Below are positions 1 through 64,000 of a stretch of 64,000 nt of DNA, piece after piece. The notes under the pieces are model-generated. The model saw only the letters and a list, made by a program, of their open reading frames with translations. It was not told the DNA's origin and made no database searches. The position numbers and the translations under genes are program-made. The stretch is from Sphingobacteriales bacterium. GTDB lineage: Bacteria > Bacteroidota > Bacteroidia > Sphingobacteriales > Sphingobacteriaceae. The stretch lies in assembly GCA_014763615.1 (NCBI GenBank), contig JACXVB010000005.1, positions 20,457 through 84,456 on the forward strand. The letters run 5' to 3'. Numbering within the stretch: position 1 is the first letter of the stretch; each line of letters starts with the position of its first letter.

Positions 1-45
1 TTGCTACAAGCACCCAGTGTACTCTCAAACGTCATTAAACCCTAA
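1..45 (+). CDS. 3' end of a gene running in from the window edge; possibly MprF/LpiA-type phosphatidylglycerol lysyltransferase
   Basis: Frame 1 reads LLQAPSVLSNVIKP-stop. It sits directly upstream of an AcvB/VirJ gene, the usual mprF/lpiA-acvB arrangement. Only 14 residues are visible. Confidence 0.4.
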   Translation: MLQAPSVLSNVIKP

Positions 46-101
46 TCTATTTTCTACTCAATAAAAGCAATCTCCGTACGTTTCTTATCATAATTGTTCA
101 G

Positions 102-1538
102 ATGAAACACCTCAAAATCCTGATGCTGACTCCCATTTTAGTTTGCTGGATGAGCATCGCTTTTGCTAATAATATAGACAGTTTAACTTATGGTGCTTTC
201 GGAAAAGTTAAAATCTATCAACCTCAAATAGCTAATCCCAAAGCATTTGTCATTTTTATTTCTGGAGACGGCGGTTGGAATCTCGGGGTGGTGGGCATGG
301 CAAAAATATTGCTTAATCAAGGGGCGATGGTGGCAGGCTTAGATATCAGGACTTATCTCAAGAATCTTAAAAGAGAAAAGGTGAAATGTTATTATCCTGC
401 CGGAGATTTTGAAAACCTAAGTATCGCTTTGCAAAAGAAATATCATAGCATTCATTATTTAAAGCCAATTCTGGCAGGTTTTTCATCCGGTGCAACTTTA
501 GCTTATGGATTATTAGCGCAAGCCCCAGCCAATACTTTTAAAGGGGCTATTGCTTTAAGTTTTTGCCCAGATTTGGATATTGATAAACCCTTGTGTAATG
601 GAGAGAGTTTACAAAGCCATGTACTGAAAGCGCATAAATCCTATTACCTAGAACCAAGTAAAAAGCTAACGGCTCCTTTTATTGTTTTGCAAGGCGAAAT
701 AGATGAGGTTTGTTCAAGTAATGATGCCAAAATTTTTTTAGACAGATTGCCTAATGCCGAAGTGATTTCATTGCCAAAAGTAGGTCATGGTTTTGGAGTG
801 CAGAAAAATTGGGTACCTCAATTTACCGAAGCATTTAATAAGTTGGTAGCAGCTCCAAGTTATATCGAGAAAATCAAAAATAGGGTTAAAAGACCTGAGA
901 ATGCACCTGTAATTGTTAATCCTTTTGCGGATGATTTACCCCTTAATATTCTTCCTGTTAATAAGGCTACTAATTTACCAATGGCCTTTATGATCTCAGG
1001 TGATGGCGGTTGGACCAGTTTCGACCAAAGCCTTGCAAAGAAATTAAATGAAAGTGGGATTCCGGTAATTGGTTTAGATGCGCAGCAATATTTTTGGGAT
1101 AAGAAATCGCCCGAAGAAACTACGGCAATGATTAGCAAGGTGGTGAAGTATTACTCAGAGAAATGGAATAAATCTTCTTTTATAATGGTAGGATATTCTT
1201 TTGGAGCTAGTATTTTGCCTTTTGTTTATAATCGATTAGCTCCGCCTTTAAAAGGCGAATTAAAGAATATTTATTGCCTGTCTCCTGATGAAACAGCAGA
1301 TTTTGAAATTCATTTATCAGATATGTTGAGTTTAGGCGGAAAAGAAGAATACAATGTGTTAGGTGAATTGAGAAGAATTAAGAACATCAAACCCGTTTGC
1401 TTTTTCGGAAGGGAAGAAGAGAATGTGAATGCATCACATTATACTGAAAATGGTGCTAAAGTGGTTTTACTTGCTGGCGGGCATCATTATGAGGATAGCT
1501 ATCCAATCATATTAAAAACTATTTTGGGTAGTTTGTAA
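102..1538 (+). CDS. AcvB/VirJ-family two-domain alpha/beta hydrolase (putative lysyl-phosphatidylglycerol hydrolase)
   Basis: Signal peptide; two hydrolase domains, each with SGDGGW, a nucleophile motif (GFSSGA, GYSFGA) and a His motif (GHGF, GGHHY). Confidence 0.85.
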   Translation: MKHLKILMLTPILVCWMSIAFANNIDSLTYGAFGKVKIYQPQIANPKAFVIFISGDGGWNLGVVGMAKILLNQGAMVAGLDIRTYLKNLKREKVKCYYPAGDFENLSIALQKKYHSIHYLKPILAGFSSGATLAYGLLAQAPANTFKGAIALSFCPDLDIDKPLCNGESLQSHVLKAHKSYYLEPSKKLTAPFIVLQGEIDEVCSSNDAKIFLDRLPNAEVISLPKVGHGFGVQKNWVPQFTEAFNKLVAAPSYIEKIKNRVKRPENAPVIVNPFADDLPLNILPVNKATNLPMAFMISGDGGWTSFDQSLAKKLNESGIPVIGLDAQQYFWDKKSPEETTAMISKVVKYYSEKWNKSSFIMVGYSFGASILPFVYNRLAPPLKGELKNIYCLSPDETADFEIHLSDMLSLGGKEEYNVLGELRRIKNIKPVCFFGREEENVNASHYTENGAKVVLLAGGHHYEDSYPIILKTILGSL

Positions 1539-1551
1539 ATCTTTAATCCTG

Positions 1552-2331
1552 ATGAAAAAAATCCTTTTAGGTTTGTTTTTCTTGCTAATCCTACATCAAA
1601 GTAGCAAAGCTTTTATGACCAAAGTAGATTCTATTTATTATGGAAGATTTGGGAAAGTGATGCTCTATTATACAGCTAAAGTTCCTCATTCGGTGGTTTT
1701 GTTTATTTCTGGAGATGGAGGATGGAATCACGGGGTGGTAAATATGGGGAAGTATATGGCTTTTCAAGGTGCTTTGGTTTTAGGTATTGATGCTAAAGTT
1801 TACAAGCAAAACCTATCTAAATGGAGGGTTTCTTGTTATAATTTAACCGATGATTTTCTAGGGCTATCCAACTTTATTCAGGAGAAATACCATTTTGTAG
1901 TACATGTTAAACCCATTATGATGGGTTATTCTTATGGAGCTACTTTGGCTTATGGTATTGTCGCTCAAGCTCCAAAACATACTTTTTTAGGAACCATTGT
2001 TTTGGGCTTTTGCCCAGATATAGAGTTAGATAAGCCTTTATGTGAAGGCATGGGCATTCATCAACATGTTTTGCAACCCGGAGTTTCTTTTGATTTAGAT
2101 CGTTTTAATGGCTTTGCCGATTTATTTATTGTGATTAACGGTATTAAAGATGAAACTTGCCCCATTGAAGCGACCCAAACCTTTTTAAAAGGATTAAAAA
2201 ATGTGGATTTGATGGTGTTAAAAAAGGTAGGACATGGTTTTTCTATTGCAGACAATTGGTTGCCTCATTTCAAATTTGCTTATCAACAAATCGCAAATAT
2301 TACAGAAGCCTCTTTACTAAAGCCAAAATAA
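1552..2331 (+). CDS. AcvB/VirJ-like single-domain hydrolase (paralog of the N-terminal domain of 102-1538)
   Basis: Signal peptide; shares YGxFGKVxxY, FISGDGGWN, GYSYGA, FCPD and VGHGF with the N-half of the upstream gene. Confidence 0.8.
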   Translation: MKKILLGLFFLLILHQSSKAFMTKVDSIYYGRFGKVMLYYTAKVPHSVVLFISGDGGWNHGVVNMGKYMAFQGALVLGIDAKVYKQNLSKWRVSCYNLTDDFLGLSNFIQEKYHFVVHVKPIMMGYSYGATLAYGIVAQAPKHTFLGTIVLGFCPDIELDKPLCEGMGIHQHVLQPGVSFDLDRFNGFADLFIVINGIKDETCPIEATQTFLKGLKNVDLMVLKKVGHGFSIADNWLPHFKFAYQQIANITEASLLKPK

Positions 2332-2335
2332 TTAA

Positions 2336-3811
2336 CTATAAAGCACTGCTTAAACTATGTTTTATAGCATAAAAATTAAGAACGCTAAAACCGATGAATA
2401 GCATCAAATGGAATGGGAATAATCCGAAATCATGGTAATAGAAGGCCATCACTAATCCGGATAGGAAATAAAAGCTCAAAAACAGTTCGATATAAAAAGC
2501 TTTTGAAAGATTTCGCTTCACATAAATATTCTCTTTAAAACTGTCTTTTATCTGGGTAATGTTGAATTTGGGCGTTCTGATGAAATCAGATTTAAAGCCA
2601 AATAATCCTTCTAAAACAGCAATAGAATTATGAAAGCTCAAAGCCATAGAAACCGATAAAAACATCGGGAAGAGTTTGGCAAAAGCTACTAAACTTTCTT
2701 TCTTGCTGAAATTAGCCACGAGGTAAAATACGCTCATGATGAAAAACCCGATCAAAAATACAGACATTAGCTGAAAATAAATGGGGTTGATGATATGCTC
2801 ATTTTTAATCCATAATACTGGAATACTCAATAATCCTGTTAAGAAAACAAATAGAAACACGTAGGAATTCATCAAATGTAAGGTCCCGAAAATCTTCTTT
2901 TTTAAACCTACATCTGTTTTCCAAATGTGTTTCAAGAGTTTCTTAGAGGTTTCTACCGCTCCTTTGGTCCAACGGTGTTGCTGAGAGCGCAAAGCATTAG
3001 ATTCAACCGGTAGTTCGGCAGGTGTAACTACATCTTCTACATATTCAAACTGCCAGCCTTTTAGTTGCGCTCGGTAGCTTAAATCCAAATCTTCGGTTAA
3101 GGTATCAAACTGCCAACCGCCTGCTTCTTCAATACATTCTTTTCGCCAAATGCCCGCCGTACCATTAAAATTCATGAATAAGCCAGCTTTATTTCTTCCG
3201 CTTTGTTCAATGGTAAAATGCCCATCCAAACCAAAACCTTGCACTTTAGTGAGCAAAGAATAATCTTTGTTGATATGCCCCCACCTGCTTTGCACCATGC
3301 CTATATTCTTGTTTTGGAAATAAGGAATAAGTTGTTGTAGAAAGTCTTTTTCCGGTAGGAAATCGGCATCAAAAATGGCGATAAATTTACCTTTGGCGAT
3401 GTTTAAACCATTTTGTAAAGCTCCGGCTTTAAAGCCGATATTTTTTGTTCTGGTGAGGTGATGAATATCAAATCCCTCGACTTTCTTTCTGGCAATAATT
3501 GCCGCTGTTAGCGCTAAAGAATTATCATTTGAATCATCTAAAACCTGAATTTCTAATTTTTCTTTAGGATAATCTAAAGCACAAATGCTGTTAATCAGCC
3601 TTTCTACCACATAAAGTTCGTTGTATAAAGGCAGCTGAACGGTAACTTTCGGAATGTCTTTCCCCAAAAGCGGAATGATATCTTTTCTTCTTTTAGAGCG
3701 GAGGTAAAAAAAGATCAAATAGGCTTGCCCCAAGCTAAAAAGTAAGATTACACTTAGCGAGATGGTATAGAGTACAAGAACTATGGTTTGCCAAATCATA
3801 TCAGGGTGCAA
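2336..3811 (-). CDS. Membrane GT2 glycosyltransferase, cellulose-synthase/CslA-like (start possibly ATG at 3799)
   Basis: TVQLPLYNE, FDADF, TEDLD and QQHRW (D,D,D,QxxRW signature); one N-terminal and several C-terminal TM helices. Confidence 0.9.
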   Translation of the reverse strand: MHPDMIWQTIVLVLYTISLSVILLFSLGQAYLIFFYLRSKRRKDIIPLLGKDIPKVTVQLPLYNELYVVERLINSICALDYPKEKLEIQVLDDSNDNSLALTAAIIARKKVEGFDIHHLTRTKNIGFKAGALQNGLNIAKGKFIAIFDADFLPEKDFLQQLIPYFQNKNIGMVQSRWGHINKDYSLLTKVQGFGLDGHFTIEQSGRNKAGLFMNFNGTAGIWRKECIEEAGGWQFDTLTEDLDLSYRAQLKGWQFEYVEDVVTPAELPVESNALRSQQHRWTKGAVETSKKLLKHIWKTDVGLKKKIFGTLHLMNSYVFLFVFLTGLLSIPVLWIKNEHIINPIYFQLMSVFLIGFFIMSVFYLVANFSKKESLVAFAKLFPMFLSVSMALSFHNSIAVLEGLFGFKSDFIRTPKFNITQIKDSFKENIYVKRNLSKAFYIELFLSFYFLSGLVMAFYYHDFGLFPFHLMLFIGFSVLNFYAIKHSLSSAL

Positions 3812-3813
3812 AA

Positions 3814-4518
3814 TTATAAGTTTTTAAAGATCATACCTATTATTTTATAGCCGGCTAAAATCACGCCTTTTACAGTTCCAGATACTTTGCTTAGGCCGAT
3901 TCTTTTTCTGTAATTCACCGGAACTTCAGTACATCTCATTTTCAGTTTAACTGCTTTTATTTGCATTTCTACGGTCCAGCCGTAGGTTTTGTCTTGCATA
4001 TTGATTTTCTGCAAGTCCCCCCAACTGATGGCTCTAAACGGACCTAAATCAGAGAAGGTAACACCATAAAACAAACTAATCAGACGTGTTGCCAGCCAAT
4101 TCCCAAATTCTTGAGGTAAAGTCATGGCTCCTTTTTCTTTCAAACCTAAAGCTCTAGAACCAATCACTAAATCTGCGATATTGTTCTGTATCGGTGCAAT
4201 TATTTTTGTTATTTCTTCAGGATAATCAGAATAATCACCATCCATAAAAACGATAATATCTTCTGCATTGGCTTTAGTGCTTACATATTCTAAACCTTTC
4301 AAACAAGCATTTCCATAACCAGCCTCAGGTGCATCTACCACTGTTGCTCCGGCATCTCTTGCATTTTTAGCAGTTTGATCTTTGGAGTTATTATTACCTA
4401 CGATAATTTCATTGACAAGATTTTTTGGAATATCATTAATGACTTTAGCAATAGATTTTTCTTCGTTATATGCGGGAATAATTACGTAAACTTTTCCTTT
4501 CGGGATATGGTCTGTCAT
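3814..4518 (-). CDS. GT2 glycosyltransferase, polyprenol-phosphate sugar synthase (DPM-like)
   Basis: VIIPAYNEE, MDGDYSD, DLGPFRAI and YGWTVEMQ; 234 aa. Confidence 0.85.
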   Translation of the reverse strand: MTDHIPKGKVYVIIPAYNEEKSIAKVINDIPKNLVNEIIVGNNNSKDQTAKNARDAGATVVDAPEAGYGNACLKGLEYVSTKANAEDIIVFMDGDYSDYPEEITKIIAPIQNNIADLVIGSRALGLKEKGAMTLPQEFGNWLATRLISLFYGVTFSDLGPFRAISWGDLQKINMQDKTYGWTVEMQIKAVKLKMRCTEVPVNYRKRIGLSKVSGTVKGVILAGYKIIGMIFKNL

Positions 4519-6060
4519 TTAATATTCTTGTTCTTCTGGTCTTAAATAAGCATCAAATCTACCTTCTTCTGCCAAATTTTCTAATTTTAAAACGCCACGT
4601 GGACAAACGGCAGCACACACGCCACAACCTACGCAAGAGGCTCTAATGATATTTTCTCCTTTTTGTGCATAAGCTCTCACATCTATTCCCATTTCACAAT
4701 AGGTGGAACAATTTCCGCAAGAAATACACTGGCCGCCATTTGTAGTAATTCTAAATCTTGATTTAAACCTTTGTACAATTCCTAAATAAGCCGCTAAAGG
4801 ACAACCAAATCTGCACCAAACTCTACTTCCCATGACTGGGTAAAAGCCAGTCCCGATGGCTCCAGCAAATATAAATCCGATTAAAAAGCCATAAGTTTCT
4901 CTCAATTTATAAGTATCTATAAAGCCTAAAAGTTGAGCAGCTCCAGTAAAAAAAGTATATAAAACGCCAGCAGTCATCACAATAGCAAATACCAAAATGC
5001 TGTGCACTATTACTCTTTCATATTTCCAGGCTTTGATAGATTTATCTGAAAGTTGACGAAACGGATCACCTAAAGTTTCTGCTAAACCTCCACAACCGCA
5101 AACCCAACTGCAATACCACCTTTTTCCAAAAAAATAAACCATTACAGGAACACCAACTACAAAAAGGAAGATTCCCCAGCCCAGCATCCAATAGCCCAAC
5201 ATTCCACTTGAAATCAGGTTATTGATGCGATAATCAAAAAAGAAACTATAATCTAATGGCCACATGTTTTTAAAATCCATGGAAGGCAATTGTAGTTTGG
5301 ATAGGATATTTGGAATGAGGAAAGCAAATGCAATTTGGAAAAACAAAACTGAGGTAGTTCTCACCAATTGATAATTGTTGTGGCGATATTTGATGTACAT
5401 TCTCACGCTCATCACCGTCATGACCAAACAATACAAGAAGCCATACATAAACCATTGCGATGCTTCGGAACCGCTTAATGTTTGACTCAAAGGATCCATT
5501 AGAATCACCCAATTGGCAATGTAAGCAGGAGCTTCATAAATGAAAATGTAGAATACAATGAGAGAAATAGAAAAGATGATGGCTACAATTCCTCTATTGG
5601 TGATCCCAGTTTTGAAAATACCATTGTTTTTAATGCCCGGAACAGGGTCTAAAAATAGTGCTGGAATCATGAACATCAATCCACCTAAAGCACTAAGAAT
5701 AAAGCAAATGAAAAACAAAAGGGTAGCATGATCTTTCACAAAACCTTCTAAACTATGTTTTACAATGGCTAATGAATAATCGGTATTGATCACCTTATCC
5801 CATTCTTGTTTTGCTTTAAACTTATTATTGACACTGTTTAAAGCCTGTTTATAATCTTGAATAAAGGCAGTTTTACTACTATAATCTTTGTTAAACATTA
5901 CACTCAAAGCAGGTCTTAGTTCGGCCTGATGAGTAGCATCTGTAATGGTGGTTTGAAATATTTGCTCGGTGAGTTTGTAACGACCAACACCCAATAAAGA
6001 GATGAACACTCCTAAACAAAAAAGAAAGATGGCTAAACCGAGTTTTCTGATGATTTTCAT
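4519..6060 (-). CDS. Polytopic membrane 4Fe-4S protein (NapH/RdxA/CcoG-like ferredoxin-type)
   Basis: Multiple TM helices; CSWVCGCG and CRFGCP motifs; two ferredoxin motifs CISCGNCSTYC and CVGCGVCAAVCP. Confidence 0.85.
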   Translation of the reverse strand: MKIIRKLGLAIFLFCLGVFISLLGVGRYKLTEQIFQTTITDATHQAELRPALSVMFNKDYSSKTAFIQDYKQALNSVNNKFKAKQEWDKVINTDYSLAIVKHSLEGFVKDHATLLFFICFILSALGGLMFMIPALFLDPVPGIKNNGIFKTGITNRGIVAIIFSISLIVFYIFIYEAPAYIANWVILMDPLSQTLSGSEASQWFMYGFLYCLVMTVMSVRMYIKYRHNNYQLVRTTSVLFFQIAFAFLIPNILSKLQLPSMDFKNMWPLDYSFFFDYRINNLISSGMLGYWMLGWGIFLFVVGVPVMVYFFGKRWYCSWVCGCGGLAETLGDPFRQLSDKSIKAWKYERVIVHSILVFAIVMTAGVLYTFFTGAAQLLGFIDTYKLRETYGFLIGFIFAGAIGTGFYPVMGSRVWCRFGCPLAAYLGIVQRFKSRFRITTNGGQCISCGNCSTYCEMGIDVRAYAQKGENIIRASCVGCGVCAAVCPRGVLKLENLAEEGRFDAYLRPEEQEY

Positions 6061-6076
6061 GCTGTTTAATTAGGAT

Positions 6077-7399
6077 TTACCAAATCAAGAATTTTTTCTT
6101 TTTAGGCACTTTTGATGAATGTTGTGGAAATGCTTTGTTAAAGCTTTCTGCAATTTCATGATGATAATTTTTATAAAATTCCGGATCAAAAAAACCTTGA
6201 TCTAACTCAGAAATGCAGGTTGCTATCGGTTTTGAATTTCTGATCCATTGCTCTGCTACCACTTGTCTAAATCGGATACCAAAGAAATTAAATCCTCTGA
6301 TAACTCCTTCAGATTTGGTGAAATTAGCTCTAAAAGCGATTTTTCCGTTGGAGTGTTCCCAATAAAAAGTATCCTCATCATCTAGAGGATTATTAAACAT
6401 CAAACCATAGGTTTGATATTCAATATCTAAAAACTTCGCCGAGTTAAACCAAATGCCTCTATTATAAACGGTAGGCTTTCCGCAAATGGTTCTAGCCAAA
6501 GCTTTTCCTTGCATTTGCCCGGTGTACCATAATTGTTCTACCGGTGGATGATTTTTTTTAGGCTGAATAAATTGCGCACAATCTCCTAAAGCATAAACAT
6601 CTGGAAGATTAGTTTCTAAAAATTCATTGACTAAAACGCCTCTATCAGTATTTAAATCTGTGTTTTTAAGAAAATCTATATTTGGAGATACACCAGTGGT
6701 TAAGCCTACAAATTGACATGGGATTTCTCTACCGTCTTTAGTGATGATGCTTTTAACTTTCCCGTTTTCATCCGGAAGAATTTCTTTTAATTCAGTCTCG
6801 GTTAACAAATGGATATGATGTTCGGCGATATGCCTACCCACTAATTGCGCTTCTTCTGGAGGTAAAATATTATTCCAATAAGATTTTTCCCTGATTAAAA
6901 AATTCACCTTTATGTCTCTGCTGCAAAGCATTTCGGCCATTTCAATTCCAATTAAGCCACCGCCCACAATTACTGCCTCAGCTATGCCCGCAGTATTTTC
7001 TTCCATCAATTCTACATCTTGCTTGCTGTATAAACCTTGCACACCTTTTAAATCCTGACCAGGCCATCCAAATTTATTTGACTTAGAGCCAGTGGCTATC
7101 ACCAATTTATCGTAGGAGATTTCCTCTTGAGTTGAGCTGATTAACTTTTTATTGTTAAAATCAATAGAAGTGATGTGAGCTTGTTTTAGTTGGATGCGGT
7201 TTTTCGCCCAAAAATGATCTTCATAAGGTTTGGTATGTTCATACTTCATGTGCCCCATGAAGATGTACATGAGGGCCGTTCTAGAGAAAAAATGTTCTGA
7301 TTCAGAGGAGATCATCAAAATTTCATGATCACTCAATTTTCTGATATATCTTGCGGTAGTTACTCCAGAAATACCATTTCCAATGATTACAATCTTCAT
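6077..7399 (-). CDS. NAD(P)/FAD-dependent oxidoreductase (pyridine nucleotide-disulphide/ferredoxin reductase-like)
   Basis: IIGNGISG FAD motif, IATGS, VGGGLIG NAD motif, ALGDCA. Confidence 0.88.
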   Translation of the reverse strand: MKIVIIGNGISGVTTARYIRKLSDHEILMISSESEHFFSRTALMYIFMGHMKYEHTKPYEDHFWAKNRIQLKQAHITSIDFNNKKLISSTQEEISYDKLVIATGSKSNKFGWPGQDLKGVQGLYSKQDVELMEENTAGIAEAVIVGGGLIGIEMAEMLCSRDIKVNFLIREKSYWNNILPPEEAQLVGRHIAEHHIHLLTETELKEILPDENGKVKSIITKDGREIPCQFVGLTTGVSPNIDFLKNTDLNTDRGVLVNEFLETNLPDVYALGDCAQFIQPKKNHPPVEQLWYTGQMQGKALARTICGKPTVYNRGIWFNSAKFLDIEYQTYGLMFNNPLDDEDTFYWEHSNGKIAFRANFTKSEGVIRGFNFFGIRFRQVVAEQWIRNSKPIATCISELDQGFFDPEFYKNYHHEIAESFNKAFPQHSSKVPKKKKFLIW

Positions 7400-7451
7400 T
7401 TAAGCTTTGATTTTTTTGAAATTAGTTGGATAAAAATAAATGAGCTTACAA

Positions 7452-8231
7452 TTATTTCCCATTTAAATTCCAATTGTACTCAAGATAATCAATTTTTGTA
7501 TGGCTATTGATTTTTGTATCGCTGTATTTATTGATAAAATTCAACACAGTACCTTCTGCTTTTTCAAAATCACGCTTATACCAATTGAAAAGCATGGAAA
7601 TAGAAGCATGATTGGTTGAAATCTTATTCTGAGCTTCATTGGCCAATGCGGCTTTGGTATTTTTGGTCAACATGGATTGAACGTTTTCTGCAGTAAATGC
7701 AGTATTAGATAATCTTGGGCAAGAGATTGCAGCACAATTCACTGCAAAATGAATTCTAGCATCAAACAAATCTCCACCTAACAATACTTTTTTTTCCATC
7801 TCATTTAAAGTCAAAGTTTTTCCGTTGAAAGAATAGGGAAGGGGTTGGTCCCAAACTTTACCTCCAGCAATATGCAAAATAGATTTTACAGGATAATTGC
7901 GGAGGATTTGATCAATAGTTAGGGCATTGTAGGCGTTAATCCAAAATGCCAACTGTTCATTCTTAGTAAGTTTTGCAGTGTTGACTTTAGTTAGAGACGT
8001 TAGATAAGCTTCTAATTTGGATTTGGATTTTATAAATGCGGCATAATTCACCATGCCTTTGTCAGAAACATAACTCTTAAGTAATTGATTATAAGTAGAA
8101 TGATCTACTGAAACAAGATTTTCTGTTTGTTGATTAAAACTTTGTTTATCCTTAGGATTTGAATGAGCACTGCAACTCACCGAAATGCCAAGGAAGAATG
8201 CAGCAACCCAAAATATATCTAACTTTTTCAT
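7452..8231 (-). CDS. DUF547 domain protein, possibly a lipoprotein
   Basis: LAFWINAYNA, DARIHFAVNCAAISCP, FNWYKRDF and YNWNLN are typical of DUF547; N-terminal signal with SVSC. Confidence 0.85.
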   Translation of the reverse strand: MKKLDIFWVAAFFLGISVSCSAHSNPKDKQSFNQQTENLVSVDHSTYNQLLKSYVSDKGMVNYAAFIKSKSKLEAYLTSLTKVNTAKLTKNEQLAFWINAYNALTIDQILRNYPVKSILHIAGGKVWDQPLPYSFNGKTLTLNEMEKKVLLGGDLFDARIHFAVNCAAISCPRLSNTAFTAENVQSMLTKNTKAALANEAQNKISTNHASISMLFNWYKRDFEKAEGTVLNFINKYSDTKINSHTKIDYLEYNWNLNGK

Positions 8232-8335
8232 GATTTTTAACTTTTAGTTTCAACTACGTTTCAAACGTACTTTAAGTTTTATGAATTCTTATTTTGATGA
8301 GTAGTCGATAGAAAAGTTAATCCTTACAAAAGTAA

Positions 8336-8370
8336 AAAACAAAAATCCCCGCTTCTCTGGTGAGGCGGGG
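8336..8370 (-). terminator. Intrinsic terminator after murA
   Basis: Stem ccccgcttc/gaggcgggg followed by a T-run on the minus strand. Confidence 0.65.
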
Positions 8371-8375
8371 AGAAG

Positions 8376-9680
8376 TTAAATTCTTCTGATATCTGCCCCG
8401 AGGGCTTTTAACCGAGTATCTATATCTTGATAACCTCTTTCTATTTGTTCAATATTATAAATGGTACTTCGTCCTGTGGCGGATAAGGCTGCAATTAACA
8501 AAGAAACTCCTGCTCTAATATCTGGTGAAGTCATTTCGATTCCTTTTAATGGATATTTCTTATCTAACCCAATTACAGTTGCTCGGTGTGGGTCGCAAAG
8601 GATAATTTGAGCACCCATATCAATCAATTTATCCACAAAGAATAAACGACTTTCAAACATTTTTTGATGAATTAAAACAGATCCTTTGGCTTGTGTTGCC
8701 ACTACCAATACGATAGAAAGTAAATCAGGAGTAAAACCCGGCCATGGAGCATCTGCCACTGTTAAAATGGAACCATCAATAAAAGTATCTATTTCATAAT
8801 GTTTTTGAGATGGAATGTAAATATCATCTCCACGTAATTCAAATTGAATGCCTAATCTTCTAAAAACATCAGGGATAATCCCCAACTCATTATAGCAAAC
8901 ATTTTTAATGGTGATTTCAGATGCCGTCATCGCCGCAAGGCCAATAAAAGAACCAATTTCAATCATATCAGGGAGTAAGCGGTGCTCTGTTCCGCCCAAT
9001 TCATCAACGCCTTCAATGGTTAATAAATTAGATCCAATTCCAGAGATTTTAGCACCCATTCTGTTCAGCATTTTGCAAAGCTGCTGCAAATAGGGTTCAC
9101 ATGCTGCGTTGTAAATGGTGGTGGTACCTTTTGCTAAAACGGCTGCCATTACAATGTTGGCCGTTCCGGTTACAGAAGCTTCATCTAATAAAATGAAAGT
9201 TCCTTTGAGCTGAGTAGCATCTATATTGAAAAATCCAGTTTCAGGATTGTAAATAAACTTTGCGCCCAGTTTTTCAAAACCTAAAAAGTGGGTATCTAAA
9301 CGTCTTCTTCCAATTTTATCACCACCAGGTTTTGGGATGGCAGCTTTCCCGAAACGAGCTAAAAGTGGTCCAACAATCATGATAGAACCTCTTAAACTTC
9401 CACCTTTCGCTTTAAAGGTTTGAGAATGAAAGAAATCAAGATTGATATTAGCCGCTTTAAATTCGTAAGTATCTTTGGATAAGCGATTAACTTCCACACC
9501 TAAATCACCTAACAACTCGATGAGTTTGTTCACATCTTTGATATCAGGAATGTTGCTGATGGTGATTTTCTCTTTGGTAAGTAATACTGCCGCTAAAATT
9601 TGTAAAGCCTCGTTTTTTGCACCCTGAGGGATAATTTCACCCTTCAAGGGTTTTCCTCCGCGAATCTCAAATGCGTTCAT
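8376..9680 (-). CDS. murA: UDP-N-acetylglucosamine 1-carboxyvinyltransferase
   Basis: GAKNEAL, LRGSIMIVGPLL, PGGDKIGRR, SVTGTANI, PDIRAG, ERGY. Confidence 0.97.
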   Translation of the reverse strand: MNAFEIRGGKPLKGEIIPQGAKNEALQILAAVLLTKEKITISNIPDIKDVNKLIELLGDLGVEVNRLSKDTYEFKAANINLDFFHSQTFKAKGGSLRGSIMIVGPLLARFGKAAIPKPGGDKIGRRRLDTHFLGFEKLGAKFIYNPETGFFNIDATQLKGTFILLDEASVTGTANIVMAAVLAKGTTTIYNAACEPYLQQLCKMLNRMGAKISGIGSNLLTIEGVDELGGTEHRLLPDMIEIGSFIGLAAMTASEITIKNVCYNELGIIPDVFRRLGIQFELRGDDIYIPSQKHYEIDTFIDGSILTVADAPWPGFTPDLLSIVLVVATQAKGSVLIHQKMFESRLFFVDKLIDMGAQIILCDPHRATVIGLDKKYPLKGIEMTSPDIRAGVSLLIAALSATGRSTIYNIEQIERGYQDIDTRLKALGADIRRI

Positions 9681-9724
9681 TTAATCTATAATTGGATTTA
9701 AGGTGGTTTAAAATAGATTTTTAC

Positions 9725-10447
9725 TTAATTTGATCTTCTTCCTCCGCCGGTGTTATTGTTTGTGTAATTTCTTTGGCGACCTTTATTATTATTACTATTA
9801 TTATTCTGACGGCCGCCTCCGTTACGATTATTCGTTTTTTGCGATCTTCCGCTGTTGTTGCTGTTATTGGTATTGGCTGGTTTTAAATCAACTTTATTTA
9901 AGCTGATATCAGATAAATCTAGCTCTCCTTTAGAAAGCTCTCTTAAATCACCAATAATTTGTTCATCAGCTACATGGTCTTTATTCCAAATTACATAAGC
10001 CATTTTCATGAAATTGGCGATAGAATTAACCATGTGCTGTTTCTTTTCTGGGTCTGTAATTTCTTTCGCTTTTTTAATCATCAGCTCAACCGTATGCCCA
10101 TAATGTTTGAAACGGATACGAGTTTGAGGATAGCTTAAAACCTCGGGCTTAAAGTTAATTTCTTCTTGAGTTGGGGTAGGATAAGGAGAGTCTACATCAA
10201 TTCTGAATTTTGAAATGATTTGTAAATGATCCCATAATTTATGTTTAAAATCGGGTACATCACGTAAATGCGGATTCAAAAATCCCATCATATCAATAAC
10301 TACTTGTGCGTAGCGGTTACGTTCTTCTTTAGTGGGTAAAGCCACGATATATTCTACCATGTTCTGCACATTTCGGCCATATTCAGCCAAAATCAGTTTC
10401 TCTCGTGAGGTGTTGTAATCAAAAGTTGGTTCTGTTATTTCAGTCAT
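9725..10447 (-). CDS. DUF4290 domain protein
   Basis: YNTSREKLILAEYGRNVQNMV and HKLWDHL; N/G/R-rich tail; typical position upstream of murA in Bacteroidota. Confidence 0.8.
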   Translation of the reverse strand: MTEITEPTFDYNTSREKLILAEYGRNVQNMVEYIVALPTKEERNRYAQVVIDMMGFLNPHLRDVPDFKHKLWDHLQIISKFRIDVDSPYPTPTQEEINFKPEVLSYPQTRIRFKHYGHTVELMIKKAKEITDPEKKQHMVNSIANFMKMAYVIWNKDHVADEQIIGDLRELSKGELDLSDISLNKVDLKPANTNNSNNSGRSQKTNNRNGGGRQNNNSNNNKGRQRNYTNNNTGGGRRSN

Positions 10448-10606
10448 TTCTGGAAATTTTAAAGCTTATGAAGCTTAGATAGCCGTTTTTATAACGGATT
10501 TGGGAACATATTTATACCCTGAGCTTTTATGTTATCGAAAATAATTTTGCAATAAGTGCTATAAAGGTAAATGATTTAAATACGATTACAAATTATAATA
10601 TTTAAA

Positions 10607-12907
10607 TCATGATTCCACAATCCTCAACTTCGCAAATTTCAATAGCAATTGCTTCTGACCAATTTCTTTAAAAAGGATAGTAGCCTTGATATCAGGCTTA
10701 TTGCCTTCTAAATGAATCACTTTGCCAAAACCAAAACGTTCATGTTCTACTTCTTGTCCTACTTGTAGTTTAGAAGTATCACTCGGTGCAAAACCTGGAG
10801 AAGGGACATGAGCTTTTGCCAATAAGGAAGTGGTGCTGACTGGTTTCGATGCGGGTTTAGGTTTTGAGTAGAAATCGCCCTGTTTGCTGTTACTGTTTGA
10901 AGTTTTACTTTGCCATTGATTGCGTTCATCACCAAATGAAGAGTCGTTGCTAGTTGCTTTTTTAACAAAATCTAACTCTAAATATTTCGGTTCAATTTCA
11001 TCTAAAAACCGAGAAGGCTCGCAATTGACCAAAGTGCCAAATCTGAAACGAGAGGTGGCGTAGCTGAGGTGTAATTTCTTCTCGGCTCGGGTTACCGCAA
11101 CGTAAAACAATCGACGTTCTTCTTCTAAATCAGCTCTAGAATTGAGTGCCATCTGCGATGGAAAGAGGTTTTCTTCTAAACCTACAATGTACACATGTGG
11201 AAACTCCAAACCTTTGGAGGAGTGGATAGTCATCAATGAAACCGTATCTTTATTTTGATCTTTATCAATGTCATCATTGGTTAACAAAGCCACATCCTGC
11301 ATAAAAATATCCAAGCCTTTTTCTTCGATATCTTCACGCTCAGAAAACTCTTTAATCCCGTTCAGTAATTCCTGAATGTTTTCATATCTCGCTAAACCTT
11401 CCACAGATTTATCATCATATAAATCTTTCAGCAAGCCGGATTGTTGTGCGATGTGTAAAGCCGTTTCGTAAGCATTACTATTTTTAGCTACTACCGCAAA
11501 ACTTTGAATAGCAGTTGCAAAATTCCCAACTGCTGTAGCTGCTCGGCTATCTAAATGTTGATTGGCTTCTGAAATAATTTGGAAAAGCGTTTTATCTTCT
11601 TGATCAGCGGCTAAAATAATTTTATCGATGGTGGTTTTCCCAATTCCACGAGCCGGATAATTAATTACTCTTTTAATGGCTTCTTCGTCGTTCGGATTAA
11701 AAGTGAGGCGGAAATAGGCAATTAAATCTTTGATTTCCTTACGTTGATAGAAGGATAAACCTCCGTAAATTTTGTAAGGAACGTTGAGTTTCCGAAGTGC
11801 CTCTTCCATGGATCTGGATTGCGCATTGGTGCGATACAAAATAGCGAAACTCACCCAGTTGAGATGGTTATTGGCTCTTTCTTCAATGATAGATTCTGCT
11901 ACTAATTTTCCTTCTTCATTGTCTGAATAAGAACGAGTAACTTTTATCTTTTCGCCCGTTTCATTAGCAGAAAAAACGTTTTTATCTAATTGATTTTTAT
12001 TATTGGCGATGATGCTGTTGGCAACATTCACGATATTCTGTGTAGAACGATAGTTTTGTTCTAGCTTAAACACTTTTACATCAGGATAATCTTTTTGAAA
12101 GTTGAGGATGTTTTGAATATTGGCTCCTCTAAACGCATAAATACTTTGTGCATCATCACCCACTACACATAAATTTTCTCTTACAGCGGCTAATTTTTTC
12201 ACGATTAAATACTGAGAGAAATTGGTGTCTTGATACTCATCAACCATCAAATATTTAAACTTTTGTTGGTATTTATTGAGCACATCAGGATGTTCTTTTA
12301 ACAACACATTGGTTTTGAAAAGTAAATCGTCAAAATCCATGGCACCGGCTTTAAAGCAACGATTTGCATAAGTTTCATAAATTTTGCCTAGATAACCTCG
12401 CCCGGTAGAAAAATCATCTGCCTGAATTTGTTCATTTTGTTGATATTCTTGCACAGAAATCAAGTTATTTTTAGCCATTGAAATTCTGCCGTAAACATAG
12501 TTATGATGATAGAGTTTATCATCTAAACTCATCTCTTTAAGGATGGCTTTGATCAAACTTTTACTGTCATCAGTATCATAGATGGTGAAGTTATTAGGAT
12601 AGCCTATTTTATGTGCTTCCACTCTTAATATCTTTGCAAAAACAGAGTGAAAAGTGCCCATCCAAATATTTTTAGCCTCTGCGCCCACCACACTCATGAT
12701 ACGGTTTCGCATTTCTTTGGCTGCCTTATTGGTAAAGGTGAGCACCAAAATATGGAAAGGATCAACCCCTTTCTCCATCAAATGTGCTACCCTGTAAGTG
12801 ATTACTCTGGTTTTTCCAGACCCAGCTCCTGCAACAATCATCACCGGACCCTCTGTTTGTTCAACTGCTAATCTTTGTGATGAATTTAATCCTTGTAAAT
12901 AATCCAA
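10607..12907 (-). CDS. pcrA: UvrD/PcrA/Rep superfamily I DNA helicase (TTG start)
   Basis: AGAGSGKT, VDEYQDTN, LEQNYRS, EERRLFYVAVTRA; C-terminal Tudor-like HERFGFG domain. Confidence 0.95.
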   Translation of the reverse strand: MDYLQGLNSSQRLAVEQTEGPVMIVAGAGSGKTRVITYRVAHLMEKGVDPFHILVLTFTNKAAKEMRNRIMSVVGAEAKNIWMGTFHSVFAKILRVEAHKIGYPNNFTIYDTDDSKSLIKAILKEMSLDDKLYHHNYVYGRISMAKNNLISVQEYQQNEQIQADDFSTGRGYLGKIYETYANRCFKAGAMDFDDLLFKTNVLLKEHPDVLNKYQQKFKYLMVDEYQDTNFSQYLIVKKLAAVRENLCVVGDDAQSIYAFRGANIQNILNFQKDYPDVKVFKLEQNYRSTQNIVNVANSIIANNKNQLDKNVFSANETGEKIKVTRSYSDNEEGKLVAESIIEERANNHLNWVSFAILYRTNAQSRSMEEALRKLNVPYKIYGGLSFYQRKEIKDLIAYFRLTFNPNDEEAIKRVINYPARGIGKTTIDKIILAADQEDKTLFQIISEANQHLDSRAATAVGNFATAIQSFAVVAKNSNAYETALHIAQQSGLLKDLYDDKSVEGLARYENIQELLNGIKEFSEREDIEEKGLDIFMQDVALLTNDDIDKDQNKDTVSLMTIHSSKGLEFPHVYIVGLEENLFPSQMALNSRADLEEERRLFYVAVTRAEKKLHLSYATSRFRFGTLVNCEPSRFLDEIEPKYLELDFVKKATSNDSSFGDERNQWQSKTSNSNSKQGDFYSKPKPASKPVSTTSLLAKAHVPSPGFAPSDTSKLQVGQEVEHERFGFGKVIHLEGNKPDIKATILFKEIGQKQLLLKFAKLRIVES

Positions 12908-12935
12908 ACCTTAATTTTTTATGAGCAGTAAAAGT

Positions 12936-12969
12936 AAAAAAAATGAGGCGGAGATTTGAATTCCGCCTC
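12936..12969 (-). terminator. Intrinsic terminator after the TPR-HisKA gene
   Basis: Perfect 8-bp stem gaggcgga/tccgcctc (12945-12969) followed by T8 on the minus strand. Confidence 0.75.
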
Positions 12970-12987
12970 GTATAAGATTTCCACTTT

Positions 12988-14478
12988 TTATTTTTTATGG
13001 AGATGTAATCTCGTGGGGTCGTGTAGAACTTGGTTGATATCCATAATTTGCTCATCAATATCATCTACACATTTTTTCATCTGCGGAATTACTTCATTAC
13101 TTTCTACTATATTTTGTTGTACCAACATTACTAAACCTTTTAAAGTAGCCACAGGTCCTCGTATTTGGTGAGAAAGATGGGAAGAGTATTCAGAAAGCTT
13201 TTGATTTTTGTAAATCAAATCTTTGGTTCTTTCGGTAATAATATCTTCTAATCGTTGGTTAATTTTATCCACATTGGCTTTTTGCCTCAAAACTTCCTCA
13301 TTTAAGGCAGAAAGCACTCTGTTGCTTTCTTTTGATTTTCTATTGTTTTTAATGAGAATTACAACCAAAATGATAGAAAGTAAAGTAACAATGCTACTGG
13401 CAATAAACAAAGTTTTGGTGTTACGCTGTTTGGCAATGGTCAGCTCGTTTTCTTTTTGAATTTGCTGTTGCTTTAGCGTTTCTTGTATCAAATTGATGTT
13501 TGAGGCGGTGTTTTTCTTATAATTAACACTATCTAAATCATGCACTTCTTTTAAATAATAAAGTGCTTTTTCATAATTTTTTCTTTTAGCTTCGAGTTCA
13601 TAGGATTCAAAAGTATAATCATACAATCTTTTTTCGTCATTGACCAATTTTGCAAAAGCAATACCTTCATTCAAAAATTCTTCTGCTTTTTTGAAATTTT
13701 TGTCAGAAATATAAATGGAAGTTAGGGTTAAATCAATGGAAGCCACACTGCTATTTAACTCGAATTCTTTTGCTTTTTGATTAGCTTGCAGAAGTAATTT
13801 TTTTGCTTCTTGAACCTTGTTCAAACTGAAAAAAATCACCCCTCTATTTTGTAGACTTTGAGTTATACCAATGGGGTTACCAATTTTATTAAAAATTGTA
13901 CTGCTCTTCTGATAATTTTCAAGGGCAACGGAATAATTTTTTTTTCTAAAATATGTGTTACCAATATTTAAATAGGAACCGGCCAACAAATCTTTGATGC
14001 CGTACTTTTCTGCTATTTTTAATGAATTTTTGTAATATGATAAGGCTTTATCATAGTCGATATCAAGCCATAAGTTTCCTATATTATTAGAAACTTTGGC
14101 TTCCCCCAATTTATCACCCAATTTTTTATATAAATTTAAAGAAATGAGATAACGATTTAAGGCTGTATCTCTCTGATTGAGATAATAATAGCCAATACCT
14201 TGAACTCGATTAGATTCTGCCATTCCACTTTTATAATGGATTAATGAAGCGATTTTCTCCGCTTTTTTGGCGGTATTGATGCTCTGTTCAGGATCCGTTA
14301 ATCTATTTTTATAAGCTTGCTCATTTAGTTCATCTACCGTGTTGGTGTCTTTTTTTAAGCCCAATAAGGAGTCATCTTGCTGAAACGCGTAAGAAGCCGC
14401 ATGCAAACCTAAGCAAAGTAAAAGCATTAAATAGTACCTCATGAATGGTGTTTTTGTCTGAAGAGTAAAGATATTCAT
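12988..14478 (-). CDS. Membrane TPR sensor with HisKA-like H-box and no HATPase domain (likely start ATG 14442)
   Basis: Signal peptide MRYYLMLLLCLGLHAASYA; TPR repeats about aa 50-320 (NNIGN, NIGNTY, NRGVIF); TM aa 357-376; coiled coil; SHQIRGP (H437); ends 59 aa later. Confidence 0.85.
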   Translation of the reverse strand: MNIFTLQTKTPFMRYYLMLLLCLGLHAASYAFQQDDSLLGLKKDTNTVDELNEQAYKNRLTDPEQSINTAKKAEKIASLIHYKSGMAESNRVQGIGYYYLNQRDTALNRYLISLNLYKKLGDKLGEAKVSNNIGNLWLDIDYDKALSYYKNSLKIAEKYGIKDLLAGSYLNIGNTYFRKKNYSVALENYQKSSTIFNKIGNPIGITQSLQNRGVIFFSLNKVQEAKKLLLQANQKAKEFELNSSVASIDLTLTSIYISDKNFKKAEEFLNEGIAFAKLVNDEKRLYDYTFESYELEAKRKNYEKALYYLKEVHDLDSVNYKKNTASNINLIQETLKQQQIQKENELTIAKQRNTKTLFIASSIVTLLSIILVVILIKNNRKSKESNRVLSALNEEVLRQKANVDKINQRLEDIITERTKDLIYKNQKLSEYSSHLSHQIRGPVATLKGLVMLVQQNIVESNEVIPQMKKCVDDIDEQIMDINQVLHDPTRLHLHKK

Positions 14479-14727
14479 AAAATCTTAAATAATTCATTCG
14501 TTAAGAAAAATAGAATTATTCTTTATTTAAATGATAAAAATTATTTAATTGTAAGATTACTTTATTTTTTTTAATATAAATATTTCGTTTAAAATAAATT
14601 AGCCCATAATTTAGCCTATATATTAACGTATTGGATACGAAATTTCATTATTAAAAGTTTCGTTTTTTTAAATTTTATTGCACACTTATTCACAAAATTT
14701 TAAAACCATCAAAATAAAAGTAAAGAC

Positions 14728-14865
14728 ATGAAAAAAATCATCATCGCATTATTAGTAGTATCTGCCCTAGGTGTCACTTCTTGCAAAAAAGACAATGGCA
14801 TTACTCCAGCTAAATCAACCGCAGTAAAAGTAAACGATAGAGGAGACTTAGGTACTTGGGATTAA
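14728..14865 (+). CDS. Small lipoprotein/peptide P1, 45 aa (not in ORF track): MKKIIIALLVVSALGVTSCKKDNGITPAKSTAVKVNDRGDLGTWD
   Basis: Translated by hand. MKK plus hydrophobic core, lipobox VTS-C19, CKKD; A-rich leader; paralog immediately downstream. Confidence 0.85.
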   Translation: MKKIIIALLVVSALGVTSCKKDNGITPAKSTAVKVNDRGDLGTWD

Positions 14866-14905
14866 TTAACAAGAGTTTAAAACCATCAAAACAAAAATCA
14901 AGAAT

Positions 14906-15043
14906 ATGAAAAAGATTATTATCGTATTATTAGTGGTATCCGCCCTTGGCGTAGCTTCTTGTAAAAAGGAAAATAGCATAGCTCCAGTTAAATCAACTGC
15001 AGTAAAAGTAAATGATAGAGGAGACTTAGGCACATGGGACTAA
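14906..15043 (+). CDS. Small lipoprotein/peptide P2, 45 aa (not in ORF track): MKKIIIVLLVVSALGVASCKKENSIAPVKSTAVKVNDRGDLGTWD
   Basis: Translated by hand. 39/45 aa identical to P1; lipobox VAS-C19; last 17 aa identical to P1. Confidence 0.85.
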   Translation: MKKIIIVLLVVSALGVASCKKENSIAPVKSTAVKVNDRGDLGTWD

Positions 15044-15075
15044 GGATTTCATTAACAAACATTAAAATCAAGAAC

Positions 15076-15231
15076 ATGAAAAAGTTATTAATCATTGTGT
15101 TTGTAGCTATTACAGCGGTAGCCGCAGCAACAACATTAAAAAAAGCAGACAAGGTAGAGGCAAAACCAACTACGATTCAACAACAGGTGGTAGATGCGCC
15201 AAGAAATGCGCAAGTAGCTACTTGGGATTAA
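15076..15231 (+). CDS. Small exported peptide P3, 51 aa: MKKLLIIVFVAITAVAAATTLKKADKVEAKPTTIQQQVVDAPRNAQVATWD
   Basis: The ORF track extends it to 15034, but ATG 15076 has the same leader and MKK start as P1/P2. Hydrophobic signal without Cys; ends VATWD. Confidence 0.8.
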   Translation: MKKLLIIVFVAITAVAAATTLKKADKVEAKPTTIQQQVVDAPRNAQVATWD

Positions 15232-15343
15232 GCATTTAGATAGCTATAAGCCTATCAATTGGAATCGGATGAAAAGATGCTTTTTGTAATGGCTTTTTAA
15301 AAGCCTAAAGTATAATTTCTATATTTGCGTAAATCCTAATTTT

Positions 15344-16714
15344 ATGCAAGTCATTAAGAATTATGTGGAAGAGCATCGTCAAAGATTTTTAGACGAATTA
15401 TTTGAATTATTGAGATTTCCGTCGGTAAGTGCAGATCCTAAGTATAAGGGAGAGGTATTAAAAACTGCGGATTTTGTTGCCGATAAACTGAAAGCAGCCG
15501 GAGCCGAACACGTTGAAGTTTGTGCTACAGAAGGCTATCCCATTGTTTACGGAGAAAAAATGAAAGACCCTACCTTACCAACGGTGTTGGTATATGGTCA
15601 TTACGATGTGCAACCACCAGATCCGTTGGACTTGTGGCATACACCACCTTTTGAGCCTACTGTAAGAGACGGTAAAATATATGCTCGAGGTGCTTGTGAT
15701 GATAAGGGTCAATTTTACATGCATGTCAAAGCTTTTGAGCTGATGATGCGTACGGAAACACTTCCTTGCAATATCAAATTTATGATAGAAGGAGAGGAGG
15801 AAGTAGGTTCTGATAATTTGGGGAAGTTCGTTTCCCAAAATACAGAGAGATTAAAAGCCGATGTGGTTTTAATCTCTGATACTTCCATGTTGAGCATGGA
15901 AAATCCTTCCTTAGAAACAGGTTTACGAGGTTTGGCATACATGGAAGTGGAAGTTCAGGGACCGAACCGTGATTTACATTCTGGCGTTTATGGTGGTGCG
16001 GTGGCTAATCCGGCTACTATTCTTTGCCAAATGATTGCTTCTTTACACGATGAAAACAATCATATCACTATACCAAGTTTTTACGATGGAGTCATTGAAC
16101 TTTCTGCCGAAGAAAGGAAAGCCTTAAATGATGCTCCATTTGATTTGGAAGAATATAAAAATGACCTTTCTGTAGAAGAGGTTTGGGGAGAGAAAGGTTA
16201 TACCACTATAGAAAGAACTGGAATTCGTCCGACTTTAGAAGTCAACGGAATTTGGGGTGGATATACTGGTCCAGGTGCAAAAACAGTCCTTCCAGCCAAA
16301 GCCAATGCTAAAATTTCTATGAGATTGGTACCAGGTCAAGATTGGAAGAAAATTTCTGATCTTTTCAAAAAGCATATAGAAAGTATTGCACCTAAATCTG
16401 TAAAAGTGAAAGTAACCGCTCATCATGGAGGAACTCCTTATGTAACTCCAACGGATTCTATTGCTTTTCAGGCTGCCTTTAGAGCTATTGAAGAAGCTTT
16501 TGGCAAGCAACCAGTACCTACTAGAGGTGGTGGAAGTATCCCAATAGTTGCTTTGTTTGAGCAAGAGTTAGGCATTAAAACGGTATTAATGGGTTTTGGT
16601 TTAGATAGTGATAATCTACATTCTCCGAACGAGAAATATGATATTTTCAACTATTATAAAGGGATAGAAACCATTCCTTTATTTCATAAATATTTTGCTG
16701 AATTGAGCAAGTAA
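15344..16714 (+). CDS. M20-family dipeptidase (ArgE/DapE/CNDP-like)
   Basis: YGHYDVQP, RGACDDKG, EGEEE, HSPNE; upstream TATATTTG -7 element. Confidence 0.92.
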   Translation: MQVIKNYVEEHRQRFLDELFELLRFPSVSADPKYKGEVLKTADFVADKLKAAGAEHVEVCATEGYPIVYGEKMKDPTLPTVLVYGHYDVQPPDPLDLWHTPPFEPTVRDGKIYARGACDDKGQFYMHVKAFELMMRTETLPCNIKFMIEGEEEVGSDNLGKFVSQNTERLKADVVLISDTSMLSMENPSLETGLRGLAYMEVEVQGPNRDLHSGVYGGAVANPATILCQMIASLHDENNHITIPSFYDGVIELSAEERKALNDAPFDLEEYKNDLSVEEVWGEKGYTTIERTGIRPTLEVNGIWGGYTGPGAKTVLPAKANAKISMRLVPGQDWKKISDLFKKHIESIAPKSVKVKVTAHHGGTPYVTPTDSIAFQAAFRAIEEAFGKQPVPTRGGGSIPIVALFEQELGIKTVLMGFGLDSDNLHSPNEKYDIFNYYKGIETIPLFHKYFAELSK

Positions 16715-16719
16715 AAATC

Positions 16720-16746
16720 AGCCCCGTCAAAAGCGGGGCTTTTTAT
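16720..16746 (+). terminator. Intrinsic terminator after the dipeptidase
   Basis: agccccg/cggggct stem plus T-run. Confidence 0.8.
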
Positions 16747-16845
16747 TTTAAAATGATGATATTTTAAGGACTCCTCACTTTAAAAGAGCGCAGAAGAGGT
16801 TTTCATCCCTGAAGCTCAGCAGTTTTAGTGGCATGGGGAGAATGA

Positions 16846-17976
16846 TCAAATTCTCCAACACTCGCAGTTTTCTAGAAACTCTTCTTTCACATCTGCTCCA
16901 ATGCCTATTTCGTCTTTTAATGTCAACTCAAAACCCTGATAACTCAATCCCCCTTTAATTGGATCTACCAAATGCCCTATTAAGCAGGTATCCATATCAT
17001 AAAATTTAAGCTGAGAGCAAGCCAAAGCAAAATGCAAATTGGCTGTTAAAGCTAAACGACTTTCTAACATTCCGCCCAACATACAACTGATATTGTGCAT
17101 TCTAGCTTCATGATAAATCTTTAAAGCTTCATGAATTCCACCAGATTTAGCAAATTTGATATTGATATAATCACAAGAATTAGTTTTAATGAGTTTTCTT
17201 GCATCATGATGGTTAAAGCAACTTTCATCAGCCATAATTTTGATGGGAGAAAGCTTCTTTAATTCGGGCAGTAAATCATCATACCAAGTGCGCATAGGCT
17301 GTTCGCAAAATTCGATGTCATATTTTTTTAATTCATGCAAAGCCAAAACCGCTTCTTCAAAAGTCCAGCCTTGGTTGGCATCTAATCTCAGTTTCATGGC
17401 ATCTCCAACGGCGGCTCTAATTTTCTTTACCCTTTCTATGTCGTCATCAACTTTTTTACCCAACTTAATTTTGATGATGCTGCATCCTTGGTTTTTAAAG
17501 TTAGAGGCTTGTGCAGCCATATTTTTAGGGGTATCAATCCCTACCGTAATATCAGTTTCTATTTTTCGCTTTTCTCCACCCAAAAACTGATAAAGCGGTT
17601 GTTGTGCGTTTTTGGCTGCTATATCGTACAAAGCCATATCAAAAGCAGATTTGCAAGTGGCATTAAAAGCAGTGTAAGCACTTAATTCGGCCATACGTTC
17701 TTCTAAAGCAAGCGGATCTTTCCCTTTCCATATTTTGGCAAAATCTTGAGCCATTTTTAGCATGGTTTCTTGAGTTTCTCCTACAATCATTGGGAAAGCA
17801 GAGCCTTCACCAACGCCATAAAAGCCAGCATCAGTATGTATCCTGATGAACATATTTTGGGCAAAATCCATTGTTCCGGTAGCGATGGTGAATGGTTTCA
17901 TTGGGATGCTAAAGCGGTAGATTTCTGTATGTGTAATGATCATTTTTAAATTTATGAATAATGCTTTATGATTCAA
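16846..17976 (-). CDS. Enolase-superfamily dipeptide epimerase (L-Ala-D/L-Glu epimerase-like)
   Basis: KIKLG, LDANQG, EQP, ADES and NIKFAK catalytic/metal residues. Confidence 0.88.
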   Translation of the reverse strand: MNHKALFINLKMIITHTEIYRFSIPMKPFTIATGTMDFAQNMFIRIHTDAGFYGVGEGSAFPMIVGETQETMLKMAQDFAKIWKGKDPLALEERMAELSAYTAFNATCKSAFDMALYDIAAKNAQQPLYQFLGGEKRKIETDITVGIDTPKNMAAQASNFKNQGCSIIKIKLGKKVDDDIERVKKIRAAVGDAMKLRLDANQGWTFEEAVLALHELKKYDIEFCEQPMRTWYDDLLPELKKLSPIKIMADESCFNHHDARKLIKTNSCDYINIKFAKSGGIHEALKIYHEARMHNISCMLGGMLESRLALTANLHFALACSQLKFYDMDTCLIGHLVDPIKGGLSYQGFELTLKDEIGIGADVKEEFLENCECWRI

Positions 17977-18069
17977 ATTTTATTGCGTTAACGATAGCAG
18001 CGCCAGCCTGCCGGACTGGCAGGGATACCGGCTAGGTGATTAAGGCCTGAGGGCGTATGAACGGACAGC

Positions 18070-20142
18070 GTGTTAAAACGACCAAATAAAAACATATCAT
18101 TACCTTTGGGATTATATTTATCAAATCTCATGACTATGGCCAACAGACTGCAATTTTCTTCTTCTCCTTATTTATTACAACATGCCAATAATCCGGTGGA
18201 TTGGTATCCTTGGGGGCAGGAAGCTTTGGAAAAAGCAAAGCGAGAAAACAAATTGATTTTGGTGAGCATTGGCTATTCGGCTTGTCATTGGTGCCATGTG
18301 ATGGAGCATGAAAGTTTTGAAGATGAGCAAGTTGCTGATTTGATGAATCGCTTTTTTGTGTGTATTAAGATTGATCGTGAGGAACGTCCGGATATTGATC
18401 AAATCTACATGACTGCTGTTCAGTTAATGACAGGTAGAGGTGGTTGGCCGCTCAACTGTTTTTGTTTGCCAGATCAAAGACCTATTTATGGAGGGACTTA
18501 TTTTCCGAAGCAAGATTGGCTGAATTTGCTTACTAATTTGGCACATTTTTATGAAACCAAACCAGAAGAAGCAGAAGATTATGCCGTAAAATTAACAGCC
18601 GGAATTCAACAATCAGAAAAATTGAATTTCATTAAAGAAGAAAAGATTTATACCGAGAAAAATATCACTGAAATTTTGGAGCCATGGAAAATGCTTTTTG
18701 ATTTTAGTGAAGGAGGTCATAACCGAGCACCTAAATTTCCGATGCCTAATAATTGGGACTTTTTGATGCGTTGTGCCCATTTGTTAAAAGATGAAGCAGC
18801 ACAGGTGATTGTTCGTTTAACCTTAGATAAGATGGCTGCAGGCGGAATTTACGACCATTTAGGGGGAGGTTTTGCTCGCTATTCGGTGGATGCCAAATGG
18901 CATATTCCGCATTTTGAAAAGATGCTCTATGATAATGGACAACTTTTGGGGCTTTACGCCGATGCTTATAAATGGTGCGAAGAAAAACGTTATCAAGAAG
19001 TGGTGGAAGAAACTTTTGAATGGTTAAAAAGAGAAATGACTTCGCCAGAAGGAGGTTTTTACTCGGCTTTAGATGCGGATAGCGAAGGTGTGGAGGGGAA
19101 ATTTTATACTTGGCATAAAAGTGAAATTGATGAAATTTTAGGAGGCGATGCGGAGATTTTTAACGCTTTTTATGAAGTAACCGAAGACGGAAATTGGGAA
19201 GAAGAGCATATCAATAACTTATGTATCAGAAAAGAGAAAGAAGAGTTTGCAGCGGTTTTTAATATTTCAGTAGCAGATTTAAATCAACTTTTAAAGACAT
19301 CTAAAGCAAAACTTTTGAAAGTGAGAAATCAAAGGGTGCATTCGGGTTTAGATGATAAAATTCTAACTTCTTGGAATGCTTTGATGATTAAAGGTTTGTG
19401 TAAAGCTTATCAGGCTTTCGCCGATGAAAAATATCTGGATTTAGCGATTCGTAATTTTAAATTTTTACAGAATCATATCATCAAAACGGAAGCTGGAATT
19501 TATCGCAACTATAAAAATGGAAAAGCCAGTATCAACGGATTTTTAGATGATTACGCACTATTGATTGAGGCGATGATTTACCTCTACGAATGTACTTTTG
19601 AGGAGTCTTATTTGCATCAGGCGAAAGCCTTAACAGATTATGTTTTAGATCATTTTAGAGATGATGAATCTGGAATGTTCTTTTACACTTCTGATGAGGA
19701 TGAAGCTTTGATTGCCCGTAAATATGAAATCATGGACAATGTGATTCCGGCATCAAACTCGGTGATGGCTTGGAATCTTAAACGACTTTCTCAGTTTTTT
19801 GATGAGCAACGCTACCAAAAAATTTATCAGCATTTGTTGAAAATGGTTGAGCCACAAATGAAATCTTACGGTTCTTCCTTTTCAAATTGGGCATCTTTAT
19901 TACTGGAGGAGGTAAAAGGAAGCTTCGAAATTGCAATTACCGGCGAAGAATGGACACTTAAACGTCAGGATTTAGAAAAAATCTATATTCCTAACAAGAT
20001 TATTTTGGGAGGCGAGCAAGGAAATTTACCTTTGTTGCAAGATAAGTTTGTTGGCGAAACCAGAATTTTTGTTTGTAAAGATAAAACCTGTCGGCTGCCG
20101 GTGAGCGATGTTAGTGAAGTAATTAAACAAATTTTTGAATAG
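18070..20142 (+). CDS. YyaL/DUF255 thioredoxin-domain protein (likely start ATG 18130 or 18136)
   Basis: [53 protein letters not shown]. Confidence 0.92.
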
Positions 20143-20174
20143 AAGCGACCATTTCGTTTCGCAAATAACAACAC

Positions 20175-20669
20175 ATGAAGATTGATAATAACCACGTAGT
20201 AGGCGTAACCTACGATTTGTATGTCACCGAAAATGGTGAGAAAAAACACGTTGAAAGTGCAACCACCGAAAACCCATTGGTGTTTTTATATGGAGTAGGA
20301 ATGATGCTTCCTAAATTTGAGGAGCATTTGAGCGGCTTAGCTGTAGGTGATGATTATGCTTTTACGCTTTCTGCGGAAGATGGATATGGAGAATATGATG
20401 AAGCTGCGGTAGCTAACCTACCAAAAGAGATGTTTGGAGATCAACCTTTGCCAGAAATTGGTTCTATTTTGCCTTTACAGGATAACAATGGCAACCAATT
20501 TCAAGGAAGAGTAGTTTCTATTGTTGAGGATGCTGTTTTGGTAGATTTAAATCATCCAATGGCTGGACATGAATTACATTTCAATGGAACTATCCAAGAA
20601 GTTCGTCCTGCTACTAAAGAAGAATTAGAACACGGTCACGTTCATGGTGCGGGTGGTCCTCAGCATTAA
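20175..20669 (+). CDS. slyD: FKBP-type peptidyl-prolyl isomerase SlyD
   Basis: DGYGEYD, VDLNHPMAG; His-rich tail HGHVHGAGGPQH. Confidence 0.9.
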   Translation: MKIDNNHVVGVTYDLYVTENGEKKHVESATTENPLVFLYGVGMMLPKFEEHLSGLAVGDDYAFTLSAEDGYGEYDEAAVANLPKEMFGDQPLPEIGSILPLQDNNGNQFQGRVVSIVEDAVLVDLNHPMAGHELHFNGTIQEVRPATKEELEHGHVHGAGGPQH

Positions 20670-20714
20670 TAATTGACGATTTTAGATTTTTGAATTTCGA
20701 TTTCAAAAATCAAT

Positions 20715-20748
20715 AAAAAAAGCTTCCCGAATTTCGGGAAGCTTTTTT
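20715..20748. terminator. Bidirectional intrinsic terminator
   Basis: aaaaaagcttcccga/tcgggaagctttttt perfect inverted repeat between convergent genes. Confidence 0.85.
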
Positions 20749-20749
20749 G

Positions 20750-21448
20750 TTAATGTATACTTACACTATTGCTAGTTATTATCCGAGTTGTAGTAGTGAA
20801 AATAATAGTTGATTGAATGTTTTTGCCATTAAGTTCAGCAGGAATAAATGCTTTGAAAAAGTCAGAAAGTTTCTCAATGTTATTTTCAAATTCCTTATTA
20901 GTAGCTTTTACTATTGATTTCCAGGATATTATTTTTCCTGATTCATCTATATTCAAATAATGAACAATTTCAGTTTTTGTTATTCCTGAATTATGCAAAT
21001 AACTTGATATATCATAATTGGGTTTAATGACAAAGGAATAGCCATAAAATGTGCCTCCTATTTTAATGGGAGCCTTAACAGTGTCTTCTGGAGAAAGTTT
21101 TACAGGAAATTGATAGGATACTGAGTTATCATTCAATTTAGGTTGATTAAACAATAATTTTTGATTGTCAAAATCAAAACGTTGTTCTAAATTTCCTTGA
21201 TAATCAAAAAACATCCAAGTTCCAGACAAGTAATTATGGTCGTAATTCCCTCTCACAGCTACTTTATTTTTGCTTTTTGTAAAGATGGTATACATTCCTT
21301 GTTTTACCTTTTTATCAGATTTTAAAACATGATATTCGGCTCTGAACATGAAGTCTAAGTCTTCTTTTTTTTCTTTTAATTCTTGAGCGAATATCGAAAA
21401 GCTAACTATGGTTAGGTATAAGAGTAGTATTGATTTTTTCATTTTCAT
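20750..21448 (-). CDS. Hypothetical exported protein (MORN/YwqK-like beta region plus possible degenerate TonB-C-like tail)
   Basis: Signal peptide; GTWMFFDYQGNLEQ; FIPAELNGKNI resembles the end of TonB C-terminal domains. Confidence 0.5.
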   Translation of the reverse strand: MKMKKSILLLYLTIVSFSIFAQELKEKKEDLDFMFRAEYHVLKSDKKVKQGMYTIFTKSKNKVAVRGNYDHNYLSGTWMFFDYQGNLEQRFDFDNQKLLFNQPKLNDNSVSYQFPVKLSPEDTVKAPIKIGGTFYGYSFVIKPNYDISSYLHNSGITKTEIVHYLNIDESGKIISWKSIVKATNKEFENNIEKLSDFFKAFIPAELNGKNIQSTIIFTTTTRIITSNSVSIH

Positions 21449-21987
21449 TTAGATAGATTAATTCCAACCGAGAAGCTTAAATAACCAAAATCTTGATGAG
21501 TAAATTCATCTTTGAAAGGGACATGAGTAAAAGACAATTTAGTATTCCATTTTTGATTTTTTGATGGATAATAAATTAAAGATGGTCTAATCCCAAAATG
21601 AGCTTTATTACTAAAAAAGCTAGATCCTAGTGTTAATGATGATGATAAGTGCTTGTTTAAAATAAATATGGAGCCAATAAAAGTACTTGAGATCATACTT
21701 TTACTTTCATGAACAGATGTGTTTCCACCTGAAAAGAAAATACTTTCTTTTGGTCCTCCAACCCCATCAACATTCAATTCTATGATTGGTTTAAAAAACG
21801 TCTTTGTTTGGAAATTTAATTGCAATCCTAAACCAGCACCGCCTTTATTCTTTTTAATAGTATAATCATATAAAGTTTTGTCGGCTTGTACTGAAAGGAA
21901 ATAATAGACCTTTCTATCCTTCACTTGAGCAGGACTTTTTTGGCAGAATAAAAATGTAATGAGTAAAATGATGTAAATTTTTTTCAT
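21445..21987 (-). CDS. Hypothetical exported protein, possible small outer-membrane beta-barrel
   Basis: Signal peptide; alternating hydrophobic strands; ends YLSFSVGINLSK; 4-bp overlap with the next gene. Confidence 0.5.
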   Translation of the reverse strand: MKKIYIILLITFLFCQKSPAQVKDRKVYYFLSVQADKTLYDYTIKKNKGGAGLGLQLNFQTKTFFKPIIELNVDGVGGPKESIFFSGGNTSVHESKSMISSTFIGSIFILNKHLSSSLTLGSSFFSNKAHFGIRPSLIYYPSKNQKWNTKLSFTHVPFKDEFTHQDFGYLSFSVGINLSK

Positions 21988-22008
21988 AACTAATAAGTTA
22001 TCCTAAAA

Positions 22009-22042
22009 TAAAAAATCCCATTTGCGAAAGCAAATGGGATTT
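22009..22042 (-). terminator. Intrinsic terminator after the ABC-F gene
   Basis: 13-bp stem aaatcccatttgc/gcaaatgggattt with a 4-nt loop. Confidence 0.8.
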
Positions 22043-22062
22043 CAATTTAACTTTAAAATCAG

Positions 22063-23721
<1,659 letters not shown>

Positions 23722-23794
23722 TTAGAATAAAACTTGTTAGGCTTAAAATCACAATTTCTCTAGCTCCATCAGAAATATTCTGCATTTTTAAAAA

Positions 23795-24262
23795 ATGAAT
23801 TCCGCGGCGACATTAGCATTTAAAGAATTGCTTTTTCAACATTGTGTGCAACTGTTAACACAAAAAGCATCAGCCTTAAAGGCTGAAATTGTTCAGCTTA
23901 GAGAAGGTATAGCTAACGATTCTAAAAGTTCTATGGGCGATAAATACGAAACGAGTAGGGAAATGTCGCAGCAAGAAATCAATCGCTTAGAGCAACAATT
24001 AGGACTGATTGGTCAGCAACAATTTCAATTAAAATCAATTGCTATGAAGAGTGAAATGCCGCAAATTGGTTTTGGCAGTTTAGTAGCAACCAATATTGGT
24101 CGTTTTTTTATCAGCATTGCTTTGGGCGAAATTAAAATAGATACAGAAAATATTTTTGTGATTTCTCCAGCCTCACCAATAGGCAAATTAATGATAGGCA
24201 AGCAAAGTGGGGAGACATTTAAAATGAACCAAAAGCAGGTTGAGATTATAGAGTTTTATTAG
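23795..24262 (+). CDS. GreA/GreB-like protein (N-terminal coiled coil plus Gre C-terminal domain)
   Basis: KSSMGDKYETSREM at the coiled-coil tip; FGSLV and ISPASPIGKLMIGK resemble the Gre C-domain. Confidence 0.65.
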   Translation: MNSAATLAFKELLFQHCVQLLTQKASALKAEIVQLREGIANDSKSSMGDKYETSREMSQQEINRLEQQLGLIGQQQFQLKSIAMKSEMPQIGFGSLVATNIGRFFISIALGEIKIDTENIFVISPASPIGKLMIGKQSGETFKMNQKQVEIIEFY

Positions 24263-25217
24263 CAATCTCATCAATTACTTTCATATTGAGAAAAGCATCT
24301 TCTAAAGAGAACGGTACTAGGTTTTTGTTTAAAATAGCATCGGCGAAAGCCTCACCTTGTAAGGTGTATTGATTGGCTTTAAATAGCAAAGTTTGCTCTC
24401 CCTTTTCAGTAAAAACACTCACTTTGGTATCTTCATCTAGTGGCGCATTGCAAGGATAATCTATTTCAATCCTACCCTTATCTCCAAAAATGAAAGTTTT
24501 TTGATAAGGGAATAATTTGGTAGAACAGGTGAAACTTGCAGTTATTTGCTCATCAAAAGTTAAAATCCCAGAAGAAAGAATGTCTGTTTTAGAAATAGGA
24601 TCAATAGTTTGTTCACCTTTTACAGCGATAGGTTCTTTGCCTAGAATAAAGCGTGAAAATGAGATACAATAGCAACCAATATCCATTAATGCCCCGCCAC
24701 CAACTTCTGCAATATTGCGGATATTGTTCATATCCGTATTATTGTAGGAGAAAAAGGTTTGGAGGTGTTTTATTTTACCGATGCTTCCCTCTTTTACAAG
24801 TTCTTTAACCTGGTGCCATTGCGGATGGAATTTGTACATAAAGGCCTCCATCACTTTTAATGTTGGATGTTCTGCGGCAGCATTTATCAAATTTTGGGCT
24901 TCATCAGCACTTAAAGCAATGGGTTTTTCGCACAATACATGTTTATCTGCTTCCAGCGCTTTTATGGTGTATTTAACATGTAAATGGTTAGGCAAAGGAT
25001 TGTAAATAGCTTCTATATCTGAGTCGGCTAAAAGTGCTTCATAAGATGCGTAAGCTTTAGGAATATTTAGCAACTCGGCTGTTTTTTGTGCTTGGTCTAA
25101 ATTTCTCGAAGCAATTGCTATCACTTCGCAATTTTTAGCTTTTTGCAATGCCGGAATTACTTTTTCTCTTCCAATTTTAGCGGTACTTAATATTCCCCAT
25201 CTAACTTTTCTATTCAT
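24246..25217 (-). CDS. Gfo/Idh/MocA family oxidoreductase
   Basis: WGILSTAKIG, VLCEKP, GGGALMDIGCY. Confidence 0.92.
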   Translation of the reverse strand: MNRKVRWGILSTAKIGREKVIPALQKAKNCEVIAIASRNLDQAQKTAELLNIPKAYASYEALLADSDIEAIYNPLPNHLHVKYTIKALEADKHVLCEKPIALSADEAQNLINAAAEHPTLKVMEAFMYKFHPQWHQVKELVKEGSIGKIKHLQTFFSYNNTDMNNIRNIAEVGGGALMDIGCYCISFSRFILGKEPIAVKGEQTIDPISKTDILSSGILTFDEQITASFTCSTKLFPYQKTFIFGDKGRIEIDYPCNAPLDEDTKVSVFTEKGEQTLLFKANQYTLQGEAFADAILNKNLVPFSLEDAFLNMKVIDEIANKTL

Positions 25218-25287
25218 AAATCAAAAGTATAAAATTTATTCTGGCATCATTTCTGATTAGATTGAGTATAAACCAATACAATAAATT

Positions 25288-25581
25288 ATGGATAAGTTGA
25301 AAAAATTTGAATTGATGGAGAAAATTGGTCGTGAATTAGAAGATTTGAAACATAGCCAAACTGCCGTAATCCAAAAGATTGGAAAAATTGAGGTGGATAA
25401 TATGGAGTTGAACAACAAAAAATTGGAAGAAAGTTTAGGAAATATGCATCAAAATGCATCTGATATCTTAGATGCGATTTCTGCGGTTTTTGAAAACTTT
25501 GAAGAGGTGAAGAGTAAATTCGAAGGAACTAATAATATCGAAGGATTAAGAGCTCAGGAAGCAATTAATAGTACCAAATAG
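25288..25581 (+). CDS. Hypothetical helical protein, 97 aa
   Basis: Clean ORF with an A-rich leader, coiled-coil composition, no recognised motif. Confidence 0.6.
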   Translation: MDKLKKFELMEKIGRELEDLKHSQTAVIQKIGKIEVDNMELNNKKLEESLGNMHQNASDILDAISAVFENFEEVKSKFEGTNNIEGLRAQEAINSTK

Positions 25582-25608
25582 GTGATTTAATGGAAAGATA
25601 ATGAAATT

Positions 25609-26100
25609 TTATTCTTTCCATTTGTCTTTTAAATCGCTTACAAACAAGCTCAGTTCTTTTATAAAAAGATCTAAATCTTCTGCTGATTTTTTCATAAAAC
25701 CAATTGATTCAAGCAATTCTTCTTTTGATTGTTGTTTTTCTATAATTTCTACAAGACCTAAAATATTAGCCACCGGTTGCCGTACTTTATGAGAGGTAAT
25801 AAAGGTCATTTTTTCTAAATCACGGATTCGATATTTTAGATAAGTTTCAGCCTTTTTTAATTCCTGATTAGCATATTCTAGTTCATCAGCTCGCTTTTCT
25901 TTCTCCCGATTTTGATAAGCTAGCTCTTGGTTTGCTATAGCCAATTCTGCAGCCCTTTTTTCTTTTTCTTGATTTTGAAAAATGAGCTCTTTATTAGCGA
26001 TAATTAACGCTGATGCTTTCTTTTTCTTTTCGTGATTTTGGAATGCGTATTCAGATGGGGTGAGAATGATGTTATTATTTTGAGGGGATGACTTCTCCAT
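25609..26100 (-). CDS. Soluble coiled-coil repeat protein with HisKA H-box and no HATPase domain
   Basis: Three 21-aa repeats (xxQNxEKEKRAxELxxANxEL) followed by TSHKVRQPVANILGL; ends about 50 aa after the His. ATG 26100 preferred over the 26130 start in the track. Confidence 0.75.
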   Translation of the reverse strand: MEKSSPQNNNIILTPSEYAFQNHEKKKKASALIIANKELIFQNQEKEKRAAELAIANQELAYQNREKEKRADELEYANQELKKAETYLKYRIRDLEKMTFITSHKVRQPVANILGLVEIIEKQQSKEELLESIGFMKKSAEDLDLFIKELSLFVSDLKDKWKE

Positions 26101-26214
26101 AGAATGATGGGATATAATTTTAAAAATCAAAACAAACTATATCTACCTCATGAAGTCATTTTCGAAGTCTGTACATAAATGTAGGACTAATTTCTAACTA
26201 TTTTGATTTTTTAA

Positions 26215-28053
26215 CTAGATATTTTTCCCCTTCATGGCCTGAGCAACAGCCTCATCCATTAATCTTTCTGCAAAAGGACGAGTGAAATCGTTTAATGCAT
26301 CTATGGCATTTAAAATAGCGTCTTTATCATCGCCACCCGCTTTAGTTTTTAAATCAGCAACTAACTCGAGTGTTTTAGAGGTTTCTTCTTCATTCAAGAA
26401 ACTTCCATTTTTTTGAATAAAACGTTCTGTGGTATAAATCATTTGCTCCGCCTCTGTTTTGGCTTCCACAATCATGCGCTGGGCAACATCATCTTTGGCA
26501 TGAGTGACGGCATCCAATAACATTTGTTCCACTTCTTCATCTTTTAAGCCATAAGTAGGTTTTACATCAATTTCTTGTTTTACGCCAGAACGTAATTCAA
26601 TAGCTTGAACGGTTAAAATTCCATCCGCGTTAAGCAAAAAGTTAATATCAACCTTAGGTAAACCAGCAGGCATCGCCGGAATTCCTTTCAGCGTAAATTC
26701 CGCTAGTTTTCTATTCTCTTTTACTAAATCTCTTTCTCCTTGATAAACAGCAATTTTCATGTTTACTTGTCCATCCACAGAAGTTGAATACTGGCGACCA
26801 GCTTTGGTGGGTACTTTAGAATTTCTAGGGATGATGGTATCCATTAAACCACCCATAGTTTCGATTCCTAAAGAAAGCGGCGTAACATCTAATAATAAAA
26901 TGTCTTTTCTATTTCCTGATAACACATCAGCTTGCAAAGCAGCTCCCAAAGCCACTACTTCATCAGGATTGATGGTATCATTTACCTCTTTTTTGAAGAA
27001 CTCAGCAACCCTTCTTTTTACTAAATCTGTACGGGTTGAGCCGCCCACCATAATCACTTCATCAATTTCTGAAACAGAAATTCCCGCATCATTGAGCGCA
27101 TTTTGACAAGCAATAATGGTTTCTTCTACTTTGTCGGTGATTAATTTCTCGAAAGTTTGTTTATCGATACTACAAAAGGTATCCTCAATTTTTTCATTAA
27201 AAAGGTTTTGATGGTTGAAAGCTTTCTTTGCTTTTTCTGCCATTAAGCGCAATTCTTGCATTGGAATTTCTCCCTTTAATTGGTTTTGAGTGATCCAATA
27301 ATCAACAATGGCTCTGTCAAAATCATCTCCACCTAAGAAAGTATTTCCATTGGTTGATAAAACCTCAAAAATTCCATTTTGGATTTTTAAGATAGAAACA
27401 TCAAAAGTTCCGCCACCTAAATCATAAACGGCAATGGTTTTTTCTTCCTCAGGGTTTAACCCGATACCATAAGCCAAAGAAGCAGCCGTAGGTTCATTAA
27501 CAATACGTAAAACATCTAAACCGGCTAATTTTCCAGCATCTCTAGTAGCCTGACGCTGAGAATCGTTGAAATAAGCCGGAACGGTAATTACTGCCCTAGA
27601 AACATTGGTTTTTAAAGCATGTGCCGCTCTGGCTTTGAGCTCTTTTAAGATGAGTGCAGATAAATCAATAGGAGTATAAAAAGCATCACCAACTTTGATT
27701 TTCACCAAACTTTCATCGTTGGCATCATCAATAATTTTATAAGAAAAGTAATCTTGATGTTTGGCAACATCCTGATAAGAACGACCTAATAATCTTTTTA
27801 CCGAAAAAATGGTGTTTTGAGGGTCGCTTACCAAAAAATCTTTGGCTTCATTTCCAACTAAAACTGCTCCATTTTGGTCGAAATGTACCACCGAAGGTAC
27901 TAATACGCCTTTTCCTGCATCGTTTATCACTTTAGCATCACCATCTGGGTTGATAAATGCCACCAAAGAGTTGGTAGTGCCTAAATCTATTCCAACAATA
28001 ATATCTTCTTTCTGTATAGAACCTGTTGTCAGGTTAATTGAAACTTTAGCCAT
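26215..28053 (-). CDS. hscA: Hsp70-family Fe-S assembly chaperone HscA
   Basis: [33 protein letters not shown]; 612 aa with HscA-like C-terminus; TACCTTTG promoter element upstream. Confidence 0.85.
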
Positions 28054-28347
28054 AATTTTCTAACCTCAGCAAAGGTAAGATGTTTTAAGAGATTGCTTGT
28101 TAATAAAATGTCATTGTAAATCATGATAAATTTTGAAAATAATGACTATCCGTATATTTTCTTAAAAAGAATAACTTTTAGTCGATAAAATTGAAAAGAG
28201 ATGAATTAATAGAGCAGTATCTAGATGACACAAGCCACAAAAACAGGTTTAAAGATTATATAGATTATGGGTTACTTATTCAAAATGAAGCCAGATAGAC
28301 CATTACTGAAAATAAGATGAAGGGCAATATGAATGTAAGAAATTTAG

Positions 28348-28863
28348 AACAGGAATACACTAATAAGTAGGACAATAAGGCATAAATTCAAGTCCTACAT
28401 CAGCTTAACAGGATCGCTAAGTTCTTCCTCTTCTCCTATATTTATTGCAACTTATGCTGAATTAAAATTCATAGAAGCTGAGGCTACTTTTAGATCAACT
28501 CAACTTGTTAGAGCATATACTGCATATATTGAAGGTATTAAAGCAAGCATGGATCAGTTTGGTGTTTCGATAACAGATAAAGATGCTTATCTATCCAGCT
28601 CTGGTGTAGCACAAACAGCCGTTACTCTAACTCTAGCTGATATTTTTAAAGAGAAATATGTAGCAACTTATTTGAACCCTGAAGCTTGGAATGATGCTAG
28701 AAGATATGATTACAAATATAAAGACTTCACTCTTCCAACAAACGCAGTTTTAAATACTTTCATCAGGAGAGTTGGATATGTGTCTGGAGAAAAATCTAAG
28801 AACGGGGTTAATGTCCCTCCAGATGTTTCTTTAAGTACCAATTTATATTGGGACAAACCATAA
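28348..28863 (+). pseudogene. 5'-truncated SusD/RagB-like lipoprotein remnant
   Basis: Frame 1 from 28348 gives SPIFIATYAELKFIEAEA...EKYVATYLNPEAWNDARRYDY...LYWDKP, a SusD C-terminal pattern. In-frame stops upstream (28330-28347), no signal peptide, no susC. Confidence 0.75.
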
Positions 28864-29112
28864 TTGCATTTAGATTTTTGATAAAATAGAAAAGGCTCTT
28901 AGTTGTGAAGAGAAGTCTTTTTTTTGATTAGCAGACTTAAAATTTAATGATTGGTCTAAACTTTTATACCATCGGTGAATTCTTTTAGAAAAAAATATAA
29001 ATCGACCTGATAACACTTCATGTATTTTTTACTGATTCAAATCACCATAAATAATTTATTAATTTGATTTATAGAGGATTAATAAATAGGTGTAATTTAT
29101 TTTTAAAATAAA

Positions 29113-29143
29113 TTTGCAAAGGTCGTTAAAAAACCTACTTTTG
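29113..29143 (+). promoter_or_regulatory. Bacteroidota sigma-A promoter of tRNA-Pro
   Basis: TTTG (29113-29116), 19 nt, TACTTTTG (29136-29143). Confidence 0.8.
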
Positions 29144-29162
29144 CAATCCCAATCAACAAGTT

Positions 29163-29236
29163 CGGGATGTAGCGTAGCCCGGTATCGCGCCACATTTGGG
29201 ATGTGGAGGCCGCAGGTTCGAATCCTGCCATCCCGA
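29163..29236 (+). tRNA. tRNA-Pro (anticodon TGG)
   Basis: Acceptor CGGGATG/CATCCCG; anticodon arm ccaca-tt-TGG-ga-tgtgg; T-arm gcagg-ttcgaat-cctgc; CCA not encoded. Confidence 0.97.
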
Positions 29237-29260
29237 CTAATACTCAGTGTAAATGAGTTC

Positions 29261-29296
29261 AAAACCCTCTAAATATCACAATTTAGAGGGTTTTTG
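29261..29296. terminator. Intrinsic terminator after tRNA-Pro (possibly bidirectional)
   Basis: 14-bp stem aaaaccctctaaat/atttagagggtttt. Confidence 0.8.
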
Positions 29297-29483
29297 ATTT
29301 ATTTAATTTTTCAAAAAAAAACGGGCATCTATAACCAACCTTAAGTTACCTCAACTCGCACTCAACGTATTTTTAAACCAATCAATTCTGGTACTGCATT
29401 GTAATTTAACACCAGATGACGAAATATCCATTAGGTGTTAATCTTTGTTTTCAGACTTCCATGTCTGTGATCCTAACTTTAAA

Positions 29484-29675
29484 TCATTTATCTGCTTCCG
29501 TCTCCCGAATTTCATCTTCCCATTCCTTTGCTTTATCTTCTTCATCCAGTAACATTCTAACAGAAGGCGTGTAAAGGTCGTCATTTTGCCCATGATGATG
29601 TGCCCAAAAGAAAGCTCCAAGAAAAATAAGCGCTAATGTCACGCTGCAGGCGATGAGAAAAAAGATGGCACTCAT
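29484..29675 (-). CDS. ccoS: cbb3-type cytochrome oxidase assembly protein CcoS
   Basis: One TM helix, then FFWA..GQNDDLYTPSVRML; 4-bp overlap with the P-type ATPase. Confidence 0.9.
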   Translation of the reverse strand: MSAIFFLIACSVTLALIFLGAFFWAHHHGQNDDLYTPSVRMLLDEEDKAKEWEDEIRETEADK

Positions 29676-32059
29676 AGTTTTAAATGATGTTTTATGGCCG
29701 CTTTATGGGTGGCTAAACTACAAAATGTGACAATACTGATGGTACTCAAAGGCATTAAAATGGCGGCTAAAAGAGGGGATAATTCGCCAGTTATGGCAAA
29801 GCTGAGACCTATACTATTATAGATTAAGGAAATCACCAAAGCTTGATGCACTACCCTTACACTCGCTTTTGAAAAAGCAAGAAATTGAGGGAGCTTAATG
29901 AAAGCACTCCCCTCTAAAATGGCATCACTGCCTGGGGTAAAATTGTTGATTTCATCTGTAATGGCCACCCCAACATGACTTTGTTTGAGGGCGCCCGCAT
30001 CGTTTAAGCCGTCACCCATCATCATCACTTTAGCGCCTTTGGCTTGTAAATGAGCAATAAATTGCAATTTGTCTTTCGGACTTTGGGCAAAATGCAACTG
30101 ATCAGGATGTTGAAAATAAGCGCTCATTTGTTGCTGTCCGTGAGCATGGTCGCCAGATAATAAATCGCTTTTGTAGTTTCCTTCAAGCGCTTTTAATACT
30201 TCCTGAAAACCGCTTCTCACTTTCTGAATAAAGATGAATTTTCCGAGATAACGTTCTCCAATCTTAACATGCACTTCTGGATAGCTAAAATCAAGGCTAG
30301 ACTCTTTTAAAACAAAACTCCGCTTTCCTAAAATAATCTTTTCACCATGAAAATCGGCCGAGAGGCCAGAACCGCTATATTCTTGGAATTGGTTAATCAC
30401 TAAAGTATGTTGTGGTTTAAGGTGGCTGCAAATTCTCCTGCTAAGTGGATGGGAAGAATGTTTACAAACTGCATAAATTAAATCGGCATCAGCCGGGCTC
30501 ATTGAGCCTTCAAAAATCATATCCTTTTCATCCACCAAAGTGAGCGTACCCGTTTTATCAAAAACCAAATGATTGATGGAAGCCAATTGCTCTACCACAT
30601 CAGTGTTTTTGAGGTAGAATTTATTTTTATCAAAAATGCTCAAAGCAGCCGCCATGGTAAAAGGGGTACTGAGGGCTAAAGCGCAAGGGCAAGCCACTAT
30701 CAGTATGGCGGTGAAGGCATTGATGGCTAATGCCCAGCTTTGGTGAAGGTGGAAAGCAAAAGCTAAAGTAGCGATGAGCAACAAAACCCAAGTGAAGTGC
30801 TTGGCTATTTTATTAACGAAAGTTTGTGATCCCTCAGCATTTGGCTTTTTAAAAGCATCATGATTCCATAAGGTGGTGAGGTAACTTTGAGAAACAGGCT
30901 TCATCACTTCTAGTTCTATAGTGGCACCGCATTGTTTGCCACCAGCGTAAATAAGCTCTCCTAAAACCTTATTTACCAGAACGGATTCTCCAGTTACAAA
31001 ACTAAAATCAATAGAAGCCTCACCTTTTACTAAAATCGCATCCGCAGGGATAATTTCTTGGTTTTTCACCAGCAGGCGATCACCTTTTTTTAGTTTCTCT
31101 AGTGGGATGCTCTTTTCTTGATGTTGTTCGTCTAAAATTTGCACCGCCACAGGAAAGAAAGAACGATAATCTCGCTCAAATGATAGGTGATGATAGGTTT
31201 TTTGTTGCACCCATTTACCTACCAACAAAAAGAAGATTAAGCCAGTGAGGCTATCGGCAAAACCAGCTCCATTATGAAAAATATATTCCGATAGGCTGCG
31301 TAAAAACAGTACTGCAATGCCTAAAGCTAAAGGGAAGTTGATGTCTAAAACTTTGCTTCTTAGAGAGATATACGCCTGTTTAAAATAATCTGAACCAGCA
31401 TATACCATCGATGGAATGGCGAATGACAAGGCCAATAATTGGAAAAAATCACCAAAAACCTCATCACCTTTGTTTAACCCAAAATAAGCCGGAAAGCTAA
31501 GCAACATGGCATTACCAAAACAGAAACCCGCTACCGCAATTTTTAGCAATAAAGGGTCTCTTGTTTTCTTTGAGGATTCATCACTATGGTGGAGTTGAAT
31601 AAAAGGTGGATAACCAATTTGTTGGAGCAATTCTGCCACTTGCCTCAGGCTGATTTGCTCCGGATGAAAGCGAATTTCAACGGTTTTTTTAAGAAAATCT
31701 ACCCGATTTTCAATGATCCCTGTATTTAAAGTGTTGAGGTGCTCTAATAGCCAAATGCAAGAACTGCAATGGATAGCTGGGATATAAAATGAAACGGCAC
31801 ATTGTTTTTCATCTTGATAATAAATGATTTTATCGGCTATTTCAGCATCGTCTAAATAAGCAAATTTTTGCTCGCTTTGTATTTTAATTTTTCCAGGATG
31901 GGTGTTGAGGTGATAGTAATTGTTGAGTTTACTTTCTGATAGAATTTGATACACCTGATAACAACCATTGCAACAAAAACTTTTTTCTTGCACTTGTATC
32001 GCATCTTCGGGGCATTTATCGCCGCAATGAAAACAAGTAGTTTGGGTGAGTATGGCCAT
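29672..32059 (-). CDS. ccoI: P1B heavy-metal (Cu) translocating ATPase, CcoI/FixI type
   Basis: N-terminal CFHCGDKC and CCNGC, HMA-like CSSC, TGES, ACPC, DKTGT, GDGLND; adjacent to ccoS. Confidence 0.85.
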   Translation of the reverse strand: MAILTQTTCFHCGDKCPEDAIQVQEKSFCCNGCYQVYQILSESKLNNYYHLNTHPGKIKIQSEQKFAYLDDAEIADKIIYYQDEKQCAVSFYIPAIHCSSCIWLLEHLNTLNTGIIENRVDFLKKTVEIRFHPEQISLRQVAELLQQIGYPPFIQLHHSDESSKKTRDPLLLKIAVAGFCFGNAMLLSFPAYFGLNKGDEVFGDFFQLLALSFAIPSMVYAGSDYFKQAYISLRSKVLDINFPLALGIAVLFLRSLSEYIFHNGAGFADSLTGLIFFLLVGKWVQQKTYHHLSFERDYRSFFPVAVQILDEQHQEKSIPLEKLKKGDRLLVKNQEIIPADAILVKGEASIDFSFVTGESVLVNKVLGELIYAGGKQCGATIELEVMKPVSQSYLTTLWNHDAFKKPNAEGSQTFVNKIAKHFTWVLLLIATLAFAFHLHQSWALAINAFTAILIVACPCALALSTPFTMAAALSIFDKNKFYLKNTDVVEQLASINHLVFDKTGTLTLVDEKDMIFEGSMSPADADLIYAVCKHSSHPLSRRICSHLKPQHTLVINQFQEYSGSGLSADFHGEKIILGKRSFVLKESSLDFSYPEVHVKIGERYLGKFIFIQKVRSGFQEVLKALEGNYKSDLLSGDHAHGQQQMSAYFQHPDQLHFAQSPKDKLQFIAHLQAKGAKVMMMGDGLNDAGALKQSHVGVAITDEINNFTPGSDAILEGSAFIKLPQFLAFSKASVRVVHQALVISLIYNSIGLSFAITGELSPLLAAILMPLSTISIVTFCSLATHKAAIKHHLKL

Positions 32060-32115
32060 TGCTCAAAAATGGGCTTAATAGCGCATTTCGGAAATGATTT
32101 GAAGCGAATAGAAAA

Positions 32116-32129
32116 GTGATGAAAATCAC
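32116..32129. promoter_or_regulatory. Candidate Crp/Fnr-family box upstream of ccoI
   Basis: Palindrome GTGAT-GAAA-ATCAC, 57 bp upstream of the ccoI start. Confidence 0.55.
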
Positions 32130-32208
32130 GAAATAAGTTTAATTTGCAATTCAATAAATACCATTTTTACTGTTTACTCGTTTTTCTCAGAAAAAATTAA
32201 AGCACTTA

Positions 32209-32946
32209 ATGACTCAAGAATGTAAATCTAATTCCTTTTTATATGCAAATAGTGGTAATAGCAAGATCATCAAAGGCTTTTTCTTTCTCACATTTTTTTT
32301 AACTGTCTTTTGTACTTTTTGTAGCGCACAATCAAACGGATTACCCATTCAAGCGCAATATGTTCAATCCACAAAACCATTTATTTTCTATGCTTCTGGA
32401 GATGGCGGGATGAATAACTTTTCTGAGCGATTAATCAAAACTTTAAATCAAGAGGGTTATGCCACGGTGGCTTTAAACACTAGAAAGTATTTTTGGAGTG
32501 CTAAAACGCCTCAACAGTTTGCGCAAGAAATCCAACCTGTAATCCAAAATTATTTAAAAATGTGGCATAAAGATCGTTTCTATTTGATTGGCTACTCTTT
32601 TGGGGCAGATGTAAGTGCATTTTTACCCAATGATATGAATCCACAAATCGTTGCCAAAATCATCTCAATGATCCTCATTTCACCAGGTTATTCTACAGAT
32701 TATGAGGTGAAATTGATGGATATGATGAGAAATAATGTGCCTACAACAGGAGGAAAATATCAGGTTTATCCTGAATTGGTAAAGGCGAATAAGAGAGTAC
32801 TTTGCATTTTTGGCTCAGAAGAAAACAGTGATTTTTATTCTGGATTGAAAGAAACTAGTCAAATCAGAAAAGTACTAGTGGCAGGCTCTCACCATTATGA
32901 GGGTGATATGAAACTACTATTCCATGCGATTAACAAAGGGCTTTGA
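32209..32946 (+). CDS. AcvB/VirJ-family single-domain hydrolase (C-terminal VirJ domain type)
   Basis: SGDGGMN, KYFWSAKTPQQ, IGYSFGA, GSHHY; signal peptide ending CSA-Q. Confidence 0.82.
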   Translation: MTQECKSNSFLYANSGNSKIIKGFFFLTFFLTVFCTFCSAQSNGLPIQAQYVQSTKPFIFYASGDGGMNNFSERLIKTLNQEGYATVALNTRKYFWSAKTPQQFAQEIQPVIQNYLKMWHKDRFYLIGYSFGADVSAFLPNDMNPQIVAKIISMILISPGYSTDYEVKLMDMMRNNVPTTGGKYQVYPELVKANKRVLCIFGSEENSDFYSGLKETSQIRKVLVAGSHHYEGDMKLLFHAINKGL

Positions 32947-33080
32947 AAATACTAAGTGAATGGAGTTATTGAATGATAAGTTTTTTGGCTAATAATTTCA
33001 GCTCCACAAGTAAAACATGTATAGATATTCTATATTTTTAGCGTTTATAATTTTTTTTACCAATCAAAATTTCAATTAAT

Positions 33081-34697
33081 ATGAAGTTCAACAAAATGAT
33101 GTTTAATAAATTAAAAAGCCTAGCCCTGATTGCCCTTGTAGGCTTTATTCCCTTATTTTCTCAGGCTCAAAGCAAACCCTCTTTAAAAGCCAATTGGCAA
33201 AACCTCGACCTTAACACCGATTCTGTTTTCGGAATCAGTACTGAAAAAGCGTATCAAGAATTATTAAAAGGCAAAAAAGCCCAAACGGTGATTGTAGCAG
33301 TAATAGATGGCGGTGTGGATGTGAATCATGAGGATTTAAAAGACGTGATTTACGTGAATAAAAAAGATAAGCCCGGAGACCATAAGGATAACGACCATAA
33401 TGGTTATATAGATGATGTGCATGGTTGGGATTTTATTGGTGGAGATTCTGCGGATGTGCATTATGATAATTTAGAATTAACCCGTTTGGTGAGAGAAAAT
33501 ATGTCAAAATATACAAATGCTGATACTACTAAAATGTCGGCTAGCGAAAAGGAGGCTTATCAGAAATTCCAAGACATGAAAGCCGATTTAGAAAATCAGT
33601 TAGCGGATGCGAACAATAACTTAAGAGGAATTATGGGTTTCAAATCTTATTTGGAAGAGGTAGTGAAGAAAATTGGAAAGGATAACCCTACACTTAAAGA
33701 TTTCGAAGATTTTACCCCAGAAGGCGGCGCAGAAACACAGATTAAAAAAGTGATGTTGAATGTATTGAAAAATGGGAGTACTTATCAGGATTTAGTGAAC
33801 GGCGAGCTGAAAGATGCCATAGACCATTATGAAACTTTGGCTAAATACCAATTAAACATAGATTTCGACCCGCGTTCTATTGTGGGAGATAATTATAATG
33901 ATGACACCCAACGTTTCTACGGAAATAATGACGTAACCGGCCCAGATGCTTTACATGGTACCCACGTTTCTGGAATCATCGCAGCAGAAAGAGATAACAA
34001 TTTAGGAATTAAAGGGGTTGCGAATCATGTGGAAATTATGGCCATCAGAACCGTTCCTAACGGTGATGAGCGAGATAAAGATGTAGCCAATGCCATCCGT
34101 TATGCGGTAAATAATGGCGCAAAAGTAATTAACATGAGTTTTGGTAAAGCCTACGCGAAAGACAAAAAAGTAGTAGATGATGCGGTAAAATATGCCGTTT
34201 CTAAAGATGTTTTATTGGTGCATGCTGCCGGAAATGAAAATGCGAATACAGAAGTGGCCGATAACTTTCCGAATAGAAGATATGCTGATGGCGGTGAAGC
34301 CGATGCTTGGATTGAGGTAGGCGCATCAACTGCAACAGATGACGAGAATTTGAAAGCTTCTTTTTCTAATTATGGAAAAACTACCGTTGATGTGTTTGCC
34401 CCCGGAGAAAATATTTATTCTACTGTTTCAGGAAATGCTTACAAAGACGAAAGCGGAACCAGCATGGCTTCGCCAGTGGTAGCTGGTTTAGCGGCATTAA
34501 TTCGTTCTTATTATCCAAAACTTTCTGCCGTTCAGGTGAAAGATTGTATCCTAAAATCAGTAGTAAAAGTAAATCATGAGGTTAAATTAGTGGAAGGAAA
34601 AGATATAAAAGAAGTTCCTTTTAGCGATTTATGTATTACCGGAGGAGTGGTAAATGCTTATAACGCTTTAAAATTAGCTGCAAGCTTATCTAAATGA
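33081..34697 (+). CDS. Secreted S8 subtilisin-like serine peptidase
   Basis: Signal peptide; catalytic triad in VIDGGVD, HGTHVSG and GTSMASP. Confidence 0.95.
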   Translation: MKFNKMMFNKLKSLALIALVGFIPLFSQAQSKPSLKANWQNLDLNTDSVFGISTEKAYQELLKGKKAQTVIVAVIDGGVDVNHEDLKDVIYVNKKDKPGDHKDNDHNGYIDDVHGWDFIGGDSADVHYDNLELTRLVRENMSKYTNADTTKMSASEKEAYQKFQDMKADLENQLADANNNLRGIMGFKSYLEEVVKKIGKDNPTLKDFEDFTPEGGAETQIKKVMLNVLKNGSTYQDLVNGELKDAIDHYETLAKYQLNIDFDPRSIVGDNYNDDTQRFYGNNDVTGPDALHGTHVSGIIAAERDNNLGIKGVANHVEIMAIRTVPNGDERDKDVANAIRYAVNNGAKVINMSFGKAYAKDKKVVDDAVKYAVSKDVLLVHAAGNENANTEVADNFPNRRYADGGEADAWIEVGASTATDDENLKASFSNYGKTTVDVFAPGENIYSTVSGNAYKDESGTSMASPVVAGLAALIRSYYPKLSAVQVKDCILKSVVKVNHEVKLVEGKDIKEVPFSDLCITGGVVNAYNALKLAASLSK

Positions 34698-35436
34698 TTG
34701 ATTTTTAAATCTTTAAAATGAAAATATCTCAAGATTAAAAACAAGCTTTTCCAAATAAAAAAATCCTTAATATTTAGCTTAAATAGGGTTAAATATTGAG
34801 GATTTTCACGTCTAAACGCATTTTTTAAATAGATACTAATTTTGATTGACTTAAATTCTCCTTTTGGGTTTAATGGGGATACCCTGTAAAGTTTATCGAG
34901 AGATAAACGATAGCGGTATAAAAGATGTTAGTAGGTCTATCAGAATCGTAGGGCAAACTCAGTACTACTTTAAGTCTTTGCTGTTGAGAAAAAGCACTAG
35001 GATGAATTAATCTAATATTTAAAAACATTAATGAGGATCCCCATCTGACCTTATTGTTGTACCTATATATCAAATGATAATCATGGTGACTTAAGAAGAA
35101 TCATCATGATAAAAAAAAGGATAACTAGGAGACATCAAATGGCTATTTTCTACCCCATCAAGGTACTCTACAAGAAACACTGCTTGGATAAAATTTGTAA
35201 TTTTTCTGTTTTTGGTAGGATATAAGAAAATAGTCCATCTATTTAACTGAATTTTTCATCTATCATTGTTCAATGAACTTTATTTTCGATACTGATTATT
35301 CATGTAACAAATGAATAATTAGTCGCACTTATCTTGGAAATATAAATAGGTAGTTTATATTGCAGGACAAATTTAGATGTAGGCTATCCCTATATCAACC
35401 AATTAAAATTTAATACCTAAACGTTAATTCAAACTA

Positions 35437-37122
35437 ATGAAAACACTTTCAAACGTAGATTACATCGTATTCCTGATTTACTTTGTGATTGTAGCTACTT
35501 ATGGCTTATGGATATATCGTCGGAAGAAGAACATTAATAAAGACTCAAAAGATTATTTTTTGGCAGAAGGATCATTAACTTGGTGGGCCATTGGTGCATC
35601 ATTAATCGCATCTAACATTTCTGCAGAGCAGTTTATCGGGATGAGTGGTTCTGGCTTTAAGATGGGTTTAGCCATTTCTACTTATGAATGGATGTCAGCA
35701 GCAACCTTAATCATTGTTGCAGTTTTCTTTATTCCAGTTTATTTGAAAAACAAGATTTTCACCATGCCGCAGTTCTTGCATCAGCGTTATAATGATACTG
35801 TAGCTATGATTATGGCCATTTTTTGGTTGGCATTGTACATTGTGGTAAATTTATTATCTATTCTTTATTTAGGTGCTGTTGCCGTAAGTGGTATTTCAGG
35901 TTTTAGCGTATTCGCCTGCTTAATCTTCCTATCTATATTCGCTATACTAATTACCTTGGGAGGGATGAAAGTAATCGGTTATACTGATGTAATTCAGGTT
36001 TTCTTCCTGATTTTAGGAGGTTTAGTGGCCACTTATATTGGTTTAGAAACCATTAGTAATTTAAGCGGTGATTCTGGTATATTGAAAGGTTTCCACGTTC
36101 TTTATATTGAGGCGAATGATCATTTCCACATGATTTTCAAGAAGGATAATCCAAACTATTTAGATTTACCGGGTTTAACAGTATTGATAGGGGGTATGTG
36201 GATTGTGAATCTAAACTATTGGGGTTGTAACCAATATATCACTCAAAGAGCGTTAGGCGCTGATTTGCCGACTGCCCGTGGAGGTATTTTATTTGCTGCT
36301 TTCTTAAAGTTATTAATGCCTGTTTTAGTGGTTTTACCGGGTATTGCTGCTTATTACTTATATCAACATGGAATGTTCCAGCATGAAATGCTCGATTCTA
36401 AAGGAATTTTAGATGTAAACAAAGCTTATCCATCTTTATTAAACTTAATGCCTACGGGTATGAAAGGAATTGCCTTTGCCGCATTAACAGCTGCAATTGT
36501 AGCTTCTTTGGCGGGTAAAGCAAATAGTATTGCTACCATCTTCACTTTAGATATCTACAAAAAAGCTATTAATCCGGAGGCTAGTGAAACTAAATTGGTA
36601 AACTTAGGTAAGATGAGTGTGGTTGTAGCTATGGTTATCGGTTTAATTTTAGCCTTAGTAATTGGAGATAAATTAATGGGAGAAGGAAAGCAAGGATTCC
36701 AATACATTCAAGAATATACCGGATTTGTTTCTCCTGGCATCTTCGCCATGTTCATTTTAGGTTTCTTTTGGAAAAAGGCATCTTCTAATGCCGCTTTATT
36801 TGCCACCATCGGTGGGTTTGTCTTCTCTGTTGTCTTAAAATTCTTACCTCAATGGACCAACTTATCGTGGTTATACAACTTTAATTTTGCTACCAAAAAT
36901 GCAGATGGTATTTATGAAATCCCTTTCTTAGATAGAATTGGTTTTGTATTCTTATTGTGTATGGGAGGAATGTATATCATCAGTTGGGCGGATCATATAA
37001 GAGGTAAAACTACAAATGGTTTAGAGATTGATAGTTCTATGTTTGTACCTAAAAAATCATTCACCATTGGTGCTTTAATCATTGTGGCTATTTTAACAAC
37101 ATTATACACTGTTTTCTGGTAG
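35437..37122 (+). CDS. Sodium/sugar symporter (SSS family, SglT-like)
   Basis: DYFLAEGSLTWWAIGASLIASNISAEQF, NQYITQRAL; about 14 TM helices. Confidence 0.93.
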   Translation: MKTLSNVDYIVFLIYFVIVATYGLWIYRRKKNINKDSKDYFLAEGSLTWWAIGASLIASNISAEQFIGMSGSGFKMGLAISTYEWMSAATLIIVAVFFIPVYLKNKIFTMPQFLHQRYNDTVAMIMAIFWLALYIVVNLLSILYLGAVAVSGISGFSVFACLIFLSIFAILITLGGMKVIGYTDVIQVFFLILGGLVATYIGLETISNLSGDSGILKGFHVLYIEANDHFHMIFKKDNPNYLDLPGLTVLIGGMWIVNLNYWGCNQYITQRALGADLPTARGGILFAAFLKLLMPVLVVLPGIAAYYLYQHGMFQHEMLDSKGILDVNKAYPSLLNLMPTGMKGIAFAALTAAIVASLAGKANSIATIFTLDIYKKAINPEASETKLVNLGKMSVVVAMVIGLILALVIGDKLMGEGKQGFQYIQEYTGFVSPGIFAMFILGFFWKKASSNAALFATIGGFVFSVVLKFLPQWTNLSWLYNFNFATKNADGIYEIPFLDRIGFVFLLCMGGMYIISWADHIRGKTTNGLEIDSSMFVPKKSFTIGALIIVAILTTLYTVFW

Positions 37123-37222
37123 TAAGTTCGATTATAAAATCAAAATCCTTAGTAGCCCAAGCTACGGAGCATTTTTTGTTTTAAGGGAGATTTTGAATTT
37201 GCTTATGCTAACAGTTTTATCT

Positions 37223-38563
37223 TTATGATAAATAATTTACATTTCCTTTTTTGAAAGATTTATTAAACCATTCATACAACATAAAAAAAGCTAAAAGGCC
37301 ATATTCTATCCAAACTAAAGTCATGCTTTCTTGGTAGGGGAAAACGCGATAAGTATAATAGCTCAGGCAAATCAGTACCGACCATACTACAGCAAAGCGC
37401 CATTTCACAAAAGGACTTAAGGCTACTAAAATTAAAATATACCAAGGGTGAATAATGGCGCCAAATAGAACATCAATAAACATCAACCAAAACATACCAG
37501 AAAATATGTTTTTAGATTTGATGTAACTGATTGCGAAACCAATTAAGGTGAGAATAATTAATATTTTGCTGGTTTTTGCGATAGGATTATAGCCATAATA
37601 TTTCCAACCTATGGCCTTTAAAATTTGGTAAATGCTGCCATTAAACTCGAATTTCCCATAATAAAGTCGGATACTTTCTATAAAATGTTGTGCTAAACTG
37701 AGGTTGTAAATAAAAGGAAGAAACATCAGAATGGTACTCAGAGCCACTACTATGCCTGCATAAATACTCTTTTTTAGTCCGATATGACGGATAAAGAAAG
37801 GTAAAAATAGAACCGGTAAAAGTTTTGCGCCAATGCCTAAGGCCAAAGCTAATGATGCTTTGATCCATTTTTTGTGTGCTAAAAACCAAATCATCCAAAG
37901 GCTAAAGAAAATCATCACAGCTTCAAAATGGAGGTTTCCTGTAAATTCTAAAATCACCAACGGATTGAGGGCATAGAGAAAAACCAATTTTTCATCCTTT
38001 TGATAAAACTTCAATAATTTCTTCATCAGGTGGATATTACCTAACTCAAAAGGAAGAATAAATAGTCGTAAAATAATCGCAGAAGCCAATAAATTCCCTT
38101 TTCCGGGTAAGGCACTCAACCAAAAAGCCAATTGATTAATAGGCGGATAAACCGAAAAATAATCAGGAGAATTCATTTTGTGAAAAAGTACAGGGTTTAA
38201 CCAGTTCAATTTCATCTCCATTAATTGTTGTGGCGTATAGCTAAAAGGGTTGATATGATGGAGAATTAGAGTTCCATCCCAAATAAATCGGTAAATATCA
38301 TCACTCAATAAAGGAAAACTGAAAAGTAACACCAAGCGAGCAGCAATGGCCAATCCATAATTAATACGAATTTTATCATCGGTATTGAAACGATGTAGGA
38401 TGCTGAAATAGGCTATAAAAGCTAAACCAAAGTTTAACCAAACAGCAAAAATTTCTGCTCTGCTCGGAATGCCATAAGCCATCTGAAAAATCGCATAAAG
38501 CAATAAAACCGCTGGAAATAGATAGCCGCTTAAAGATGTTTTATGGGTTTGATCAGACATCAA
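37223..38563 (-). CDS. GT-C superfamily membrane glycosyltransferase (GT87/DUF2029-like)
   Basis: LSDDIYRFIWDG, SVYPP, YALNPLVILEFTGNLHFE, IHPWY; polytopic. Confidence 0.8.
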   Translation of the reverse strand: MMSDQTHKTSLSGYLFPAVLLLYAIFQMAYGIPSRAEIFAVWLNFGLAFIAYFSILHRFNTDDKIRINYGLAIAARLVLLFSFPLLSDDIYRFIWDGTLILHHINPFSYTPQQLMEMKLNWLNPVLFHKMNSPDYFSVYPPINQLAFWLSALPGKGNLLASAIILRLFILPFELGNIHLMKKLLKFYQKDEKLVFLYALNPLVILEFTGNLHFEAVMIFFSLWMIWFLAHKKWIKASLALALGIGAKLLPVLFLPFFIRHIGLKKSIYAGIVVALSTILMFLPFIYNLSLAQHFIESIRLYYGKFEFNGSIYQILKAIGWKYYGYNPIAKTSKILIILTLIGFAISYIKSKNIFSGMFWLMFIDVLFGAIIHPWYILILVALSPFVKWRFAVVWSVLICLSYYTYRVFPYQESMTLVWIEYGLLAFFMLYEWFNKSFKKGNVNYLS

Positions 38564-38588
38564 GAGAAATTCTTTACTTTGTAAAAGT

Positions 38589-39377
38589 ATGCAAAAACGA
38601 AGATTTATAGATCAAACCTATCGAGAAATAGAGATTCCATTTCCGCCTAAACGAATCATTTCCCTGGTGCCTTCGCAAACAGAACTACTTTTTGATTTAG
38701 ATTTGGATGAAGAGATCATCGGTATTACGAAATTTTGTGTTCATCCGGAGGCGAAATTTAAAATAAAAGAGAAAATAGGAGGGACCAAGCAGCTGAATTT
38801 AGCTAAAATAAGGAGTTTAAAGCCTGATTTAATTATTGGCAATAAAGAAGAAAATGAGCAGCAGCAGATAGAAGAATTAATGGAAGAATATCCGGTTTGG
38901 ATGAGTGATATTTATAATTTAAAGGATGCCTTAGAGATGATTAAAAGTATTGGAGAACTGGTGGATAGGCAAGCAAAAGCTAAAGAAATTGCTAATGAAA
39001 TTCAAAAGAGTTTGGAGGGTCTAATTATTTATCCTGTTAAGAAAGTGCTCTATTTCATTTGGAAAGAACCTTACATGCTGGCAGGGAAAAATACATTTAT
39101 TGATGAAATGCTGCATAGAGGTGGTTTTGAAAACATCATTCAAGAGCAGCGTTACCCAGAATTATCACTTGAACAGCTATCATCACTTAAACCTGATGCT
39201 GTATTTTTATCGTCAGAACCCTATCCTTTTAAAGAAAAACATGTGAAAACGTTTCAAGAAATCTGGCCAGAAGCACAAATTCAATTAGTGGATGGAGAAC
39301 TATTCAGCTGGTATGGAAGCAGGTTGCTAAAATCGGCAAACTATTTTAGGGCTTTAAGCGGGCGATTTCTTTTATAA
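38589..39377 (+). CDS. BtuF/TroA-like helical-backbone metal or cobalamin binding protein
   Basis: RIISLVPSQTELL, KIGGTK, PDLIIGNKEEN, DGELFSWYG. Confidence 0.85.
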   Translation: MQKRRFIDQTYREIEIPFPPKRIISLVPSQTELLFDLDLDEEIIGITKFCVHPEAKFKIKEKIGGTKQLNLAKIRSLKPDLIIGNKEENEQQQIEELMEEYPVWMSDIYNLKDALEMIKSIGELVDRQAKAKEIANEIQKSLEGLIIYPVKKVLYFIWKEPYMLAGKNTFIDEMLHRGGFENIIQEQRYPELSLEQLSSLKPDAVFLSSEPYPFKEKHVKTFQEIWPEAQIQLVDGELFSWYGSRLLKSANYFRALSGRFLL

Positions 39378-40075
39378 GTTACTATTTTAAATTTAACTAT
39401 ATCATAAGTTAATCCACTTATTAATAGTATTACGCCAATAAACAAGGTTTTAATCTGTAGAAACTGGAAGGTATAACCTCCAATTAAACATCCGGAAAAG
39501 AAAGAGCCAATAATGACTAAACGAAGTTTAATAGAAGATTTTAATTTCTTTAATCTATCCTGTGCTGTGTAAAAAAAAACTTGAGCAATTTCTATCCCTA
39601 AATCAGTGAATAAGCCTGTTAAATGGGTAGTTCTCACAATTGCATTAGAAATTTGTGTTACCAATGCGTTTTGTAAACCCATAGCAAATAGCAAACAAAG
39701 CGCAATTAAAACACCATAGTTGTTTACAATTTCAACATCTAAACTAGCTATGGAACTTAATAAAGAAATTTCTAGGATAATGGGTATGAGATTGGTTAAT
39801 CTTTGATTTTTTCTAGAAATACTCTCTACCAATAGGCCAGATACAAAAGCGCCAGTTAAAAATGAAATGGTAAATAAAAGATAAAAAAAAGCATTTTTAT
39901 AATTTCCTTTGCTCATGTTATCCGAGAAAAAAGCAAAATGCCCAGTAACGTTAGTGGTTAATTCATGAACAGCAAATAAACCAGAAACATTTACTATTCC
40001 TGCTACTAATGAAAGCAGAGAAGCCAATTTTAGATTATGGATAAAAGTTCTGCTCTTACCTAAATGTCTAAACAT
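39341..40075 (-). CDS. YoaK/DUF1275 membrane protein
   Basis: TTNVTGH, MGLQNA, RTTHLTGLFTD. Confidence 0.88.
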   Translation of the reverse strand: MFRHLGKSRTFIHNLKLASLLSLVAGIVNVSGLFAVHELTTNVTGHFAFFSDNMSKGNYKNAFFYLLFTISFLTGAFVSGLLVESISRKNQRLTNLIPIILEISLLSSIASLDVEIVNNYGVLIALCLLFAMGLQNALVTQISNAIVRTTHLTGLFTDLGIEIAQVFFYTAQDRLKKLKSSIKLRLVIIGSFFSGCLIGGYTFQFLQIKTLFIGVILLISGLTYDIVKFKIVTYKRNRPLKALK

Positions 40076-40179
40076 ATCTTATAATTTTTGCTAAAATACG
40101 GATTAAAAGGTTTTGAGATTTATGATTTTTAGTTTTAATGATGATTTATCTTTGGCAGAAATAATATTTTAAAAAAGCA

Positions 40180-40210
40180 TTTGCTTTAATTCTTACAAAT
40201 CCTATCTTTG
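40180..40210 (+). promoter_or_regulatory. Bacteroidota sigma-A promoter of tRNA-Leu (and possibly tig)
   Basis: TTTG (40180-40183), 19 nt, TATCTTTG (40203-40210). Confidence 0.8.
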
Positions 40211-40253
40211 CAGTCCAAAATAAATGGATGTTTTGGAAATAAAAATCCTAATT

Positions 40254-40335
40254 GCGGAAGTGGCGTAATTGGTAGCCGCACCAGACTTAGGATCTGGCGC
40301 TTCACGGCGTGGGGGTTCGAGTCCCTTCTTCCGCA
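40254..40335 (+). tRNA. tRNA-Leu (anticodon TAG)
   Basis: Acceptor GCGGAAG/CTTCCGC; anticodon arm ccaga-ct-TAG-ga-tctgg; long variable arm; T-loop ttcgagt. Confidence 0.97.
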
Positions 40336-40343
40336 CAAGAATG

Positions 40344-40373
40344 TCCCTCCCTCACCACGAGGGAGGGATTTTT
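40344..40373 (+). terminator. Terminator-like hairpin between tRNA-Leu and tig
   Basis: tccctccctc/gagggaggga stem plus T5. Confidence 0.7.
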
Positions 40374-40398
40374 GTATAAAGCAAGAGCAAATAAAGAG

Positions 40399-41745
40399 AT
40401 GAATATTACTCAGGAAAAAACCGGCAAATTAAACGCCGTACTTACCGTAAAAATTAGCCCTGATGATTACCAGGAGAAAGTAAATAAAGCCATTAAAGAT
40501 CAGGCTAAAAAAATTAAATTACCAGGCTTTCGCCCTGGAATGGTGCCTCCAGCACATGTGAAGAAAATGTATGGAAAGAGCATTTTGGTAGATGAAATCA
40601 ACACTTTACTTTCAGAATCGGTAAATAATTACATCCAACAAAATGAAATCGAAATTCTAGGTCAGCCGCTTCCAAAAGAAGATGACACTGCTTTTAATTG
40701 GAATTTTAATGATGAATTTGTGTTTAATTACGAGTTAGGTTTGGCACCTGAGGTAGATGTGGAATTTTCTTCAGCTGATAAATTAACCCAATACATCATC
40801 AAAGTAGATGAGGAGACTTTAGCTTCGAGAATCAAAAATATCAGAAGAAGTTATGGTAAAATGACTAATCCCGAAGTAGTAGCAGAAGGAGATGTGATTT
40901 TTGGTGAGTTTGTACAATTGAATGCTGATGGTTCTGTTTTTGTAGGTGGAATCCATGTCACTTCTTCTTTAAGATTAGATTTAATTAAAGATGAAGAAAT
41001 TAAAAAATCTTTAATTGATTTAAGTAAAGAGGCAGTAGTTGCTGCATTTGATTTGGTGAAAGCTGTTGATGATGAAACCCAATTGGTGAAAATATTGAAG
41101 TTAGATGAAAAGAATCCAATTATTCCAGAATCTAAATTTCAATTAACGGTTAAAAATATCAATAGACTAGAAGAATCAGACTTAGACCAAGCGTTCTTTG
41201 ATAAACTTTTTGGCGAAGGTGTTGTCACCACTGAAGAAGCGTTTAAAGCTAAAATTACTGAGGAGCTAGAAGCGATGATGGCTCAAGATGCCGACAGAAA
41301 ATTAGCGAATGATTTATACAAATACGGCTCAGAAAAAGCTAAAATGGATTTGCCTGATGAATTCTTAAAACGTTGGTTAAAAATTTCTAATAAAGAAATT
41401 ACTGATGAAGAATTAGAAAAAGGCTATGATGATTTTGCTAAAAACTTGAAATGGACTTTGGTTGAAAACAAAATTGTTAAGGATCAAAAATTGGAGATCA
41501 AATACGAAGATGTTTTTGAAGGTGCTAAAGCTAGAATAGATGCACAATTCAGAATGTACAGTCCGCAGCCATTATCAGAAGAACAATTAGGTCAGTACAC
41601 TGCCCAATTTTTACAAGATAAAGAACAAGCGAATCGTATTTTTGATGAAGTGAAATCACACAAAGTTTTTGAATACCTAAAAACTGTAATTACTTTGGAT
41701 AAGGAAGATATTACCTATTCAAAATTCCAAGAATTAGAAAAATAG
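40399..41745 (+). CDS. tig: Trigger factor (start ATG 40399; the track start lies inside the tRNA)
   Basis: GFRPGMVP ribosome-binding motif; upstream of clpP-clpX. Confidence 0.93.
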   Translation: MNITQEKTGKLNAVLTVKISPDDYQEKVNKAIKDQAKKIKLPGFRPGMVPPAHVKKMYGKSILVDEINTLLSESVNNYIQQNEIEILGQPLPKEDDTAFNWNFNDEFVFNYELGLAPEVDVEFSSADKLTQYIIKVDEETLASRIKNIRRSYGKMTNPEVVAEGDVIFGEFVQLNADGSVFVGGIHVTSSLRLDLIKDEEIKKSLIDLSKEAVVAAFDLVKAVDDETQLVKILKLDEKNPIIPESKFQLTVKNINRLEESDLDQAFFDKLFGEGVVTTEEAFKAKITEELEAMMAQDADRKLANDLYKYGSEKAKMDLPDEFLKRWLKISNKEITDEELEKGYDDFAKNLKWTLVENKIVKDQKLEIKYEDVFEGAKARIDAQFRMYSPQPLSEEQLGQYTAQFLQDKEQANRIFDEVKSHKVFEYLKTVITLDKEDITYSKFQELEK

Positions 41746-41785
41746 AATTTGAAGATTTAAACGAATTTAAATTTAAAATAACTTG

Positions 41786-41813
41786 CAAAAGCAGCCTTAT
41801 GGGGTTGCTTTTG
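41786..41813 (+). terminator. Intrinsic terminator after tig
   Basis: caaaagcagcc/ggttgcttttg stem with trailing T's. Confidence 0.7.
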
Positions 41814-42073
41814 TTTTAATAAAAGGCTGGGTTAGCTTGCCTGCCAGACGGGCCTGACTACAGAGGCGGGCTTTTTTGTCATCCAGAGCGGAGTCGAAGG
41901 ATAAACAAAAAAGATAAAACGGAAAGCCTGTTTAAATACCCAAAAAATTTACATCTAATTGATGTGGATTTGATTTGAATTTTAAAATTATTAAAATAAC
42001 TTGTCATCGTTGAGAAAACAAACAAAGATGCTTTTTAAACCTTTAAGATAGAGTATTCTAAATAATATAAGAT

Positions 42074-42775
42074 ATGAACATTGATAAAAACGAATTTCGT
42101 AAGTACGCCGTAAAACACCACAGAATTGGTGGAATGCATGTGGACAAATATATCAGCAATGCCGAAGGGATGTTGAGACCTAGCGGGATGACACCTTACA
42201 TCATCGAAGAGCGTCAGTTAAATGTTGCGCAAATGGATGTGTTTTCCAGATTGATGATGGATAGAATTATTTTCTTGGGCGATGCGATTTACGATCAAAA
42301 TGCAAATATTATCCAAGCTCAGTTATTGTTTTTACAATCTACGGATGCAAAAAGAGATATTCAAATTTATATCAATTCTCCAGGCGGTTCCGTATATGCT
42401 GGTTTAGGGATTTATGATACCATGCAATTTATCTCTCCGGATGTAGCTACCATTTGTACAGGTATAGCGGCTTCTATGGGTGCAGTTTTAATGTGTGCAG
42501 GTACAAAAGGTAAGAGAGCAGCTTTGCCTCATGCTCGTATCATGATTCATCAACCATCGGGTGGTGCGCAAGGTGTGGCATCAGATATGGAGATTAATTT
42601 GAGAGAAATGCTTAAATTAAAACAAGAATTGTACGATATCATCTCTAAACATTCTGGTCAGACTTATGAATGGGTAGAAAAGTCATCTGATCGTGATTAT
42701 TGGATGAAAGCAGAAGAAGCGAAAAGTTTTGGTATGGTTGATGAGGTGTTAGGTGTAAACGAATTAAAGAAATGA
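42074..42775 (+). CDS. clpP: ATP-dependent Clp protease proteolytic subunit
   Basis: [21 protein letters not shown]. Confidence 0.97.
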
Positions 42776-44013
42776 ACAAAAACCATAAAGATATAAAGTG
42801 TTCTTTTTGTGGAGCGAATAAGCAAGATACTTTAATGTTGATTGCGGGCTTAGATGCTCATATTTGCGATAAATGTGTGGCGCAAGCCAATGACATTTTA
42901 GCAGAGGAGTTTACCCTGAAAAAGGGTAAAAGCTTACATGGAGCGCTTACGATATTAAAGCCACAAGAAATTAAAAATCACTTAGATCAATATGTGATTG
43001 GGCAGGATGATGCGAAAAAGGTGCTCGCAGTTGCAGTTTATAATCATTACAAAAGATTAAATCAAAAAATCACCAAAGATGAAGTAGAGATTGAAAAATC
43101 TAACATCATGATGGTAGGGGAAACCGGAACAGGTAAAACTTTATTAGCAAAAACGATTGCTAAAATTTTAAATGTACCTTTCTGTATTTCTGATGCAACA
43201 GTTTTAACCGAGGCGGGTTATGTGGGTGAAGATGTAGAAAGCATTTTAACACGTTTGCTGCAAGCGGCAGATTATGATGTTACCGCAGCAGAAAGAGGTA
43301 TTGTGTATATTGATGAGGTAGATAAAGTAGCTCGCAAAAGTGATAATCCGTCTATTACTAGAGATGTTTCTGGAGAAGGCGTTCAACAAGCTTTGCTGAA
43401 AATTTTAGAAGGCACTATTGTGAATGTTCCACCTCAAGGTGGTAGAAAACACCCCGACCAAAAAATGATACCTGTAAACACCAATAATATCTTGTTTATT
43501 TGTGGGGGTGCATTTGATGGTATCGAAAAGAAGATTGCTAACCGTTTGAGAACTCAAACTGTAGGGTATAAGTTTAAGGCAGACCATGAAGATATCGATC
43601 TGAAAAATCTGTATAAATACATTACGCCCTTAGATTTAAAATCTTTTGGCATGATTCCAGAATTAATTGGTCGTGTACCAGTGATTACACATTTGAATCC
43701 CTTAGACCGCCAAACTTTATTGAACATTTTAACCGAACCGAAAAATTCGCTCATTAAACAATATAAAAAGTTATTTGAGTATGAAGATATAGAGTTAGAA
43801 TTTGAGAAAGATGTATTTGAATTTATTGTGGACAAAGCCATGGAATTCAAACTTGGCGCTAGAGGATTAAGATCCATCTGCGAAGCCATCATGATAGATG
43901 CCATGTTTGATATTCCCTCGCAAAAGCAAGCATCTAAACATCTACTCATCGATTTAGATTACGCTAGGGACAAATTTGAGAAATCAGATTTAAAAAAATT
44001 AAAAGTAGCTTAA
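42772..44013 (+). CDS. clpX: ATP-dependent Clp protease ATP-binding subunit
   Basis: C4 zinc finger [34 protein letters not shown]. Confidence 0.97.
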
Positions 44014-44016
44014 TTT

Positions 44017-44045
44017 AAAGTCCCGAAAAATTCGGGACTTTTTTG
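44017..44045 (+). terminator. Intrinsic terminator after clpX
   Basis: aaagtcccgaa/ttcgggacttt stem plus T-run. Confidence 0.8.
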
Positions 44046-44061
44046 TAAACACTAGAAATTT

Positions 44062-44895
44062 ATGGAAGAAAAGAATAAAGAAAACAACTCAGCGGTTACC
44101 CCACACCTAAAAAAAGGAGGGTTGAAATCTAAAGAAGATATTGTAGCCAATTGGTTGCCTAGATATACCGGAAGAAACCTAGATGAATTTGGAGAATATG
44201 TACTTCTTACCAATTTTTCAAAATATGTTCAACTTTTTGCAGAATGGAATGATGCGCCCATTTATGGCTTAGATAAACCTATGCAAAGCGTAACGGCCAA
44301 TGGGATTACCATCATTAATTTTGGTATGGGAAGCCCGGTTGCGGCAACCATTATGGATTTACTAACTGCCATAGATATTAAAGCCGCCTTGTTTTTAGGA
44401 AAATGTGGGGGTTTGAAAAAGAAGAATGCTATCGGAGATTTAATTCTACCGATTGCGGCGATAAGAGGTGAAGGAACATCTAATGATTATTTACCCCCAG
44501 AAGTTCCAGCACTACCAGCTTTTGCTCTGCAAAAAGCCATCTCCACTACTATTAGAGACCATTCTAGAGATTACTGGACGGGGACAGTTTACACCACCAA
44601 TAGAAGAGTTTGGGAGCATGATGCCAAGTTTAAAAAGTATTTAAAAGAATTGAGAGCGATGGCTGTTGATATGGAAACTGCTACCATTTTTACCACTGGT
44701 TTTGCTAATAAAATTCCAACGGGAGCTTTGTTATTGGTTTCTGATCAGCCAATGATTCCGGAAGGTGTAAAAACAGCAGAAGCTGATGCATCCAAAACTT
44801 CACAAGAACATGTGGAATCGCATTTAAGCATCGGGATAGATTCATTGAAACAATTGATCAATAAAGGACAAACGGTGAAGCACTTGAAATTCTAA
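44062..44895 (+). CDS. amn: AMP nucleosidase (short Bacteroidota type, PNP/UDP fold)
   Basis: NWLPRYTG, LLTNF, FGMGSP, RGEGTSNDY, VDMETA. Confidence 0.88.
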   Translation: MEEKNKENNSAVTPHLKKGGLKSKEDIVANWLPRYTGRNLDEFGEYVLLTNFSKYVQLFAEWNDAPIYGLDKPMQSVTANGITIINFGMGSPVAATIMDLLTAIDIKAALFLGKCGGLKKKNAIGDLILPIAAIRGEGTSNDYLPPEVPALPAFALQKAISTTIRDHSRDYWTGTVYTTNRRVWEHDAKFKKYLKELRAMAVDMETATIFTTGFANKIPTGALLLVSDQPMIPEGVKTAEADASKTSQEHVESHLSIGIDSLKQLINKGQTVKHLKF

Positions 44896-44976
44896 ATTTC
44901 ATTGCATATTTTCAAAGCCTAATCTTTTTGAAATGAAATAGGCTTTTTATTTATCTATTTTCCCTCATAAATTTTG

Positions 44977-44990
44977 ATGATGAGCATCAT
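44977..44990. promoter_or_regulatory. Candidate Crp/Fnr-family box upstream of the acetyl-CoA hydrolase/transferase
   Basis: Palindrome ATGAT-GAGC-ATCAT, about 100 bp upstream of the start. Confidence 0.55.
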
Positions 44991-45092
44991 TTTATAACTA
45001 ACTGAGAAGTTGAATTTTTGCCAGCGAAAAAGGAGAAAGATGAAAGGCTTCCTTTATAAAATAGTTCATCAGTTATATTAATAGAAAAAAAG

Positions 45093-46382
45093 ATGTCAAT
45101 ATCAAACCCAATTAATTATATCCCCGCAGAAGAAGCGGTAAAATGTGTTCAGTCTCATCAGCGAGTGTTTTTGCATGGAAGTGCGGCTACGCCATCCCTT
45201 TTAATAAAGGCATTGCAAAATCGTTATCAAGAGCTAAAGAATGTAGAGTTGGTGAGTATTACCACTTTGGGTGATAGTACATTTGACGATCCTAAATTTC
45301 ATGGGCATTTCTTTTTTAATTCTTTGTTTGTGTCTGCAAACTCTAGAAAAGTAGCAAATAGTGAGGATGGAGATTATGTTCCTGTTTTTTTAAGTGAAAT
45401 TCCACAATTATTTTGCCCAGAATTTTTACCTATTGATGTGGCTTTTATTCAAGTTTCAGCTCCTGATAAACATGGTTATTGCACTTTAGGAACATCAGTT
45501 GATATTGCTAAAGCCGCTTTAGAAAATGCCAAATTGGTGGTGGCTCAAGTCAACCCTAAGATGCCAAGAACTCATGGCGATGGTTTTATCCACATCAGTA
45601 AGATTCATTCTTTGGTTTGGCATGAGCAGGATTTACCAGAGGTAAATTATGCAGAGAAGGTAAGCGACGCCATCATACAAATTGGTAAAAACGTAGCTTC
45701 TTTAATAGAGGATGGCTCTACATTACAAATGGGTATTGGAAGTATTCCTGATCAAGTACTACAGAATTTAAAAAATCATCAAAATCTGGGTTTACATACC
45801 GAGATGCTTTCTGATGGGGTAATTCCTTTGATAGAAAGTGGCGTGATTAACAACAGCATGAAAAAGCTGAATCGTGGCAAATCAGTGACTTCATTCATGG
45901 TTGGAACGAAGAAATTATATGCTTTTGTGAATGATAATCCTGCTATCAGGGTGATGAATATTGATTATGTGAATGATACTAGTATCATCAGGCAAAATCC
46001 TAAAGTAATGGCAATTAATAGTGCCATAGAAATTGATTTAACCGGACAAGTTTGCGCAGATTCCATAGGTACTTATCAATATTCTGGCATTGGAGGGCAA
46101 ATGGACTTTGTTAGAGGAGCTTCATTATCGCCAGGTGGGAAACCTATTATCGCTTTACCATCTACTACTGTAAAAGGAATTTCGAGAATTACACCATTTA
46201 TTAAAGAAGGTGCAGGAGTAGTTACTACCAGAGGACATGTTCATTGGGTGGTAACAGAATATGGAAAAGTGAATTTGTTTGGTTTAAACCTAAAACAAAG
46301 AGCAAAAGCATTAATTGCATTAGCGCATCCTGATCATCGCGAAAGCTTAGAAAAGGCTTTTTATGAGAGATTTAAAATCTGA
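45093..46382 (+). CDS. Acetyl-CoA hydrolase/4-hydroxybutyrate CoA-transferase family protein
   Basis: LQMGIGSIP, HTEM, SGIGGQMDF, VVTEYG. Confidence 0.92.
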   Translation: MSISNPINYIPAEEAVKCVQSHQRVFLHGSAATPSLLIKALQNRYQELKNVELVSITTLGDSTFDDPKFHGHFFFNSLFVSANSRKVANSEDGDYVPVFLSEIPQLFCPEFLPIDVAFIQVSAPDKHGYCTLGTSVDIAKAALENAKLVVAQVNPKMPRTHGDGFIHISKIHSLVWHEQDLPEVNYAEKVSDAIIQIGKNVASLIEDGSTLQMGIGSIPDQVLQNLKNHQNLGLHTEMLSDGVIPLIESGVINNSMKKLNRGKSVTSFMVGTKKLYAFVNDNPAIRVMNIDYVNDTSIIRQNPKVMAINSAIEIDLTGQVCADSIGTYQYSGIGGQMDFVRGASLSPGGKPIIALPSTTVKGISRITPFIKEGAGVVTTRGHVHWVVTEYGKVNLFGLNLKQRAKALIALAHPDHRESLEKAFYERFKI

Positions 46383-46385
46383 AAA

Positions 46386-46670
46386 CTAATGAAATAAAAT
46401 GTCGTGAATTTCTGGCTTTTTATCAAAAACAGATTTGGCAAAAGGGCAAAGGGGTAATATTTTTTGTTGGTGTTCTCGAGCGTATTTTACCGCTTCCATT
46501 ACCATTTGAAGTCCGGCTCCTTTTCCTTTTAGCGTTTCTGAAACATCAGTATGATCAATAATAATCAGCGATTCGCTGGCTCTAGAATAGGTCATTTCAG
46601 CTAATCTTTTTCCATCTTCACGGATGTAGAATAATCCCTTGTTATTTTTTTCAAAATGTTGAATTTCCAT
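46386..46670 (-). CDS. Small GNAT acetyltransferase (YjdJ-like)
   Basis: IIDHTDVSETLKGKGAG, PLCPFA. Confidence 0.88.
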   Translation of the reverse strand: MEIQHFEKNNKGLFYIREDGKRLAEMTYSRASESLIIIDHTDVSETLKGKGAGLQMVMEAVKYAREHQQKILPLCPFAKSVFDKKPEIHDILFH

Positions 46671-46673
46671 AAT

Positions 46674-46962
46674 TTAAACTTTTTGCCACCATTTACCCGT
46701 TGTTTTTTCTGATAAAAACACCAGTGGTGCACCAATTTTAGGGGTAAGCACTGTAAGTTGTTGTTTTTCTGCTTCTTTTATCAAACGCTCGATGGGTTCT
46801 GTCCAACCGTGTACTGATAATGCAAATTTTGCCCAATGAACTGTGAAAAGTCTTTTAGCTTTGAGTAATTAATTAGGTAGCCATGACTAATACTTCTGTT
46901 AACGAGTAAATATTTGCTTAATATATCCCGTATTGCTCACATTTTAATACGGCTAAAACGAA
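46674..46962 (-). pseudogene. Degraded 3' fragment of an MBL-fold metallo-hydrolase (RomA/NAPE-PLD-like)
   Basis: Minus strand reads FVLAVLKCEQYGIY*ANIYSLTEVLVMAT*, then after a frame change LKAKRLFTVHWAKFALSVHGWTEPIERL...TPKIG...KWWQKV*. This matches the family C-terminus (VHWxKF, WxEP, TPxIG). Confidence 0.75.
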
Positions 46963-47015
46963 TCGGAAGAGAAAGGCAATCATAGTAAACCCAATCAGGT
47001 ATAGATCAACATCAC

Positions 47016-47897
47016 CTAAACTCCTGCATCGGTTGAGACGCCTTCAGCTATACCTTCTACCCAATCATTTTCTCCCTTGCCATTTGCAACTGCACTCAAT
47101 AATCGATTGTAAACCAAACTCAATAAAGGAGCAGGCATTTCGGCATCTAAAGCTATTTTACTGGCTAAGCGAGCATCTTTAAATCCTAATTTAGCTTTAA
47201 AGCCTACTGGCTGATATTGCTTTTTAGCGATTAAAGTTCCATAATTTTTATAAATAGGGGCATTAAAAACCGTATTTCCGAAGAAATCAGCCACTTTTTC
47301 ACGGTCTAAACCTTGTTTTTCGGCTAAGGTAAAGGCTTCTGCCATGGTTTCCATTGAAGCCATAATCATAAAATTGCCTGCTAGTTTTACCACATTCGCA
47401 GCACCGGGCTCAGTTCCAAAATCATAAATTCCTTGTCCTAACAAAGCAATCATATCTTTCACCTTTTCTTTGGTTTCTGCATCTCCAGAAGTACAAATAA
47501 ATAATTTTGCATCAGCAGCAGCATTTGGCCGACCGAAAACAGGAGCCGTAACATAATGCGAGCCTTGAGCTTGATGTAATTTGTACAGCGCTCTGGAAGT
47601 ATCCGGAGAAATGGTGCTCATGCTAATGTGAATGGCATCTTTTTTCATGGAGGATAAAAATCCATGAGTGCCATGCGTTGCATCTAATAAAGCGGCATCA
47701 TCAGAAAGCATAGTGATCACCACATCTTGACCTTCTGCAGCTTCATTAGGATGATTAAATACTTGAAAATCGCCTTTTAAGGTATCAGCTTTACTTTTTG
47801 TTCTGTTATAAATATGAAGTTTATAGCCTGCATTTAATAGGTTTTGTGCCATACCTATTCCCATATTTCCTAAGCCAATAAATGTTATTTTTTGCAT
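47016..47897 (-). CDS. NAD(P)-dependent beta-hydroxyacid dehydrogenase (MmsB/GlxR family)
   Basis: FIGLGNMG, YNRT, DMSTIS-like SMSTIS, APVFG, VKLAGN. Confidence 0.9.
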   Translation of the reverse strand: MQKITFIGLGNMGIGMAQNLLNAGYKLHIYNRTKSKADTLKGDFQVFNHPNEAAEGQDVVITMLSDDAALLDATHGTHGFLSSMKKDAIHISMSTISPDTSRALYKLHQAQGSHYVTAPVFGRPNAAADAKLFICTSGDAETKEKVKDMIALLGQGIYDFGTEPGAANVVKLAGNFMIMASMETMAEAFTLAEKQGLDREKVADFFGNTVFNAPIYKNYGTLIAKKQYQPVGFKAKLGFKDARLASKIALDAEMPAPLLSLVYNRLLSAVANGKGENDWVEGIAEGVSTDAGV

Positions 47898-47912
47898 GTA
47901 TATATAAATTAT

Positions 47913-48221
47913 TTAGTTGATATAATCTTTATCCTCATCACTTAAATCCTGAGTTTTATTGGTTGATAGGTAAGCCTCATCATTAGTGTTTTGTACTTCT
48001 AGAGGGATGTTTTTATCAGCATCATAAGCTTTCTTTTTCTTAGGCCAAGCCACAATTAACCCGATAATGAAGCCAAAAAAGGTGACGATTAGCATCATCC
48101 AAAGCTTAGAAACATAAACTTGTTTCCATAATAGGGTAAATAAAACCTGATCGGTGTTTTGCATAAAAATCACCGTTATCAGAACAGATAAGGTGATGAT
48201 GATAATCGTTTTAAAACTCAT
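47913..48221 (-). CDS. LapA/DUF1049-like membrane protein
   Basis: Two TM helices with FMQNT between them; acidic tail. Confidence 0.65.
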   Translation of the reverse strand: MSFKTIIIITLSVLITVIFMQNTDQVLFTLLWKQVYVSKLWMMLIVTFFGFIIGLIVAWPKKKKAYDADKNIPLEVQNTNDEAYLSTNKTQDLSDEDKDYIN

Positions 48222-48224
48222 GAT

Positions 48225-51074
48225 TTATAGACTAAAATTTAAACCTAATTCGAATATCGGTTTTTTTGTGCTGTTTTCGTTAGGAATAATCAATTTTCCG
48301 GCTAAATCAAAATTAGGAAGATAAAAACGTAGTAAGTTCATATCGGCTCTTAACTCTGCTCCGTAAGATCTTAACCCGTTCCCTTTACCAATGTTTTCAA
48401 AATCGGTAAAAAGGCCGCCTCTAATCCTTTTAATATAAGCTAAAGGCCCAATTTCTAAATCTGGATAAGCGATTGGGAAGCGATAATCAACCAAAAAAGT
48501 ATTGTATAAATTGTTTAATGGGGCTAAGTTAGCAAAACCGCTAGCTCTTGATATTCCTATGCTGCTGCTATAAATCCCATTTCCATTTTGGAAATTTAGG
48601 CTCATTTGCAAGCTATGATTGGTAAACAAACCTGGAGCGTAAAGGAATGATTCGAAAGCAAAATAATAACCATTTAAATTTGTCTCAAAAGGTAAATGCT
48701 CATAAGTTAAAACGATATTTTCTCCCCACTTTGGCGCTAAATCTCTCGCACTTCTTTGAGTATTTAAGCCTTCAGAAAACTGATATTTCAGCGGAAAGCG
48801 AACAGTATTCAAGAAATTTTTGGGCTTTAAAGTTAATTGATACCTATTCGTGTAAGAAGTTTCTACACTTAAATTGCTATAAAAAGCTTTGTTGAGCCAA
48901 TTGGTGTAAAGCGGAATACTCATTTTAAATGAAGTATAATTTTCCCTCCATTCAAATGGGATGTAAGATGTGTCTTGTCCGCCCACTTGTTGAGCATAAG
49001 CTAATTGAGCTCTGTTTTCAAAATCTATTGAAAACTGTGGATAGTATTTTGAATAAGTGATTCCTGCCCGGTATTCGCTTTTGTTTAAGGCGTTATTGTA
49101 TCGATAGCCTAAATAAGATGAAACTGTATTCAGCTTGTTGTTGGAGATTAAATTAAATCCAAAATTGTAATCGTTAGTAAAATTATTGCTTTCATCAATA
49201 GGTTCTATGCTATGAAAATAGAAAAGATGTGGAAGATCTTTGTAAGGTTTACTTGGATAGATTTGATGCGGAATGCTATCAAAAACATTCGACTTAATTT
49301 CTTGCTTTAATAATGGTTTAAAATATGCTACAAAGCGATTTGCTTCTAAAGGCTTTTTAAATGCATCAGAAGGCTTTAAATCTACCATAGCAATTTGATA
49401 ACCCTTAGGTTGGTAATTGTTAAATAAAAGCCTTTGATTTTTTAAATCTATAGAAGGATTAAAAGCACCATATTTTGTAAAACTCAGTTGATGGATATCT
49501 TTTGTTTGGAGGTTGAAGGCGTAGATATTGTCAATACCATTAAAATGCGCTTTGAAAATGATTTCATCACCATAAAAGCAAGGACGAGAAATGATTTGGT
49601 GCATTTGAGGTAAAAGTTGTTGATAAGTTCCATTTTCTTCTGAATAAATCAAAAGTGTTTTTCCTTGCTCGTTTACTGCAGTAACTATAATTTCTTTTCC
49701 ATCAGCATTAAATGAGGGGGTTTGCAGGGTGAAATTCTCAGGATTTGGGAAGCTTTTAATTTCTTTGCCATTATCGGCGTTTAGTTCAACCAAATTAAAA
49801 ATACCTTCTGTAGTTACTTTTACAGCGATGATTCTTTTTGCATCAGGCGATAGGGCAGGAGAGAAATACCTGCTTTTATGGGTAAGCTGTGTATAGGTGC
49901 TAGAATTCAAATCAAATTTACAAATTACATTAAAAGACCGCTTGTTATATCGTTTATCGTAGCGAAATTCATCCCAAACCAATGTGTGGCTGGCATAATT
50001 TAGATTAGGTTCTGTTTGAATACCGATTTTTAAAAGCTTTTCTTCTTTTCCATTTTTTATCGAGATGATTGCTGGAGTTTCGGCTTTTGAGCCCTTAAAA
50101 CAAATAATACCGTTGTCTTCGGTGGAAAAAGGAAGCAAATAGGTAGTTGGGATGTTGGATGAGGTATCGTTCAATGGAGTGTAATTTTTGATGTTAAGTT
50201 GGCTAACTTGATGATTCCATAAAGAATCCATCTCTTCCATGGTATTTTTATATAGCTGATGCGTTCCAATCCCACCAAATTTTTTTAATGAAGAGCTGAA
50301 GTTGTAAGGTCTTATCGCGAGTTGATGAATGCGCTCTAAAATTTTATTTAGGATTTGAGGTCCGTAATCTCTCCTGATTTTTGTCGTCATAAAATAACCC
50401 AAAGGATAATAACCAGGCGTGTAACTTTTAAGAGAGCCAAAATAATTTTTTGAATAGCTGAAGTGGTTCCCAGAAAGTTCATTACTTCTCAAAACCATAT
50501 CAAACGCAGGTTGTCTTCCTCTGCCGGCATTGGTTAAAGCTGTCTCAATTCCTACGGCATCTCCTTCAAAAAACCAAGGAGGTAAATTGATACCGAAGAG
50601 GGCTAATTTTAATTCTTCAAAAAGTGGAGCTCCCATCTTGGGGAAGAGCTTATCAAATTGCACCACATGTCGCAACTCATGAACTGCTAAACTATTTAGC
50701 CAGTCTTGTGAGTCAAATTCCTGACCCGGCATAGTGTAAAATTCAGATCTTCTAGGAGCCATCTGAACAAAGCCATTAGACTCCACACCTTGATCTTGCA
50801 AAATGATGGAAATAGGTTTGGGTGTGTGACCAAGGCTGTGGCTTACATTAGCAATAATTGCATTTAAGGTGTTGGCCATTCTTTGTGCTTCGGGCTCCAA
50901 TAGGGTAGGGTAGATGATTTGAAATTGTGGTGTGTTGATTTGTTTAAATTTTACACTAGGTGGGTTTTGGCTAGCATCAAAAAACTGACCAAAAACCATT
51001 TGTGAAGTAGAACATAAAATGAAAATATGTAAAACACTGAATAATAGTTTTTTAAATGGTTTATATGATTTCAT
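48225..51074 (-). CDS. Large exported/outer-membrane protein: HEXXH metallopeptidase-like domain, TolB-like beta-propeller and C-terminal beta-strand region
   Basis: Signal peptide; HELRH...WFFEGDAV; PD40-like SPALSPDAKRI and TPSFNADGKEI; amphipathic strands ending FELGLNFSL. Confidence 0.7.
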   Translation of the reverse strand: MKSYKPFKKLLFSVLHIFILCSTSQMVFGQFFDASQNPPSVKFKQINTPQFQIIYPTLLEPEAQRMANTLNAIIANVSHSLGHTPKPISIILQDQGVESNGFVQMAPRRSEFYTMPGQEFDSQDWLNSLAVHELRHVVQFDKLFPKMGAPLFEELKLALFGINLPPWFFEGDAVGIETALTNAGRGRQPAFDMVLRSNELSGNHFSYSKNYFGSLKSYTPGYYPLGYFMTTKIRRDYGPQILNKILERIHQLAIRPYNFSSSLKKFGGIGTHQLYKNTMEEMDSLWNHQVSQLNIKNYTPLNDTSSNIPTTYLLPFSTEDNGIICFKGSKAETPAIISIKNGKEEKLLKIGIQTEPNLNYASHTLVWDEFRYDKRYNKRSFNVICKFDLNSSTYTQLTHKSRYFSPALSPDAKRIIAVKVTTEGIFNLVELNADNGKEIKSFPNPENFTLQTPSFNADGKEIIVTAVNEQGKTLLIYSEENGTYQQLLPQMHQIISRPCFYGDEIIFKAHFNGIDNIYAFNLQTKDIHQLSFTKYGAFNPSIDLKNQRLLFNNYQPKGYQIAMVDLKPSDAFKKPLEANRFVAYFKPLLKQEIKSNVFDSIPHQIYPSKPYKDLPHLFYFHSIEPIDESNNFTNDYNFGFNLISNNKLNTVSSYLGYRYNNALNKSEYRAGITYSKYYPQFSIDFENRAQLAYAQQVGGQDTSYIPFEWRENYTSFKMSIPLYTNWLNKAFYSNLSVETSYTNRYQLTLKPKNFLNTVRFPLKYQFSEGLNTQRSARDLAPKWGENIVLTYEHLPFETNLNGYYFAFESFLYAPGLFTNHSLQMSLNFQNGNGIYSSSIGISRASGFANLAPLNNLYNTFLVDYRFPIAYPDLEIGPLAYIKRIRGGLFTDFENIGKGNGLRSYGAELRADMNLLRFYLPNFDLAGKLIIPNENSTKKPIFELGLNFSL

Positions 51075-51539
51075 TAAATGATGAAGCTAATTTTTTTAGT
51101 ATTTAAAAGTTTTAATTTCAGTTTATAATTTAACTTTTATTTTATTTAAATTATATAAATAACTGATTTTAAATATTATATATTTTTTATTTAAAATCGA
51201 TTGATGAACCAAATATTCGTTTTTTATTCAAAAAATGGACTAAAAGGCCTATTCAATAGGCTTTTTCTTTTTAAAAGAAAGTTAGCTTTTTTATTTGATA
51301 TTTCTGCACACGAAGTAGCTACTTTTTGTTTTTTTTAAATTGAATAATTATTCAATTTCAATGAGAAACTAGGCAAGGAAGAAACTTAAAATTCTGGTTT
51401 ATTTTGAAGCACTTAAATAAAACCTAACTCTTTGTGCAATGAAAAATTAAGGTGTAAGCGCTCTCGCTTTTTTACTGATGGATTGAAATGAGGTGAGGTG
51501 TAGAAGATGAAAATAAACTTACTTAGTGTATTTTATTAA

Positions 51540-52445
51540 TTATCCTAAAGGAAGCTGTTTGTTGAGTTTTCGCTTCTCAATTTTACTTCTTACTATTGGG
51601 AAAAGAAAGATGGCACCCAAAACAATCAGCGCCCCGAGATAAAATCCATTAGTCATTTTTTCATCTTTTCCAAAGATAATCAATGCCAAAATGATGGCAT
51701 AAACAGGCTCTAAATTGGTAATTAAAGCTACTCTAAAAGCACTCAATTCTTTCATTACAGATACTCCTGCAACGTATGCAACGGAAGTGCAAATGGTACC
51801 TAATATCAGTAAATAAATTAAGTCGCTAGGCTTTAAAATCATTTGAGAATCGTAGCCATTTGTAAGGATTAAATAAAGACTTACCCAGAAAAAAGCACCT
51901 ACCATTTCATAAAAACTGATGATTGGAGCGGGTCTGTTTTGTATTTGTTTAGAATTAATGATAGAAAATAAACTCGCACAAATGGCACTTCCTAAGCCCA
52001 TCAGGATGCCTAATTTATACTGTGTTTCGAATTTGAAAATGAGATAAATCCCAAAAATAATGAATAAGCCTACTAAAATTTCAAGCTTTGAAATCTTAGT
52101 TTTCTTTAAAATTGGTTCTAAAATAGCTGTAAATAGCGTGAGCGAAGACAAACATACCATTGCTACAGAAACGGTAGCAGCTTTAATAGAGCCGAAAAAC
52201 AGAATCCAATGCAAGCCAACAATGGCTCCAGTAAAAAATAGTCGGAAAAAGACTTTTCTACTCACCTTAAAATCCGTTTTGGTCCATAGAAAGTACGCGA
52301 GCAATGAAAGCGATGCGATTAATACTCTATACCAGACCAAATGAGCTTCGTTAATTGAAATTAAAGCGCCTAAAATGCCGGTGAAACCCCAAACTAAAAC
52401 GGTAAGGTGTAGAATAAAAAGATTACTTAGACGAGATAATTTCAT
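51540..52445 (-). CDS. DMT/EamA family transporter
   Basis: 10 TM helices, two EamA repeats (WGFTG, LEP, NLEPVY). Confidence 0.9.
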   Translation of the reverse strand: MKLSRLSNLFILHLTVLVWGFTGILGALISINEAHLVWYRVLIASLSLLAYFLWTKTDFKVSRKVFFRLFFTGAIVGLHWILFFGSIKAATVSVAMVCLSSLTLFTAILEPILKKTKISKLEILVGLFIIFGIYLIFKFETQYKLGILMGLGSAICASLFSIINSKQIQNRPAPIISFYEMVGAFFWVSLYLILTNGYDSQMILKPSDLIYLLILGTICTSVAYVAGVSVMKELSAFRVALITNLEPVYAIILALIIFGKDEKMTNGFYLGALIVLGAIFLFPIVRSKIEKRKLNKQLPLG

Positions 52446-52446
52446 A

Positions 52447-53541
52447 CTATTTAGGGGCTTTAATAGCCAAAATTACACCTATGGCTCCAAATATCACGTT
52501 TGGAATTAAAACAGCAATTAAAGCAGGTAAACCACCCTTAAGCGCAAAAACATTTGCAAACTGTATCAGAAGAATGTATAAAAAGCTCATAGCTATCCCA
52601 ATCCCTAATGGAAGCCCAACTCCTCCTCTCACTTTTCTTGATGATAGTGCTACACCAATTAATGTTAGTACGTAAGTTGAGAAAGGATATGTCCATCTTT
52701 TATATTTCTCTAATTCCAGATTTACCATAATCCCAGAACCTCTAATTTTTTCTTTCTCAATCTTTAAATTGAGTTCCTTATAGCTCATGGCAGAATAAAT
52801 ATTATCTCTTACATCAAAATCTAAAGGTCTCATATCTAGTGTAGTGTCTTTTTCAAGCCCACTTACCATGTGCTCTTTTAATCCGTTTACCTGTCTAATG
52901 GTATAATTAAAAATCTTCCATTTATGCGCTACAGAATCCCATGAAATCCTATCAGACATGAGCTTAGATTTCATTTCCTCTCCATCAAATTTTTCTAAAG
53001 AAAAGCGATAGCCAATATTGTTTTTATTATCAAAAGATTCCATATATACATAAGTATGTGGGTCTAATTTGATGTGCACATTGTTTCGGGTGTTATCGTT
53101 GTTTTCTAGATAGGTGTTTTCGAAATTGGTTTTCAAACGATTAGTTTCCGGAATGATGAGCTGATTGAAAATCATACTCACTATAAAAATGAGTGTTGAA
53201 GCCAGAAAATAAGGACGCAAAAAGCGATTAAAACTGGCTTTTCCGCATAAAATTGGAACAATTTCAGTTTGATCAGCCATTTTTGCAGTAAAGAATATGA
53301 CAGCAATAAAGTTGATGAGTGGTGATAAAAAGTTGAGGTAAAAAGGAATAAATCCACCATAATATTGAAACACAATTTCATTAATTGTGGCATTGCTTTT
53401 TAAAAAATCGTCTAATTTTTCGGAGATATCAAAAACAACAGAAATGACCGTAAAAATAGCCAGTGTAAAAAAGAAAGTACCTAAGTATTTCTTGATGATA
53501 TACCAGTCTATAATTTTAATGTATCGGTCTAAAAATTTCAT
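52447..53541 (-). CDS. LptF/LptG LPS export permease
   Basis: IDWYIIKKYL, TEIVPILCG, ALSSRKVRGG; 3+3 TM layout with a periplasmic domain. Confidence 0.9.
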   Translation of the reverse strand: MKFLDRYIKIIDWYIIKKYLGTFFFTLAIFTVISVVFDISEKLDDFLKSNATINEIVFQYYGGFIPFYLNFLSPLINFIAVIFFTAKMADQTEIVPILCGKASFNRFLRPYFLASTLIFIVSMIFNQLIIPETNRLKTNFENTYLENNDNTRNNVHIKLDPHTYVYMESFDNKNNIGYRFSLEKFDGEEMKSKLMSDRISWDSVAHKWKIFNYTIRQVNGLKEHMVSGLEKDTTLDMRPLDFDVRDNIYSAMSYKELNLKIEKEKIRGSGIMVNLELEKYKRWTYPFSTYVLTLIGVALSSRKVRGGVGLPLGIGIAMSFLYILLIQFANVFALKGGLPALIAVLIPNVIFGAIGVILAIKAPK

Positions 53542-54671
53542 TAAAGTTTTTGTCCTAAAACCTGAGTCATTTTGTTTTTCCAGTCATAAAAATCACCAGA
53601 AATAATTTTTTCTCTGGCCGTATTTACCAACCAAAGATAGAAATGCAGATTGTGAAGTGTTGCTATCTGAGCTCCTAATATTTCTTTAGAATGAATTAAA
53701 TGCCTTAAATAGGCCTTTGAATAATGTAAATCTGAAAATAAATCACTGTCTTCATCTACGGGCGAAAAATCATTTTTCCACTTTTCATTTTTGATATTGA
53801 TAACGCCATTTTTAGTAAAAAGCATACCGTTTCTAGCATTTCTTGTGGGCATTACGCAATCAAACATATCAATTCCTAAGGCTATATTTTCTAACAAGTT
53901 GATAGGCGTACCAACACCCATCAAATATCTTGGCTTATCTTCAGGTAAAATATTGCATACTACTTCTGTCATGGCGTACATTTCTTCTGCTGGTTCGCCA
54001 ACAGATAGGCCGCCAATGGCATTTCCTTCTCTATTTTGTGCAGCTATAAACTCTGCCGATTTTATTCTTAAATCCTTATAAACCGAGCCCTGTACAATTG
54101 GAAATAAGGTTTGCGAGTAGCCATAATGAGGTGTGGTTTCATCAAATCTGTTGATACAACGTTTTAACCAGCGATGTGTCATATCTACAGATCTTCTGGC
54201 ATAATGATAATCACAAGGGTAGGGTGTGCACTCATCAAAAGCCATAATGATATCAGCACCAATGGTTCTTTGGATATCCATTACATTTTCTGGCGTAAAT
54301 AAATGTTTGGAACCATCAATGTGCGATTTAAAGGTGACACCTTCTTCTTTAATTTTCCGAACTTCAGTTAACGAATACACTTGGTAGCCACCACTATCTG
54401 TTAAAATAGGCCTATCCCATCCGTTAAATTTATGTAATCCTCCGGCAGCTTTTAAAGTTTCCAATCCGGGTCTGAGGTATAAATGATAAGTATTACCTAA
54501 TATAATTTGCGCTTCAATATCTTCTTTTAGCTCACGCTGATGTACTGCTTTAACCGATCCGGCTGTTCCCACAGGCATAAAAATAGGGGTTTGTATTTCT
54601 CCATGGTCTGTAATGAGGGTACCGGCTCTCGCTTTTGAAAAAGCATCTTTAGCAGCTAAATTAAATTTCAT
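53541..54671 (-). CDS. tgt: Queuine tRNA-ribosyltransferase
   Basis: FMPVGT, TDSGGYQ, GGLSVGE, DMFDCVMPTR. Confidence 0.97.
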   Translation of the reverse strand: MKFNLAAKDAFSKARAGTLITDHGEIQTPIFMPVGTAGSVKAVHQRELKEDIEAQIILGNTYHLYLRPGLETLKAAGGLHKFNGWDRPILTDSGGYQVYSLTEVRKIKEEGVTFKSHIDGSKHLFTPENVMDIQRTIGADIIMAFDECTPYPCDYHYARRSVDMTHRWLKRCINRFDETTPHYGYSQTLFPIVQGSVYKDLRIKSAEFIAAQNREGNAIGGLSVGEPAEEMYAMTEVVCNILPEDKPRYLMGVGTPINLLENIALGIDMFDCVMPTRNARNGMLFTKNGVINIKNEKWKNDFSPVDEDSDLFSDLHYSKAYLRHLIHSKEILGAQIATLHNLHFYLWLVNTAREKIISGDFYDWKNKMTQVLGQKL

Positions 54672-54790
54672 TTACCTTGTAATTATTCGAGCGGCAAAAA
54701 TAGTAATTTTTAATCCCTTAGATTTAAGTATTTTCTTGTGTTTGTTTGATTTTAACCTAATTTTGGGAATTTGAAATTTAATTTATCGCT

Positions 54791-55915
54791 TTGATTGGTC
54801 TTGTCTATTACCTTATCTTTATTTCATTTCTTTTAGCTTTCTTTATTCAGTTGTACTTTTTATGGTTTGTACAAAGGAAACTTTCCAATTATCAGCCAGA
54901 AGAAAGGCAAACAGCAAAGAAAATATTGCCTGTTTCTGTTATTATTTGTGCAAGAAATGAAGCGGAAAATCTAGCAAAAAATCTAGAAAAAGTGCTGCAA
55001 CAAGATTATCCAGACTTTGAGGTAATTGTGGTGAACGATTGCTCCTCAGACCGTAGCGATGATGTTTTAAGAGATTTCCAAGAGCGATATCAGCACCTGA
55101 AAGTAGTTAAAATTGAGGAACATCCGAGATATAAAACAGCGAAAAAATTTGCTGCAACTTTAGGGATAAAAGCTGCCAGCCATGAAATTTTGATTTTTAC
55201 AGATGCAGATTGTGAGCCAGCAAGTTCTTCATGGATTGAGATTATGGCTTCTCATTATCAAAACAATGAAACTGAAATTGTTTTGGGCTACTCGCCATAT
55301 TTTAAAGAGCGTGGTTTTTTGAATAAATTAATCAGATATGAGACTTTTCAAACGGCGTTAAATTATTTCTCTTTCGCACTTTACGGGATGCCTTATATGG
55401 GTGTAGGAAGAAATTTGTCTTACAAAAAGTCACTATTTTTTAAAGGGAAAGGTTTTGCAGCGCACATGCACATCCCTTCTGGTGATGATGATTTATTTGT
55501 GAATCAAAATGCAACTGCACAAAATGTAGCTATTGAAGTTAGGGAAGATGCACAGGTTTGGAGTACGCCAAAAGGCACTTGGAAAGCTTATTGGCAACAA
55601 AAATTAAGGCATATTGGAGCGGGTAAAATTTATAAAAAGCAACATAAGGTTTACCTCAGTTTGCAAGCGAGCTCAGCTATTTGCTTTTATGCATTAGGGT
55701 TTACTGGTCTAATTTTAAGCATAGAACCTTACTTCTTATTAGGGGCTTTCCTGTTGCGTTTTTTAATCCAATTTTATATTTTTTACAAACCTGTTGGCAG
55801 ATTTCAAAATAAAGATTTATTATGGTGGTTTATATTGTTAGATCCTTTTTATTATATTTATTTAACAGGCTTAAATGTGGTAGGCTTATTTAGCAAAAAG
55901 ATTTCATGGAAGTAA
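54791..55915 (+). CDS. Membrane GT2 glycosyltransferase
   Basis: SVIICARNE, FTDADC, SGDDDLF, QKLRH. Confidence 0.88.
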   Translation: MIGLVYYLIFISFLLAFFIQLYFLWFVQRKLSNYQPEERQTAKKILPVSVIICARNEAENLAKNLEKVLQQDYPDFEVIVVNDCSSDRSDDVLRDFQERYQHLKVVKIEEHPRYKTAKKFAATLGIKAASHEILIFTDADCEPASSSWIEIMASHYQNNETEIVLGYSPYFKERGFLNKLIRYETFQTALNYFSFALYGMPYMGVGRNLSYKKSLFFKGKGFAAHMHIPSGDDDLFVNQNATAQNVAIEVREDAQVWSTPKGTWKAYWQQKLRHIGAGKIYKKQHKVYLSLQASSAICFYALGFTGLILSIEPYFLLGAFLLRFLIQFYIFYKPVGRFQNKDLLWWFILLDPFYYIYLTGLNVVGLFSKKISWK

Positions 55916-56520
55916 ATCCGAATTTTTCAGATAACGCTAAAAACGACTTCAGCTATGTAGAAAGAGCAAAAGCTGGAGATCAAAAAGCTTATGCCGAGTT
56001 GATGCAGCGCTATAAGGATTCTATCTATTTTATGGTATTAAAAATGGTGAATAATAAGGATGATGCCATGGATATCACTGTCACTACCTTCGCCAAAGCT
56101 TTTGAGAATTTAGAGAAATACCGTCCGGATTTTGCTTTTAGCACTTGGTTGTTCAGAATTGCCACAAATGGGAGTATCGATTTTATCAGAAAGAAAAAAA
56201 TTCAGACTACTTCTATTGATGGTTTTAAAGACAGCGATGGTGAAGAAAAAATCTTTGAGATTAAAAGCGATGTTTTAAATCCTGAAGAAAGTTCCATCAA
56301 AAAGCAACAAACTGAGCAATTAAAAGAAATTATTGATCGTTTGCCTAATCGGTATAAAACTTTAATAACCCTAAGATATTTTGATGAGCTTTCTTATGAA
56401 GAAATTGCTCAACAATTAGATTTACCTTTAGGAACCGTTAAAGCACAATTATTTAGGGGGAGAGACCTCTTATCCAATATTTTAAACCGAAGAAAGAAAA
56501 GCCCTAGTAGTGACTTCTAA
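55906..56520 (+). CDS. ECF RNA polymerase sigma factor
   Basis: Region 2 TFAKAF and FSTWLFRIA; region 4 SYEEIA and GTVKAQLFRG. Confidence 0.93.
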   Translation: MEVNPNFSDNAKNDFSYVERAKAGDQKAYAELMQRYKDSIYFMVLKMVNNKDDAMDITVTTFAKAFENLEKYRPDFAFSTWLFRIATNGSIDFIRKKKIQTTSIDGFKDSDGEEKIFEIKSDVLNPEESSIKKQQTEQLKEIIDRLPNRYKTLITLRYFDELSYEEIAQQLDLPLGTVKAQLFRGRDLLSNILNRRKKSPSSDF

Positions 56521-57142
56521 AATAGTTCAAAAATATTTCCCTCAACTCAACGCTCATCAAATTCAACAATTTGATCAACTTTTTGAGTTGTACCAATATT
56601 GGAATTCGCAAATCAATGTGATTAGTCGTAAAGATATTGATTTATTATACGAGCGCCATATCCTGCACTCTTTGGGCATTGCAAAAGTTTGCACTTTTAA
56701 AGCAGGAGCACAAGTTTTAGATGTAGGCACAGGCGGTGGTTTTCCGGGGATTCCATTGGCTATTTTATTTCCCGACACGCAGTTTTTATTGGTTGATTCT
56801 ATCGGTAAAAAAATCAAAGTGGTAAATGAAGTTGCTCAAGCCATTGGTTTACAAAATTTAAAAGCGGTACACAGTAGGGCAGAACAAGTCCATCAAAACT
56901 TTGATTTTATTATTTCTAGAGCTGTAACACAACTCCATGATTTTTATCCTTGGGTAAGAGGAAAATTTAAGAAAGAATCTATTCATTCTATGCCTAATGG
57001 AGTGCTTTATTTAAAAGGAGGAGATTTATCTGAAGAGCTAAAAGCCTCTAAATTAAAGTACATACAACTCTATCCGCTTAAAGATTATTTTGAAGAGGAA
57101 TTTTTTGATACCAAATTTGTTGTTTATTTTCCCGCTCAATAA
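56510..57142 (+). CDS. rsmG: 16S rRNA m7G527 methyltransferase
   Basis: INVISRKD, HILHSL, DVGTGGGFPG, SRAV, LKGG. Confidence 0.95.
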   Translation: MTSKIVQKYFPQLNAHQIQQFDQLFELYQYWNSQINVISRKDIDLLYERHILHSLGIAKVCTFKAGAQVLDVGTGGGFPGIPLAILFPDTQFLLVDSIGKKIKVVNEVAQAIGLQNLKAVHSRAEQVHQNFDFIISRAVTQLHDFYPWVRGKFKKESIHSMPNGVLYLKGGDLSEELKASKLKYIQLYPLKDYFEEEFFDTKFVVYFPAQ

Positions 57143-57186
57143 AGCTGATTCCTAAGACATTAATAGCTTAGTTCAGTTGATTTACG

Positions 57187-58287
57187 ATGAAAAATATGCA
57201 GAATGAATTAGCCCTAACCATGATAAAGGGGATTGGTGATATTACCATCCGAAATTTGATTTCTCGTTTTGGTACGGCAGAAGATATTTTTAAAGCTAAA
57301 AGGCATCAATTAGAAGCCATTCCAGGAATTGGTGCTAAAACAGCAGAACTGATTATCAATCATAGTTCTTTTGAAAGAGCAGAGAAAGAGCTCGGATTCA
57401 TAGAAAAATATAAAATACAACCTCTTTTTATCACTTCAGAAGCCTATCCAAAAAGGTTAAGAAACTGTGTAGATGCACCCGTTTTACTATATTTTAAAGG
57501 TAAAGCTAATTTAAATCAGCAAAAAGTGGTGGCGGTTGTGGGTACTAGAAACGCAACGTCTTACGGAAAAGCACTTTGCGAGGAATTAATGGCCGGCTTA
57601 CAATATCATGGGGTTTTGGTAGTCAGTGGTTTGGCCTATGGCATTGATGTAGCAGCACATCAAGCGGCTTTGCATCAACAATTACCTACAATAGGAGTTT
57701 TAGGTCATGGTTTGGATCGAATTTATCCGGCGGTTCACCGCAAAGTTGCGGAGCAAATGTTGGCTAATGGAGGTTTGCTAACCGAATTTCCTTCTGAAAC
57801 AAATCCAGATCGTCCAAATTTTCCAAAAAGGAATAGAATTATTGCTGGAATGGCAGATGCAGTAGTGGTGGTTGAGGCTACCAGAACAGGAGGGGCATTG
57901 ATTACCGCAGAAATTGCTAATTCTTACAACAAAGATGTTTTTGCCGTTCCAGGTAGAATAAATGATGAATTTTCTGATGGTTGTAACTTCTTGATTAAAA
58001 CCAATAGAGCAAATATGCTGACTAGAGCTGAGGATTTAGAATATATCATGGGTTGGTTTGATGGAATTACACCAAAAAGAACCCAAACTCCTGAATTACC
58101 TTTGAATTTAAATACCGATGAGCAAAAGATTGTGGAAGCAATAAAGCAAGCTGAAGCAATTGCAATTGATGATTTACAGATTAAATTGGGAATGCAGCAA
58201 AGCAAATTAGCAATGACCTTATTAGATCTTGAAATGCAATCGATTATTGTTTCTCTACCCGGAAAAATTTATAGAATTAATAGGTAA
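57187..58287 (+). CDS. dprA: DNA-processing protein DprA
   Basis: VVGTRN, VSGLAYGID, FPKRNRII, SGAL-like GGALITA; winged-helix C-terminus. Confidence 0.95.
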   Translation: MKNMQNELALTMIKGIGDITIRNLISRFGTAEDIFKAKRHQLEAIPGIGAKTAELIINHSSFERAEKELGFIEKYKIQPLFITSEAYPKRLRNCVDAPVLLYFKGKANLNQQKVVAVVGTRNATSYGKALCEELMAGLQYHGVLVVSGLAYGIDVAAHQAALHQQLPTIGVLGHGLDRIYPAVHRKVAEQMLANGGLLTEFPSETNPDRPNFPKRNRIIAGMADAVVVVEATRTGGALITAEIANSYNKDVFAVPGRINDEFSDGCNFLIKTNRANMLTRAEDLEYIMGWFDGITPKRTQTPELPLNLNTDEQKIVEAIKQAEAIAIDDLQIKLGMQQSKLAMTLLDLEMQSIIVSLPGKIYRINR

Positions 58288-58794
58288 TTATTCATTATCC
58301 TGAATGTTTTTGGGGAAATCGTAAAGAACCATTTCTCCGTTAGCTTTACTCACCATTGCCCAGTCATCAAAAGGGAAGGAGATGAGTACCATTCCACAGG
58401 TTGGAATATTAAAAATATCTTTATCGGTTAAATAAACAGCTAAATCTGTGATTCCATTATTGTGACCAAATAAGGCAATGAAATCAGAACCATTATCAAA
58501 ACTGTTTACTAATTTTAGTAATTGACTACAAGTAGCATCATAAATGGATTTATTGGTTTGGATGGCTTCCGTAGGAAAATTTATCTCTTGGCAAACCAGT
58601 TTTGCGGTGCTCAGTGCTCTTGTGGCAGGACTAGAAATCACCATTTCAGGTTTTATTTTTAGCGCTTTTAAGCGCTTTCCCATTGCCGGAGCATCTACTA
58701 AACCTCTGCTATTTAATGGCCGATTAAAATCGCTCATATCGGCATTAGCCCAATCAGACTTGGCATGTCGAAAAATTAGTAACTGTTTACTCAT
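58288..58794 (-). CDS. SixA-like histidine phosphatase
   Basis: RHAKS, DFNRPL, SSPATRA, FGHN. Confidence 0.85.
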   Translation of the reverse strand: MSKQLLIFRHAKSDWANADMSDFNRPLNSRGLVDAPAMGKRLKALKIKPEMVISSPATRALSTAKLVCQEINFPTEAIQTNKSIYDATCSQLLKLVNSFDNGSDFIALFGHNNGITDLAVYLTDKDIFNIPTCGMVLISFPFDDWAMVSKANGEMVLYDFPKNIQDNE

Positions 58795-59773
58795 AATTTA
58801 TAAAATCAGCGATTTTCTGTTCATCAATATCATTCATACATTTAAAATGCCCTTTCGGACAGCTGGCCAAGCCAAATTTCGAACATGGACGACAATCTAA
58901 ATCCACATCAGCTTCATAATGTGTATCTACCAAATAAGGTTGTACGCCCAATAATTCAGGAACGGTACTGCCCCAAATAGTTACTAATCTTTTGTTGAAC
59001 GCTTCTGCTATGTGCGTTAAACCAGTATCAAATCCAACCACAAAAGCGGCGTTTTTCACCACAGTTACCGAGTCGTTTAAACTTATCTGACCCGTTAAGT
59101 TGAGCACATCCTTCTTCGAGTCGGCAGAAATTATTTCTGCATTTTGTAAAACATCTTTTCCACCTAAGAGAATTACGGGATATTTTATGTTTTGGATGGT
59201 CTCCACAACCTTATAATTGGGCATTCTTTTAGTAAAGTGGGTTGCTCCAATAATAAAAGCTACGTATGGTTCTTGATAATGAGTGGGAAGAATATTTTCT
59301 ATGGAACTGGTTTTTTCAGGCAAAAAATAATCAATGGGTTGATGATCGTTTTCTACACCCAAAAATGCAACCGTTTTTAAATAACGATCTACCAAATGGT
59401 CTGGCTTTATTTTATTGATTTTCCACTTGATGGCTAACCATTTTTTAAATCTTTCTTTCTGATAAGTGGATGATTTAACACCCAGCTGAATTTTTACTAA
59501 AAGCGATCTTAGGCTATTATGTAAATCAATCACATAATCAAATTGCTCTGCTTTCAGCTCTTTGATAGTATCTGATAATTTTGGTTTTAATAAATGTAAC
59601 TGATTTATATAAGGATTTTCATCTAACAGGAACTTAAAATTGCTTTTAGTGAGGTAATGAATTTCTGCATTTTCGAGTTGTTTTTTTAAACAACGAACCA
59701 CAGGAGAGGTATAAATAATATCTCCCATTGAGCTAAAACGGATCACTAATATTTTTATTGGTGCTTTTTTCAA
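58787..59773 (-). CDS. GT9 glycosyltransferase (LPS heptosyltransferase-like)
   Basis: IRFSSMGD, DLHNSLRS, DTGLTHIA, CRPCSKFG. Confidence 0.9.
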   Translation of the reverse strand: MKKAPIKILVIRFSSMGDIIYTSPVVRCLKKQLENAEIHYLTKSNFKFLLDENPYINQLHLLKPKLSDTIKELKAEQFDYVIDLHNSLRSLLVKIQLGVKSSTYQKERFKKWLAIKWKINKIKPDHLVDRYLKTVAFLGVENDHQPIDYFLPEKTSSIENILPTHYQEPYVAFIIGATHFTKRMPNYKVVETIQNIKYPVILLGGKDVLQNAEIISADSKKDVLNLTGQISLNDSVTVVKNAAFVVGFDTGLTHIAEAFNKRLVTIWGSTVPELLGVQPYLVDTHYEADVDLDCRPCSKFGLASCPKGHFKCMNDIDEQKIADFINYE

Positions 59774-61458
59774 ACTCTAATTTTAGCCTTTCTTTCTACG
59801 AAATATGAACTAATTTGTTGAAGATTTAATGAATTAAAGCATTGTTCTGCAGTTAATCCTCCTTTTCTGGCTACATAAATGCCATATTGCATGTCGATAA
59901 AACCTTCATTTCTATGGGCGTCTGGGTTAATGGAAAGCATTACGCCTTTTTCTAAAGCATATTGATGCCAACGCCAATCTAAATCTAATCTTAGTGGGTT
60001 TGCATTAATCTCAATCACCACTTTATTAGCGGCACAAGCATCAATTATCTTTTTAAAATCTAATGGATAACCGCTTCTACTCAATAACAATCTACCTGTA
60101 GGATGACCTAAAATGGTGGTGAACGGATTTTCTATAGCATTAATCAATCTTTGCGTAGCTTTTTCTTCGTCCATTTTTAAATTGGAGTGAATCGAAGCTA
60201 CTACAAAATCAAATTTTTCTAATATTTCATCCGGATAATCTAAACTTCCATCACCTAAAATATCTGATTCAATACCTTTAAAGATTTTAAAAGGAGCTAA
60301 TTTTTTATTGAGATGATCAATCTCTTCATGTTGTTGCAAAACTCTTTCAATACTTAAACCACTGGCATAAACTGCGGTTTTAGAATGGTCGCACATTCCT
60401 AAATAACTCAATCCTAACTCATCTCTGCAATATAAAGCCATTTCTTCTATGCTGTGTACGCCATCACTCCAAGTACTATGGTTGTGTAGCGTACCTTTTA
60501 AATCAGAATAAGTAATCAGTTTGGGTAATTGACGGCTTTTTGCCCATTCCAACTCCTGATGATTTTCTCTTAGTTCAGGTTCGATAAAGTCTAATCCTGC
60601 GGTATCATAAATTTCTTTTTCTGAGGTATAATTTTGTTGATTTTTGATGAGATTTTTAACTTTCTCTACATGTTCTTCACTTCCGGTGGTTTCAAAAAGC
60701 TTCCAAGCGGCTTCTTCTGGACTAGAGAAAAAGCATTTTAAGGTAATGCCATTTTTATCTTTTAATTCGAGATAATCTTTACTTTCTGATATCAAATCAA
60801 ACTCATCGCTTAATAAAACGGATGAATGTATAGGAGAAGAACTGATGAGTAAATAGGTTAAATCCTCTATAATTTCGCACTTTCTTCTAAAATCTCCTGA
60901 AATAATTACAGATGCATTTTTATCATTTTTTTGGAGGAGAGTTTGGAAATGTTGGGCATAATCTGCTGCAAGGTTTTCTATTTTAGCAAATAAAAATCTT
61001 CCTGCATTTGCCATTTTAAACTCAATAGCTTTTTTAATTTCCTCTTGAGTTTTTAAACCGAAACCCTTCGCTTCAATTAATCGGTTTTCATTGCAAGCAT
61101 AATAAAGTTCTCCAATGTTTTCTATGCCTAACTCATTCCAAATAATTTCAATTTTTTTCGGACCTAGACCTTTGATGCTCAGCATTTCGATAATCCCTTC
61201 GGGTGTTTGGGCAATCAATTGGTTAAGTTCTGCTAAAGTGCCACTTTGCAAAAGCTCGGTGATTTTTGCAGCGGTACTTTTGCCAATTCCATCAATAGTT
61301 TCCAGCTCTTGTGGGCTTTTATCTTTTAATTTAAAAGGCAATTTATCCACTTTAAAAGAGGCATTTGCGATAGATTTTATTTTAAAAGGATTCTCCTGAT
61401 GCAGCTCCATTAATTGAGAGAGCAACTTTAAGGTTCTTGAAATTTCCTTGTTTTCCAT
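59770..61458 (-). CDS. PolX-like DNA polymerase/PHP 3'-5' exonuclease (start ATG 61458; the track TTG lies within the sppA terminator)
   Basis: ENPFKIKS, HhH motifs GIGKS and GLGPKK, GDFRR; PHP motifs HNHSTWSDG, DHSK, HPTGR, NPDAH. Confidence 0.9.
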   Translation of the reverse strand: MENKEISRTLKLLSQLMELHQENPFKIKSIANASFKVDKLPFKLKDKSPQELETIDGIGKSTAAKITELLQSGTLAELNQLIAQTPEGIIEMLSIKGLGPKKIEIIWNELGIENIGELYYACNENRLIEAKGFGLKTQEEIKKAIEFKMANAGRFLFAKIENLAADYAQHFQTLLQKNDKNASVIISGDFRRKCEIIEDLTYLLISSSPIHSSVLLSDEFDLISESKDYLELKDKNGITLKCFFSSPEEAAWKLFETTGSEEHVEKVKNLIKNQQNYTSEKEIYDTAGLDFIEPELRENHQELEWAKSRQLPKLITYSDLKGTLHNHSTWSDGVHSIEEMALYCRDELGLSYLGMCDHSKTAVYASGLSIERVLQQHEEIDHLNKKLAPFKIFKGIESDILGDGSLDYPDEILEKFDFVVASIHSNLKMDEEKATQRLINAIENPFTTILGHPTGRLLLSRSGYPLDFKKIIDACAANKVVIEINANPLRLDLDWRWHQYALEKGVMLSINPDAHRNEGFIDMQYGIYVARKGGLTAEQCFNSLNLQQISSYFVERKAKIRV

Positions 61459-61474
61459 GGTCTGCAATTTAGCC

Positions 61475-61506
61475 AAAAAAGCCCATTGAGTTCATCAACG
61501 GGCTTT
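61475..61506 (-). terminator. Terminator-like hairpin after sppA
   Basis: aaagcccattga/tcaacgggcttt imperfect stem with a T-run on the minus strand. Confidence 0.6.
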
Positions 61507-61525
61507 AATTTATTTTTAATGAGAT

Positions 61526-63286
61526 TTATTGAATATTTAATTTGAAAGGAATTCTAGCCTGTAAACCTTTCATTTCTGTGATTTCTTTCAACTGCTCATA
61601 ATAAGGATAACTTACACCCAACTGTTGTTTGGTGATATAAGTTTTGATTTTATCTCCAGAATCGTCTAGCAAGCCAAAGAAATTATCTTTTATCTCAGGA
61701 TAATCCACAATTTGATAAGATTTTACTCCAGCTTTTTTGGCAGCAGAGGCAATAGCATCATCTAAATGACCTAATTTATCAACTAAACCTATCTTGATGG
61801 CTTGTTCTCCGGTCCAAACTCTACCTTGACCAATGCTATCTACATAAGTCTGAGAAATATGGCGACCTTCTGCAACTTTTTGAGTGAAATCAGCATAAGT
61901 CCTGTTGACTTCTTTTTGCATAATCATTTTTTCAGCCGGAGAAAGAGGACGAGTAATATCGCCTAAATCTGCATATTGACCTGTTTTTACGTTATCAAAA
62001 GTGATTCCCAGCTTTTCGTTAAAAAATCCTTTTAGGTTAGGAATAATGGCAAAAACACCAATTGATCCCGTAATCGTATTCGGTTCTGCATAAATAGAAT
62101 CTGCGGCACATGAGATATAATATCCACCAGAAGCGGCATAATCACCCATAGATACCACAATAGGTTTTACTTTTTTAGTGAGCATTACTTCTCTCCAAAT
62201 CACGTCAGAAGCTAAAGAACTTCCACCTGGGCTGTTTACTCTAAAAACAACGGCTTTAATTTTATTGTCTAATCTCGCTTTTCTTAAAGCTCTTGAAATA
62301 GTTTCTGAACCTATGCTATTTTCATCGCCTTCGCCACCATTAATATCTCCGTTAGCATAAATCACGGCAATTTTATCAGCGGCACTGCGGTCGTCTTTAA
62401 TAGAATTTGCGTACTCCGTAACACCAATGGTTTTTAATTTATCGTCTTTGCTAAGCCCTGCATCAGACTTTAACTCATCCAGTATCTGATCTTTATATTT
62501 TAAGGCATCAACCAATTTGTATTTAACAGCATCTTCTGGTGAGCTAGATTTTAGATTATTTGCAATTTCAATGACAGTATCTGGAGAGATATTTCTGCTT
62601 TTGGCTATTTCTGCCGTAAAGTGTTGGTATAAAGAACCTAAAAGAGCAGTGGTTTGCATTCTGTTGGCATCGCTCATTTTATCTAAAATGAAGGGTTCTA
62701 CGGCACTTTTATAGGTTCCTACTTTAATAACTTGAGCTTCAATATTTAATTTATCTAAAGCTCCTTTATAGAAAGTAATTTCAGAGCTTAAGCCCTTTAA
62801 TTCTAAAATTCCTTGTGGGTTGAGGTAAACTTTATTTGCAACAGAAGCTACATAATAAGCACCTTGCGTATATACTTCGCTATAAGCGATGATAAATTTT
62901 CCTGATTTTTTAAAATCAATTAAAGCATCTCTGATTTCTTCAATACTGGCAAATCCAGTAGTCATGAAACTTACATCTAAATAAATTCCTTTAATATGAT
63001 CATCTTGTTTTGCATTTTTGATGCTTTTTAAGATATCATCTAAACCTAACACTTTATCGCCTTTAAAAGGCCCAATATCAAGATTGTTTAAAGGATTATT
63101 GGCGCTTCTTTCGATAATTGGAAGGCTTAAATTAAGATGTAATACCGTGTTGTCACTTACCTCTACTTTATCTTTAGAGCTGCTAACAATAGCCGTTATT
63201 CCGGTAATAAAAATGATGATAAAAAGAATTGCTGTGAAGATAAAGCCTAGCATAGAGGCGAAAACAAACTTGAAAAATTGTTTCAT
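61526..63286 (-). CDS. sppA: Signal peptide peptidase SppA (67K type)
   Basis: VIKVGTYKSA, VNSPGGS, AASGGY, GSIGV, QGRVWTG. Confidence 0.95.
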   Translation of the reverse strand: MKQFFKFVFASMLGFIFTAILFIIIFITGITAIVSSSKDKVEVSDNTVLHLNLSLPIIERSANNPLNNLDIGPFKGDKVLGLDDILKSIKNAKQDDHIKGIYLDVSFMTTGFASIEEIRDALIDFKKSGKFIIAYSEVYTQGAYYVASVANKVYLNPQGILELKGLSSEITFYKGALDKLNIEAQVIKVGTYKSAVEPFILDKMSDANRMQTTALLGSLYQHFTAEIAKSRNISPDTVIEIANNLKSSSPEDAVKYKLVDALKYKDQILDELKSDAGLSKDDKLKTIGVTEYANSIKDDRSAADKIAVIYANGDINGGEGDENSIGSETISRALRKARLDNKIKAVVFRVNSPGGSSLASDVIWREVMLTKKVKPIVVSMGDYAASGGYYISCAADSIYAEPNTITGSIGVFAIIPNLKGFFNEKLGITFDNVKTGQYADLGDITRPLSPAEKMIMQKEVNRTYADFTQKVAEGRHISQTYVDSIGQGRVWTGEQAIKIGLVDKLGHLDDAIASAAKKAGVKSYQIVDYPEIKDNFFGLLDDSGDKIKTYITKQQLGVSYPYYEQLKEITEMKGLQARIPFKLNIQ

Positions 63287-63364
63287 TGATGAAAATTTTA
63301 TTAAAAATGCTACTTTGCAAATATAATTTTTAGATTTTCATTCATAGTAATTGTTACAACATTT

Positions 63365-63862
63365 ATGTGTCAGGTTTATTTATCTTTAGGAGGGAATTTG
63401 GGTGATAGATTATCAAACTTGACTAACGCAATTCAGCTCATGAAAGAAAGGATAGGAGAGATATTGCAAGAATCTACAATTTACGAAACTAAAGCCTGGG
63501 GTGATATTCATCAACCTGATTATTTGAATATGGTCCTAGTACTGAGAACAAACTTAAAGCCTGAAGAATTATTGGATGAAACCCAAAAAATTGAAAATGA
63601 ACTAGGCAGAAAGAGAAGCGAAAAATGGGGCGCTAGAACAATTGATATTGATATTTTATTTATTAATCATCAGATTATCAATACAGAAAGGCTAAAAGTA
63701 CCACATCCTTTAATGAGTGAGAGAAAATTTGTATTATTGCCATTGGAAGAAATTGCTCCCGAATTTATTCATCCAATTTTTAAAACTTCTATCAAAACCT
63801 TAGCTTCAAACTGTGAAGATACCTTAGAAGTTAAAAGATTAAACTTTAAAAACTCTTTATGA
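63365..63862 (+). CDS. folK: 2-amino-4-hydroxy-6-hydroxymethyldihydropteridine pyrophosphokinase
   Basis: LSLGGNLGD, QPDYLN, RTIDIDIL, PHP, ERKFVL. Confidence 0.95.
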   Translation: MCQVYLSLGGNLGDRLSNLTNAIQLMKERIGEILQESTIYETKAWGDIHQPDYLNMVLVLRTNLKPEELLDETQKIENELGRKRSEKWGARTIDIDILFINHQIINTERLKVPHPLMSERKFVLLPLEEIAPEFIHPIFKTSIKTLASNCEDTLEVKRLNFKNSL

Positions 63863-64000
63863 GTATAGATAAAACTAACATAGTAATTGATTTAAGTTAT
63901 TTAAAAGAAGTGTCAAGCGATAATAATGAGTTTATGATAGAGATGATCGACATTTTTCAGGCGCAAACGCCAGGATATGTAGAATCATTATCATCTGCAA
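63859..64000 (+). CDS. 5' part of a stand-alone Hpt (histidine phosphotransfer) domain protein, runs off the window
   Basis: ATGA overlap with the folK stop; MSIDKTNIVIDLSYLKEVSSDNNEFMIEMIDIFQAQTP resembles Bacteroidota Hpt N-termini. The conserved His is beyond the window. Confidence 0.65.
   Translation, partial: MSIDKTNIVIDLSYLKEVSSDNNEFMIEMIDIFQAQTPGYVESLSSA

Follow-up and report, generated by a model that had tools for sequence, protein, structure and literature searches.

A membrane receptor and three small exported-peptide genes, arranged divergently within a 64-kb window (the whole stretch of DNA that was analysed), form a cassette that looks like an undescribed peptide-sensing module. 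The pairing of receptor and peptides is conserved and exclusive among relatives in the Sphingobacteriaceae, and a C-terminal 8-residue unit is the functional, selected part of the peptides. We suggest that the locus may be a two-part envelope signalling module specific to the Sphingobacteriaceae, with the unit acting as ligand of a membrane TPR receptor, although our confidence in this explanation falls a little short of even. The window derives from a hot-spring metagenome bin, an organism present in DNA runs only.

Layout of the cassette and its peptide genes

The features of the cassette are as follows.

12936..12969, minus strand: terminator-like hairpin, GAGGCGGA-N9-TCCGCCTC then T8, just past the receptor stop and before uvrD (read from sequence)
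12988..14442, minus strand: receptor gene, 484 aa plus stop, with signal peptide, seven TPRs, TM helix, coiled coil and DHp
13021..13197, minus strand: HisKA-like DHp hairpin, aa 416-474, with the invariant H425 in LSHQIRGP
13351..13410, minus strand: single TM helix, aa 345-364, followed by KNNRKSKESNR (positive-inside)
13585..14346, minus strand: TPR superhelix, aa 33-286, helices A1-A7 and B1-B6 (Pfam TPR_12, 1.8e-22)
14386..14442, minus strand: receptor signal peptide, aa 1-19, read from sequence as MRYYLMLLLCLGLHAASYA with putative cleavage before FQ
14443..14727, no strand: divergent AT-rich intergenic region, aligned across eight orthologous upstream regions
14728..14865, plus strand: peptide gene 1, 45 aa, with a lipoprotein-type signal peptide (…LGVTSC), ending DRGDLGTWD-stop
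14906..15043, plus strand: peptide gene 2, 45 aa, tandem duplicate of gene 1, ending DRGDLGTWD
15076..15231, plus strand: peptide gene 3, 51 aa, with a non-Cys signal peptide (…AVAAATT), ending …PRNAQVATWD-stop

The original prediction held that three exported-peptide genes, all ending TWD-stop, diverge from a TPR protein across an AT-rich region, in a cassette that contains no other gene. All three ORFs were found where it placed them, and the AT-rich spacer is a gene-free 285 bp. Within this spacer, alignment of the eight orthologous upstream regions reveals a conserved non-coding block, TTAAGATTTTATGAATATCTTTAC (14465-14488), situated 23-46 nt upstream of the receptor ATG, which may serve as a promoter or operator. 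A sigma-70 scan and a TAnnTTTG count gave nothing above shuffled sequence, and the terminator-like hairpin is absent from the consensus-scanner output.

Peptide genes 1 and 2 are tandem copies of a 178-nt repeat unit, 79% identical at the nucleotide level, and both encode lipoprotein-type signal peptides (…SALGV[TA]SC); the mature length of lipoprotein-class peptides is approximately 26 aa. Comparison of the two genes gives a pN/pS of 0.11, with four synonymous and no non-synonymous changes in their last ten codons. Orthologous copies of gene 1 occur in at least 20 loci, and orthologues of gene 3 ending …PRNA[EQ][LV]ATWD in three (L001, L003 and L022). The peptide genes are real and under purifying selection: this pN/pS, together with conservation across orthologous loci, rules out a chance or artefactual origin of the ORFs.

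Surface lipoproteins of Bacteroidota carry an export signal (LES) after the lipidated Cys, of the form C-X-K-(D/E)2-X (PMC5080379). The corresponding residues of the window peptides are C-K-K-D-N-G and C-K-K-E-N-S, with one acidic residue each, while Arcticibacter peptides have C-K-K-E-E-E, which matches the LES, and Mucilaginibacter peptides often have C-T-K-Q. When all peptide classes and the long repeat proteins found in relatives were scanned against Pfam and NCBIfam, nothing exceeded curated cut-offs apart from a PLDc match. This match, nominally above its cut-off, is compositional and lacks a significant stretch. Sub-threshold matches (PG1828 lipoprotein, ChrA-related RiPP, Phr_nterm and AimP) are confined to the signal peptide, with NCBIfam Phr_nterm at E = 0.03-0.55, under its cut-off.

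Orthologous loci are syntenic in the order M20 dipeptidase, peptides, receptor, an HTH gene in some cases, and UvrD, and the flanks of the fetched loci hold genes for M20 dipeptidase, UvrD, HTH_XRE, and an acetyltransferase or CYTH protein. No kinase, response regulator, protease or transporter gene lies close by in the fetched loci or the window, and no response regulator or kinase was detected among ten further window proteins scanned. An HTH_XRE gene and a 95-aa gene that adjoin the receptor were considered as partner genes and rejected, as the pair is limited to Mucilaginibacter.

The receptor and its output module

The longest receptor ORF spans 12988-14478 on the minus strand and would encode 496 aa. 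Translation almost certainly starts instead from the Met at 14442, for a product of 484 aa, because orthologues are 476-488 aa long and the upstream ATG falls inside the conserved non-coding block; in at least one orthologue (L001), the reading frame from that ATG meets a stop. The receptor, which has more than 1000 homologues, is modelled by AF2 with a mean pLDDT of 88, as an N-terminal helix and a low-confidence linker, followed by the TPR superhelix and one continuous predicted helix (aa 290-442) that includes the TM helix. The receptor has this topology and fold, and signal peptides on both receptor and peptides place the TPR domain and the peptides together in the periplasm, as had been proposed.

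The TPR groove is the site at which a ligand might be expected to act. Its invariant residues are N40, R47, E76, R79, K116, N119, N120, N123, N159 and N199, and the groove-lining A helices are more conserved than the B helices (p about 0.001). The Asn-ladder motifs pointed out earlier, NNIGN (aa 119-123), LNIGN (158-162) and QNRG (198-201), all proved invariant in the family. In both sequence and fold comparisons with the PDB, the TPR domain matches LGN/Pins, Rap, NprR and KLC1 best. The best fold matches include peptide-bound LGN/Pins, pheromone-bound Rap and NprR, and APPBP2 in complex with an RxxGP degron; those to Rap and NprR have a probability of 1.0 with TM-scores of 0.37-0.59, and sequence matches to RapI, RapH and NprR are weak (E = 1e-4 to 4e-3). 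The predicted structure supports assignment of the TPR domain to the peptide-binding LGN/Rap/NprR/KLC structural class.

At the cytoplasmic end, AF2 predicts the DHp as a two-helix hairpin, and the protein terminates 10 residues past DHp helix 2. The Pfam HisKA match is sub-threshold (21.9 bits against a cut-off of 26.9), and histidine-kinase DHp domains in the PDB match weakly (E = 0.06-0.7). Pfam finds no HATPase_c (CA) domain in the receptor, nor is there one in any of the 120 homologues listed (353-527 aa); the original prediction did not mention this absence. The earlier label of HisKA consequently stands for the DHp part and fails for a complete kinase: with no CA, or ATP-binding, domain, the receptor is not a complete histidine kinase. 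Helix 1 of the DHp, with the invariant H425 and SHQIRGP, is the most conserved segment of the receptor family.

The C-terminal coiled coil and DHp are shared with 1234 relatives, and among the 150 listed, the module match reaches the protein C-terminus in nearly all. Ten relatives were scanned; in eight, a recognisable sensor domain precedes the module and HATPase_c is absent (TPR arrays in four, Reg_prop/Y_Y_Y in three and GAF in one). Other sensor domains are thus also followed by this DHp-only output module, and the coiled coil plus DHp behaves as a signalling output domain would. The locus also reveals a widespread output module, a coiled coil and DHp without ATPase behind TPR, propeller and GAF sensors, and we found no account in the literature of how it works. 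Extension of the cassette to a distant TPR/DHp-only paralogue (P0265) was rejected: a metagenome scan gave three unrelated loci, one with a full kinase and LytTR regulator, one with a LuxR-type TPR protein, and one other.

Receptor-peptide pairing and the C-terminal unit in relatives

From the receptor side, 80 orthologous loci were fetched, 72 of which have at least 700 bp of upstream sequence. About 70 of these 72 have between one and 11 such peptide genes directly upstream of the receptor, in divergent orientation. The pairing holds across soil Sphingobacteriaceae, with loci from Pedobacter, Pelobium, Arcticibacter, Daejeonella and Mucilaginibacter. No further such ORF exists elsewhere in 905 kb of fetched flanking sequence or in the window. 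From the peptide side, a profile search retrieved 150 proteins of 40-66 aa, and the named ones are all 'hypothetical protein' entries of Mucilaginibacter or Pedobacter. All three matches that were looked up adjoin a TPR receptor of 478-479 aa, including where the flank on the peptide side is different. Thus, the proposed linkage of receptor and peptides as a cassette holds from both directions, and the check suggested for it, a search for ORFs ending [LVI][GAS][TQ][WA]D beside TPR-TM-HisKA genes, was positive, including the W-to-A variant. Neither the peptides nor the cassette were found described in Pfam, NCBIfam or the literature.

Since all of these loci are syntenic orthologues, their conserved linkage is one evolutionary observation repeated, and it could be partly inherited rather than selected. 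Co-variation of receptors with their peptides, which had also been suggested as a check, is not convincing: W-type and A-type clades are split by two TPR columns (N189D and G192N) and four cytoplasmic columns, a separation confounded by phylogeny.

Within the mature peptides, conservation is confined to a C-terminal unit, [KR][KR][DN]-Φ-[GSA]-[TSG]-[W/A]-D. Of 247 genes, 220 have the stop codon right after its Asp. Single precursors in Mucilaginibacter carry 2-37 copies of the unit, flanked by basic residues (KK or KR), and the copy count varies among near-identical strains. A lipobox is present in 100 of 251 peptide genes; this lipoprotein class is the most widespread, and most inspected loci hold at least one such gene. 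The same unit is kept on non-lipoprotein precursors, on Cys-to-Tyr variants (…LPSYTKQ…) and on multi-core soluble precursors, and some loci hold a long soluble repeat protein alone. These multi-copy and multi-core precursors of relatives are the strongest clue, one that the original prediction lacked, and the longest (30-37 units, up to 553 aa) resemble repeat proteins as much as pheromone precursors.

Proposed mechanism and its alternatives

We infer that the unit is most likely a ligand of the periplasmic TPR groove. Under this model, the small genes would give rise to Sec-exported precursors of a lipoprotein type, an ordinary signal-peptide type and, in relatives, a multi-core 'polyprotein' type. 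The unit, usually at the extreme C-terminus with a free Asp carboxylate, would be presented on the precursor tail or freed by proteolysis, and would then dock in the concave, Asn/Arg-lined groove of the TPR superhelix. Occupancy of the groove could be transmitted along one long helix (stalk, TM and coiled coil) to the cytoplasmic DHp and its invariant His. As the receptor has no ATP-binding domain, it must act through a separate partner, which might be a kinase, a response regulator or a phosphotransfer protein. The signal might act between cells or solely in the periplasm of the producer, and might feed back on the shared promoter region. A point against the model is that the surface-export-like signal of some lipoprotein-class precursors (C-K-K-E-E-E) would carry their tails to the cell exterior, apart from the periplasmic TPR domain. 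A more specific version, possible yet doubtful, is cell-cell signalling by octapeptide pheromones cut from lipoprotein or polyprotein precursors and perceived by the periplasmic TPR receptor, with clade-specific W and A variants of the unit as pherotypes, which would be the first such case in Bacteroidota. If the peptides are pheromones, the receptor would be one of a large and so far unrecognised group of 'DHp-only' transducers that have no CA domain.

Peptide signalling is described in Gram-positive bacteria, and our literature search found none described in Bacteroidota. The RRNPP systems of Bacillota (Rap/Phr, NprR/NprX and PlcR/PapR) resemble the cassette in that a gene for a TPR superhelix adjoins a gene for a Sec-exported precursor with the active peptide at its C-terminus, and in their expansion of paralogues or copies. 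The peptides indeed have the N-terminal Sec signal, the C-terminal unit and the adjacency (about 70 of 72 loci) of Phr-like precursors, but only by analogy. In contrast to RRNPP regulators, the receptor is a membrane protein whose TPR domain is periplasmic, so that no Opp import would be needed; its output is a CA-less DHp hairpin rather than an HTH or phosphatase bundle; the genes are divergent instead of co-oriented; some precursors are lipoproteins or multi-core; the phylum concerned is Bacteroidota; and homology is limited to the generic TPR fold. The receptor is not a member of RRNPP, being membrane-bound with its TPR domain in the periplasm and lacking an HTH, a phosphatase domain and the Rap N-terminal bundle.

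An architectural parallel is offered by the FimS-type sensor histidine kinases of Bacteroidota (P. gingivalis FimS), in which a signal peptide, a TPR array in the periplasm, a TM helix and a HisKA DHp follow one another as they do in the receptor. Over profile positions 7-392 of 618, NCBIfam NF053520 (FimS) aligns to receptor aa 18-394 (E = 1.6e-18); at 66.3 bits against a curated cut-off of 600, and with no HATPase_c, the receptor falls short of that family. We know of no ligand for FimS and of no adjacent peptide genes. LGN/Pins and kinesin light chain share the 'xNxGNxY' A-helix motif, whose Asn ladder holds extended peptides. The W-acidic (…W-D/E) motifs recognised by KLC resemble …TWD, although the analogy fails for the A-type (…TAD) clade. 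These proteins are eukaryotic cytosolic scaffolds, and the likeness is limited to fold and possibly to how peptides are recognised.

Among the periplasmic TPR sensor proteins that are numerous in this phylum, FimS-type kinases included, none has a ligand known to us. The locus supplies genetically linked candidate ligand-receptor pairs, and natural variants of the unit (…TWD, …TAD and …SFD) occur in cultivable Pedobacter and Mucilaginibacter strains, making the idea directly testable with synthetic peptides. Even if the peptides are not ligands, the locus still calls for an explanation: its array evolves fast, with as many as 11 genes and as many as 37 copies of an 8-residue unit inside a gene.

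Several alternatives to a peptide ligand can be considered. The peptides might be output rather than input: the TPR/DHp protein would sense another cue and control the divergent promoter, and the small exported proteins would be the products under its control, such as envelope or surface peptides produced in abundance. We regard this as unlikely, although a divergent regulator-target layout with a conserved non-coding block would suit it, as would the lack of processing or export genes nearby. High dosage is also suggested by amplification to 11 copies and by RNA. In three rhizosphere or root metatranscriptomes, RNA contigs with 99-100% identity span the peptide array of an M. rubeus-like locus, with apparently better coverage of the array than of the receptor; this evidence is at contig level only and comes from a substitute locus (L053). 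Conversely, a sole conserved 8-residue element that must be C-terminal or repeated is more easily understood as a recognition motif than as a structural or enzymatic product, TPR domains of this class are peptide binders, and a DHp-only protein has no DNA-binding domain. Regulated output is compatible with an autoregulatory loop and hence does not exclude the peptides as ligands. An envelope-state sensor is distinctly improbable. In RcsF-IgaA and NlpE-CpxA, a small lipoprotein signals to an inner-membrane sensor across the periplasm, and by this analogy the tail of an outer-membrane lipoprotein would touch the inner-membrane TPR sensor to report lipoprotein sorting, periplasmic width or outer-membrane damage, not cell density. 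The prevalence of the lipoprotein class, the short mature length and the periplasmic orientation of both partners are in keeping with such a sensor. However, there is no homology to those systems, the 8-residue unit is found equally on non-lipoproteins, Cys-to-Tyr variants and multi-core soluble precursors, some loci have the long soluble repeat protein only, and a tether would have no use for repeated units.

Multi-copy and multi-core precursors are also typical of RiPPs, such as cyanobactins and dikaritins, so the peptides could instead be RiPP or bacteriocin precursors matured by enzymes encoded elsewhere, with the TPR protein as scaffold, immunity factor or regulator. Tandem copies of a short unit in a secreted precursor are likewise known from yeast alpha-factor, but the cassette has no linked processing protease or modifying enzyme, release of the unit is putative, and up to 37 copies exceeds any bacterial example known to us. 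Further points for RiPPs are weak, sub-threshold NCBIfam matches to a chryseobasin-related RiPP peptide (E = 0.002-0.04) and to the RiPP TPR protein HaaT (2.5e-8, 32 bits against a cut-off of 1125), and a variant with CxGCG beside the WD. Yet these NCBIfam matches span the signal-peptide region only, the precursors carry Sec or lipoprotein signal peptides rather than leader peptides, and the unit lacks the Cys, Ser or Thr pattern of known RiPP classes. No modifying enzyme, peptidase or ABC exporter is present within 6 kb in the fetched loci, where inspected flanks are housekeeping genes. A RiPP biosynthetic cluster is rejected for want of a maturase in these flanks and because of the Sec signals, and we consider the wider RiPP reading very unlikely. 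Least probable, to the point of being slight, is that the TPR protein is a periplasmic docking platform or chaperone that passes repeat peptides to a protease, its DHp serving to dimerise without signalling. Periplasmic TPR proteins are often adaptors, as NlpI is for Prc, the receptor has no catalytic domain at all, and long multi-unit proteins could engage several TPR domains at once. Against such a role, DHp helix 1 with H425 is the most conserved part of the protein, and the same module ends many Reg_prop/Y_Y_Y and GAF sensor proteins, which argues for signal output rather than mere dimerisation.

Pairing of exported peptides with a divergent TPR receptor

Small exported peptides and the TPR receptor encoded divergently from them form a peptide/TPR-sensor module that is real, conserved and not previously described, and in which the peptides are candidate ligands. 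The original observation of short exported-peptide genes beside a divergent TPR gene was borne out at the same positions in the window, and relatives have greatly extended it. The locus comprises:

12936-12969, minus strand: terminator-like hairpin, GAGGCGGA-N9-TCCGCCTC then T8, directly 3′ of the receptor stop codon
12988-14478, minus strand: receptor, longest ORF; start set at Met 14442, giving 484 aa
14465-14488: conserved non-coding block TTAAGATTTTATGAATATCTTTAC, 23-46 nt upstream of the receptor start, common to eight orthologous loci
14728-14865, plus strand: peptide gene 1, 45 aa, lipobox (…SC), MKKIIIALLVVSALGVTSCKKDNGITPAKSTAVKVNDRGDLGTWD
14906-15043, plus strand: peptide gene 2, 45 aa, lipobox (…SC), MKKIIIVLLVVSALGVASCKKENSIAPVKSTAVKVNDRGDLGTWD
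15076-15231, plus strand: peptide gene 3, 51 aa, no lipobox, MKKLLIIVFVAITAVAAATTLKKADKVEAKPTTIQQQVVDAPRNAQVATWD
15344-17976: M20 dipeptidase (456 aa) and a 376-aa ORF, flanking the peptide array

All three peptide genes end in TWD and an immediate stop codon. Genes 1 and 2 form a tandem duplication of 178 nt and share 79% nucleotide identity; of the changes between them, 16 are synonymous and 6 non-synonymous (pN/pS = 0.11). Their last ten codons differ by four synonymous changes and no non-synonymous ones. The ORFs are therefore real, translated and under purifying selection, most strongly so at the C-terminus. Chance or mis-annotation was excluded as the source of these genes.

Homologues of the receptor number more than 1000; the best 120 are all of Sphingobacteriaceae type, mostly of about 480 aa, and all without the ATP-binding (CA) domain of histidine kinases. 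We fetched and scanned 80 genomic loci around orthologues, 72 of which have at least 700 bp upstream. In approximately 70 of these 72, between 1 and 11 small signal-peptide genes lie immediately upstream of the receptor in divergent orientation, across Pedobacter, Pseudopedobacter, Pelobium, Arcticibacter, Pararcticibacter, Daejeonella and Mucilaginibacter. The one clear exception, L027:1-984, is the sole locus lacking a peptide gene despite more than 900 bp upstream; a gene for a 175-aa membrane-anchored protein occupies the position of the array. Outside this position, neither the 905 kb of loci nor the 64-kb window contains an ORF of the peptide kind. From the peptide side, a search of 5.8 billion clusters with a peptide profile (A2) returned 150 proteins of 40-66 aa, every named one a ‘hypothetical protein’ of Mucilaginibacter or Pedobacter, and all three matches with a genomic look-up adjoin a 478-479-aa TPR receptor. 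The pairing is therefore exclusive and conserved. All loci are syntenic orthologues, so the linkage does not represent many independent observations, and no convincing receptor-peptide co-variation was found.

The usual gene order is M20 dipeptidase, peptides, receptor and UvrD. The M20 dipeptidase is syntenic in most inspected loci; in one of the three profile-derived loci, the peptide-side flank instead holds acetyltransferase and CYTH genes. The 376-aa ORF is provisionally an L-Ala-D/L-Glu epimerase, and its counterpart in L084, a metagenomic contig, matches Pfam MR_MLE_N/C. As both proteins lack signal peptides, we judge their position beside the array to be conserved synteny rather than function.

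On the other side of the receptor, the GC-rich hairpin lies between its gene and uvrD. Although a consensus terminator scanner did not pick it up, the hairpin and T8 suggest that the two genes are probably not co-transcribed. Upstream, TAyCTTTAC within the block at 14465-14488 resembles the Bacteroidota -7 box TAnnTTTG, and the block may consequently be a promoter or operator. The window derives from a hot-spring metagenome bin with DNA runs only; RNA evidence comes from a substitute, the Mucilaginibacter rubeus-like locus L053. Contigs 99-100% identical to it occur in three rhizosphere or root metatranscriptomes, spanning the whole peptide array but containing the receptor gene only as fragments. 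These contigs carry no strand information and may reflect DNA carry-over, making them weak evidence, consistent with in situ transcription of the L053 array.

An eight-residue unit in varied precursors

Conservation in the peptides is limited to the signal peptide and the final eight residues. This C-terminal unit reads D-[KD]-x-[DNR]-[LVM]-[GAS]-[TSG]-W-D in the Pedobacter/Pelobium/Arcticibacter clade and [KR]-[KR]-D-[IVL]-[GS]-[TSQ]-A-D in Mucilaginibacter, while Daejeonella oryzae ends in …LGSFD. In 220 of 247 genes, the stop codon directly follows the Asp of the unit.

Most loci mix a lipoprotein class with a class lacking the lipobox Cys, the latter including Cys-to-Tyr derivatives (e.g. 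…LPSYTKQ…). Mucilaginibacter adds a multi-core class of 2-6 unit repeats behind an A-x-A signal peptide, e.g. ATGTKKDIGTADVTKKDIGTADTKKDIGTAD…, and some loci replace the array with a single secreted protein of 158-553 aa holding 11-37 units (e.g. DKKNVGTADLN, DKHNTGSSDLS, GDRKTGTGDLN). Three metagenomic contigs are near-identical apart from the length of their multi-core gene, which encodes 80, 196 and 138 aa (L084:5211-5453, L085:5211-5801 and L086:5211-5627). This indicates expansion and contraction of unit repeats on a strain time-scale. Together, the conservation of the unit, the direct stop, the repeats and the strain variation indicate that the unit is the functional entity, whatever its action. 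A further lipoprotein precursor variant has its WD within a Cys-rich motif:

L025:5572-5823, L035:5483-5740, L065:5618-5869 and L077:4831-5073, all minus strand: WD inside GILC[RK]GCG(AG)WD, then a poorly conserved 30-40-aa tail

In three of these four loci it is accompanied by a …DKRLASWD peptide. Neither Pfam nor NCBIfam holds a family for any peptide class.

Receptor architecture and output module

We set the receptor at 484 aa on three grounds. Orthologues are 476-488 aa long, their start corresponding to Met 14442; the upstream ATG at 14478, the spurious start of a 496-aa ORF, sits within the conserved non-coding block, TTAAGATTT(T)ATGAATAyCTTTAC; and in at least one orthologue (L001) the frame from that ATG meets a stop.

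Pfam identifies TPR_12 (1.8e-22) and a sub-threshold HisKA (21.9 bits vs 26.9). The AlphaFold2 model (108 homologues, mean pLDDT 88) comprises a signal peptide, thirteen TPR helices at aa 33-286, and a single unbroken helix at aa 290-442 containing the TM segment (aa 345-364, followed by KNNRKSKESNR), a coiled coil and helix 1 of the HisKA-type (DHp) hairpin, which bears LSH425QIRGP. DHp helix 2 spans aa 448-474, after which the protein ends. This layout places the TPR domain in the periplasm and the DHp domain in the cytoplasm. A Pfam scan finds no HATPase_c, and the receptor is not a complete histidine kinase. The original HisKA label thus holds for the DHp part only. The original interpretation as a whole is supported in part, for a conserved peptide/TPR-sensor module with the peptides as candidate ligands.

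In a PDB sequence search, the TPR domain matched LGN/Pins with E-values down to 5e-21 and gave weak matches to RapI, RapH, phage Rap and NprR. Foldseek retrieved LGN/Pins bound to NuMA, Inscuteable, Frmpd and Afadin peptides; Rap, both free and in complex with Phr pheromones; NprR; KLC1 bound to a cargo peptide; and APPBP2 in complex with an RxxGP degron. Each of these is a TPR superhelix whose concave groove binds extended peptides. Across the alignment of 108 sequences, conservation is higher in the groove-lining A helices than in the B helices (mean entropy 1.29 vs 1.73, p ~0.001), and the A helices carry invariant polar residues (N40, R47, E76, R79, K116, N119, N120, N123, N159 and N199). 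DHp helix 1 is the most conserved part of the whole receptor.

Searching 1.84 billion representatives with the cytoplasmic 113 residues (aa 372-484; window 12991-13329, minus strand) recovered 1234 relatives of the coiled coil and DHp at E <= 1e-3. Among the 150 relatives listed (proteins P0241-P0388), the match almost always reaches the extreme C-terminus. Pfam scans of ten found a recognisable front sensor domain and no HATPase_c in eight: TPR arrays in four, Reg_prop and Y_Y_Y propellers in three, and GAF in one. Coiled coil and DHp without an ATPase are therefore a recurrent output module, and its bearers look like a class of CA-less HisKA transducers that is widespread but apparently uncharacterised. 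This argues that the receptor transduces a signal and is not just a passive scaffold.

Proposed mechanism and alternatives

We tentatively regard the following mechanism as the most likely, at a little under an even chance. The exported unit would bind in the groove of the periplasmic TPR domain, while still part of the precursor tail or once freed by proteolysis; the signal would run along the stalk-TM-coiled-coil helix to the DHp hairpin, which would act on a cytoplasmic partner. The analysis shows the exclusive conserved pairing, selection on the unit, the shared compartment, the TPR fold class and the modular output domain; binding, processing, direction of regulation and partner are inferred. 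Some lipoprotein precursors carry C-K-K-E-E-E, resembling the published surface-export signal C-X-K-(D/E)2-X (PMC5080379); surface export would place the tails outside the cell and require release and re-entry.

Alternatively, the peptides might be regulated products of the receptor rather than its ligands, an unlikely but credible reading that is compatible with a feedback loop. It is rather improbable that the pair is an envelope monitor in which a lipoprotein signals to a sensor, as RcsF and NlpE do, a reading weakened by the soluble and multi-core peptide classes. Less probable again are RiPP or bacteriocin precursors, given that the peptides bear Sec signal peptides and that the fetched loci contain no maturase. 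A non-signalling adaptor or chaperone is the least probable, being weakened by the invariant His in DHp and by the modularity of the DHp family.

The ligand-receptor reading invites comparison with Rap/Phr and other RRNPP systems, which likewise combine a TPR receptor and an exported precursor encoded next to it, with the active peptide at the precursor's C-terminus. However, the receptor here is membrane-bound, carries its TPR domain in the periplasm and has neither an HTH nor a phosphatase domain, and Opp import is not needed. The module, originally cast as an RRNPP analogue, is not a member of that family. FimS-type TPR sensor kinases share its domain order but possess the ATPase that it lacks; the NCBIfam Porphyromonas gingivalis FimS model aligns with the N-terminal 390 residues at 66 bits, against a cut-off of 600. 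Kinesin-light-chain cargo has a W-acidic motif, a likeness of recognition mode only, and one that fails for the …TAD clade. Alpha-factor, dikaritins and cyanobactins have similar multi-core precursors, but no processing enzyme is linked here. Literature searches, including literal motifs, found no description of the peptide/TPR cassette.

No kinase, regulator, protease or transporter genes lie nearby in the fetched loci and window that we inspected. Between the receptor 3′ end and uvrD, the Mucilaginibacter (…AD) clade encodes an HTH_XRE protein of 122-124 aa that has a coiled-coil tail, together with a 95-aa protein without a Pfam match (L081:3127-4019 and equivalent positions in at least 50 Mucilaginibacter loci). 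This pair is confined to that clade, with no counterpart in the window or the …WD clade, and its products may be clade-specific partners.

Follow-up and report, generated by a model that had tools for sequence, protein, structure and literature searches.

The locus lies within a window of 64,000 nucleotides, which is the whole stretch of DNA that was analysed. It comprises a gene for a TPR membrane protein and, divergent from it, three small genes designated P1, P2 and P3, followed by a gene for an M20 dipeptidase. The features are as follows, with positions counted in the window.

12988..14478, minus strand: TPR membrane protein of 496 aa, of which translation probably begins at Met13 (14442).
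About 13519-14343 including the stalk, minus strand: seven TPRs (residues 46-298) of the AF2 model, predicted to be periplasmic.
13342-13410, minus strand: TM helix (residues 357-379), with a coiled coil after it.
13024-13206, minus strand: HisKA-like DHp hairpin (residues 425-485) with the H-box SHLSHQIRGP; the codon of His437 is at 13168-13170.
14479..14727, no strand: AT-rich divergent intergenic region from the TPR gene to P1; the promoters of the two genes presumably lie here.
14728..14865, plus strand: P1, a putative pro-peptide of 45 aa, type A, with the translation MKKIIIALLVVSALGVTSCKKDNGITPAKSTAVKVNDRGDLGTWD; lipoprotein signal, Cys19 (codon 14782-14784), linker, C-terminal core DLGTWD (14845-14862) and stop.
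14906..15043, plus strand: P2, a tandem paralog of P1, 45 aa, with the translation MKKIIIVLLVVSALGVASCKKENSIAPVKSTAVKVNDRGDLGTWD; Cys19 codon 14960-14962, core DLGTWD 15023-15040.
15076..15231, plus strand: P3, the third paralog, 51 aa, type B, with the translation MKKLLIIVFVAITAVAAATTLKKADKVEAKPTTIQQQVVDAPRNAQVATWD; Sec signal (signal peptidase I type) without Cys, near-neutral linker and conserved C-terminal APRNAQVATWD (core 15205-15228).
15320-15327: Bacteroidetes-type -7 box TATATTTG of the dipeptidase.
15344-16714: M20 dipeptidase, downstream of P3.

P1 and P2 arose from the duplication of a unit of 178 bases, which includes the A-rich leader TTTAAAACCATCAAAA. An earlier note on this DNA had described them as an isolated pair of lipoproteins; the coordinates and translations that it reported are exact, and its count of 39/45 identical residues was re-derived together with the replacements at positions 7, 17, 22, 24, 26 and 28. 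These six positions fall in the signal and the early mature part, as the note had claimed; however, they are not confined to the first 9 mature residues, since position 28 is the tenth. It was also right that the last 17 codons differ by exactly the five synonymous changes that it named and by no replacement, and a further 11 synonymous changes, which it had not counted, are present in codons 1-28. Over the whole gene, 16 codons differ synonymously and 6 by replacement, giving a dS of 0.85, a dN of 0.06 and a dN/dS of 0.07 (P=1.3e-6 against neutrality); the reading frame of P1 and P2 is therefore under purifying selection. In the 17-codon tail alone, the ratio of synonymous to replacement changes is 5:0 (P=5e-4), and the difference in constraint between the tail and the remainder of the gene is not significant (Fisher P=0.27). 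The dS of 0.85 shows that the duplication is old and that the tail has been kept identical at the protein level only.

Both genes are present as called genes in a large protein collection, on a contig of 157,846 bases, and relatives of P1 occupy the same position in L001/L002, L087, L089, L009 and L103. The window organism belongs to the Sphingobacteriaceae and is close to Pelobium and Pedobacter. Among public runs, only one was found to hold the window DNA, and it contains DNA from a hot-spring metagenome and not RNA; a search for an RNA run for the relative L129 likewise returned none. In a metatranscriptome of 23 Mb, contigs cover peptide genes at two Mucilaginibacter loci, namely L140 (2304-2473, 100% identity) and L133 (2640-2906, 98% identity), and none in that run falls on the TPR or dipeptidase genes of these loci. 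This suggests strong transcription of family members, with the qualification that metatranscriptome contigs can include DNA. The proposal that P1 and P2 are real, selected protein-coding genes is thus upheld by the dN/dS of 0.07, by intact relatives found at the corresponding place in many genera and by the RNA contigs on homologs.

P1 and P2 are not, however, the isolated pair of the earlier description; they form a three-gene array with P3, and this array is coupled to the divergent TPR membrane protein. P3, which belongs to an ancient subtype of non-lipidated array-final genes, starts 32 bases after P2 and ends in ATWD, the TWD end being common to P1, P2 and P3. Among the P3 orthologs (P0003-P0008, L087, L088 and L002), 0-2 replacements stand against 3-5 synonymous changes in the signal and in the 11 C-terminal residues, and the middle 20 codons are near-neutral, with, for example, 18.3 replacement versus 6.7 synonymous changes. 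It was also observed that the final gene of an array is usually non-lipidated and has a basic site just before the core, often AP[KR] or GPK.

A word-based homolog search with P2 matched P1 and P2 alone, a look-up of contigs by exact sequence gave no match, and the two seemed to be orphans until the homologs of P3 and the synteny scans were available. The corresponding search with P3 returned six homologs, whose contigs carry the TPR gene, P1/P2-type genes, a P3-type gene and the dipeptidase. The relatives were drawn from about 160 loci, comprising a dipeptidase-anchored scan of 80 species and 80 metagenome loci anchored on the TPR alignment, and the family amounts to 182 distinct members at 82 loci. 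When 1.84 billion representative proteins were searched exhaustively with a profile, 17 matched: 16 WD-type relatives and one spurious sequence. Pfam and NCBIfam scans of P1-P3 and of single- and multi-core relatives matched no model above cut-off, and the sub-threshold NCBIfam matches (PG1828, AimP, the Phr N-terminus, MNIO RiPP, LptM and others) were rejected as family identities because they involve the signal peptide only. In the case of PG1828 lipoprotein (NF050142), the scores of P1, P2 and P3 are 26.0, 29.6 and 17.5 bits versus a cut-off of 50, over model positions 1-37 or 1-44 of 59; the signal and SCKK[DE] align to positions 1-37, whereas the C-terminal halves of PG1828 and P1/P2 are unrelated. 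A literature search on the core strings and on TPR-sensor/peptide systems in Bacteroidota found no description of the locus, which is widespread in Sphingobacteriaceae and apparently undescribed.

The arrays of the relatives contain 1-9 peptide genes per locus and are divergent from the adjacent TPR gene; in the window, the array lies 250-285 bases from it. The conserved flanks are the TPR protein, a UvrD helicase and the M20 dipeptidase, with a small XRE protein in Mucilaginibacter. In the dipeptidase-anchored scan, the TPR gene adjoins in 17 species, and the array is present in 16 (by eye) or 12 (strict pattern) of these 17 genomes, compared with 0/54 genomes that have enough flank and no TPR gene at the locus. 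Over the 71 species genomes, this association has a P of 5e-10 (strict) or 5e-15 (by eye), and the strict pattern found no match elsewhere in the dipeptidase-anchored loci. In the metagenome scan, 57 TPR-anchored loci have 1 kb or more of upstream sequence, and the array is present in 55 of them; of the other two, one has an array gene cut off by the end of the contig, and one has a variant lipoprotein in which a CRGCADWD motif is internal. L154 and L161 keep the TPR gene and the array, and the next gene is not a dipeptidase. Since, in the dipeptidase-anchored genomes, the array occurs only with the TPR gene and the pair persists in these two loci without the dipeptidase, the conserved unit is the TPR gene plus the array. 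We regard it as almost certain that the genes are real, that they belong to the family and that they are linked to the TPR gene, taken jointly. The M20 dipeptidase was considered as a functional partner and rejected, because it is present without peptides in 54 genomes, has its own -7 box and is missing next to the pair in L154/L161.

The single-core members, 129 in number and 43-60 aa long, consist of an MKK... signal, a variable linker and an Asp-ending tail with the consensus D-K-K-D-L-G-[ST]-[AWG]-D, directly after which the stop codon follows. The last 6-9 residues are conserved across these members, and positions -6 to -9 are strongly conserved even though they lie outside the search pattern. 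The earlier note had assigned the function to a C-terminal tail of 17 residues, of which the C-terminal location stands but the length does not. In strain L089, which is very near the window organism (P3 dS 0.06), the P1/P2-type tails KSATVKVSDKRDLGVWD and KAATVKVNDKGNLSTWD have 7 replacements in the same 17 codons; therefore, the 17-residue tail is not the constrained unit, and only ..L.(T/V)WD is. The turnover of P1/P2-type tails between close strains fits coevolution, and it also fits weak constraint beyond the last few residues.

Many Mucilaginibacter loci contain an extra precursor with 3 to about 30 tandem core copies. In the L096 precursor, TKKDIGQAD is repeated five times and the final copy stops exactly at the stop codon, and further precursors carry PKRDLGSADFAR in about 25 copies and DKNNTGSGDLNG in 29 copies. 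Basic residues stand before each core in the multi-core precursors of relatives. The repeats that end at the stop point to a peptide that would be released with Asp as its last residue. The window has single-core genes only, with the cores ...DLGTWD (P1, P2) and ...QVATWD (P3). Paralogs of the same genome whose linkers are <30% identical share 76% of the last six residues, compared with 45% for pairs from different genomes, although these pair counts are inflated by shared ancestry. The codons of the window's cores show synonymous differences (ggt/ggc, act/aca, gat/gac), which point to selection, and not gene conversion, as the force that keeps them alike. A short extension beyond Asp was seen in a few members (L060, L108, L145 and L168).

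Such repeats invite other readings of the family. Some units are rich in Asp and Gly (e.g., DKNNTGSGDLNG and DKKDLGNGD) and loosely resemble calcium-binding repeats, as acidic cation-binding or structural periplasmic peptides might do if the TPR gene were only a syntenic neighbour. That reading is extremely improbable: the units misfit the RTX and EF-hand consensus and have no Pfam or NCBIfam match, the window's WD-type cores have no marked acidity, and both the exact Asp ends and the genome-specific matching of cores would be left unexplained. The peptides might alternatively be RiPP or bacteriocin-like precursors: enzymes whose genes lie outside the locus would modify the core, and the TPR protein would be a regulator or immunity factor. 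A short conserved C-terminal core, multi-core precursors and gene arrays are typical of RiPP precursors, and there is a weak match to a chryseobasin-related MNIO peptide model (NF050125; 14.5 bits versus a cut-off of 40). However, that match is confined to the signal region, the peptides begin with ordinary signals of the Sec or lipoprotein kind instead of leader peptides, and the conserved neighbours include no modifying enzyme, transporter or protease; a RiPP origin is quite unlikely.

The TPR protein matches Pfam TPR_12 at 1.8e-22 and Pfam HisKA at 21.9 bits, which is under the cut-off of 26.9. The H-box with His437 is invariant in 39 sequences, and the PDB sequence matches are only histidine-kinase DHp domains in which the H-box is aligned, with E values of 0.07-0.9. 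The AF2 model (pLDDT 85) has a signal helix, seven TPRs and a long helix that runs through the TM segment into the DHp hairpin. The TPR domain is located between the signal peptide and the TM helix and so is predicted to be periplasmic. The C-terminus lies 11 residues past the second DHp helix, and neither the window protein nor any of 19 orthologs or of the best 120 database matches gave a HATPase_c hit; all of the aligned orthologs (19/19) are 476-496 aa long and end after the DHp. The solved folds closest to the model are peptide-binding TPRs, namely LGN/Pins, the Rap pheromone receptors and the C-degron receptor APPBP2, with the similarity to Rap and LGN being generic for TPR superhelices of 7-8 repeats. 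The periplasmic domain evolves twice as fast as the cytoplasmic one (mean distance 0.50 versus 0.26). Additionally, core divergence tracks the periplasmic TPR domain when the cytoplasmic domain is controlled for (partial Mantel r=0.30, P=0.0005), whereas the reverse comparison gives r=-0.02, and these partial Mantel values are inflated by shared ancestry.

The layout resembles that of FimS from Porphyromonas gingivalis, which has an N-terminal signal/TM helix, a periplasmic TPR domain of about 300 residues, a TM helix and HisKA; no ligand of the FimS TPR domain has been identified so far (PMC11053733). The NCBIfam model of FimS (NF053520) aligns to residues 18-394 of the TPR protein with 66 bits versus a cut-off of 600. 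Unlike FimS, the window protein has no HATPase_c after the DHp and no adjacent response regulator. A search for partners within the window found neither an XRE homolog nor other members of the family, and only a second, unrelated HisKA-only ORF. At 57 mostly Mucilaginibacter loci, two genes follow the TPR gene: one for an XRE-type HTH protein of 126 aa whose C-terminal part is a coiled coil, and an ORF of 95-107 aa. The window has neither.

As to the membrane anchor, a lipoprotein signal was defined by a basic n-region, an uncharged hydrophobic core and a Cys at position 15-35 as the last residue of a lipobox [LVI..][ASTVI][GAS]-C. The signals of P1 (K2 and K3, ..SALGVTS-C19) and P2 (..SALGVAS-C19) are of this type, whereas P3 lacks a Cys; the lipoboxes reported earlier for P1 (GVTS-C) and P2 (GVAS-C), when checked by hand, fit the usual rule. 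A lipobox Cys occurs in 57/129 single-core members, mostly followed by KKE or KKD, and is absent in 72/129. Predicted lipidation is thus optional in the family. A lipid anchor, on which the earlier note placed the tail, is not a defining feature, given P3, the 72/129 relatives without the Cys and the many relatives that are multi-copy soluble precursors.

The export signal of Bacteroidota lipoproteins is K-(D/E)2 or Q-A-(D/E)2 just after Cys+1, with a negative net charge (PMC5080379). P1 reads C-K-K-D-N and P2 C-K-K-E-N, that is, one acidic residue after two Lys, so that the signal is not strictly present and surface exposure of P1 and P2 is not predictable from it. Some relatives come nearer to it, with CKKESE or CKKEEE. 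This bears on the model of the earlier note, in which P1 and P2 would be independent lipopeptides at the cell surface, each displaying a functional tail of 17 residues on a lipid anchor and unconnected with the genes beside them. The lipobox followed by CKK[DE] does resemble the start of a Bacteroidota surface lipoprotein, and P1 and P2 have the same tail. However, CKKDN and CKKEN depart from K-(D/E)2 (PMC5080379), the 17-residue tail is not kept in the close strain L089, the core is common to non-lipidated paralogs and the TPR linkage is near-obligate; the stand-alone model is very unlikely.

A lipid anchor could serve differently if the peptides reported on the state of the envelope. P1 and P2 would then go to the outer membrane, and their tails would meet the inner-membrane TPR sensor only when trafficking or spacing is disturbed. 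NlpE-CpxA and RcsF-IgaA of E. coli are models for such a reporter. The good lipobox and the 26-residue tether of P1 and P2 would suit it, as would a periplasmic sensor domain and the 57/129 single-core relatives that are lipoproteins, and no passage across the outer membrane would be required. Nevertheless, an envelope reporter is unlikely, because most members, including P3 and all multi-core precursors, are non-lipoproteins, because multi-copy precursors and genome-specific cores better match a diffusible ligand, and because the Pfam and NCBIfam scans gave no homology to NlpE or RcsF.

Given the coding selection, the conserved core, the multi-core precursors, the linkage to the TPR gene, the genome-specific cores that covary with the periplasmic TPR domain, the peptide-binding type of the nearest folds and the RNA contigs on relatives, we weigh most the reading in which the P1-P3 array encodes exported pro-peptide ligands for the adjacent TPR sensor, to which we give somewhat better than an even chance. 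P1-P3 would be exported, P1 and P2 remaining lipid-tethered at Cys19 and P3 being soluble; trimming might occur after the basic residues that precede the core. The linker would be a disposable stretch between the signal and the short C-terminal core. The concave groove formed by the periplasmic TPRs could hold the Asp-ending tail with its free carboxylate, and binding would alter signalling via the DHp hairpin to a partner, which may be a kinase, a response regulator or a transcription factor. In relatives, the multi-core precursors would deliver many copies of one ligand. The signal might pass between cells, as a pheromone does, or concern the state of the cell's own envelope. Against the ligand reading stand the missing ATPase domain of the TPR protein and the lack of a partner in the window; against a simple cell-to-cell pheromone stands the fact that peptides of this size do not pass the Gram-negative outer membrane freely.

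Precedents for the pairing exist. In RRNPP systems, the gene of a pro-peptide lies beside that of a TPR receptor and the active part is formed by the last C-terminal residues (PMC10075063), and some of the pro-peptides have tandemly duplicated pheromone cores (PMC11343458). The locus shares with RRNPP(A) of Bacillota (Rap-Phr, PlcR-PapR and AimR-AimP) a gene for a putatively secreted pro-peptide that adjoins the gene for a TPR protein. Furthermore, both have a basic and hydrophobic N-terminal signal and cores that diversify between lineages, and the TPR fold resembles that of Rap proteins solved with pheromones. The confinement of family conservation to the last 6-11 residues is consistent with a pheromone derived from the C-terminal part. 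However, RRNPP receptors are intracellular, with the TPR domain fused to an HTH or phosphatase, whereas the candidate receptor of the window is predicted to be periplasmic and has a DHp, so that no re-import of the peptide would be needed. The family also differs in belonging to Gram-negative Bacteroidota, in arrays of up to 9 genes and precursors of up to about 30 cores, in including some lipoproteins and in its invariable terminal Asp, and there is no membership at the sequence level. The locus is, by analogy, comparable to RRNPP but not a member of it.

The yeast alpha-factor precursor consists of a signal peptide followed by many tandem copies of one peptide with short spacers. The multi-core layout of the relatives is like that of such eukaryotic pro-pheromones; in contrast, the present family is bacterial, shows no homology to them and is represented in the window by single-core genes only. 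Within Bacteroidota, PorA, a small self-made exported protein, is reported as the ligand of the PorXY sensor kinase (PMC12152298). The proteins, the T9SS secretion and the sensor domain of PorA/PorXY of P. gingivalis are all unrelated to those of the window system.

Overall, the locus looks like a previously undescribed peptide-and-receptor system of soil Bacteroidota. Signalling by peptides through TPR receptors is seen as characteristic of Bacillota, and to our knowledge, hardly any peptide signals are known from Gram-negative bacteria, especially from Bacteroidota. It is conceivable, though we hold it doubtful, that the locus is the first communication system of the peptide-pheromone type in Bacteroidota, with Asp-ending peptides, a periplasmic TPR receptor, no re-import, a DHp-only output and genome-specific 'pherotypes' that would coevolve with the receptor. 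If the pairing of peptide and sensor is true, it would provide a testable ligand class for orphan TPR sensors, including the relative FimS of Porphyromonas gingivalis. The peptide genes are largely absent from protein databases, and the arrays often fall in assembly gaps; this biology is therefore hidden by annotation and assembly practice.

With regard to regulation, no canonical TAnnTTTG box is found in 14479-14727, a scan for sigma-70 promoters and terminators remained at chance level, and the fold of the region downstream of P3 does not differ from that of shuffles. Within the intergenic region, alignment identifies a block in common with L001, TTTTTTTTAATATAAATATTTC.TTTAAAATAAAT, at about 14552-14600.

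The M20 dipeptidase gene downstream of the peptide array is preceded by its own Bacteroidetes-type promoter element, and a possible regulatory site lies in the divergent intergenic region between the TPR gene and P1, as listed below.

Window 15320-15327, + strand: -7 promoter box TATATTTG, 17 bases upstream of the dipeptidase start codon.
Window about 14552-14600 (about 5392-5440 in the related locus L001): AT-rich block TTTTTTTTAATATAAATATTTC.TTTAAAATAAAT, divergent intergenic region.

The -7 box is also kept in L001, and it suggests that transcription of the dipeptidase gene is separate from that of the peptide array. The AT-rich block, conserved between the window and L001 and not evident in the related locus L009, may represent a regulatory site. 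On the other side of this region, the TPR gene, read as its longest possible ORF, begins 12 codons ahead of the start common to all orthologs (MRYY...), the stretch concerned being 14442-14478, - strand; translation probably starts at Met13 (14442).

Two conserved genes follow the TPR gene in Mucilaginibacter-type loci: one encodes an XRE-family HTH protein of 122-126 aa with a C-terminal coiled coil, a candidate output partner, and the other is an ORF of 95-107 aa. This arrangement is found in 57 loci, e.g., L140 (about 5380-5760, - strand), L096, L113, L122, and L154, and both genes are missing from the window and from the other lineages whose cores end in WD. Besides the TPR protein, the window encodes a second HisKA-only protein:

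Window 25609-26130, - strand: HisKA-only protein, 173 aa.

It has coiled-coil repeats (ANxELxFQNxEKEKRAxEL) and an H-box (SHKVRQP), lacks an ATPase domain, and weakly resembles the TPR protein in the latter's cytoplasmic portion (32% over 87 aa); an Hsp70-family gene (26215-28053, - strand) lies directly upstream.

Runs of N, i.e., scaffold gaps, occur inside the peptide arrays and multi-core genes of several public assemblies (L001 5769-5867; L037, L048, L055, and L062); therefore, copy numbers are too low and assembly has disrupted some of the genes. Variant family members are encoded at the following positions:

L026 4320-4565; L041 4455-4697: Daejeonella-like variant lipoprotein.
L130 1577-1777, L143 2295-2534, and L164 3030-3275, all - strand: Daejeonella-like variant lipoprotein.
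L008 4778-4930: single lipoprotein-type member ending ...TDARAWE, one Pelobium MAG.

The Daejeonella-like lipoprotein, of about 66-81 aa, is the product of the first array gene and contains an internal KGILC(R/K)GCGDWD, with two cysteines, followed by a Thr/Ser-rich tail; the WD motif thus comes to sit within a potential disulfide loop. In the Pelobium member, Glu replaces the terminal Asp, making it the sole family-like gene seen without this residue.

Follow-up and report, generated by a model that had tools for sequence, protein, structure and literature searches.

The window, by which we mean the whole 64,000-nt stretch of Sphingobacteriales DNA analysed here, contains a tandem array of three small peptide genes, P1, P2, and P3, which lies divergent to a gene for a TPR-DHp protein and is followed by a gene for an M20 dipeptidase. 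The features of the array and of its divergent neighbour are these:

12988 to 14442, minus strand: TPR-DHp protein, the candidate receptor (ATG at 14442; the ORF extends up to 14478), recognised from Pfam, orthologues, and an AF2 model.
14479 to 14727, no strand: AT-rich divergent intergenic region from the sensor gene to the peptide array, presumed to be a shared control region.
14728 to 14865, plus strand: P1, from its sequence a 45-residue lipoprotein-type peptide with lipobox VTSC and tail DRGDLGTWD.
14906 to 15043, plus strand: P2, from its sequence a 45-residue lipoprotein-type peptide with lipobox VASC and tail DRGDLGTWD.
15076 to 15231, plus strand: P3, the last gene of the array, encoding a non-lipidated 51-residue peptide of the P3 type that is predicted to be exported (ORF, orthologues, profile matches, and pN/pS).
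15076 to 15129, plus strand: P3 residues 1-18, MKKLLIIVFVAITAVAAA, a putative Sec signal with an AAA/TT SPase-I site, or possibly a signal anchor (sequence, pN/pS, and a hydrophobicity comparison).
15130 to 15195, plus strand: P3 residues 19-40, a variable core that behaves as a fast-evolving spacer.
15196 to 15228, plus strand: conserved P3 tail APRNAQVATWD, the P3-type version of the family tail unit.

The P3 gene runs from an ATG at 15076 to a TAA at 15229-15231, and its 51-residue translation, MKKLLIIVFVAITAVAAATTLKKADKVEAKPTTIQQQVVDAPRNAQVATWD, contains no Cys. From an in-frame ATG at 15034, 42 nt upstream, a 65-residue product (15034-15231, plus strand) overlapping the P2 stop codon could be made, and longer upstream starts are used in some public calls of P3-type genes (P0015, P0034, P0035, and P0038); against the 15034 start, the conservation of P3-type peptides begins at MKK, and every orthologue starts there. 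A preliminary description of the locus had given P3 the same leader and MKK start as its neighbours, and this identity is indeed visible at the DNA level between P2 and P3, which share AAAATCAAGAA[T/C]ATGAAAAAG around the start. SPase II substrates are recognised by a lipobox, [LVI][ASTVI][GAS]C, that closes the signal peptide, and P3, having no Cys, does not contain one. Among 20,207 small ORF candidates in the 3.28-Mb genome, four end in [TSA]W[DE], and those with a signal-like N-terminus as well are exactly P1, P2, and P3; since only these three combine the two properties genome-wide, the pattern found in P3 is not due to chance. Small ORFs of this kind are systematically left 'hypothetical' or uncalled, and a public copy of P3 is annotated merely as 'hypothetical protein [Pseudopedobacter sp.]'.

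The tails of P1 and P2 run ..VKVNDRGDLGTWD, ending NDRGDLGTWD, and in both peptides KK stands directly after the lipobox Cys. From these N-termini we infer that P1 and P2 are lipidated and that all three peptides are exported by Sec. Surface-exposed lipoproteins of Bacteroidota carry an LES, K-(D/E)2 or Q-A-(D/E)2, at +3 to +5 after the lipidated Cys, and constructs with a single acidic residue (KD or KE) were graded 'very weak' for surface export (PMC5080379). With one acidic residue each, the CKKDN of P1 and the CKKEN of P2 fall into this 'very weak' KD/KE class by the criteria of that study, and would be a weak surface-export signal at best; some relatives have CKKEE or CKKDE after the lipobox. 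The spacers between P1 and P2 and between P2 and P3 are only 40 and 32 nt long, which suggests that the three genes are co-transcribed. No canonical Bacteroidota -7 box (TAnnTTTG) occurs on the plus strand upstream of P1, Rfam returned chance-level matches only over 12800-15500, and neither a scan for sigma-70 promoters and terminators nor RNA folding 3' of P3 gave results better than shuffles, with only a weak GGCUUUUUAAAAGCC hairpin. A TATATTTG box that agrees with the TAnnTTTG consensus does lie at 15320-15327 on the plus strand, 17 nt upstream of the M20 start, and its position makes it probable that M20 is transcribed from a promoter of its own, outside the peptide operon.

For comparison, we assembled 33 loci, namely the window and 32 others, each with an orthologue of the divergent TPR gene. 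The gene order is the same in all of them (divergent TPR gene, one or more peptide genes, M20 dipeptidase) wherever the locus sequence extends to M20. Sixteen of the 33 loci, from several genera, contain a P3-type gene, which is always the last in the array and adjoins M20. P3-type genes are usually single-copy, and lipopeptide genes are present in one to eight copies per locus; at one locus (L036) a unit of lipopeptide plus P3 has been duplicated. P3 orthologues with 37-69% identity are found at the corresponding place in further genomes of the genus; 7 genomes of the genus have such an orthologue. A P3-type profile built from 17 peptides and searched against 1.84 billion representative proteins (E<=1e-3) gave 37 matches, of which about 35 are convincing, these being clusters at 50% identity, and two metagenome contigs reached via divergent P3-type proteins have the same gene order. 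The matched proteins are intact ORFs of 51-63 residues (longer where an upstream start was called) with MKK and a long hydrophobic stretch, and, as had been claimed for P3 itself, they contain no Cys in a lipobox context, P0023 (LVSC) being a possible exception among the roughly 35 clusters. Pfam and NCBIfam gave no match to the P3-type peptides of other genera or to the polyproteins described below.

The core of P3-type peptides cannot be aligned between genera, and the tails end in ATWD, ASWD, SNWD, ATAD, or SSAD, and rarely in TSWD, TTWD, GTWD, or GSAD. A longer motif, AP[KR][SN]..A[TS][WA]D, crosses genus boundaries, with VDAPRNAQVATWD here and ..VDAPKSDLATAD in another genus, and argues for a single origin of the P3 type. 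Within the genus of the window, pN/pS of the P3 orthologues reaches 0.83 in the core, against 0.29 in the signal and 0.38 over the last eight residues, a contrast which indicates that selection acts on export and on the tail while the core is nearly a free spacer; the proposal that P3 joins the same terminal motif to a different core thus takes a more definite shape, that of the same tail unit on a fast-evolving core. On a tree of the TPR proteins, loci with a P3-type gene fall in both main clades and at least 7-8 changes are needed to explain their distribution. Given this spread and the motifs held in common, the P3 type is best read as ancestral and repeatedly lost, and its loss on at least seven occasions implies that it is dispensable, which fits a modulatory rather than an essential role. 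Absence from 17 of the 33 loci would also be expected if P3 were a decaying duplicate of a lipopeptide gene that had lost its Cys and its function, and a loss of this kind can be seen in the genus with polyproteins, where Tyr replaces the lipobox Cys in some array members (..LPSYTK vs ..LPSCTK). The P3 type nevertheless forms a coherent cross-genus family with its own motifs, its own length, and a fixed last position in the array, its signal and tail are under purifying selection, and the ORF is intact in all of the roughly 35 clusters at 50% identity, so that decay is largely refuted and, in our judgement, very improbable. P3 is best explained, as far as the sequences go, as a functional, anciently diverged, non-lipidated paralogue in a tandem array of putative exported peptides.

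What the peptides have in common is a tail unit of about nine residues: a basic residue, any residue, Asp or Asn, a hydrophobic residue, Gly, any residue, one of Trp, Ala, Gly, Met, or Tyr, and a terminal Asp. In the P3-type version, a basic residue is followed by x-D/Q, a hydrophobic residue, Ala, Thr or Ser, Trp or Ala, and Asp as the last residue. Lipopeptides are nearly identical within a genome and differ between genomes, a pattern that points to concerted evolution, and by lineage their tails read GTWD, STWD, GSWD, GNWD, GGWD, TQWD, GTGD, GSGD, GQAD, GTAD, LGMD/SGMD, GDYD, or TYGE/TYEE/TYDE, the last residue being acidic throughout and nearly always Asp. The two types differ at the position three residues before the final Asp, which is Ala or Ser in the P3-type peptides of 14 of the 16 loci (Ala, Ser, or Thr in 33 of 35 clusters) and Gly in the non-P3 units of most loci; two P3-type genes, at L039 and L071, have kept the Gly. 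The next-to-last residue, on the other hand, is Trp in both types or Ala in both types at 14 of 16 loci, and no locus mixes Trp with Ala. The change from Trp to Ala occurred once, in one genus, and affected P3-type peptides and lipopeptides alike; this joint switch is suggestive of a tail constraint shared by the two types, as a single event and not as a statistical result. Some species of the window's own genus (L075-L081) have a single lipopeptide with a Tyr-containing acidic tail (GDYD, GKYD, TYGE, TYEE, or TYDE) in place of ..WD, and the TPR proteins of these species have long branches (0.46-0.6) in the receptor tree.

The tail unit also occurs outside lipopeptides and P3-type peptides. 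One genus has had its array partly or wholly replaced by polyproteins, which are not lipoproteins and contain 3-14 tail units arranged head to tail (examples are L074 on G065:C51, at about 2800-4250 on the minus strand, L095 at 472-1167, and L070-L072). The polyproteins of one genus have clean SPase-I-type signals (..STANA/S.., ..SVANA/A.., the slash marking the site) followed by three to five copies of (T/N)KKD(I/V)GTAD, for instance four or five of TKKDIGTAD; a single ORF in one genome contains 13 copies of SDKKSTGSADL, and a metagenome contig encodes a polyprotein with 14 copies of LGDKKDLGSADFAF, and here too the signals are of the SPase-I type. That the polyproteins repeat the nine-residue unit argues that the unit is the functional module. 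Some peptides have extra residues beyond it, as in ..GQADGK, ..GTWDGRSDSLSNP, and the polyprotein repeats themselves, and such repeats and C-terminally extended copies would call for proteolytic release, by an enzyme unlinked to the locus, if the C-terminal Asp is to be free.

The N-terminus of P3 consists of MKK, then LLIIVFVAITAV, then AAA/TT, with 12 hydrophobic residues in a run of 18 uncharged ones. Almost every P3-type member has this layout, in which MKK is followed by 12-13 hydrophobic residues, a Gly/Ala break, and small residues at -3 and -1 for a total of 18-24 residues, and which fits an SPase-I signal; the P3 N-terminus is read as a Sec-type signal, probably one for SPase I. The length and hydrophobicity of the segment also fit an uncleaved signal anchor, which would make P3 a small single-pass inner-membrane protein (N-in, C-out) whose tail unit tunes the sensor in cis while the lipopeptides act from the outer membrane. 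Compared with lipoprotein signals, P3-type N-termini are longer (18-22 vs 15-20 uncharged residues) and more hydrophobic (best 19-residue Kyte-Doolittle mean 2.28, which is also the value of P3, with a range of 1.94-2.82, vs 1.68). A clean A-x-A site, moreover, is found mainly in the window's genus, and in other genera the hydrophobic stretch runs directly into charged residues (..SLGFTIIDK, ..GVVIAEIVK). Weighing these observations against the canonical SPase-I layout of nearly all members, and against the want of homology between P3 and MgrB or SafA, we consider an anchored P3 rather unlikely. The preliminary description had taken P3 for a soluble ligand beside the anchored ones, which it may be if SPase I does cleave it.

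The product of the divergent gene begins with a signal peptide and about 6.5 periplasmic TPRs, which are followed by one TM helix (residues 344-364, numbered from the ATG at 14442), a coiled coil, and a HisKA/DHp domain with its His in SHQIRGP. Pfam recognises the repeats (TPR_12, 1.8e-22) and the HisKA domain (1.8e-4, residues 429-482 of the 496-residue ORF), and the position of the TPRs, after a signal peptide and before a single TM helix, places them outside the cytoplasm. A sensor histidine kinase is recognised by an HATPase_c domain after the DHp; Pfam finds none in this protein, and all 32 orthologues end 40-60 residues past the His box, so that the candidate receptor does not fall into that class. 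Across the 32 orthologues, the periplasmic domain is conserved much less well than the cytoplasmic DHp. The AF2 model (pLDDT 86.4) has a TPR superhelix and then a single unbroken helix (residues 288-440) that crosses the membrane and enters the DHp. Its closest solved folds in Foldseek are LGN/Pins peptide complexes (E 3e-10) and then Rap-Phr receptors, with TM-scores of 0.36-0.49 against the whole model that signify generic TPR fold similarity only. Invariant or nearly so in the candidate receptor are the helix A Asn of successive TPRs, E74, and R77, a set of residues that we infer to resemble a peptide-backbone 'Asn ladder' with a carboxylate clamp. The gene has orthologues (E<1e-100) in Sphingobacteriaceae only, one per genome. 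It had been suggested that P3 might serve a different receptor paralogue, an idea that we reject on the ground of this single TPR orthologue per genome; the window's genome otherwise contains only distant TPR kinases, with 22-31% identity.

The peptides are tied to the TPR gene chiefly by their joint occurrence. At least one peptide gene lies between the TPR orthologue and M20 in 33 of 33 loci, and the peptide is absent from all 12 genomes that have kept M20 and have no TPR orthologue anywhere in the genome; in two of these (L085 and L086) UvrD still stands beside M20. This joint presence and absence implies that the TPR gene and the peptides are one unit that is gained or lost together and that M20 and UvrD are bystanders, and the M20 dipeptidase was rejected as a part of the module because it is syntenic in genomes without TPR gene and peptides. 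Since gene adjacency is inherited within one family, and the housekeeping genes M20 and UvrD are syntenic as well, the linkage rests mainly on joint presence and absence. Distant TPR-DHp proteins of other families (24-31% identity) have no peptide arrays beside them. The divergence of the periplasmic domain is higher between different tail classes, by 0.077 in p-distance after a cytoplasmic covariate, a value that none of 2000 shuffles reaches, though the shuffles ignore phylogeny.

In a rival account, the peptides do not bind the TPR protein. The peptides, P3 included, could be plentiful components of the envelope, or could give rise to a released product that has a target of its own, such as another cell, a surface, or a metal, and the TPR-DHp protein would do no more than control, chaperone, or scaffold the way they are made or processed. 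That identical lipopeptide genes are amplified and evolve in concert points to a need for dosage, polyprotein precursors are commonly the source of released products, and an output that consists of a DHp only is unusual for a receptor. Such an account is harder to reconcile with the strict joint presence and absence of peptides and TPR gene, with the likeness of the TPR fold to receptors that hold peptides, and with the divergence of the periplasmic domain along with tail class. Against it, too, no modifying enzyme, transporter, or protease is linked to the locus, the neighbours being the housekeeping M20 dipeptidase and UvrD. On balance, we regard this account as unlikely.

The reading that we prefer is that P3 is an accessory, non-lipidated paralogue that presents the tail unit to the periplasmic TPR sensor; as a whole explanation, we think it about evenly poised between right and wrong. 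The active part of the peptides would be the tail unit, that is, the roughly nine C-terminal residues with their terminal Asp, and it would be presented in three ways: by mini-lipoproteins such as P1 and P2, by secreted polyproteins with 3-14 repeats in some genera, and by a P3-type peptide, once per locus. The candidate reader of the Asp-ended unit is the kinase-less DHp membrane protein of the divergent gene, which would bind the unit in its periplasmic TPR superhelix and may then signal, by way of its highly conserved cytoplasmic DHp, to a kinase or response regulator that is not linked to the locus. P3, whether SPase I frees it into the periplasm or it remains tethered to the inner membrane, may act as an accessory modulator at the same receptor groove, either as a competitor or as an alternative ligand, and would differ from P1 and P2 in its location and, through the Gly-to-Ala position, in its binding properties. 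An agonist or antagonist role for P3 is speculative, and the change from Gly to Ala or Ser three residues before the Asp offers a concrete handle on it.

Several known systems share parts of this arrangement. In Bacillota and their phages, TPR-receptor peptide signalling is textbook knowledge. As in the RRNPP systems (Rap-Phr, NprR-NprX, PlcR-PapR, and AimR-AimP), a gene for a small pro-peptide that is exported by Sec (predicted so here) stands beside a gene for a TPR receptor, and the information lies in the C-terminal 5-10 residues (here a conserved tail stands on a freely varying core); RapF, RapJ-PhrC, phi3T Rap, and pLS20 Rap-Phr* are among the solved structures closest in fold to the receptor model. 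RRNPP receptors, however, are cytoplasmic, whereas the TPR domain here, preceded by a signal peptide and followed by a TM helix, would be periplasmic and would need no re-import of the peptide by Opp. The output here is a DHp without a kinase domain rather than an HTH or a phosphatase, lipoproteins or polyproteins serve as the carriers, the organisms belong to the Bacteroidota, and a family-model match is absent. The model for Phr (TIGR04429 Phr_nterm) scores 10.8 bits against a cut-off of 25 and that for AimP (NF033802 AimP_fam) 13.7-20.3 bits against 35, both through the N-terminal signal only, and the model for Chryseobasin-related MNIO RiPPs likewise stays below threshold with a match to the signal only. 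The model for the PG1828 family lipoprotein (NF050142), with a cut-off of 50, gives 26 bits for P1, 29.6 for P2, and 17.5 for P3 over model positions 1-37/44 only, out of 59; it has 34 sub-threshold matches in the window's genome and matches in 12 of 14 control genomes, and hits so widespread and so confined to the N-terminus reflect the signal peptide only.

The best precedent for the idea that P1 and P2 stand against P3 comes from Enterococcus faecalis, in which cCF10, from the lipoprotein CcfA, and iCF10, from the small ORF prgQ, are agonist and antagonist at the TPR-type PrgX. There, too, a peptide borne on a lipoprotein is paired with a similar one from a separate ORF that does not encode a lipoprotein, which is the analogy we draw. 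The enterococcal pheromone, unlike the tail unit, comes from the signal peptide of the lipoprotein rather than from its C-terminus; PrgX is a cytoplasmic receptor, and the genes for the two peptides are on different replicons. With considerable doubt, we put forward a bolder form of the preferred reading, in which the module would be an extracytoplasmic RRNPP counterpart in Sphingobacteriaceae: a periplasmic TPR groove would read Asp-ended nonapeptides from lipoproteins or polyproteins, and P3, by its Gly-to-Ala change, would be a built-in antagonist or set-point peptide, much as in the cCF10/iCF10 pair but across the Gram-negative envelope.

Other parallels concern binding, topology, and precursor design. 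The carboxylate clamp for EEVD-COOH (Hsp70 or Hsp90 with Hop or CHIP) and LGN/Pins both involve an extended peptide and a concave TPR groove, here putative, with an obligatory C-terminal Asp, and the candidate receptor would match the clamp in its invariant helix-A Asn in successive repeats and its invariant Arg; those systems, by contrast, are made up of eukaryotic cytosolic proteins. Small membrane proteins tune sensor kinases in the pairs MgrB-PhoQ, SafA-PhoQ, and MzrA-EnvZ, and lipoproteins act on sensors in NlpE-CpxA and RcsF-IgaA. By analogy, the periplasmic part of an inner-membrane sensor could be acted on here by outer-membrane lipoproteins or by peptides of about 50 residues that have a hydrophobic segment at the N-terminus and their tail in the periplasm, but the proteins are not homologous, the known ones have neither tandem arrays nor a C-terminal unit that is repeated, and the sensors on which they act are complete kinases. 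Yeast alpha-factor and the precursors of fungal UstA-type and multi-core RiPPs resemble the polyproteins in having a signal peptide, head-to-tail units, and di-basic residues (TKK-DIGTAD); unlike in those multi-copy precursors, no processing protease or modifying enzyme is linked here, and most genomes, including this one, have one unit per gene.

No description of equivalent TPR peptide signalling in Bacteroidota was found in the family libraries or in the searchable literature, and this peptide-plus-TPR-sensor module of soil Bacteroidota, whose function we propose from sequence, is apparently undescribed. If the preferred reading is true, the module would be an extracytoplasmic version of TPR-receptor signalling, with ligands borne on lipoproteins and polyproteins and an obligatory C-terminal Asp, and its sensor would be unusual in having a phospho-acceptor His and no kinase domain. 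P3 would represent a second, non-lipidated class of putative ligand that differs at one fixed position, and would provide a handle on tethered versus free copies of one signal.

Two further genes deserve mention. A second His-box protein without an ATPase domain is encoded at 25609-26130 on the minus strand of the window; it has 173 residues and no TM helix, and its three coiled-coil repeats of 21 residues (..IANKELIFQNQEKEKRAAEL..) are followed by TSHKVRQPVANILGL. It could possibly be a partner or a relative of the DHp-only sensor. Many Sphingobacteriaceae genomes also have, within a few kb of the module, a conserved ORF of 82-98 residues (MKMAYV[TL]WNKD..VADE.II.DL..) with a long basic tail rich in Asn, Gln, and Arg, for example at 13182-13430 in L034, 14444-14695 in L035, and 6390-6683 in L076, among others; it seems to be unrelated to the module.
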